From IMG/VR virus record IMGVR_UViG_3300030098_004510: a stretch of DNA of 20,000 nucleotides; one strand, written 5' to 3'. Under the pieces are notes generated by a model. That model was given only the letters and a program-made list of their open reading frames with translations, had not been told where the DNA came from and ran no database searches. Positions 1 to 20,000 of the stretch are shown here, one piece after another. Origin of the DNA: an uncultured virus (IMG/VR IMGVR_UViG_3300030098_004510) (taxonomy: Duplodnaviria; Heunggongvirae; Uroviricota; Caudoviricetes). Each line of letters opens with the position of its first letter. Positions within the stretch are counted from its first letter, which is position 1. A program made the translations under genes and the position numbers.

Positions 1-1
1 T

Positions 2-787
2 TTTGAACCAGAATTTGATGAGCCTGACATGGATGTATCTTACGAAACTGTTGAGATGGAAATGGAGATGGATTTTAATTTTGAGATGGATTTTGAAATG
101 GATATGCCTGACATGCCAGCCATGGAGATGGAAGAAATCGAAGTAGTTGCATTAGAATTTGAAATGGAGATGGAAATGGAAATGGATTTAGAAATGCCGG
201 AGATGGATATGCCTGAACCGGAGATGGAGACACCACAACCTGAAATGGACGAGGTCCAAGAAGAACCTATGCCAGAACCAGAAATGGAAGAACCGGAATC
301 TAAACCAGAAATGGAGGAGGTAAAAGATGAACCTACTGAAGAACCTGCTGAAGAGCCTACTGAAGATGTGGCAGAAGAGGCAGAGAACAAAGAGAGCGTA
401 TCAGAGGTTGAAGCAGATGAGGAGCAACCAGAAGATATGGAAGAAACAGAAGATAAGGGTAAAGCCGATAAGAGTAAAGACAATGAGAAACCTGTAAAAA
501 AACAAGAGCAAAAAGAAAAAGCTGCTAAGAAAATTGTAAAGAAAATGGGTGATAAAGGTAGATATGATTCTACTAACCAGACTAAAACACTCATAGTCAT
601 GCAGGTGCTAGGTGACACAAAGACTTTTTTTGACTCACAGCAACAGCTAGAGGATAGGGTCGGATTCTTTACAGATATGGTAATTCCTGATACAAAGATA
701 GAAGATAATAATATAGCAGGCTATTTTTTATTTGTCGGAAGTGATGGCCTGATGAATCAAATAGAGGAGAGCCAGTGGCAGAATTAG
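2..787 (+). CDS. Glu/Met/Pro-rich low-complexity protein, 5'-truncated
   Basis: The frame is open from position 2 (FEPEFDEPD) into the ORF at 29, so the true start lies upstream of the window. EM/EP repeats, then a Lys-rich linker, then a globular-looking C-terminus. The stop overlaps the next gene. Confidence 0.9.
   Translation, partial: FEPEFDEPDMDVSYETVEMEMEMDFNFEMDFEMDMPDMPAMEMEEIEVVALEFEMEMEMEMDLEMPEMDMPEPEMETPQPEMDEVQEEPMPEPEMEEPESKPEMEEVKDEPTEEPAEEPTEDVAEEAENKESVSEVEADEEQPEDMEETEDKGKADKSKDNEKPVKKQEQKEKAAKKIVKKMGDKGRYDSTNQTKTLIVMQVLGDTKTFFDSQQQLEDRVGFFTDMVIPDTKIEDNNIAGYFLFVGSDGLMNQIEESQWQN
53..228 (+). repeat. Imperfect coding hexamer repeats (GARATG/GATATG) encoding EM/DM dipeptides
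   Basis: gagatg gaaatg gagatg at 53-70 and gaaatg gagatg gaaatg gaaatg at 161-184, with further scattered copies. Confidence 0.75.
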
Positions 788-1320
788 AGGTAGCAGGTAT
801 TAAGTTTCGTGGCGGGAAGATATTCCTGGTATTGACCGCACTCACCACAGCTGGTGGTGCTTTATGGGGCGGCTTTGAATTTTACAAAGATTATCTAACA
901 ATGAAACAACAGATCCAGGAATATGTAGCACCGGATCTATCAGAATTTGATAAGAACATTGCGCTAACAAAAGAAGAAATGTCTAGCAAGACAGAGCTCT
1001 TACAGACAGAAATTGAAATGCTAATGGGTGAAATGGAAATGATGATGCAAGAAATAAGACTTGTATCAGATGTAGCAAACGAATTAAAGAATGACCTACG
1101 CCAGGACGTAAGACGTATTGAATCTATTGTTAATGACGTTGAACAACAAACCAAAGAGGATTCTAGAGACAATGCGCAAGAATTAAAAACAACTATTAAA
1201 GATATAGAAGATGATATGAAAAAACTAGAAGCTGACATAAAAGAAGCACAAGCAGAACTAGAAGAGAAAATAGATAAAAGGATTAAACGTGCTTTAGAAA
1301 ACCCATTAGGAGCATCATGA
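775..1320 (+). CDS. Membrane-anchored coiled-coil protein
   Basis: GTG start after AGAGGAG. Hydrophobic helix IFLVLTALTTAGGALWGGF followed by a long heptad-like E/K/L-rich region. Confidence 0.85.
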   Translation: MAELEVAGIKFRGGKIFLVLTALTTAGGALWGGFEFYKDYLTMKQQIQEYVAPDLSEFDKNIALTKEEMSSKTELLQTEIEMLMGEMEMMMQEIRLVSDVANELKNDLRQDVRRIESIVNDVEQQTKEDSRDNAQELKTTIKDIEDDMKKLEADIKEAQAELEEKIDKRIKRALENPLGAS

Positions 1321-1676
1321 AGATATCAGATAACACTAGCATAAGTATGCCTATGAGAAACCTAATTGGCCTCATCGCGGCCATAGGGATTGGGATATTT
1401 GCTTACAGCGATTTAACACAAAGGTTAACCCAACTTGAGACAGCAAGACAATTGATGGAAGCCGATTTGTTAAAAAAAGCTGAGCAGACCCCTGTAAATC
1501 AGGAGCTCTATATGTTAATCGAGTTTCTAGCCGGACAGAATGAGGTCATGGAAAAAGAAATACAATCAATTGAAAGTAATAATATAAATATAGATTTTTT
1601 AAAAACACAGGTGGAGAAAATGCAAAAAGACGTAGAACAATTAAAAGATAAGGTAAGACAAAATGGCAGTAACTGA
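1317..1676 (+). CDS. Membrane-anchored coiled-coil protein
   Basis: ATGA overlap with the upstream stop and AGGAG RBS. TM segment LIGLIAAIGIGIFAY followed by a coiled coil. Confidence 0.85.
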   Translation: MKISDNTSISMPMRNLIGLIAAIGIGIFAYSDLTQRLTQLETARQLMEADLLKKAEQTPVNQELYMLIEFLAGQNEVMEKEIQSIESNNINIDFLKTQVEKMQKDVEQLKDKVRQNGSN

Positions 1677-1896
1677 GGTAGTATTCGCAATGATGATGAT
1701 AGTCAATGGGTCCATGGATGGATTTATGAAGACAGAAGGTTTAGCTCATTGTCTTAAAGTTAAAAGGGAAAGTGAGCGCAATTTGGCAGATAACAGAACA
1801 AATGTTATTCGTTATGAATGTGGTCAAGTGCTAGCAGAATTAGAACCAGATTCAGAAGGCGTATTAAAAATAAAAAAGATTATAGAACGTAAATAA
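1663..1896 (+). CDS. Small protein with hydrophobic N-terminus and a Cys pair
   Basis: TAAGGT RBS, overlaps the upstream gene, N-terminal VVFAMMMIV, two Cys (possible disulfide). Confidence 0.8.
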   Translation: MAVTEVVFAMMMIVNGSMDGFMKTEGLAHCLKVKRESERNLADNRTNVIRYECGQVLAELEPDSEGVLKIKKIIERK

Positions 1897-1961
1897 TGGA
1901 ACCTGTAACTATAGCTTATATTTTTTTTGGAACACTCTGGGTAATAGGCGTACTATCCTAA
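1896..1961 (+). CDS. 21-aa single-TM peptide MEPVTIAYIFFGTLWVIGVLS (not in ORF track)
   Basis: TAATG stop/start coupling at 1894-1898, stop TAA at 1959-1961, almost entirely hydrophobic. Confidence 0.6.
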   Translation: MEPVTIAYIFFGTLWVIGVLS

Positions 1962-2062
1962 ACCATAAACACACTGGACGTTTAGATCCATCATTCCATA
2001 CCTCAAGCCAAGGACCGTCACCTACTTTAGCATAGCCCACGCGTGCAGGCCATTGTTGCTTT

Positions 2063-2464
2063 CTATAGTTGCGCGTACTCCTTAACTTTCTTAAGCATTC
2101 CATGCACACCGTTATTTCTTCCTGGGGTTAATAAAGTATCTAACTTTAATATTTTGAATTCATCTTGATCAAACTTGTTAATGTCCTGGGCGCTCGAGCC
2201 ACTATACACGTCTGCTATCATGCTAACCATACCCTTCGATATAAGCGCAGCTGAGTCCGCCGTAAAATATATTTTATCATCAACAAAGTGTGGAACTAAC
2301 CAGGTCTGTGATTGACAACCAGGCACCTCAAATGATTGAACTTTATGTTCATCATTCATAGGTAAAGAATTTTTACCAAAGTCCATAATCCAAACAAACT
2401 TGTCTTGATCGCCGTCTATATTATTTAGAACTTGCGCGTATCTTTCTAACTTTCTTTTTATCAC
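2063..2464 (-). CDS. sufE: SufE-family sulfur acceptor (Fe-S cluster assembly), auxiliary metabolic gene
   Basis: VPGCQSQTW motif with the persulfide-accepting Cys, ADS..ISKG and TPGRNNG motifs. GTG start after AGAGG. Confidence 0.93.
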   Translation of the reverse strand: MIKRKLERYAQVLNNIDGDQDKFVWIMDFGKNSLPMNDEHKVQSFEVPGCQSQTWLVPHFVDDKIYFTADSAALISKGMVSMIADVYSGSSAQDINKFDQDEFKILKLDTLLTPGRNNGVHGMLKKVKEYAQL

Positions 2465-2582
2465 TCTTCCTCTTTTTAAATAATTTCATCCAACTTAATC
2501 TTGGTCCAAAATAAATTGCTTTATATTTTTGATTTAACCAATCGTATGCCCAATACCACTGCCAAACGTGTTTACTGCTCAT
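2421..2582 (-). CDS. 53-aa Trp/Tyr-rich peptide with basic tail (not in ORF track)
   Basis: MSSKHVWQWYWAYDWLNQKYKAIYFGPRLSWMKLFKKRKSDKKKVRKIRASSK. It fills the gap between 2572 and 2464 and overlaps both neighbours. Confidence 0.7.
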   Translation of the reverse strand: MSSKHVWQWYWAYDWLNQKYKAIYFGPRLSWMKLFKKRKSDKKKVRKIRASSK

Positions 2583-2760
2583 GACATTCTATAGAAAAAC
2601 GATAAAACTCATTTTGTTCATGCCATGACCAATCTTTTCTCATCTTCATACATTCTTCTTTTATCATAGGTTCGTTTAAAACAATCTGATTTCCAACGTA
2701 AACCCAATCATTACCATCAAAACCCCATAGACTAATGACTAGGACAAATAATTGGGTCAT
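2572..2760 (-). CDS. Small hypothetical protein with hydrophobic N-terminus and Cys pair
   Basis: ATGA overlap with the upstream gene, LFVLVISLW N-terminus, two Cys. Confidence 0.75.
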   Translation of the reverse strand: MTQLFVLVISLWGFDGNDWVYVGNQIVLNEPMIKEECMKMRKDWSWHEQNEFYRFSIECHEQ

Positions 2761-2972
2761 TTTAGTCTTTTACCCGGGTACAAACACACAGCCCACTCTC
2801 TTAAAGCCCGATACCGGGCAATTATAAAGGTTTTTATTTCCCAGAAAACAGCCTTTTCTTCTCCAGGATCCCAAACAGCCATTCTTTCGTGTTTTTGTCG
2901 TAAAGACTCACGATAACTAGCATCTAGTATATCTTGTTCCTTTTTCATGTGATCATAAAAGTCTTCAGTCAT
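2757..2972 (-). CDS. Hypothetical protein
   Basis: Start re-assigned to the ATG at 2972 (MTEDFYDH...), which gives an ATGACTGA overlap with the upstream stop. Confidence 0.65.
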   Translation of the reverse strand: MTEDFYDHMKKEQDILDASYRESLRQKHERMAVWDPGEEKAVFWEIKTFIIARYRALREWAVCLYPGKRLK

Positions 2973-3582
2973 TTTTATTTGGCATTTGAATAACATTATC
3001 ACGTTCTTTAAATTTTATTTTAGCATTAAATGCAATCGTGATACGTTGTCTGTTACTTCTATTAACATCTACGTCGTGTAAAAGATAAGATGGAAAACAT
3101 AACACATCACCATCGCTTGGAGCGTGTCCCATCATACTAGAGTGAGGCATGTGATCAGGAATCATTTTATACATTTGCTCATGTGTAGCAAATCTAATCA
3201 CACCTGTGTTGAATCCTTGTACATAATACACACCAGATAGATCTGCATCTGCACGGTAGTGTGAATGAAATATATTATTGCTTCCTACTTCATTTACATT
3301 AGTCCAATAATTAATAGCTGCATCCATAGGTCTTTGTGGAAAGTAATGATCCATGTAAGCTGACATAATCATACCAATCGGTTTCATTAATTCTGCTTCG
3401 CATTTGTATTTCATCATGCTACGCCAGCATCCAGCGTTCGTAGCTGGTAATCCTTTTGGATCCTTTTTTCTTTCCGCTTCTATCTCTGTCTTTAATAAGT
3501 TATTTAAATTCTCAAAATTATCCCATTTTTTATAAAATAATCTTGTGTCTTGTATTGGTACTTTAGCTATTATTTCTGTCAT
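2965..3582 (-). CDS. 2OG-Fe(II) oxygenase (TIGR02466-like)
   Basis: HSH...LSGVYYV and FPSYLLHDV...RITIAFN motifs (HxH...H metal triad and 2OG-binding Arg). Start re-assigned to 3582 after the GGAGA RBS. Confidence 0.88.
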   Translation of the reverse strand: MTEIIAKVPIQDTRLFYKKWDNFENLNNLLKTEIEAERKKDPKGLPATNAGCWRSMMKYKCEAELMKPIGMIMSAYMDHYFPQRPMDAAINYWTNVNEVGSNNIFHSHYRADADLSGVYYVQGFNTGVIRFATHEQMYKMIPDHMPHSSMMGHAPSDGDVLCFPSYLLHDVDVNRSNRQRITIAFNAKIKFKERDNVIQMPNKND

Positions 3583-3745
3583 GATTCTCCGTTGCACATT
3601 TTGGACCACATAAGAATATCATTTTATATTCTTGATCCGGGTTAAATTTTTTATCCAACCAATATAATAATTTCTTAAACCATTTACCACAGATTGAGCA
3701 TTTAAATTTAGGTCCTGGGCGCACGCTGCTTTTATCATACTCCAC
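3563..3745 (-). CDS. Small Zn-finger protein (CxxC...CxxxC)
   Basis: CSIC and CGPKC. Probable GTG start at 3745 after GAGGG, overlapping the upstream stop. Confidence 0.7.
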   Translation of the reverse strand: MEYDKSSVRPGPKFKCSICGKWFKKLLYWLDKKFNPDQEYKMIFLCGPKCATENHDRNNS

Positions 3746-4871
3746 AAAGACCCTCGCATTCATCCGCAAATTCTTCATCAAATGTTTCACCAAATAAATT
3801 ACCTTGTGCTTTTGGTTCCAAGAAGTTTATTTCTCCAAGTGGTTTAGCTGATTTATGTAGATATAATTTAGCTTCTGAATTTTTTAATCCATTTCTAATT
3901 AAGTTATCTACTTCCACCGCATCGGCAAAATCTTCTGGATAATTTTTCTGCATGTTTTTCCATTGATCATTGTGATGATAAGGACAACCTATACATGATG
4001 ACTTACCAGGCATAGGATGTTTCTTTATGTCACGGTACCATTGTAAACAATCCATACGTGACATCTTCATTTCTATTAAAGGCCAACGTGATGTCAACCA
4101 TGGTAGCCTAGCATTTTTCATACGCATGGCTTCATCTGTAGATATACCTATCCATTGTTCTACAATTACATCTTTAGGTACTCTATGTCTTGGCTTTACA
4201 CCAAGTAATTCTCTAATCTTTTTTTGTATAGGGATAACTTTATAATCATGTGTACACTGACGATATAGCATCCCTACACGTCCACCTTCACGTGCAGCAA
4301 ACAACGGTGGGTTTGGTACACGTCCAGCAAACGACTTTTCCTCTTCTTTTGACCCTGGTTCTGGGTTCGCTGCTTTGATAAGATCCTCACGGATACTACT
4401 TCTCTCCACAGTTATAAGCGGACAAATCGTTATTGCTTTTCTTAAATATTCTACATGCTCATACACAAACTTAGGCTCCCATCCCGTATCAGCAAATATC
4501 ATATAATCTGGTTTATGTTTTGTTAATCCTTCTTGTGCCATCAATGCTAAACATGATGATTGCACACCTGCGCCTAATGATAATATACGCATAGTAGGTT
4601 CACGTTGCTCGCCTTTACCTTCTGTGCTGTCGTATTCTGCGCGGTTACCATTTTTAAGTAAATTCGTTGTTTTAAAATATTTAGGTTCTACGGTAGCTGC
4701 AACTGCAGCCATGTTATTTAATTTCTTTTGATCAACTTTAGTGGACATTTGTTCAAGAACTTTTCTTCTTTCAAATTCCATTTGTTCTGCATTAATTGCA
4801 AAATTACTTTTAACATTACCAGCTCTGGCTTTGCCTTGTTCTCGGTACCCGGGTTTTTTAGTCTCTGTCAT
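3735..4871 (-). CDS. PAPS-reductase/DndC-like adenine nucleotide alpha-hydrolase-fold protein, Cys-rich
   Basis: Variant PP-loop ILSLGAGVQSS, IFADTGWEP, RQCTHDYK, WIGISTDE..R, KSSCIGCPYH and C-terminal ECEGLCGV. About 93 aa N-terminal extension. Confidence 0.82.
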   Translation of the reverse strand: MTETKKPGYREQGKARAGNVKSNFAINAEQMEFERRKVLEQMSTKVDQKKLNNMAAVAATVEPKYFKTTNLLKNGNRAEYDSTEGKGEQREPTMRILSLGAGVQSSCLALMAQEGLTKHKPDYMIFADTGWEPKFVYEHVEYLRKAITICPLITVERSSIREDLIKAANPEPGSKEEEKSFAGRVPNPPLFAAREGGRVGMLYRQCTHDYKVIPIQKKIRELLGVKPRHRVPKDVIVEQWIGISTDEAMRMKNARLPWLTSRWPLIEMKMSRMDCLQWYRDIKKHPMPGKSSCIGCPYHHNDQWKNMQKNYPEDFADAVEVDNLIRNGLKNSEAKLYLHKSAKPLGEINFLEPKAQGNLFGETFDEEFADECEGLCGV

Positions 4872-5379
4872 AGGCCTCTAGTTCTCTAATTGTTCTGATG
4901 ATTTTTTGCGTATAATATACGTCTTCAGCATATATTGCAAGTGTCATTACTAACTTTTCTAAATCAATTTCATCGCTAAAATGCTGGTTAATTCGCTCCT
5001 CTCTAAACTCATTATAATGATGATTCTTATTTAGTAACTCCATATAGTAAGATATGGATTCGCACTTTGTCTCAAAGATCCTAAGCCCCCACGTCGCATT
5101 AGGATTACTTAGCGGCTTTAGTTGATCATCTGTTGAGTCAAACGTGCGGATTCCGAGGAGGTTATTACCCTCACGAGCAAATCTAGATTTACCCCAATTT
5201 GATTCATGCACAGCTTGTGCAATTATTAAATTAACTGGAACCCTTTCTTCTTCTGAATGCATAGAATTAAGATGTAACGCACACGCACGCACCTGTTCTA
5301 TAAATTCATCATTGGTTTTATAATCCATTACTGGATTAAAGGATAAACAAACTAAAAGTGTCTTACAAATCCAGTTCAT
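4858..5379 (-). CDS. Glucosaminidase-family (GH73, FlgJ/Bax-like) peptidoglycan hydrolase
   Basis: IIAQAVHESNWGKS...NNLLGIR catalytic Glu motif and YAED..Y motif. Confidence 0.88.
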   Translation of the reverse strand: MNWICKTLLVCLSFNPVMDYKTNDEFIEQVRACALHLNSMHSEEERVPVNLIIAQAVHESNWGKSRFAREGNNLLGIRTFDSTDDQLKPLSNPNATWGLRIFETKCESISYYMELLNKNHHYNEFREERINQHFSDEIDLEKLVMTLAIYAEDVYYTQKIIRTIRELEAYDRD

Positions 5380-5528
5380 TCTTCCTCCTCTTCTTTTGGT
5401 CTATAAACATCTACATGACATTTACATTTAGGACACGATAAATTAGTGACCATGCCATAAGTTTCGTCGTCTTCTATGTCGTGATCTGCACCCCATATTA
5501 ATTCTGTTTGACAATGCCAACAATTCAT
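5376..5528 (-). CDS. 50-aa Zn-ribbon protein (not in ORF track)
   Basis: MNCWHCQTELIWGADHDIEDDETYGMVTNLSCPKCKCHVDVYRPKEEEEE, with ATGA overlaps at both ends (polymerase stop and glucosaminidase start). Confidence 0.85.
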   Translation of the reverse strand: MNCWHCQTELIWGADHDIEDDETYGMVTNLSCPKCKCHVDVYRPKEEEEE

Positions 5529-7369
5529 CCGCCCCAACTATCTCCTAAATCAACATCTACTTTTGATGGAACCTCTAATTTAACACAAGTCTCCATGACT
5601 TCTTTTATTTCATTAGCTTGTTTTTCATTTTGTACTGAACAATCTAATTCATCATGCACTTGAATCAAAGGAATCACTCCTAAGTTTTCGTACACTTCAA
5701 CCATGGCTTTCTTTGTCTGGTCAGCAGCTGATCCTTGAATCAATCTATTAAGAGCCTTGTAGGTGCCATATCTTTTTATAGCTTCCCCATATTCTACCTT
5801 CGCTTGATTCAATGGTAATGGTTTATGAACACCCCATTGTGTTGGTTCCCATAAATCAAATCTACATTTACGTCCAAGTAAAGTACGAATAACTCCTTTA
5901 GAATTAGCCCTATTCATAACTGCCTCCAACATGCCTTGCATAAATGGTACACGCGCACGGAAGTCATTAAGCATAGTCTTAGCTTCCGATGGCTCTAAAT
6001 CTAGCTCACGAGCTAGTTTATTATATCCCATTCCATACATTACACCAAGTCCAATAGTCTTCGCAAGACGTCTCTCACAACCCGCCATATCGGCCGTTTG
6101 TTGGTGAAAGTCGAGGTCTTTTTTATGATATGCTTCCTGTACTTCCCTAGCACCGGGCTGTTTGACGAGGCAGGCCCAATGAGTAAGTAGCCTTGGTTCT
6201 TGTTGCGAGTAATCTGCTTTGAGCCAATATTGACCCATCTCAGGAATGAATAACTTCCTAACATCTTTCGCAAACTGGCCACGGCTGGGGACCTGCTGTA
6301 AGTTAGGGTGATTATAAGAAAAACGGCCAGACACAGTCCCACCAGTATCAGACCTAATTTGATTAATGTGAGCATGTATTCTACCCTCCTCTGAATAGTT
6401 CATCAAACCCTGCAAGAATGTACCTCTTAACTTATTTAATTCACGTGCTTGCATGATTAATCTTGGCAGTTCATGTGGATGATCTGTCAAAAACATTTTA
6501 GTAAATGATGGCGCATCTGTCTTAGCTGTTCTTTCGTATGGTAAACTTAACGCATCAAAAGCTTTTGCAATTGAAGCTGCTGCCCATATCTCTATGTCCA
6601 AACCAGTTAAATGTTTAATGCGCTGCATTAATTTCTTTTCTTTATTATGAAACTTATCGTTTAACTGAATACATTTATATGTATCAAACCTAACACCACG
6701 ACGTGTCATATGGAATATAACATTAATTAATTTACATTCTACATCGTACACTGTTGTAAGATTGTCTTTAACAATCTCCCACGATAACTTCTCGTGTAAC
6801 TTGTAAGTTAAATCTGCATCTGCTTCCGCATACTCACCAACAAACTCTGCTGGTAATTTATACATTTCTGATTTTGGATTTACACCAAATGCATCAGCGG
6901 CTTCTTTAAGCTTTTGCTCATTCTTAAACTCTCCTAGATATTCATGAACAATACTATTGAGTGTATATGAATATCTATTCTCATCTATTAACGCAGCAGC
7001 TACCATCGTATCATGTATTCTACCTTTAACTTCTATACCAAGTGTCCATAACCAACCTATATCATACTGCGCATTGTGAAATACTTTTTCAATTGAATCA
7101 TCATGACAAATTGATTTTATATATTTTACAACTTTCTTTTCATCCATGTTGCCACCACCCTCATGTCCTATAGGATAATAAGCTTTAAAAGAAGCAGTCG
7201 CTACGGCAATGCCAATAACTTTTCCTTTTTTAGTTGGCCACCCTGGGCCGTGTTTCACGAGCTCTGGATCACATGTCTCCAAGTCAATCGCTACACGTCC
7301 CTCTATATGTGGAAACTCCGTGGGTGCTACCCATTGTGAAGTCACTGATTTAAAAAGATCCTGTGTCAT
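5525..7369 (-). CDS. polA: Family A DNA polymerase with 3'-5' exonuclease domain
   Basis: ExoI DLET, ExoII HNAQYD, ExoIII YAEAD; motif A DYSQQEPR, motif B RRLAKTIGLGVMYG, motif C QVHDEL. AGGAGA RBS. Confidence 0.97.
   Translation of the reverse strand: MTQDLFKSVTSQWVAPTEFPHIEGRVAIDLETCDPELVKHGPGWPTKKGKVIGIAVATASFKAYYPIGHEGGGNMDEKKVVKYIKSICHDDSIEKVFHNAQYDIGWLWTLGIEVKGRIHDTMVAAALIDENRYSYTLNSIVHEYLGEFKNEQKLKEAADAFGVNPKSEMYKLPAEFVGEYAEADADLTYKLHEKLSWEIVKDNLTTVYDVECKLINVIFHMTRRGVRFDTYKCIQLNDKFHNKEKKLMQRIKHLTGLDIEIWAAASIAKAFDALSLPYERTAKTDAPSFTKMFLTDHPHELPRLIMQARELNKLRGTFLQGLMNYSEEGRIHAHINQIRSDTGGTVSGRFSYNHPNLQQVPSRGQFAKDVRKLFIPEMGQYWLKADYSQQEPRLLTHWACLVKQPGAREVQEAYHKKDLDFHQQTADMAGCERRLAKTIGLGVMYGMGYNKLARELDLEPSEAKTMLNDFRARVPFMQGMLEAVMNRANSKGVIRTLLGRKCRFDLWEPTQWGVHKPLPLNQAKVEYGEAIKRYGTYKALNRLIQGSAADQTKKAMVEVYENLGVIPLIQVHDELDCSVQNEKQANEIKEVMETCVKLEVPSKVDVDLGDSWGG
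6040..6375 (-). CDS. Candidate overprinted gene in the +1 frame of polA: 111-aa protein with N-terminal TM helix and basic C-terminus
   Basis: AGGAGG SD (6385-6390) 9 nt before the ATG, local GC rise, and polA synonymous codons that avoid +1-frame stops across this interval. Confidence 0.55.
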   Translation of the reverse strand: MLTLIKLGLILVGLCLAVFLIITLTYSRSPAVASLRKMLGSYSFLRWVNIGSKQITRNKNQGYLLIGPASSNSPVLGKYRKHIIKKTSTFTNKRPIWRVVRDVLRRLLDLV

Positions 7370-7649
7370 TAATTTCTCCTGCTATTGCTGCATAACCACA
7401 CATATCAATGAAGTTATCCAAGTTGTTTTTCTTACCTTGAGTGTTTCTTGATATCTTCATCAGAACCATCATCAATGCCACATCTTCAGCTGTAATACTA
7501 GCCATTGGTTGTAGCTTTTTATCAAGATATATATTCCAAAATTCTGCAATTTCTGCATGGTTTTGAAATGCATCCCCATGTGTTTCGTTCCTATCACCAG
7601 TGACAAGATCTCTAGCTTTCTTTAATATTTCTTCTTTAGTCATGCTCAT
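7350..7649 (-). CDS. DUF6378-like small all-alpha phage protein
   Basis: Pattern A..LV.GDR...HGD...N...IA..W..YL...DVA.MM..MK.SR...DN..D..GYAA. ATGA overlap with the helicase. Confidence 0.75.
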   Translation of the reverse strand: MSMTKEEILKKARDLVTGDRNETHGDAFQNHAEIAEFWNIYLDKKLQPMASITAEDVALMMVLMKISRNTQGKKNNLDNFIDMCGYAAIAGEINDTGSF

Positions 7650-9151
7650 ATTATGAACCCTCCTTCTCTCTGTGGTTGTACTATATGTAGTTGGTTACGA
7701 GCGCGTGTAGCCCCTACATAAAATACACGGCATTCATCATCTGAATCTTTTTCCATTGCTTCTTGTGACTTTCTTGATAAGTCTGTAAGCAACATTACAT
7801 TGTCTGCTTCTCCTCCTTTTGCCCCATGAATAGTACTAAGATTAATCTTAGGATTGGTTGATACCTGCCCTCTTATTTCTATGGCGCGTAAATATTCTTT
7901 ATCTCTATTTCCTACTTTATCAAAAGCTACATCCCATGGTCTACCTCCCATCAGTAATCCATGATGCATAACTAACTCTTCTAATTCATATTGTTCTTTG
8001 TCAGCCATCTTAAGATTTTTATGACCTCTTTCAATTCCTATCTGACTAGACATATATGAATATATATCTTTTACATCTGGTAATGCTACATGCTCACCAT
8101 TATTTAATTTCTTCCAAGCTTCTACAGCATTTAAAAGTTTACTAGATATAGGTAATTTATTATTTCTTTTATACAACATGCCTTGTAATCTAATGTCACG
8201 CTCTATTTCATCAAGCATATAATTTGTTCTAGCCATGACTAGCCAACTACCTGGATCTCTTAAATTAACTCCTTCTGGATAATTGTGATAAACAGCTAAG
8301 CCACTATTCTCTGTTCCATACCAACTCTTTGCCCTTCTAAATTTAACTCTATTAATTATTCTGTGTGATAAGTTTTGTATAACTTTAGAACAACGATAAG
8401 ATTGTTTAAGTGTTTCTATCTCACCTGGTAACTTAATAAAGTGTCTAACATCAGCTCCTGCCCAAGTATATATAGCTTGATCATCATCGCCACATACATA
8501 AACCTTTTTAGCATTTTGAGAAATCTTATCTACCATACGCCATTGTAATGCGCATAGATCTTGAGCTTCATCTATGAATACTACGTCTAGTTTAGGAACT
8601 GGACCAGACTCCAAATACAATTCAATCATGTCTGTAAAATCAAATACTTCTTTTTTCTTTTTAAATTCTTCTAGTGATCGTTGAGCTCTAAGTAATGCAT
8701 GCCATGAAACATCTTGTAAATTAGAATGATTATAATGGTGCTCTAATTCCATACACTTCATACGTGCTAAATTAACCTCATTTATCAATATGTTATCCGT
8801 CGTAAATATACCCCCGGAATCATTACCATCTGTCACAGATCCTAGATCCATGCCAAATGTTTGTGCAAACTCTTTATAATTATCACGCGACATAACTTCA
8901 GCTTTGGTTAAACCTAATTGATGAAACGCAAATGAATGTAGTGTTCTAAAATATGGTAAGTGTTGCTCTTCTAAATCAAACTTCTTCATTGCCCGGTCAC
9001 GCGCCTCGGTTGCAGCTTTCTTAGTAAAGGCTAGAAAAGCAATACGATCGGGTGGTGTGCCACGTGCCAATTCTTCTTCCACACGGTTCAATAGTGTATG
9101 TGTTTTTCCCGTACCAGGAGGACCTAATATAATTTTAGTTTTAGTTTCCAT
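7646..9151 (-). CDS. UvrD/Rep-like superfamily 1 DNA helicase
   Basis: GPPGTGKT, AFTKKA, RTLHS, DEAQD, GDDDQAIY, QSYR, STIHGAKGGE and FYVGATRA motifs. Confidence 0.95.
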   Translation of the reverse strand: METKTKIILGPPGTGKTHTLLNRVEEELARGTPPDRIAFLAFTKKAATEARDRAMKKFDLEEQHLPYFRTLHSFAFHQLGLTKAEVMSRDNYKEFAQTFGMDLGSVTDGNDSGGIFTTDNILINEVNLARMKCMELEHHYNHSNLQDVSWHALLRAQRSLEEFKKKKEVFDFTDMIELYLESGPVPKLDVVFIDEAQDLCALQWRMVDKISQNAKKVYVCGDDDQAIYTWAGADVRHFIKLPGEIETLKQSYRCSKVIQNLSHRIINRVKFRRAKSWYGTENSGLAVYHNYPEGVNLRDPGSWLVMARTNYMLDEIERDIRLQGMLYKRNNKLPISSKLLNAVEAWKKLNNGEHVALPDVKDIYSYMSSQIGIERGHKNLKMADKEQYELEELVMHHGLLMGGRPWDVAFDKVGNRDKEYLRAIEIRGQVSTNPKINLSTIHGAKGGEADNVMLLTDLSRKSQEAMEKDSDDECRVFYVGATRARNQLHIVQPQREGGFII

Positions 9152-9557
9152 TTCTAATCCTTTTCTCTTCTAGTCTATGACAATTAGCACATAATACTAT
9201 GCACTTCTTCCATTCTTCTTTCATCTTTTCAAATTGTTTTAAACTTGTTCTCCAGTATCTAGATACATTTAAAAATTTATCTGCTCTATTTAAATGGTGA
9301 AAATCTAAAACAACAGGGTCATCCTTATATCCACAATGAGCGCACCCTTGTTTTAATTTTTCATCATTCATAGATTTACTAATAAAATCATAAATTCTTT
9401 TTTTATTTCTTTTATTGTTTTGTATTTGTTTTTCAAATCCCTCTGGGCTTCTCCAATCCTCCCCATATGTTCCATCTTTTTTTAATCTATTTAATCGTCT
9501 ACCAATATATCGGTATCCATCCTCTCTCGTATCACCAAATTTAAAACGGGGCACCAT
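9141..9557 (-). CDS. HNH endonuclease (Zn-binding, McrA-like)
   Basis: CAHC...LDFHH...KCIVLCANCHR. AGGAGG RBS; the start could be 9560, 9557 or 9554. Confidence 0.85.
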   Translation of the reverse strand: MVPRFKFGDTREDGYRYIGRRLNRLKKDGTYGEDWRSPEGFEKQIQNNKRNKKRIYDFISKSMNDEKLKQGCAHCGYKDDPVVLDFHHLNRADKFLNVSRYWRTSLKQFEKMKEEWKKCIVLCANCHRLEEKRIRNGN

Positions 9558-11031
9558 CAACCTCCTTTATGTCAAACGCTGAATCTTGTTGCTGATATGC
9601 AGGCACACCCCACACTCTCACTGTTCTACCTTTAAGATTATATTTCTCACTCTTACCTTTTAAATGTCTTAATGCTTGTACTAACTGACCTGTGTTAAAG
9701 TAAGTAAATTTATTTCTTGTAAGATAATCTTGTAAGTCTTTTAATCTAAACCAGGTAATCCCATCTTCTGTCCATGGTTTACGTAATAATAATTCGTCGC
9801 GATTTAGGGCTTGGGCACGATCAGTACAAAACTCCTGGAGGTGAGCCTCAAACTGACCGGCCAATGACCCATCATCAGAAACAGGAATAGTATTAAGATT
9901 AACCATTAATCTCTCTATGTTTTCCTGCCACACTGACTGTTTTACTAGAGGTGGCATGTGATTCAAACTGTTCATACATTTCTTTTGAAACTTAGTTTGT
10001 ATCTGTAGCTCCTCTGTCTGTAATTCCATTCGTGCATCACCAACATCCAAGAACCAAACTGGTGGATCTGTTTCTAATTTTGTTAATGCACTAAACTCTA
10101 ATGATGCTCCATTACCACCTATACCATGCTTTCTTCCTCTACATACTTTAGCATTACAATAAGAACTAATTGGTGGTTCTTTACATCTATAACTATATTC
10201 TTTTTTCTCTAATTGTTTTTGAACTGTCACAACCTCTGATGCTGATAGAGGAGGTGTCATATAATCCTGGTTGTATTTTTCTAGTAATGTTTTCCAATTG
10301 TCTGGATCAAACTTACGTAGGTATACACCTATGTTAAACAAACCATTATTACGTGTGCCTTCTGGAAATCCTTGTGAGCATAATTGTTGTAAACAAGGTG
10401 GACCATCCTTTATGACTTCATCAGATACTTGGATTGCAACTTTGTCTATATCTTCTACAACGTATTTATCGTATAAGGTGTAGAACTCTGGCAATGACGC
10501 CGCTGTTCCATCATCTTTATAGGCATATCTCGTTGTACTTTTGGAATTATAATATGGAAGATTTAGGAAATTACCTAGATCTCCTTTTTCTATTAATATG
10601 GTTGATTGCTTGGGGAATACTTCTACAGAGGAATATCCGAGACCAGATGCAACCTCTCGTAATTTCTCTCGTACTAATCTGGCGGATACTGGGTTTTTAA
10701 GAAATAAAAATATATGCATCCCACCACTCTTAGATCTACATGGAACTAAGGGTAATTGTAAATTTCTAATTGTATTTATTATTTTTTTGTAATCAATTGG
10801 ATATGTATCAATATCAATACAGCCCCAACGAACTGTATTATCTGCCATAATAGGAATGATCCCTAATGAAGGACCATTACCATTAAGGTGTTCTAACCAT
10901 AATTCATCTTTAACTTCTTGCTTGACAATATAGGATTTACCCTCTTGCTTACCGTCAGCACGTTTCCCTTGGGATTGGTGCTGACCATAAGCTACGTCTA
11001 AGCCTTCAAATATAGATTTGAATCTTTCCAC
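9541..11031 (-). CDS. Archaeo-eukaryotic-type primase (prim-pol) with PriCT-like domain
   Basis: GCIDID (DxD), SKSGGMH, GNFLNLPY, PPCL..L...G..EGTRNNGLF and a Cys cluster. GTG start after GGAGG. Confidence 0.85.
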   Translation of the reverse strand: MERFKSIFEGLDVAYGQHQSQGKRADGKQEGKSYIVKQEVKDELWLEHLNGNGPSLGIIPIMADNTVRWGCIDIDTYPIDYKKIINTIRNLQLPLVPCRSKSGGMHIFLFLKNPVSARLVREKLREVASGLGYSSVEVFPKQSTILIEKGDLGNFLNLPYYNSKSTTRYAYKDDGTAASLPEFYTLYDKYVVEDIDKVAIQVSDEVIKDGPPCLQQLCSQGFPEGTRNNGLFNIGVYLRKFDPDNWKTLLEKYNQDYMTPPLSASEVVTVQKQLEKKEYSYRCKEPPISSYCNAKVCRGRKHGIGGNGASLEFSALTKLETDPPVWFLDVGDARMELQTEELQIQTKFQKKCMNSLNHMPPLVKQSVWQENIERLMVNLNTIPVSDDGSLAGQFEAHLQEFCTDRAQALNRDELLLRKPWTEDGITWFRLKDLQDYLTRNKFTYFNTGQLVQALRHLKGKSEKYNLKGRTVRVWGVPAYQQQDSAFDIKEVDGAPF

Positions 11032-11050
11032 TAAACCTCCAGTTTAAAGT

Positions 11051-11080
11051 AGAAGACTTACCTAAAACGGTACGTCTTCT
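11051..11080 (-). terminator. Hairpin spanning the SSB stop codon (weak terminator or mRNA stabiliser)
   Basis: Minus strand AGAAGAC-G-TACC-(GTTTTA)-GGTA-A-GTCTTCT: 11 bp with one mismatch, followed by ACTTT (poor U tract). Confidence 0.45.
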
Positions 11081-11868
11081 TGGCTTTCATTATTGTTAGA
11101 TTTAGGTGCCTCTTTTACTGGCTCCCCCTCTACAGTAGGTTTAGCTTCGACATCTCCTCTTGATGCTGCTGTTGAAAATGATTTTGCGTCATCATATAAG
11201 CCAGCATCCTCAACTTGACCTGCTTTCTCAACTTGATACCCAAACCAACTTCCACGATCATTAGACTCACTAACAGTAGTGAGCTTGTAAATCATAGCGT
11301 ATGTTGGTGGAGTAAAACTTCCCGATGGACCATTAACTTTTTGTGTCAACATCAAGCTGTTCCAACGTCTACTCTTTTTTAATTGAGTAGATGTCATGCT
11401 GATAACAGCCTGAGACCACGAACCATCTTTTCCTTGTACAAGGACATAGTGGTATGCGGTTGTTGCAATGTAGTTACCATTAGGTAATACATCTTTAAAC
11501 GTCATTTGGTCACGTTTAGTTTGTGATAGGATTCCACTATCTGCATGATGGGATTCAACGAACCCTCCACCTTGCTCACGTGGTTTCCACTCTACGTATC
11601 GTAGTTGATAAAGAACAGGAATCACGTTAAGTGAATCACTGACTTCTTGTGAGACAGTATTATAGAACTGTCCAACCTTAGCGCCATCAACGTGTTCCGC
11701 TTTTGACGGATTAAGTTGTGGACTATTAGATTGTAGTATGTTGATGTAAGGGATCGCAATATCTCTTGACATGTCAAGATTGCCGAAACCACTTGCATCT
11801 TTAGAATCACTAGCAAGAACTGCTAGATCTAATTTTGTCGCTTTAGCGACTGCCTGTGCTTTTGCCAT
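11062..11868 (-). CDS. Putative single-stranded DNA-binding protein
   Basis: Beta-rich aromatic core, flexible acidic tail ending SQEDVPF, position in the replication operon, AAGGAG RBS. Confidence 0.7.
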   Translation of the reverse strand: MAKAQAVAKATKLDLAVLASDSKDASGFGNLDMSRDIAIPYINILQSNSPQLNPSKAEHVDGAKVGQFYNTVSQEVSDSLNVIPVLYQLRYVEWKPREQGGGFVESHHADSGILSQTKRDQMTFKDVLPNGNYIATTAYHYVLVQGKDGSWSQAVISMTSTQLKKSRRWNSLMLTQKVNGPSGSFTPPTYAMIYKLTTVSESNDRGSWFGYQVEKAGQVEDAGLYDDAKSFSTAASRGDVEAKPTVEGEPVKEAPKSNNNESQEDVPF

Positions 11869-11881
11869 TGGCCGTTCTCCT

Positions 11882-12430
11882 TTAGTCTTTTATCGTTGTT
11901 TTTTGTCCTACGAAAGCCCCAAGCAAATCCATAGGTAAAGCATTACCTGCTTCATGCTGCTCTCGTATGAATGCGCGAAGGGTGGAAGGTTCGACCCATT
12001 CACGTTGCATTGATTGATAACCTTGATCATTCAAAGTATTAATCAACGACTTAGCTTTCTCATCTTCATTCCTTCCAAAGCTACAACTGACCTGGTTCTT
12101 TATTAAATCACCAAATCCATTGTCTCTTAACCAATTAAATGCTGCTTGCTTTTTTTCTTCTTTTATAGAAGCACCATAATAATTGGAAACCTTTAAGTGT
12201 CTGCCATCTGCTAGTTTTAATTCTGATAACCCAACTTCTGAAAATAAGTTAGGTAGTACATTTTCTGCTAAATGTTTTTTATAATCTTTTTTCTTTTTTA
12301 ATTGCTCTTCTAAATCAGCAATTTCCTTATCGGTATCTGCTACATCATTTGCAACTGCACCAATCTTACCCATGTTGTCCTGGGCCGTGGTCCCCGAATC
12401 TTGTTGCATTTGTTTAATTAAGTCTTCCAT
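11882..12430 (-). CDS. Phage replication-module protein of unknown function
   Basis: GAGGA RBS, coiled-coil N-terminus, AFNWLRDNGFGDLIK and VEPSTLRAFIRE segments. Confidence 0.85.
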   Translation of the reverse strand: MEDLIKQMQQDSGTTAQDNMGKIGAVANDVADTDKEIADLEEQLKKKKDYKKHLAENVLPNLFSEVGLSELKLADGRHLKVSNYYGASIKEEKKQAAFNWLRDNGFGDLIKNQVSCSFGRNEDEKAKSLINTLNDQGYQSMQREWVEPSTLRAFIREQHEAGNALPMDLLGAFVGQKTTIKD

Positions 12431-12431
12431 A

Positions 12432-12737
12432 TTATCCTCGTATATCTATTTCTATATCGTAGTATCGTTTCTCATCACGATCCCACTTTAAAACTTTGAA
12501 CCGTCCTCCATTCATCTTGCTAGCAATTGCACCAGCAAGCGCTATTATAGCAGGATCACCAATTAATAACAAGTAGTCATCATCATTAAATGTGGATAAC
12601 TCTTTAGTTAATTTATGAGTGAGTGGTCCAGAAGATAAAACTATTTGTTTATTATCCGGAAGTAAAACTTTTAAATCACCAAACTTTTCAGCTGATCTAA
12701 TATTTCTTCCCATTTCTTGTAAAACGTAAACTGTCAT
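12432..12737 (-). CDS. Hypothetical alpha/beta protein, first gene of the leftward operon
   Basis: Clean 101-aa ORF directly downstream of the leftward promoter, with DYLLLIGDP and LKWDR segments. Confidence 0.85.
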   Translation of the reverse strand: MTVYVLQEMGRNIRSAEKFGDLKVLLPDNKQIVLSSGPLTHKLTKELSTFNDDDYLLLIGDPAIIALAGAIASKMNGGRFKVLKWDRDEKRYYDIEIDIRG

Positions 12738-12748
12738 AATTTTATTTC

Positions 12749-12777
12749 TTGATTTGCATTATAACATGGTATATAAT
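12749..12777 (+). promoter_or_regulatory. Sigma70-type promoter for the SNF2 helicase
   Basis: TTGATT (12749-12754) - 17 nt - TATAAT (12772-12777). Confidence 0.75.
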
Positions 12778-12786
12778 GTAATGCAA
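12758..12786 (-). promoter_or_regulatory. Sigma70-type promoter for the leftward replication operon
   Basis: Minus strand TTGCAT (12786-12781) - 17 nt - TATAAT (12763-12758). Confidence 0.75.
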
Positions 12787-12802
12787 GAATAAAGAAAGAA
12801 TT

Positions 12803-14239
12803 ATGTATAAATTTAAAACTGAGCCATATGAGCATCAGAAAGATGCGTTAAAAAAATGCTGGAATAAAGAATCCTTTGCTATCTTTGCAGAGATGGGAAC
12901 AGGTAAAACTAAAATTGCATTAGATAATGCATGCATATTATATAATAAAGGTAAAATAGATCGGTTACTTGTGGTTGCTCCAAAAGGTACGTATATGAAT
13001 TGGGTGGACCAGGAAATACCCACCCACGTACCAGACTATATTGAAAGAAATGTATTGGCATGGAAACCAAACATTACGGATAAATATGAGCAGCAATTAA
13101 AAGCTATTCGTGATTCTAACGATTATAAATTTAAAATATTTGTAATGAATGTAGAATCTCTTTCTACAAAGAAAGGTATTTATTATGCTAAATTATTTTT
13201 GACTGGAAAGTCAATGATGATTGTAGATGAAAGCACAACAATTAAAAATCCACAGGCTAAAAGAACTAAAAATATTTTATCATTAGCCAGAGAAGCCAAA
13301 TACCGACGAATATTAACAGGATCTCCAGTAACCCAGTCACCAATGGATTTATGGGCACAGATGGATTTCCTAGATCCTGAGATACTTGGTCAACAAAGTT
13401 TTTATGCATTTAGAACTCGCTATGCAGTTGTTATAACAGCAAATGCTGCTGGTGGCACGCATAAATACCAGAAGATTGTTAAATTTAAAAACCTAGCACA
13501 ATTAGGACAGTTAGTATCACCGCATTCTTATCGTATTTTAAAGAAAGATTGCTTAGATTTACCGGAAAAGACATTTACTAAGCGTGAAATAGAATTAACT
13601 GATGAACAAAAACAAGCTTATGGTGAAATGAAAGCTAACGCTATGACTATATTAAAAGGTGAGTCATTAACTGCTGTTAATGTGTTAACACAACTAATGA
13701 GACTACATCAAATAACATGTGGGCATATGAAGACAGATAGTGGTGATACCTTAAATCTTAAAAATAATAGATTAGATGAATTAATGCAGATACTAGCAGA
13801 GACATCTGGTAAAGCAATTATCTGGGCCAATTACATTCATGACATATTAAATATAGAAGCAGCTATTAAAAAAGAATACGGTCATACTTCTTATTGTACC
13901 TATTATGGTGCAACCAAGGCAGAAGATAGACAACGTTGTATTTATGATTTTCAAAACAAAATGAATGATTGTCGTTTCTTTATAGGAAACACGCAGACAG
14001 GTGGATACGGAATTACCTTAACTGCTGCGAGCACAGTTATTTATTATTCTAATAATTATGATCTAGAGAAAAGAATTCAATCTGAAGATAGAGCACACCG
14101 TATAGGTCAAAAGAATCCAGTGTTATATATTGATTTAGTTTCCAAAGGGACCGTTGATGAAAAAATCATTAAGTCCCTTCGGAACAAGGTTAACATCGCT
14201 AAAGAAATTAGCGGTGAAGAACTTTCTAAGTGGATTTAA
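12803..14239 (+). CDS. SNF2-family (SF2) helicase/ATPase
   Basis: HQ Q-motif, EMGTGKT, VAP, DEST, LTGSP, GGYGITL and QSEDRAHRIGQ motifs. Confidence 0.95.
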   Translation: MYKFKTEPYEHQKDALKKCWNKESFAIFAEMGTGKTKIALDNACILYNKGKIDRLLVVAPKGTYMNWVDQEIPTHVPDYIERNVLAWKPNITDKYEQQLKAIRDSNDYKFKIFVMNVESLSTKKGIYYAKLFLTGKSMMIVDESTTIKNPQAKRTKNILSLAREAKYRRILTGSPVTQSPMDLWAQMDFLDPEILGQQSFYAFRTRYAVVITANAAGGTHKYQKIVKFKNLAQLGQLVSPHSYRILKKDCLDLPEKTFTKREIELTDEQKQAYGEMKANAMTILKGESLTAVNVLTQLMRLHQITCGHMKTDSGDTLNLKNNRLDELMQILAETSGKAIIWANYIHDILNIEAAIKKEYGHTSYCTYYGATKAEDRQRCIYDFQNKMNDCRFFIGNTQTGGYGITLTAASTVIYYSNNYDLEKRIQSEDRAHRIGQKNPVLYIDLVSKGTVDEKIIKSLRNKVNIAKEISGEELSKWI

Positions 14240-14621
14240 TTTTTATTTGTTTTGGTCTTTCAGCCTCAGGTATTTCCCTGTGGTAAGAAACCTTAAGTAA
14301 TCCATCTTTCAGTTCAGCATTGTTAACGACAATCTGTTTATGAAGTTGGAATCTTTTAATAAAGCTTCTATCAGAAATACCTTTATGCATTAAATCTTCC
14401 TGCAATTCTTTTTCTTTGCATCCAGAAATACTTAAAGTATTTTCTTTTACCTCAACTTTTAAATCTTTCTCAGCGAACCCTGCAACAGCAAATTCAATGA
14501 CCCCTTTGTCATCTTTTTCTTTTATGTTGTATGGTGGGTAAGTTGAAACTCTTCTGAAATTATCAAAAAAGTCATTTTGAAAACCAAGAAAATGGTTACG
14601 TAATATATCTAGTTCGTTCAT
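14226..14621 (-). CDS. hsp20: Small heat-shock protein (Hsp20/IbpA-like)
   Basis: YPPYNI, AVAGF, HKGISDRSF..F.L, A.LKDGLL and IPEAERPKQIKI motifs. AGGAGGT RBS. Confidence 0.95.
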   Translation of the reverse strand: MNELDILRNHFLGFQNDFFDNFRRVSTYPPYNIKEKDDKGVIEFAVAGFAEKDLKVEVKENTLSISGCKEKELQEDLMHKGISDRSFIKRFQLHKQIVVNNAELKDGLLKVSYHREIPEAERPKQIKIKST

Positions 14622-14668
14622 ATAAACCTCCTATTTAAGCAAGATTAGTAGGACCCATTACGGCATCC
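14619..14668 (-). promoter_or_regulatory. ROSE-like RNA thermometer in the hsp20 5' UTR
   Basis: AUCUUGCU-UAAAU-AGGAGGU hairpin, in which UUGCU with a bulged G pairs the SD, preceded by hairpin GGAUGCC-GUAAU-GGGUCC. Confidence 0.75.
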
Positions 14669-14675
14669 ATAAGTA

Positions 14676-15344
14676 TTATATAAGGGTTTCGTTGTATAAA
14701 TCAAGCTTTTTCATAAAAGCATTTGTAGCTCTTACAAATTTTTCACCAGTTAATTCAAATCGTTGAAATGTTAAATCACGTGAGCACATAAGAACTACAC
14801 CCTGGTCTATTTCAGTATCAAATAAAGCATTGTGGGCCGCGGCGTACGCTGAAAGTTGCATGAGATAGTCTTGTATCCATTCACGTTTCTTTGGTCTATT
14901 TGTTTGTTTAAAATCCATAATGGCAGGTCGTCCTTTATATACACCAATCATATCTGCTGTTCCTGCATACTTTCCAGGATTATATAAGTGAACTTCTGAT
15001 CCCCATATTTCTGTAATGTCATTAAACGCCTCATCTATTATTTTTTGAGCCATTTTTTCTGCTTGTATACCTATTTCCGTAAGATCTTTGTATTTATCTC
15101 CGTTCACAAAACGTTCTATATATAGGTGGAGCGCGGTGCCAATTTGACCAGCACTCTTAATGATTTGCTCAGCTTTTTTTTCACCTACTTTTGCACGCCA
15201 TTGTTTCAAAAACGTTTTATCTTTTGTTTTAGAAAGTATGGTGGTAACAGAAGGTAATGCTTGACCATCGGGTGTAAGATATAATCTTCCATCCCCTTCT
15301 TTACGTTTTAGTTCTGCGTAATTATATTTCTTAATTAATTGCAC
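14676..15344 (-). CDS. PD-(D/E)xK exonuclease (RecB/MGME1-like)
   Basis: PSVTTIL, GTALH, E..L....YAGTAD, IMDFK and Y..QL.AY motifs. GTG start. Confidence 0.9.
   Translation of the reverse strand: MQLIKKYNYAELKRKEGDGRLYLTPDGQALPSVTTILSKTKDKTFLKQWRAKVGEKKAEQIIKSAGQIGTALHLYIERFVNGDKYKDLTEIGIQAEKMAQKIIDEAFNDITEIWGSEVHLYNPGKYAGTADMIGVYKGRPAIMDFKQTNRPKKREWIQDYLMQLSAYAAAHNALFDTEIDQGVVLMCSRDLTFQRFELTGEKFVRATNAFMKKLDLYNETLI
14678..14705 (-). promoter_or_regulatory. RpoH (sigma32)-like promoter for hsp20, embedded in the exonuclease 3' end
   Basis: CTTG-N17-CTTATAT matches the alphaproteobacterial heat-shock consensus CTTG-N17/18-CYTATNT. It overlaps a sigma70-like TTGATT-18-TATAAT. Confidence 0.6.
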
Positions 15345-15350
15345 TGTGAC

Positions 15351-15359
15351 ATTATAGCA
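15351..15359 (-). promoter_or_regulatory. Extended -10 promoter, probably producing a leaderless exonuclease mRNA
   Basis: TGCTATAAT followed by 6 nt and then the GTG start. No SD present. Confidence 0.6.
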
Positions 15360-15365
15360 CAGATT

Positions 15366-15875
15366 TTATAAAAGTTCTAATGCTAATTTAGTTGTTTCAT
15401 CAACTCTTCTGGTCCATCCTTTTCCAAAGGTACCAAAAGTAGAAAGACTTTCATAATATTCTTGTCTGGCTGCTTGATATTGTTTTATACTTTCTTCTAA
15501 ACCATGACTATCTACATGCTCATTTACTTTAGCCAAGGTCATAGGTCCAATGCCACCGTCTACTGTAGTGCCAATCATTTTCTGTAAAAATTTAGCACCG
15601 CGTCCTGGTCCTGCATTAACTCCAAAATCAAATACACATAAATCTAAACCAGAAGGTAAATCATCACCTTTCATTTTATCCCAATAACCTTTTTTATAAA
15701 TTGGTGCTACGTCTTCGACTGTTAAATCTTTCATGTCTTTTGTACCACCGTGTTCTTCATATACTCTTTTAGTAACACCAAGATTTGTTTCTCCACCTGG
15801 GTCCTCGGGGTGGTTAACATAACCACCTTCATGATGTAAAATTGTTTTTAAGCAGTGTTCATAATTATGTTTCAT
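15366..15875 (-). CDS. Endolysin, glycoside hydrolase family 108 with C-terminal peptidoglycan-binding domain
   Basis: HEGGYVNHPEDPGGETNLGVT, FDFGVNAG, DGGIGPMT and FGKGWTRR motifs. Confidence 0.95.
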   Translation of the reverse strand: MKHNYEHCLKTILHHEGGYVNHPEDPGGETNLGVTKRVYEEHGGTKDMKDLTVEDVAPIYKKGYWDKMKGDDLPSGLDLCVFDFGVNAGPGRGAKFLQKMIGTTVDGGIGPMTLAKVNEHVDSHGLEESIKQYQAARQEYYESLSTFGTFGKGWTRRVDETTKLALELL

Positions 15876-16078
15876 TATCTATCCAATTTTTTATTTATAT
15901 TTTTTACTTCGTTTTCTATGACCGCTATTCTAGCTTCCATTTTTGTAAATAAAATTAAAGCTTCTTCTATACGATCTATGTCTCGTTCCATAGCATTAAT
16001 ACGTTGCGATGTCATACCCCATGTAGCTCCAAGTGCTATAAAAATTCCTATAATCCAAATAGCATCTCTTACACTCAT
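15875..16078 (-). CDS. Small single-TM coiled-coil protein, holin-like candidate
   Basis: TM AIWIIGIFIALGATWG followed by a coiled coil. TAATG-coupled to the endolysin. Confidence 0.6.
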   Translation of the reverse strand: MSVRDAIWIIGIFIALGATWGMTSQRINAMERDIDRIEEALILFTKMEARIAVIENEVKNINKKLDR

Positions 16079-16079
16079 A

Positions 16080-19000
16080 TTAACTTACCAAAGATATTAT
16101 GCCACCTCTTGCTGCAGTAGGCATTTGAGTGGTTGGGCCTGTAGGAGTACCAAATTGATTCGCTAGTGCTGCATCCGTGTTTCCACTATATAAACTAGCT
16201 GCCGCATTAGGATTCATACTTTGATTAAGAGCAATAGATGAGCCTGTAGTGCCACCTCCGAACGTATTTCCAGAAGTAGCACCGACAGACGTTGGGCTAG
16301 AAGATGCAACTGAAATATCTTCAGTTACATCAGTTACCGCAGGAGTGTTTGCAGACTCCTCACGGATTCCTTGTTTGGCTTGCGCCGCTTGTTTCATTTT
16401 TTCAAAGATGTTTATCTTTTCAGATATTTCTTCTCTACCAGTAGGGTCTGGTTGTTTATAAGCATTTACTTGATCAGTTCTACGTTGTTGATTTAATACA
16501 TCTTGAGTTTGTAATTCAAGTTCTTCTAAATCACCATTAAAGTTTGCACCAATAGTTTGTAATGCATTTTTAACAGCAAGTGCTTTAGCTGCTGAACCAT
16601 ATTTATGATAAGTAAAAGGATTCCATATTCTTGCAATATCTTCATCTGTTGCTTTTAAAATTTGATTAGCTGCTTTTAAATTAATTGGATTAGTTAATAT
16701 TTTACCACCTTGTCTTGCAAGTAAAGAAAACATAACAGCGTGTACCATGCTTACAGCCGGTATTGCAGCTCCAGCAGTTGCAGATCCTCCAATAGTTCTA
16801 CCTGGTAAGAAAGATCTAATAGCTCCTTGAAGACCAGAAATTTGTGCTCTTCTTGCTATGAATGTACTAATATCAGGCACACCACCACGGAAACCTGCTT
16901 CTAAAACTGTTGCAAAATCTGTTAAATCTTTCGCTGTTACAAAACCAGTTTTAACTTGTTTTGCTCTTCCGTTTAAAATTTGAATTGTTTTTGCATCCGC
17001 TCCGGCATCAATTAAATCATCCGGTAAAGATTTCATCCAAGGTTGAAGGTTATCTTTTCCTATACCTTTTTGTGCTATATTTAATCCTTCATCAATAGTA
17101 GCAAATAACTTTCCGTTCTTATCATCAAGACCTAAATTTTCTATAAATTTTTTAGGATCAATTTGTTTAGCAGCAGCAACACCTTCTTGGTTTAATGCTT
17201 TTGTAGCAGCAAGTGGTGAATTTAAATCTAAAAATGATTTTCCTGGCCATGCTTTTAATGCACTATCATATGCTGATTCAATATGCCTTCTCATCATACC
17301 TCTAAAAATGTCATCACCTACAAGAACTTGTAAATGTTTCATAGATTGAGGTGATTCTAAAAGTTTAGCTGTATGTAATAAATCATCAGCATACTTAGAA
17401 CCTTGTTGTCCAAGTTTAACTTGATAACCATATAACATATTTTCTGATAAACCTAATTGCTTTGCAACTGGAGAACCAAGAAGCATTTGTCCTTGTGACC
17501 AAAGATCATCATAACGTTTTAATGCTGATTTACCTGCCTCACCTAAATCAACTTGTCGCATTGCATTTTGAATTGATTGAGAAAATTGTTCAGCAAAATT
17601 AATAGCAGTGGCGTTAGTTTTCATGCCACCCATTTTCATTATTTGTCCAAGTTCATCTAACATTGCATCTGCACGGGCTAATGTAACTGAACCAGGTTCT
17701 TGTAATATATTATCAAAAAATGTGTTTAATCTATTTTTAACTACTGTTGGAAGAGGTGTACCATCTAAACCTTTTCCTGTTACTTGGGCCATGTGTGCTT
17801 TAAAATCTGTAATGATTGCGTGTGGAGAACCATCACCAATATTACCAGCAAGCTTTACATTAGCTCCTCTAGAAATTGCATGATCAAACCATTCTTTTCT
17901 TAATTTAGTTAACTCTTTAGTAAGATTGCTTACAGTGACTTTAGAAGAAGCACTAACGGCTTCAGATAATCTGTTATAACTAACTGATGGAGCAATACGA
18001 TTAGTCATGTCATCTAAAATAACATTCATTTTTTCTGCACGTTGAGCAAGGTTCTTTGCTCCTCCTCCACCAATTAAAGGAAATCTTAAAAATACATTTG
18101 GAAAACCTTGAACAGATCTATATTTACTTACGTCGGTAATACCTAATATTGCATCTGGTTCACCAGTTTGTTTTATCCAACCAGTTTTACCACCATATTG
18201 TCCTTCAGGAATAAATTTTTCAGATAACTGCATACCTTTAGTAGTTAATGTTTGATCACCAGCTCCTAATAAACTTCTCGTAAAGTTTCTAGTCAAATTA
18301 ATAGAAGGTGCTATAAAAGCGCCCATCGCTGTTAACTTTACTTCTTGTTCAGCTGTATCTACTAAACCTCTTGCTCTTTCTGCTACACCAGGTCTGTTAA
18401 TTCCTTTCTTACCAAACACACCTGCTTGGTTAGCTACGTCAAGTGCTGTTTCATATCCATAGTCTGCTGTTAATACACCAACAATACCACCAGCAAGTGC
18501 GCCTGCCATTCTTCCCCAATAAGGACCACCTTTCCAAAACTTAAATCCACCTTGAACACCTTTACCAAAAGCTGTTGCACCTTTACCTAACATGGAAGGT
18601 TGAGCAATTGCCCAGTTCTTTGACATATTATATCCAAGAATATTACCTCCAATACCACCACCAAATTTCATTATATTTTCAGCTTCAGGAAAAGGGTTAG
18701 GTGAACTTGTAGTTAATCCATAAGGGTCTGGCATTAAATTTACATCAACATCTCCACCACCTTGAATTTCTTGTGCAGTGTATCCATTTTGTCTTGCGTA
18801 AGCTAGTAGCCTTGCTTCCAATTCATTTTGATTAACACTACCAGGATTTTCATTTTCTTTCTTTTGCGCTTGTGCAATTACTTGAGCAATTTCCGCTCTA
18901 ACTGTTTCAACAGGTCGTCTATTTGCTAAGGCTTTCTCGTATTGAATTTGTAATTCTTCATCTGCTTTAACTTTATCAAGTAAAGCTTTTGCTTCAGCAG

Positions 19001-19316
19001 CTCTTTGTTTTTTTATATGCTCAGGAACACCGCGTGGTCCATATTGATAAATATCATAAACTGTTTCTGCACCGCCTTTAACTGCATCCCAAAAACCACC
19101 TAGTATAGCGTCTTTTGCATCACCACTTTTTTTTCTTATACGATCTATTCTTGCTTCAGCATCAGTAATAGGAACAGTTTTTCTAAAGTCTACATATTCA
19201 GTATCTTTAGCACCAATAACTTTTTCTTTTCCTACATCTCCCATTAACAATTCAGAGATACCATCGGAAGATAAAGGGTTTATAACGTTTAAACCTTTTT
19301 TAATTAAGTCAGCCAT
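16080..19316 (-). CDS. Large probable internal virion/ejection protein
   Basis: 1078-aa Ala/Gly-rich helical ORF with Gly-rich hydrophobic segments and a low-complexity C-terminus, upstream of lysis genes. The function is an inference. Confidence 0.7.
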   Translation of the reverse strand: MADLIKKGLNVINPLSSDGISELLMGDVGKEKVIGAKDTEYVDFRKTVPITDAEARIDRIRKKSGDAKDAILGGFWDAVKGGAETVYDIYQYGPRGVPEHIKKQRAAEAKALLDKVKADEELQIQYEKALANRRPVETVRAEIAQVIAQAQKKENENPGSVNQNELEARLLAYARQNGYTAQEIQGGGDVDVNLMPDPYGLTTSSPNPFPEAENIMKFGGGIGGNILGYNMSKNWAIAQPSMLGKGATAFGKGVQGGFKFWKGGPYWGRMAGALAGGIVGVLTADYGYETALDVANQAGVFGKKGINRPGVAERARGLVDTAEQEVKLTAMGAFIAPSINLTRNFTRSLLGAGDQTLTTKGMQLSEKFIPEGQYGGKTGWIKQTGEPDAILGITDVSKYRSVQGFPNVFLRFPLIGGGGAKNLAQRAEKMNVILDDMTNRIAPSVSYNRLSEAVSASSKVTVSNLTKELTKLRKEWFDHAISRGANVKLAGNIGDGSPHAIITDFKAHMAQVTGKGLDGTPLPTVVKNRLNTFFDNILQEPGSVTLARADAMLDELGQIMKMGGMKTNATAINFAEQFSQSIQNAMRQVDLGEAGKSALKRYDDLWSQGQMLLGSPVAKQLGLSENMLYGYQVKLGQQGSKYADDLLHTAKLLESPQSMKHLQVLVGDDIFRGMMRRHIESAYDSALKAWPGKSFLDLNSPLAATKALNQEGVAAAKQIDPKKFIENLGLDDKNGKLFATIDEGLNIAQKGIGKDNLQPWMKSLPDDLIDAGADAKTIQILNGRAKQVKTGFVTAKDLTDFATVLEAGFRGGVPDISTFIARRAQISGLQGAIRSFLPGRTIGGSATAGAAIPAVSMVHAVMFSLLARQGGKILTNPINLKAANQILKATDEDIARIWNPFTYHKYGSAAKALAVKNALQTIGANFNGDLEELELQTQDVLNQQRRTDQVNAYKQPDPTGREEISEKINIFEKMKQAAQAKQGIREESANTPAVTDVTEDISVASSSPTSVGATSGNTFGGGTTGSSIALNQSMNPNAAASLYSGNTDAALANQFGTPTGPTTQMPTAARGGIISLVS

Positions 19317-19999
19317 TATTTATATAGCTCCAATAATTCACCAAAATCTGTAGGACCTGTAATATTTACTTCATTTGTTCCAGAATAAATACTATTATTT
19401 CCAGTTGAAATTGTTTGATTTTCATCTGGGAATTGTCCTAAAAATCCTAAATTAATTCCTTGGTCTATTGCTTCTGGACCTACAAAACTTAAATAAGATT
19501 CATTATACCCTTGAATTGTAAGTGGTTGATTTAATCTACCAACACCAAATTGTGTTTCAGGTTTCATACCAGCTCTCATTGCGTGTGTAGCATAAGCATT
19601 GTATAGACGTTTTACAAACATATGCATTTTATTTGCATACTGTCTTGGATCACCTGAAGTTAACATTCTATCTTTTTTCAAATTATTAATTGAAGTTTGA
19701 ATTGTATCTGCAAGTAGACGACCAGTAGGCTGTTTCAAACGTGCTTCTAAGAATCCCATCATGTTAATCATTTGTTCTTCTATGTCATAGAATTGATTAT
19801 CCATTAAGTTTCTTACATATTGTTCAGTAGCAAAATTACCTTCTCTAATATTTCCACTTCCATCATCATACTTACCAAATTGAACATCTTTTTGACCACC
19901 ATGTGCCTCAGTTGCAATGTTACCTTCACCGGCAAGTAAACCCATTTGTGAGTTAACTAAGCCTTGCATTGTGTCTTCTGTTTGTGATCTCATCATTCC
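19316..19999 (-). CDS. Probable virion protein, 5'-truncated by the window edge
   Basis: The frame stays open to the end of the window. TAATG coupling with the 1078-aa gene. Confidence 0.75.
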   Translation of the reverse strand, partial: GMMRSQTEDTMQGLVNSQMGLLAGEGNIATEAHGGQKDVQFGKYDDGSGNIREGNFATEQYVRNLMDNQFYDIEEQMINMMGFLEARLKQPTGRLLADTIQTSINNLKKDRMLTSGDPRQYANKMHMFVKRLYNAYATHAMRAGMKPETQFGVGRLNQPLTIQGYNESYLSFVGPEAIDQGINLGFLGQFPDENQTISTGNNSIYSGTNEVNITGPTDFGELLELYK

Positions 20000-20000
20000 A

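Follow-up and report, generated by a model that had tools for sequence, protein, structure and literature searches.

An SspD/PptA-like PP-loop enzyme in HTVC023P-type marine phages: a possible DNA sulfur-insertion enzyme accompanied by SufE

The locus and the genes between the enzyme and sufE

The window, the whole stretch of DNA analyzed here (20,000 nt), is the end of a 67.5-kb genome of an HTVC023P-type marine phage. As context, its DNA polymerase A gene (polA, PF00476) lies on the minus strand at 5525..7369, and the product shows 49% identity with that of HTVC023P and 52% with that of DSL-LC04; this similarity puts it in the neighborhood of the HTVC023P type. According to the ORF calls, a gene for a 378-aa PP-loop (AANH-fold) enzyme (3735..4871), a small 4-Cys protein, an oxygenase, several small ORFs and sufE (2063..2464, the last gene of the leftward chain) all lie on the minus strand and are chained by overlaps. 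The initial annotation had described such a chain downstream of polA. The chain is real, but a 53-aa ORF and a glucosaminidase-type peptidoglycan hydrolase gene (PF01832; 4858..5379, minus strand), the latter missing from many relatives, separate polA from the enzyme gene. DNA contigs of another run cover all 30 of 30 bins across positions 1900-5400, several pieces being letter-identical, so this region is no assembly artefact.

The small protein encoded at 3563..3745 (minus strand; start uncertain, 3793 in the ORF list) bears the CxxC...CxxxC pattern on which its earlier designation as a Zn finger was based, but no family match above cut-off was found. Its gene is present in 55 of 92 enzyme-sufE loci, with a median dN/dS of 0.23. 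The next gene (2965..3582, minus strand) encodes a TIGR02466-like 2OG-Fe(II) oxygenase that matches PF13759 with 55 bits (cut-off 27) and retains H106, H108, H169 and R180, invariant among 6 aligned sequences. It occurs in 43/92 loci and is under purifying selection (dN/dS 0.088). Its profile matches are limited to PF13759, phrog_81 and TIGR02466; it shows no match to the base-modifying 2OG families (TET/JBP, AlkB) and no fixed link to the modification locus, and one relative that lacks sufE (L211) carries a 56%-identical copy about 6 kb from the enzyme gene. The three small overlapping ORFs (71, 62 and 53 aa; 2421..2972, minus strand) have no Pfam, PHROG or NCBIfam match, and their presence in relatives is patchy.

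The interval between the enzyme gene and sufE is a cassette of exchangeable genes. The 4-Cys and oxygenase genes are both present in 35/92 loci and both absent from 29/92, non-related 2OG oxygenases occupy the oxygenase slot in other loci, and a DUF59 Fe-S assembly gene lies in the interval in 2/92. Eight non-orthologous 2OG families are described for HTVC023P-type phages in PMC9599517. The Zn protein and the oxygenase are thus variable passengers, and the four-gene module proposed in the initial annotation is not upheld; neither they nor the small ORFs belong to the mechanism considered below.

Sequence, fold and family of the PP-loop enzyme

The motifs read from the enzyme by the initial annotation are all present: SLGAGVQSS at residues 98-106, RQCT at 204-207, CIGCP at 293-297 and CEGLC at 372-376. 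Among 67 aligned homologues, C206, C275, C293, C296, C372 and C376 are invariant, and the invariant residues are common to 11 distant members of PHROG 424, the family to which the enzyme is assigned by profile (phrog_424, E = 4.6e-45, residues 53-378). The family comprises more than 6,000 protein clusters, and its database name is 'phosphoadenosine phosphosulfate reductase'. A median dN/dS of 0.077 was obtained for the enzyme. The predicted structure has a pLDDT of 79, and a fold search with it returns PP-loop folds.

When the PADLOC models were run on 5 window proteins, the SspD model gave a partial match to the enzyme without a curated cut-off (E = 1.5e-10, residues 204-325). Across 12 family members, models of this type matched as SspD in all 12, as BrxP in 2 and as DndC in 1; the DndC model TIGR03183 does not match the enzyme. 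The only sequence match at E < 0.001 to a protein of solved structure is PptA (PDB 21fy chain C; E = 4.2e-4 for the single sequence, 1.7e-6 for the family profile), a weak match confined to about 110 residues in the C-terminal half of the enzyme, where the two have the motifs G-x-x-x-x-E-x-x-R, R-x-DC and CxGC in common. Entry 21FY contains PptA together with the cysteine desulfurase IscS of E. coli, and the chains found in it include IscS, not SufE. We found no paper on PptA in the literature, hence no published account of its activity. By sequence, the phage enzyme is nearer to SspD than to CysH, and the HMM placement bears out the earlier suggestion that it is no canonical CysH; it groups with SspD/PptA-like sulfur-insertion enzymes.

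Genes near those of the enzyme family include ArdC, ParB-N, DNA methylase and replication genes. In bacterial relatives the upstream ORF encodes ArdC in 46 of 75 cases, which, as they belong to related elements, do not count as separate events, and ParB-N in 4; in sister phages, C5 methylase genes adjoin or lie near the enzyme gene. As the initial annotation had stated, no canonical dnd/ssp operon is present: no sspBC, dndDE or brxC family was found among the window ORFs or, by Pfam, among the 62 other ORFs of the genome. No gene for a partner NTPase adjoins the enzyme gene, helicases being encoded elsewhere in the genome.

Association of the enzyme with SufE

The 133-aa SufE, a core part of the proposed mechanism with a putative role, matches PF02657 with 108 bits (cut-off 27). 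In an alignment to solved SufE chains, its Cys50 aligns with the acceptor Cys51 of E. coli SufE; the acceptor Cys is invariant among 18 diverse copies, and the TPxR motif is retained. The protein is under purifying selection (median dN/dS 0.12). It scores below the enterobacterial equivalog cut-off and has at most 38% identity with its matches in 151 sampled bacterial genomes. No cysteine desulfurase was found in the phage genome.

Within one clade of phages the two genes go together, as a check of co-occurrence and synteny confirmed. The enzyme gene follows polA in 39/39 loci and sufE follows the enzyme gene in 50/50 informative loci. The two genes never touch, the distance between them being 511-3762 nt (median 1064). 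Conversely, the enzyme gene lies upstream in 88 of 94 sufE loci, and in the remaining 6 the start is no more than 344 nt from the edge of the locus. The same clade is marked by an N-terminal extension of the enzyme (about 90 aa in this phage), which measures 75-128 aa in 140/140 clade enzymes and 10-32 aa in 20 enzymes from outside. Beyond the clade no sufE accompanies the enzyme gene in 17 long sister-lineage phage records (6 of them at least 90% complete), 146 further viral loci, 80 bacterial loci or 50 GenBank phage records. The initial annotation held that independent distribution of the two genes would speak against their link; such independence is found in one direction only, the enzyme occurring widely without sufE but the sufE family of the clade never without the enzyme where the contig is long enough. 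Given these absences, the enzyme family does not need SufE, and the pairing is a single evolutionary event. It could be due to co-inheritance. The pairwise identity correlation between enzyme and SufE (0.51) barely exceeds those between enzyme and oxygenase (0.45) and between oxygenase and SufE (0.42), which is explained by linkage.

Possible roles and comparison with known systems

We tentatively favor the explanation that the locus encodes a single-gene DNA sulfur-insertion enzyme, likely anti-defence and possibly fed with sulfur by the phage SufE. An enzyme of the SspD/PptA kind would use ATP to adenylate the DNA phosphate and would then carry out the replacement with sulfur taken from a host cysteine desulfurase, DNA being the presumed substrate and phosphorothioate the presumed product; some of its cysteines may hold an Fe-S cluster. 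New phage DNA marked in this way would likely be protected from host restriction. The phage SufE may pass persulfide from a SufS-type desulfurase of the host to the enzyme or, alternatively, may raise its Fe-S supply, and the N-terminal extension may serve in docking. A role of the enzyme in DNA sulfur chemistry is slightly on the probable side and, granted that role, real service by SufE is fairly probable. A stricter version, a two-gene viral phosphorothioation system in which a stand-alone PptA/SspD-like writer docks, through its N-terminal arm, the phage SufE tapping host SufS, seems unlikely; if true, a virus-made sulfur relay would mark the DNA of abundant ocean phages in Suf-type hosts without the Dnd/Ssp ATPase.

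It is possible, though on balance doubtful, that the enzyme modifies DNA against host defence with sulfur drawn directly from the host desulfurase, and that SufE is an unrelated Fe-S booster co-inherited since the clade ancestor, boosted host Fe-S assembly then serving the primase or host metabolism. PptA appears to draw its sulfur from IscS, its partner in 21fy, the enzyme is common without sufE, and a variable cassette lies between the two genes. The primase, with invariant C213, C283, C292 and C297, could be another Fe-S client, and viral sufE in marine viromes has been interpreted as an Fe-S booster (PMC8940887). However, the same primase cysteines are present in sister lineages without sufE, sufE is kept in every informative locus while most surrounding genes have been exchanged, and the N-terminal extension and sufE delimit one clade. 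It is quite unlikely that the enzyme, in the manner of other PP-loop enzymes, has a target other than the DNA backbone and thiolates or adenylates a base, tRNA, a defence protein or a free nucleotide, because the sequence profiles pick out SspD and PptA and the family neighbors are ArdC, ParB-N, DNA methylase and replication genes.

Two other explanations are very improbable. One is a module for base hypermodification, with the oxygenase hydroxylating a base and the enzyme, the Zn protein and SufE adding sulfur; the overlapping ORF chain and the purifying selection on the oxygenase would fit it, but the gene counts and the unrelated oxygenases described above contradict it. Base hypermodification by the oxygenase, an earlier proposal, is without support; the homology agrees better with a phosphorothioate in the backbone. 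The other is a true APS/PAPS reductase aiding sulfate assimilation in the host, sufE being another gene of sulfur metabolism. It is in line with the names of PHROG 424 and of the GenBank matches, with the CysH structures in the top rows of the fold search and with the C-terminal E-C-x-G tail of the enzyme, which we take to resemble the ECG motif of reductases. Yet the cysH model TIGR00434 finds no candidate in the phage genome, PAPS_reduct (PF01507) scores 16.4 bits against a cut-off of 22.5, the alignment with E. coli CysH spans 100 N-terminal columns only (probability 59) and leaves the C-terminal catalytic region unaligned, and neither the 75 upstream ORFs of relatives nor the phage genome yielded an identifiable gene for sulfate assimilation.

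Phage 'cysH' and sufE are routinely classed as auxiliary metabolic genes altering ocean sulfur or Fe-S metabolism. Since the nearest characterized or solved relatives of the enzyme write sulfur into DNA and its neighbors in other genomes are anti-restriction genes, it is probably a mistake to regard the PHROG 424 family as metabolic. If SufE serves the enzyme, viral sufE would be a part of counter-defence and not a host booster, and the two-gene set would make it simple to test if phosphorothioate can be written by a phage that lacks the ATPase usually involved.

Members of the same family in phages and plasmids, namely HTVC034P gp12 and proteins of Thermus P23-77, Salisaeta SSIP-1, mycobacterial prophages and an ardC neighbor on a Ti plasmid, show 25-50% core identity with the enzyme and the same invariant residues, but they are short, lacking the extension, and are not accompanied by sufE. 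PptA (270 aa) is similar in core size and has its C-terminal-half motifs in common with the enzyme, whereas the latter carries the 90-aa extension, and the phage brings SufE where the PptA entry has IscS. The phage SufE is like SufE/CsdE acceptors in domain, acceptor Cys and TPxR, but its gene lies outside any suf or csd operon, in a genome without desulfurase. With SspD, BrxP and DndC the enzyme has in common a PP-loop PAPS-reductase-like domain and conserved cysteines, but it is virus-encoded and lacks sspB/sspC, dndD/dndE or brxC neighbors. Enzymes of that type are described as depending on their own or a host cysteine desulfurase (PMC10853773, PMC12914056). Validated phosphorothioation systems are said to require a partner NTPase, and phosphorothioate is made by BrxP and BrxC in a host described with the SufS desulfurase (PMC12914056). 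SAR11 is stated to contain Dnd and Ssp-like systems (PMC13712998). A Vibrio phage is reported to have escaped Dnd via a PAPS-domain-Dam fusion (10.1101/2021.05.05.442762). The protein, 44E38.1 p0018, differs from the present enzyme in its fusion to a Dam methylase, and no SufE is mentioned in the account consulted; by domain description, however, it is likewise the product of a phage PAPS-domain gene, one that counters phosphorothioate defence.

Gene order and co-occurrence of the enzyme with sufE

The virus record (67,544 nt, 98% complete) ends with the 20-kb window, and the gene chain discussed here (1900-5400) is covered in 30 of 30 bins by contigs from a run not marked as its source; marine metagenomes make up the bulk of the sequencing runs containing the stretch. 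The window polymerase is 49% identical to that of Pelagibacter phage HTVC023P and 52% to that of DSL-LC04, and primase, UvrD helicase and SNF2 helicase genes were recognised with Pfam. All the genes and motifs listed in the initial annotation were recovered on the minus strand in a chain of overlapping ORFs, where a 53-aa ORF and a glucosaminidase separate polA from the 378-aa PP-loop enzyme (4871-3735, -) and the 133-aa SufE (2464-2063, -) comes last. Elsewhere, an HNH endonuclease gene (9141-9560, -) is inserted between the primase and UvrD helicase genes, and the genome has Hsp20 and GroES-like (Cpn10) genes (window 14226-14621, -; 7234-7737 in record L506). The C-terminal part of a 561-aa ORF (29-787, +) has a low-complexity stretch very rich in Met and Glu, and a family search with this ORF gave no match. 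ACTAGT occurs nowhere in the genome, against an expectation of 26 over the two strands; GAATTC, GGATCC and GATATC are rarer than expected.

Relatives whose enzyme is at least 65% identical were counted as the clade. The enzyme is present in 39/39 polA-selected clade loci with at least 1.5 kb downstream (28 shorter ones of 67 were excluded), and sufE in 50/50 enzyme- or polA-selected clade loci reaching 2 kb or a marker gene (76 of 126 were excluded). Among 94 distinct sufE loci, from scans in which 58/58 and 80/116 matches were retained, the enzyme lies upstream in 88, and the other six start at most 344 nt from the locus edge. Outside the clade, sufE was found in 0/17 long sister records with a short enzyme (clade controls, 5/5), in 0/146 further viral loci, and beside the enzyme homologue in 0 of the best 80 bacterial loci; sufE occurs elsewhere in three of four host genomes checked. 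The GenBank phage records with the enzyme (50) and those matching SufE (3) share no accession. The pairing of enzyme and sufE is fixed inside the clade and was not seen in the records sampled outside it. Residues ahead of the PP-loop number 75-128 in 140/140 distinct clade enzymes versus 10-32 in 20 outside, and among the first 90 positions 29 show conservation of 95% or more in 113 sequences. Neither the pairing nor this N-terminal extension was found in the literature searched.

The gap between the two genes ranges from 511 to 3762 nt in the 92 loci with both, and its content is variable. A small four-cysteine Zn protein is present in 55, the PF13759 2OG-Fe(II) oxygenase in 43, both in 35 and neither in 29, so the initially suggested set of enzyme, Zn finger, oxygenase and SufE is not supported as a unit. 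Other 2OG oxygenases also occupy the gap, and part of PMC9599517 describes many unrelated 2OG genes in HTVC023P-type phages. A zf-CHCC gene directly precedes sufE in 11/92 loci (e.g. 9730-10014 in L253); its C-terminal tail shows 47% identity over 36 aa with the N-terminal end of the 71-aa ORF in the window (2757-2972), which lacks the finger. A DUF59/FeS_assembly_P gene lies in the gap of 2/92 loci (L258:1693-2079 and one other). A small ORF in 44 cassettes (e.g. L112:7563-7772) has a weak, sub-cut-off match to a GcrA-like N-terminal HTH (E 0.003), a hint of an alphaproteobacterial host.

Family placement of the enzyme

The enzyme belongs to PHROG 424 (E 4.6e-45), matches the PADLOC SspD model (E 1.5e-10) and has at least 6,215 homologues among 8,000 scored candidates. 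Across 67 homologues, picked from the 120 listed so as to thin near-copies, there is no variation in the PP-loop, D128, E132, R204, K211, D246, E247, R250 or six cysteines. The structure model (pLDDT 79, pTM 0.76, both termini below 50) predicts a PP-loop fold, which cannot pick a function because CysH, LarE, NcsA, TilS and TtuA tie at 8-17% identity. Sequence comparison, unlike the fold, points to the PptA/SspD side. PptA (21fy_C) is the sole solved chain matching at E < 0.001, and the match rises to E 1.7e-6 with a profile from 12 distant family members; the SspD model matches all 12 of these, BrxP two and DndC one. E. coli IscS was deposited in entry 21fy together with PptA, and the link amounts to this co-deposition because no PptA paper was found in the literature. 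DndC, SspD and BrxP are described, in parts of PMC10853773 and PMC12914056, as desulfurase-dependent sulfur-inserting writers of phosphorothioate systems, and SspD/PptA is what the enzyme probably works most like. An assignment as CysH was rejected, since TIGR00434 gave no match, the Pfam PAPS_reduct score is below cut-off and E. coli CysH aligns with the N-terminal nucleotide-binding part only.

A possible role of SufE

SufE exceeds the Pfam cut-off, and its Cys50 aligns opposite the acceptor cysteine of E. coli SufE, Cys51. Median dN/dS is 0.12 (136 pairs), and identity to sampled bacterial copies is at most 38%, marking it as an old viral lineage. No desulfurase gene was found in the phage genome; viral sufE without sufS is known, and part of PMC8940887 interprets it as a general Fe-S booster. 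Because the P. ubique gene named "sufE" is described as NifU-like (PMC2864753), and is also listed as K04488 (PMC9516812), a true SufE may be missing from a SAR11 host. One SufE-bearing "phage" record, L231 (MW462191.1), resembles a bacterial contig, with EvgS, SsuA and Tet(X4) among its other entries.

From homology and neighbourhood, we lean slightly towards a role of the enzyme in DNA sulfur insertion. Following the proposal for DndC/SspD, the PP-loop would bind ATP, a DNA phosphate would be adenylated, and sulfur carried on a cysteine or an Fe-S cluster would then take its place; the host desulfurase would be the source of this sulfur. If the enzyme has this role, the single fixed pairing and the shared extension argue, a little more firmly, that SufE serves it in this clade, where it may pass on persulfide received from a SufS-type enzyme or increase cluster supply.

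Nearly as likely is the main rival, that SufE is unrelated to the enzyme and was simply inherited alongside. Pairwise identities correlate at 0.51 for enzyme and SufE, which linkage can explain because enzyme and oxygenase reach nearly the same value (0.45); polA and enzyme correlate at 0.24. SufE could have another client in the AEP primase (9541-11031, -), whose C213, C283, C292 and C297 are invariant in six distant relatives, although sufE-less relatives also have the primase with these cysteines. Their spacing is reminiscent of the Fe-S domain in the large subunits of archaeal/eukaryotic primases, a likeness for which no supporting Pfam or PDB match was found. In many loci (L021-L030 and others) the enzyme is 82-93% identical to that of the window and polA merely 62-66%; polA has been swapped more freely than the enzyme among relatives.

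Enzyme neighbours elsewhere and known sulfur-modification systems

Among the best 80 bacterial loci, the upstream ORF, callable in 75, encodes ArdC in 46, ParB-N in four and a C5 methylase in one, the loci being largely related mobile elements and not independent. Neighbours in plasmid records agree, and the enzyme matches 181 such records, 110 of them from Agrobacterium. Plasmids and integrated elements of Alphaproteobacteria often carry the uncharacterised pair of ardC and a PAPS-like gene (loci L272-L351, L352). Sister marine phages carry the short form flanked by helicase and polA or with a C5 methylase nearby (three methylases, chosen by eye and later confirmed). In two Dehalococcoidia genomes (L347, L349) the homologue forms part of an ORF of 540-553 aa, and the gene after it has a GmrSD N-terminal domain; the arrangement resembles a defence locus.

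PHROG 424 is not a new family, and an anti-defence function had been put forward before. For phage PAPS reductases, such a role is proposed in part of PMC13551039 and left open in PMC11437467, whereas PMC10434257 interprets them as metabolic. A PAPS-Dam fusion of a Vibrio phage gave escape from Dnd (10.1101/2021.05.05.442762), and SAR11 has Dnd and Ssp-like systems according to PMC13712998. In passages of PMC8919816, phosphorothioate comes up only as a possible identity of unclassified marine motifs. The Dnd, Ssp and BREX-4 systems have partner genes, whereas the phage enzyme comes without them; it therefore stands outside all three, in agreement with the initial view that this is not canonical phosphorothioation.

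Follow-up and report, generated by a model that had tools for sequence, protein, structure and literature searches.

The window, as we call the whole 20,000-nt stretch of uncultured marine phage DNA analysed here, carries on its minus strand a family-A DNA polymerase gene (polA), the product of which matches PHROG 17 'DNA polymerase' (E 4e-108). A second open reading frame (P0001, hereafter the ORF) lies entirely within this gene on the same strand, in the +1 frame. It covers polA codons 332-443, from upstream of DYSQQEPR, which we take to be motif A from its consensus, into RRLAKTIGLGVMYGMG, presumably motif B on the same grounds. The features of the locus are as follows.

5525..7369, minus strand: polA, encoding the 614-aa family-A DNA polymerase, in which the ORF is embedded
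6040..6375, minus strand: overprinted +1-frame ORF (P0001), 111 codons, ATG at 6375-6373, stop codon TAA
6385..6390, minus strand: Shine-Dalgarno sequence AGGAGG, followed by a 9-nt spacer and the ATG of the ORF
6373..6375, minus strand: ATG start of the ORF, formed from the polymerase codons His-CAT and Ala-GCN
6298..6372, minus strand: predicted N-terminal transmembrane helix, ORF residues 2-26
6184..6186, minus strand: codon 63 of the ORF (with the ATG numbered 0), which is TAA or TGA in 34 of the 77 sequences compared, giving the short form
6096..6147, minus strand: 52-nt tract with frozen polymerase-synonymous sites, ORF residues about 76-93
4858-5379: glucosaminidase gene, the nearest lysin gene, starting 661 nt downstream of the ORF stop
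9141-9560: HNH endonuclease gene, in the same module as polA and the ORF
15366-15875: endolysin with GH108 and PG_binding_3 domains, found by a domain search of the window

The GH108 endolysin gene is adjoined by a gene for a small transmembrane protein of 67 aa. Because an endolysin, this transmembrane protein and a glucosaminidase are all present, the phage does not seem to depend on a single lysis gene. Sequence related to polA occurs in marine RNA libraries (two runs, ~10% of sampled words), and contigs from these libraries cover parts of the gene, including a 175-nt contig over 6301-6454; transcription starts, strand and translation cannot be read from the contigs. A search for an internal promoter in the window returned eight promoter-like sites, compared with 8.1 expected by chance. 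One such site (6406-6378) overlaps the spacer between the Shine-Dalgarno sequence and the ATG and was judged not meaningful.

The comparison set consists of 77 sequences, the window and 76 complete relatives of 75-100% nucleotide identity, all of the relatives being metagenome-assembled contigs. A second IMG/VR scan, seeded with the most distant clade (L064), led to the same 80 contigs. The polymerase frame is intact throughout the set. An open +1 frame of 63 codons or more is found in 74 of the 77 sequences, and one of 109 or more in 40; the open copies fall into a long form of 109-120 codons and a short form of 63-68 codons. The polymerase leucine at ORF codon 63 is encoded by CTT or CTC in the long forms and by TTA or TTG, followed by A, in the short forms. 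Three sequences are broken, with stops at ORF codons 3 and 14. In total, 37 of the 77 are truncated or broken in the +1 frame, and the polymerase frame of each is intact. The original prediction had supposed that the ORF is protected from loss by its position in the constrained core of the polymerase, an idea contradicted by the 34 copies that stop at codon 63 and the three that are broken. Since truncation or loss is frequent among natural relatives, the gene appears to be accessory, not essential. At least six switches between long and short forms are required on the tree of the flanking sequence. All six loci that lack the glucosaminidase gene carry the short form, an association that is not significant, as they represent only two lineages.

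The ORF is absent from cultured relatives (46-51% polymerase identity) and so appears to be young; relatives of intermediate distance, by which its origin could be dated, were not found among phage records, the best polymerase identity being 51.6%.

The start signals of the +1 frame were examined across the set. AGGAGG has six other copies on the same strand of the window, four of which lie directly before annotated starts, and one gene (7350-7649) has it at the same 9-nt spacing as the ORF. Glutamate is encoded by GAA 338 times and by GAG 144 times over 24 ORFs of the window, and 25 and 22 times, respectively, within polA. The ATG at 6373..6375 is present in 73 of the 77 sequences, while the other four have ACG at this position and an in-frame ATG upstream. 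A GGAGG located 4-17 nt upstream is found in 40/40 long forms, all of which also have the ATG, in 15/34 short forms and in 0/3 broken copies. The motif is built differently in different lineages: in the clade L054-L068, it is formed by Gly-GGG and Arg-AGG codons, and in the other clade by two consecutive Glu-GAG codons. These counts indicate that the start signals track the integrity of the ORF, and such conserved second-frame start signals are what a dual-coding gene is expected to have. Many copies may be pseudogenes in decay, since 37 of the 77 are truncated or broken and GGAGG is missing from 19 of the 34 short forms.

The layout described in the original prediction, a 111-codon +1 ORF in polA with AGGAGG 9 nt before its ATG, was reproduced in every detail, and its hand counts of GC content agree exactly with ours: 143/300 (47.7%) at 6061-6360 and 34/120 (28.3%) at 6601-6720. 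Its claim that codons ending in NTA are avoided where they would create a stop in the +1 frame also holds. Among Leu, Ile and Val codons followed by a purine, NTA is used in 0/11 inside the ORF vs 37/79 outside; before a pyrimidine, the values are 4/7 and 15/30. The three NTA+G combinations reported directly beyond the ORF stop are present. Two polA codons display paired switches among relatives, codon 338 being either ATT before A or ATA before C, and codon 346 either GTG before T or one of GTC and GTT before A. Stop avoidance is, therefore, dependent on the context of the following base. In the broken copy L049, NTA occurs before a purine in 8 of 14 cases.

With a background stop density of about 0.1 per codon in the +1 frame, the stretch at the ORF is open for 119 codons, and the second-longest +1 stretch in polA is 34 codons. 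Synonymous shuffling of the whole gene, the null proposed with the original prediction, gave an ATG-initiated ORF of 111 codons or longer at a frequency of 0.0004 (n=5000). When only the region was shuffled, with local codon usage and GC kept, the frame was open in a fraction of 0.003 for the window (n=5000) and of 0.002 and 0.011-0.019 in five other lineages; these single-sequence P values overstate significance, as the ORF was picked from a very large scan. The excess of GC content at third codon positions (GC3) amounts to +0.10 for the long forms, +0.06 for the short forms and +0.04 for the broken copies, and to +0.02 to +0.04 for outgroups. These outgroups, which have no ORF, do display the rise of GC1 and GC2 in the same part of the polymerase, and the rise of GC3 is almost absent from them. 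The GC3 excess thus appears to belong to the ORF and to scale with its integrity, which does not support a foreign tract of high GC, the scenario named at the outset as one that could refute the gene. In the broken copies, codon choice, GC3, hydrophobicity and the ribosome-binding site are all at background.

The persistence of the open frame was compared with a neutral simulation along the flank tree, started from the already open sequence of the window, with rates matched to the observed diversity. None of 400 runs reached 74/77 sequences open for at least 63 codons or 40/77 open for at least 109, in a model that holds the polymerase protein sequence fixed and ignores recombination, which is clearly present. 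Between the window and L064, synonymous codons differ in 220/393 cases outside the ORF, in 27/51 within ORF codons 1-63 and in 9/20 in the flanks of the tract, and both retain at least 109 open codons despite this saturated synonymous change. An alternative frame open beyond neutral expectation in diverged relatives is a further property of dual-coding genes. The conservation of Shine-Dalgarno sequence, ATG and open frame that was anticipated for homologs was, thus, found.

The ORF product contains nine lysines, ten arginines, two aspartates and no glutamate, and its pI is 11.5; residues 7-26 are hydrophobic, in agreement with the transmembrane helix and the K/R-rich tail with two acidic residues described originally. 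An AlphaFold2 model has a helix at residues 2-28 with a block pLDDT of 75-85, within a weak model overall (mean pLDDT 58.6). The maximal 19-residue hydropathy is 2.3-3.3 in most open forms, compared with 0.6-1.6 in a null that combines the polymerase protein sequence with the gene's own codon usage; the difference is significant (P<=0.001) in the window, L054, L060, L064, L018, L032 and L042. The broken copies L049, L051 and L052 are at the null level. Four-fold degenerate codons end in A in 0/12 cases in the helix segment vs 79/189 outside. Together, these patterns indicate that the N-terminal hydrophobic helix is selected.

Searches of the product against PHROGs, Pfam, NCBIfam, PDB sequence profiles and the ESM Atlas returned nothing usable; the only NCBIfam matches (E 0.01-0.04) appeared in 1-2 of 25 members. 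A homologue search yielded two matches among 11 candidates, both on contig fragments (671 and 1014 nt) in which the polymerase frame is cut, and no free-standing homologue among the 11. A scan of species genomes gave one irrelevant match of 50 residues and no clue to the host. Holins are small proteins with at least one transmembrane domain and a charged C-terminus, encoded beside the endolysin; the product has a predicted transmembrane segment and a basic tail, the nearest lysin gene begins 661 nt downstream of the ORF stop, and no holin family of PHROGs or Pfam was matched. In being a small predicted transmembrane protein read from an alternative frame of another gene, the product also recalls the amurins, which cause lysis by blocking a step in the supply of peptidoglycan precursors (MraY, MurA or MurJ) and provide the sole lysis function in phages without a holin-endolysin system; the window, in contrast, has lysins.

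The tail of the product contains one motif, VLGKYRKHIIKKTSTFTNK (residues 75-93), that encloses the 52-nt tract. Among the long forms (32 distinct sequences), synonymous diversity is 0.03-0.07 in the tract vs 0.42 outside. In short-form sequences, the corresponding values are about 0.20 and 0.36. The reduction of synonymous variation that was originally expected is strong only in the tract and only in the long forms; over the whole ORF it is mild (0.365 vs 0.419). Polymerase-silent variant states are seen for 3 of 22 possible in the tract vs 81 of 130 in ORF codons 2-76, so that outside the tract ORF residues 2-76 change almost freely. Variants that change the polymerase and are silent in the ORF do occur in the tract (His to Tyr or Asn, at one site). 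The depletion of polymerase-silent variants, together with tolerance of ORF-silent ones, is what selection on the ORF protein predicts.

In the frame of the ORF, the tract contains A AAA AAG, which we take to be a slippery heptamer of the dnaX type, with AGGAAG 8 nt upstream. No other part of the tract is as poorly conserved as this A-run. It is replaced in five distinct long-form sequences (including L054, L055, L056 and L063), in which the heptamer is destroyed and the remaining tract stays fixed. The predicted RNA fold of the tract is unremarkable (z = -0.99; 29 of 200 shuffled versions fold as well), and the tract has no second copy in the window. A dnaX-type programmed frameshift cassette was considered and rejected, since the slippery run is not conserved and no stimulatory structure was found. 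No Rfam family matched at threshold, and the sole match up to E 1 is a weak one (E 0.76) that falls at 6591-6666 of the opposite strand, beyond the limits of the ORF.

We consider it probable that the ORF is a young protein-coding gene that arose by overprinting within polA and encodes a small single-pass inner-membrane protein with a basic tail. The comparative tests favour the same-strand overprinted +1 gene with its own Shine-Dalgarno sequence and ATG that was originally proposed, its membrane-protein product being a prediction. At the level of sequence comparison, selection on the second frame is demonstrated for its openness, its start signals, the hydrophobic segment and the one tail motif. 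The translation, membrane insertion, topology and function of the product we infer. Ribosomes would enter the polymerase mRNA internally at the strong Shine-Dalgarno sequence and ATG and translate 109-120 codons of the +1 frame, or 63-68 in the short allele. In the resulting protein, a very short N-terminus would precede a single hydrophobic helix (about residues 2-26), and the strongly basic tail, which carries one conserved motif (residues 75-93), would face the cytoplasm by the positive-inside rule. Because the gene rides on the transcript of the replication module, the protein would be made during DNA replication. Our best guess is an envelope-directed helper, which could act in superinfection exclusion, in control of lysis timing or in inhibition of a host membrane process. 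A more specific version of this idea, which we regard as unlikely, is that the ORF encodes a de novo amurin-like 'protein antibiotic' in the polA core, a single-pass membrane protein that would block a host envelope or cell-wall step, by analogy with phiX174 E and the Sgl proteins of ssRNA phages. If so, natural populations would hold intact, transmembrane-module-only and dead stages of such a gene, and overprinting in large conserved genes would be an overlooked general source of host-targeting effectors in tailed phages.

Three other explanations were weighed against an overprinted gene. The tract could be a non-coding nucleic-acid element, with the long ORF around it a by-product; candidates are an RNA structure, a protein-binding or packaging site, and a homing-endonuclease target or immunity site accompanied by gene conversion in its surroundings. 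The strongest synonymous freeze does span only 52 nt, a size that fits an element, the region recombines (the switches between long and short forms noted above), and the HNH endonuclease gene belongs to the same module. Against it, Rfam offers only the off-strand match, the tract folds like shuffled sequence and occurs once in the window, and ORF-silent changes that alter the polymerase are tolerated within it. Recent conversion tracts are disfavoured because the immediate flanks of the tract are as diverged as the remaining gene. Such an element would also leave unexplained the avoidance of stops over 109 codons, the re-created Shine-Dalgarno sequence, the ATG and the selected hydrophobic helix 200 nt upstream. 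We give this explanation a slim chance.

An even smaller one is left for a chance ORF, passively inherited in a patch of odd composition that reflects either amino-acid content or recombination with a GC-richer phage. The rise of GC1 and GC2 in phages without the ORF, the abundance of Leu and Ile to which +1 frames tend in AT-rich genes, and the discovery of the ORF by a scan of very many windows would all suit this view. However, shuffles with the region's own codon set rarely leave the frame open (P 0.003), inheritance from an open ancestor fails in all 400 simulations, synonymous sites are saturated between long-form clades, and the GC3 excess follows ORF integrity. A blastn search of phage records identified no GC-rich donor (three matches, all at or below about 70% identity). 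A chance origin is, therefore, largely refuted. Least credible to us is that the functional product is not a free-standing protein, and is instead a frameshift fusion made at the A6G run, either a truncated polymerase consisting of the polymerase N-terminus and the +1 tail, as in the gamma product of dnaX, or a polymerase C-terminus anchored in the membrane through a -1 slip from the ORF frame. The heptamer and the AGGAAG upstream of it speak for such a site, yet five distinct long-form sequences lack the heptamer with the rest of the tract fixed, and a stable downstream structure was not found. A shift from the polymerase into the ORF could, moreover, do without the Shine-Dalgarno sequence, the ATG, the helix and the 85 open codons at the start of the ORF, all of which are under selection. 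Of these explanations, the overprinted gene is the one we retain.

Gene callers bar long overlaps on the same strand, so genes of this kind are invisible in phage annotation. The present case shows, by comparison at the scale of populations, that overprinting can create a selected gene in a large dsDNA phage, within the core of a family-A DNA polymerase between motifs A and B, and that it is not limited to tiny ssDNA or ssRNA genomes. The long, short and dead forms represent a natural allelic series in which to follow how a de novo gene arises and decays, which also informs on the constraint that a second frame places on an essential enzyme. Should the host envelope prove to be the target of the product, the latter would be a new small effector without homologues. 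Since polA is a common marker of marine viruses, the frozen tract and raised GC3 would otherwise mislead analyses of its codon usage or synonymous rates.

Several known systems bear on the overprinted gene. The lysis gene E of phiX174, a 5.4-kb ssDNA phage, lies in the +1 frame inside gene D and is the sole lysis gene, essential for release, its product acting by inhibition of MraY. The parallel with E that was drawn originally holds for the layout, in that both have a same-strand +1 overlap, an internal start, an N-terminal transmembrane helix and a basic C-terminal part, with a likely N-out, C-in topology. It does not extend to the sequence, as the two lack similarity and no Pfam or PHROG family was matched, the microvirus lysis family included. 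Unlike the essential E, the ORF is dispensable in nature, as its 37 truncated or broken copies attest. Embedded genes also occur in tailed phages, for example, lambda Rz1 inside Rz and T7 18.7 inside 18.5. These resemble the ORF in that a gene of a tailed dsDNA phage contains the whole of a second one in the +1 frame, the product of which is directed to the envelope (predicted for the ORF). Products of the Rz1 type are lipobox-bearing lipoproteins of the outer membrane, and their function is coupled to that of the hosting gene, whereas the ORF product lacks a lipobox Cys behind a signal sequence, and the polymerase gene that hosts it is not known to have a role at the envelope.

Small membrane-anchored proteins of accessory function are known from the early or replication phase of other phages. 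T4 Imm, Sp and RI and phi29 p16.7 are proteins of about 60-130 aa with an N-terminal transmembrane anchor and early or replication expression, which function in exclusion, lysis inhibition or membrane tethering of replicating DNA. The ORF product would share with them its small size, its N-terminal anchor, an accessory role and a location among early or replication genes. In the case of p16.7, which binds DNA, the comparison suggests that the basic tail of the ORF product could do likewise. These proteins differ from it in that they are encoded by free-standing genes, and no similarity in sequence or fold was found.

The single-gene lysis (sgl) genes of ssRNA phages offer a further comparison. 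According to Chamakura et al. (2020, PMC7693330), 21 of 33 functional sgl genes are fully embedded in rep in the +1 frame, few sgl genes lie within the conserved Rep core, and remnants of lysM are described in a relative. While Sgl proteins belong to 4-kb RNA phages, the ORF resides in a tailed dsDNA phage (relatives of about 60 kb); its host gene is a family-A DNA polymerase, with an overlap that includes the catalytic motifs A to B; and lysis genes are already present in the window, namely those for the GH108 endolysin, the small transmembrane protein beside it and the glucosaminidase. The likeness lies in a small transmembrane protein (predicted for the ORF) encoded wholly inside a polymerase gene in the +1 frame, and in an apparent de novo origin, without homologues and with some close relatives that retain only remnants.

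The window belongs to the replication module carried by an uncultured marine tailed phage. Among phages with a name, Pelagibacter phages HTVC023P and HTVC027P come closest, together with phages 023Pt_psg01 and DSL-LC04, at polymerase identities of only 44-52%.

Minus strand: replication module genes, encoding primase, HNH endonuclease, helicase, a DUF6378 protein, family-A DNA polymerase, glucosaminidase and a PAPS-reductase-like protein
5525..7369, minus strand: family-A DNA polymerase gene (polA), 614 aa
6040..6375, minus strand: +1-frame ORF of 111 codons inside the polymerase gene

The original prediction took this ORF for a probable overprinted membrane-protein gene, and all details of the observation behind it are confirmed. 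A Shine-Dalgarno (SD) sequence AGGAGG is followed by 9 nt and the ATG, and GC is 143/300 in the ORF region versus 34/120 elsewhere in the gene. Leu/Ile/Val codons of the form NTA are avoided before a purine (0/11 within the ORF, 37/79 outside), while before a pyrimidine 4/7 within the ORF use them. The product has a hydrophobic N-terminal segment, 19 K+R versus 2 D+E and a pI of 11.5. Four of the six other same-strand copies of AGGAGG in the window directly precede annotated starts. AGGAGG also occurs inside the helicase gene (7817, minus strand), about 12 nt ahead of an ATG.

A scan of IMG/VR returned 186 stretches encoding a related polymerase, the best 80 of which (L001-L080) were kept; compared with the window polymerase, their identity is 82-100% at the amino-acid level and 75-100% at the nucleotide level. 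A second scan, seeded with the most distant clade, recovered the same contigs. With the partial genes of L070, L071, L079 and L080 excluded, the alignment holds 77 rows including the window, 67 of them distinct, in which the +1 frame takes three forms.

Long form, 40/77 rows (from the best 80 of 186): no stop for 109 codons or more
Short form, 34/77 rows: TAA or TGA at codon 63, mostly with more stops at codons 78, 87 and 103
Broken, 3/77 rows (L049-L051): stops at codons 3 and 14

All 77 rows keep the polymerase frame intact, so that the short and broken rows contradict the idea that the polymerase core protects the gene from loss. On a tree of the polymerase without the ORF region, eight switches between long and short forms are required, at least six of them forced by well-supported branches; the ORF region therefore recombines, or the gene has been lost repeatedly. 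Across L001-L080 the polymerase gene is a mosaic around ORF codon 63. Relative L018 differs from the window at 8/60 synonymous codons in ORF codons 1-63 and at 16/22 and 8/16 just downstream, a contrast indicative of recombination with a breakpoint close to codon 63. The frame reaches codon 63 without a stop in all 34 short rows, and most lineages tested still show selection on the helix; the SD core GGAGG is absent in 19/34 and the ATG at the conserved position in 4/34, all four of which have an upstream ATG. The short form is about equally well read as a working minimal transmembrane (TM) protein or as an early pseudogene.

An ORF produced by chance or composition fails to account for these data. 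At the ORF, 119 consecutive codons of the +1 frame are free of stops, the second-longest +1 stretch in the polymerase gene being 34 codons. Whole-gene synonymous shuffling (n=5000), the null proposed with the original prediction, reached an ATG-initiated ORF length of 111 codons or more at a frequency of 0.0004. When only the region was shuffled, with its local codon set kept (n=5000), the frame stayed open at a frequency of 0.003. Nor is the open frame merely inherited. Between the window and L064, both long, synonymous codons differ at 220/393 outside the ORF, 27/51 in ORF codons 1-63 and 9/20 in the flanks of a conserved 52-nt tract (window 6096-6147); silent sites are thus near saturation, yet the frame is open in both. 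Neutral synonymous turnover was simulated on the flank tree from the already open window sequence, with codon frequencies from outside the region and rates bracketing the observed diversity. At the matched rates (mu 2.4 and 3.2), with the polymerase protein fixed and recombination ignored, 0/400 runs reached the observed counts (74/77 rows open to codon 63, 40/77 to codon 109 and 71/77 with a hydrophobic N-terminus). At mu 1.5, well below the observed rate, the fraction was 0-0.0025. Both the region-only shuffles and the tree simulation contradict a chance ORF.

The GC-rich patch had raised the alternative of a recombinant tract from a higher-GC phage. GC1/GC2/GC3 in the window are 0.60/0.40/0.40 in the ORF region versus 0.50/0.34/0.27 outside. 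Three cultured outgroups without the ORF have a similar rise in GC1 and GC2, with a GC3 rise of only 0.02-0.04, and the mean GC3 excess across the 77 rows is +0.10 in long, +0.06 in short and +0.04 in broken forms. The patch thus reflects partly polymerase amino-acid content and partly a second-frame footprint, and is not foreign; no GC-rich donor for it was found among phage records.

Codon choice follows the second frame site by site. At polA codon 338, ATT precedes A in 57 distinct rows and ATA precedes C in 10; at codon 346, GTG precedes T in 41 and GTC or GTT precedes A in 20, with GTG before A never seen. Codons 370 and 383 carry a stop-forming codon (NTA, or NTG before A) in no row, and Leu/Ile/Val sites preceding a pyrimidine mostly use TTA, GTA or CTA. 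These signals relax where the frame is broken: row L049 has NTA before a purine at 8/14 sites, and in the broken rows the GC3 excess is down to +0.04 and the SD is lost. GGAGG lies 4-17 nt upstream of an ATG in 40/40 long, 15/34 short and 0/3 broken rows, bearing out the anticipated conservation of the start signals. The SD is built from two Glu-GAG codons in the window's clade, and from Gly-GGG and Arg-AGG in the clade L054-L068 and in L019, AGG being a rare Arg codon here (20/292).

The N-terminal helix is also under selection. Within ORF residues 1-30, most open forms reach a maximum 19-residue hydropathy of 2.3-3.3, compared to 0.6-1.6 (sd about 0.63) predicted from the protein sequence of the polymerase together with the codon usage of its gene (P: window 0.0007, L054 0.0003, L060 0.0003, L064 0.001, L018 0.0003, L032 0.0007, L042 0/3000). 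The signal is weaker in L013 (P 0.14) and L078 (P 0.08), and absent in L049 (P 0.60), L051 (P 0.14) and L052 (P 0.68). A-ending four-fold codons, which give polar +1 residues, number 0-3 of 9-12 in the helix segment of open forms versus about 40% outside, and 3-5 of 10-11 in L049, L051 and L052.

Reduced synonymous variation, which the original prediction had proposed as a check, is marked in the tract of long-form rows and weak over the ORF as a whole. At polA codons about 401-423 (the tract), polymerase-synonymous diversity is 0.03-0.07 among 32 distinct long-form rows, compared to 0.42 outside the ORF, where the lowest 15-codon window reaches 0.32; short-form rows have about 0.20 in the tract. 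Short and broken rows spell the same polymerase residues (e.g. DLDFHQQTA) with different codons. In the ORF frame the tract corresponds to residues 75-93, almost invariant among 25 distinct long-form products. Polymerase-silent variant states seen are 3/22 of those possible in the tract versus 81/130 in ORF codons 2-76, while polymerase-changing, ORF-silent variants occur at the usual rate (2/26 versus 15/152). These variant types, in small numbers, run in the predicted direction and suggest selection on the ORF at the protein rather than the nucleotide level. A frameshift cassette at the A6G run was rejected, the run being the least conserved part of the tract.

A non-coding element in the tract would leave unexplained the selection on the SD, the ATG, the open frame and the helix that lie upstream, and searches of the tract gave no RNA family, no unusual fold and no repeat. 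With start signals kept in every long row and a frame open beyond neutral simulation, the ORF is likely an overprinted membrane-protein gene, a reading well backed by comparison of the relatives.

AlphaFold2 modeling from a 25-sequence alignment gave a confident N-terminal helix (residues 2-28, block pLDDT 75-85), a second helix (30-51) and, beyond a disordered linker, two helices of low confidence (77-88 and 95-110); mean pLDDT was 58.6. One Lys lies ahead of the hydrophobic segment and four K/R within 24 residues behind it. Under the positive-inside rule, the product would be oriented N-out, C-in. Residues 2-76 are free to vary except for stop avoidance and hydrophobicity, a pattern that fits a putative membrane anchor and linker bearing one functional tail motif. 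The protein would be translated by internal initiation on the polymerase mRNA, insert into the membrane and act at the inner membrane during the replication phase.

Other candidate envelope-related genes in the window are:

15366-16078, minus strand: GH108 endolysin (15366-15875) and adjoining 67-aa TM protein
15875-16078, minus strand: the 67-aa protein, directly upstream of the endolysin; its TM segment is N-terminal, and its tail is charged and resembles a coiled coil
4858-5379, minus strand: glucosaminidase (PF01832), just downstream of the polymerase, with a hydrophobic N-terminus

The 67-aa protein, whose sole match is a weak holin PHROG (E 6e-4), is probably a holin or spanin-like partner. 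The glucosaminidase is a second muralytic gene, and its N-terminus may serve as a signal or signal-anchor sequence. In L026, L069 and L072-L075, all with the short form, no glucosaminidase directly follows the polymerase. Between the polymerase stop and the start of the glucosaminidase is a 145-nt gap, occupied by a 53-aa ORF with two CxxC pairs (zinc-ribbon-like; 5376-5537, minus strand). Of the best 80 of 186 relatives, L001, which is identical to the window, is the only one with the glucosaminidase match at this offset; elsewhere it mostly begins at the polymerase stop, or in some about 400 nt downstream, so this ORF looks like a recent small insertion. Proteins of 1078 aa (16080-19316, minus strand) and 226 aa (19316-19996, minus strand) have no PHROG or Pfam match.

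Since the endolysin, its TM neighbor and the glucosaminidase are present, the phage seemingly does not depend on a single-gene lysis protein, and frequent natural loss points to an accessory role. In our judgement, superinfection exclusion or other modulation of the host envelope is the leading, though tentative, possibility, a lysis-related role (holin-, antiholin- or Sgl-like) is unlikely, and a membrane tether of replicating DNA acting through the basic tail would be a distinctly improbable role. Such tethering would resemble that by the phi29 protein p16.7.

In HTVC023P, HTVC027P and 023Pt_psg01 (46-51% polymerase identity), the homologous +1 frame has many stops, and the longest +1 stretch anywhere in the polymerase gene is 31-42 codons. 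Database searches gave no family, homologue or fold match for the product. The gene therefore appears confined to this uncultured clade, with a de novo origin most likely. Long forms fall on either side of the midpoint root and have the tract in common, and the flanks of the tract have diverged like the rest of the gene; by this rooting, the sampled clade probably descends from a long form, with short and broken forms derived from it.

Overprinted small membrane proteins are already known; this probable case lies within the catalytic core of a tailed dsDNA phage DNA polymerase, and its relatives offer a natural allelic series that runs from intact through shortened to dead. Among the matches listed from the phage overprinting literature, we came across no gene described as overprinted in the DNA polymerase of a phage. 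Relevant main-text passages of the HTVC023P-type genome paper, which describes ORF calling with Prodigal, do not mention such a gene (PMC9599517). The closest phenomenon described is found in ssRNA phages, where sgl genes are embedded in rep, likewise in the +1 frame (PMC7693330).
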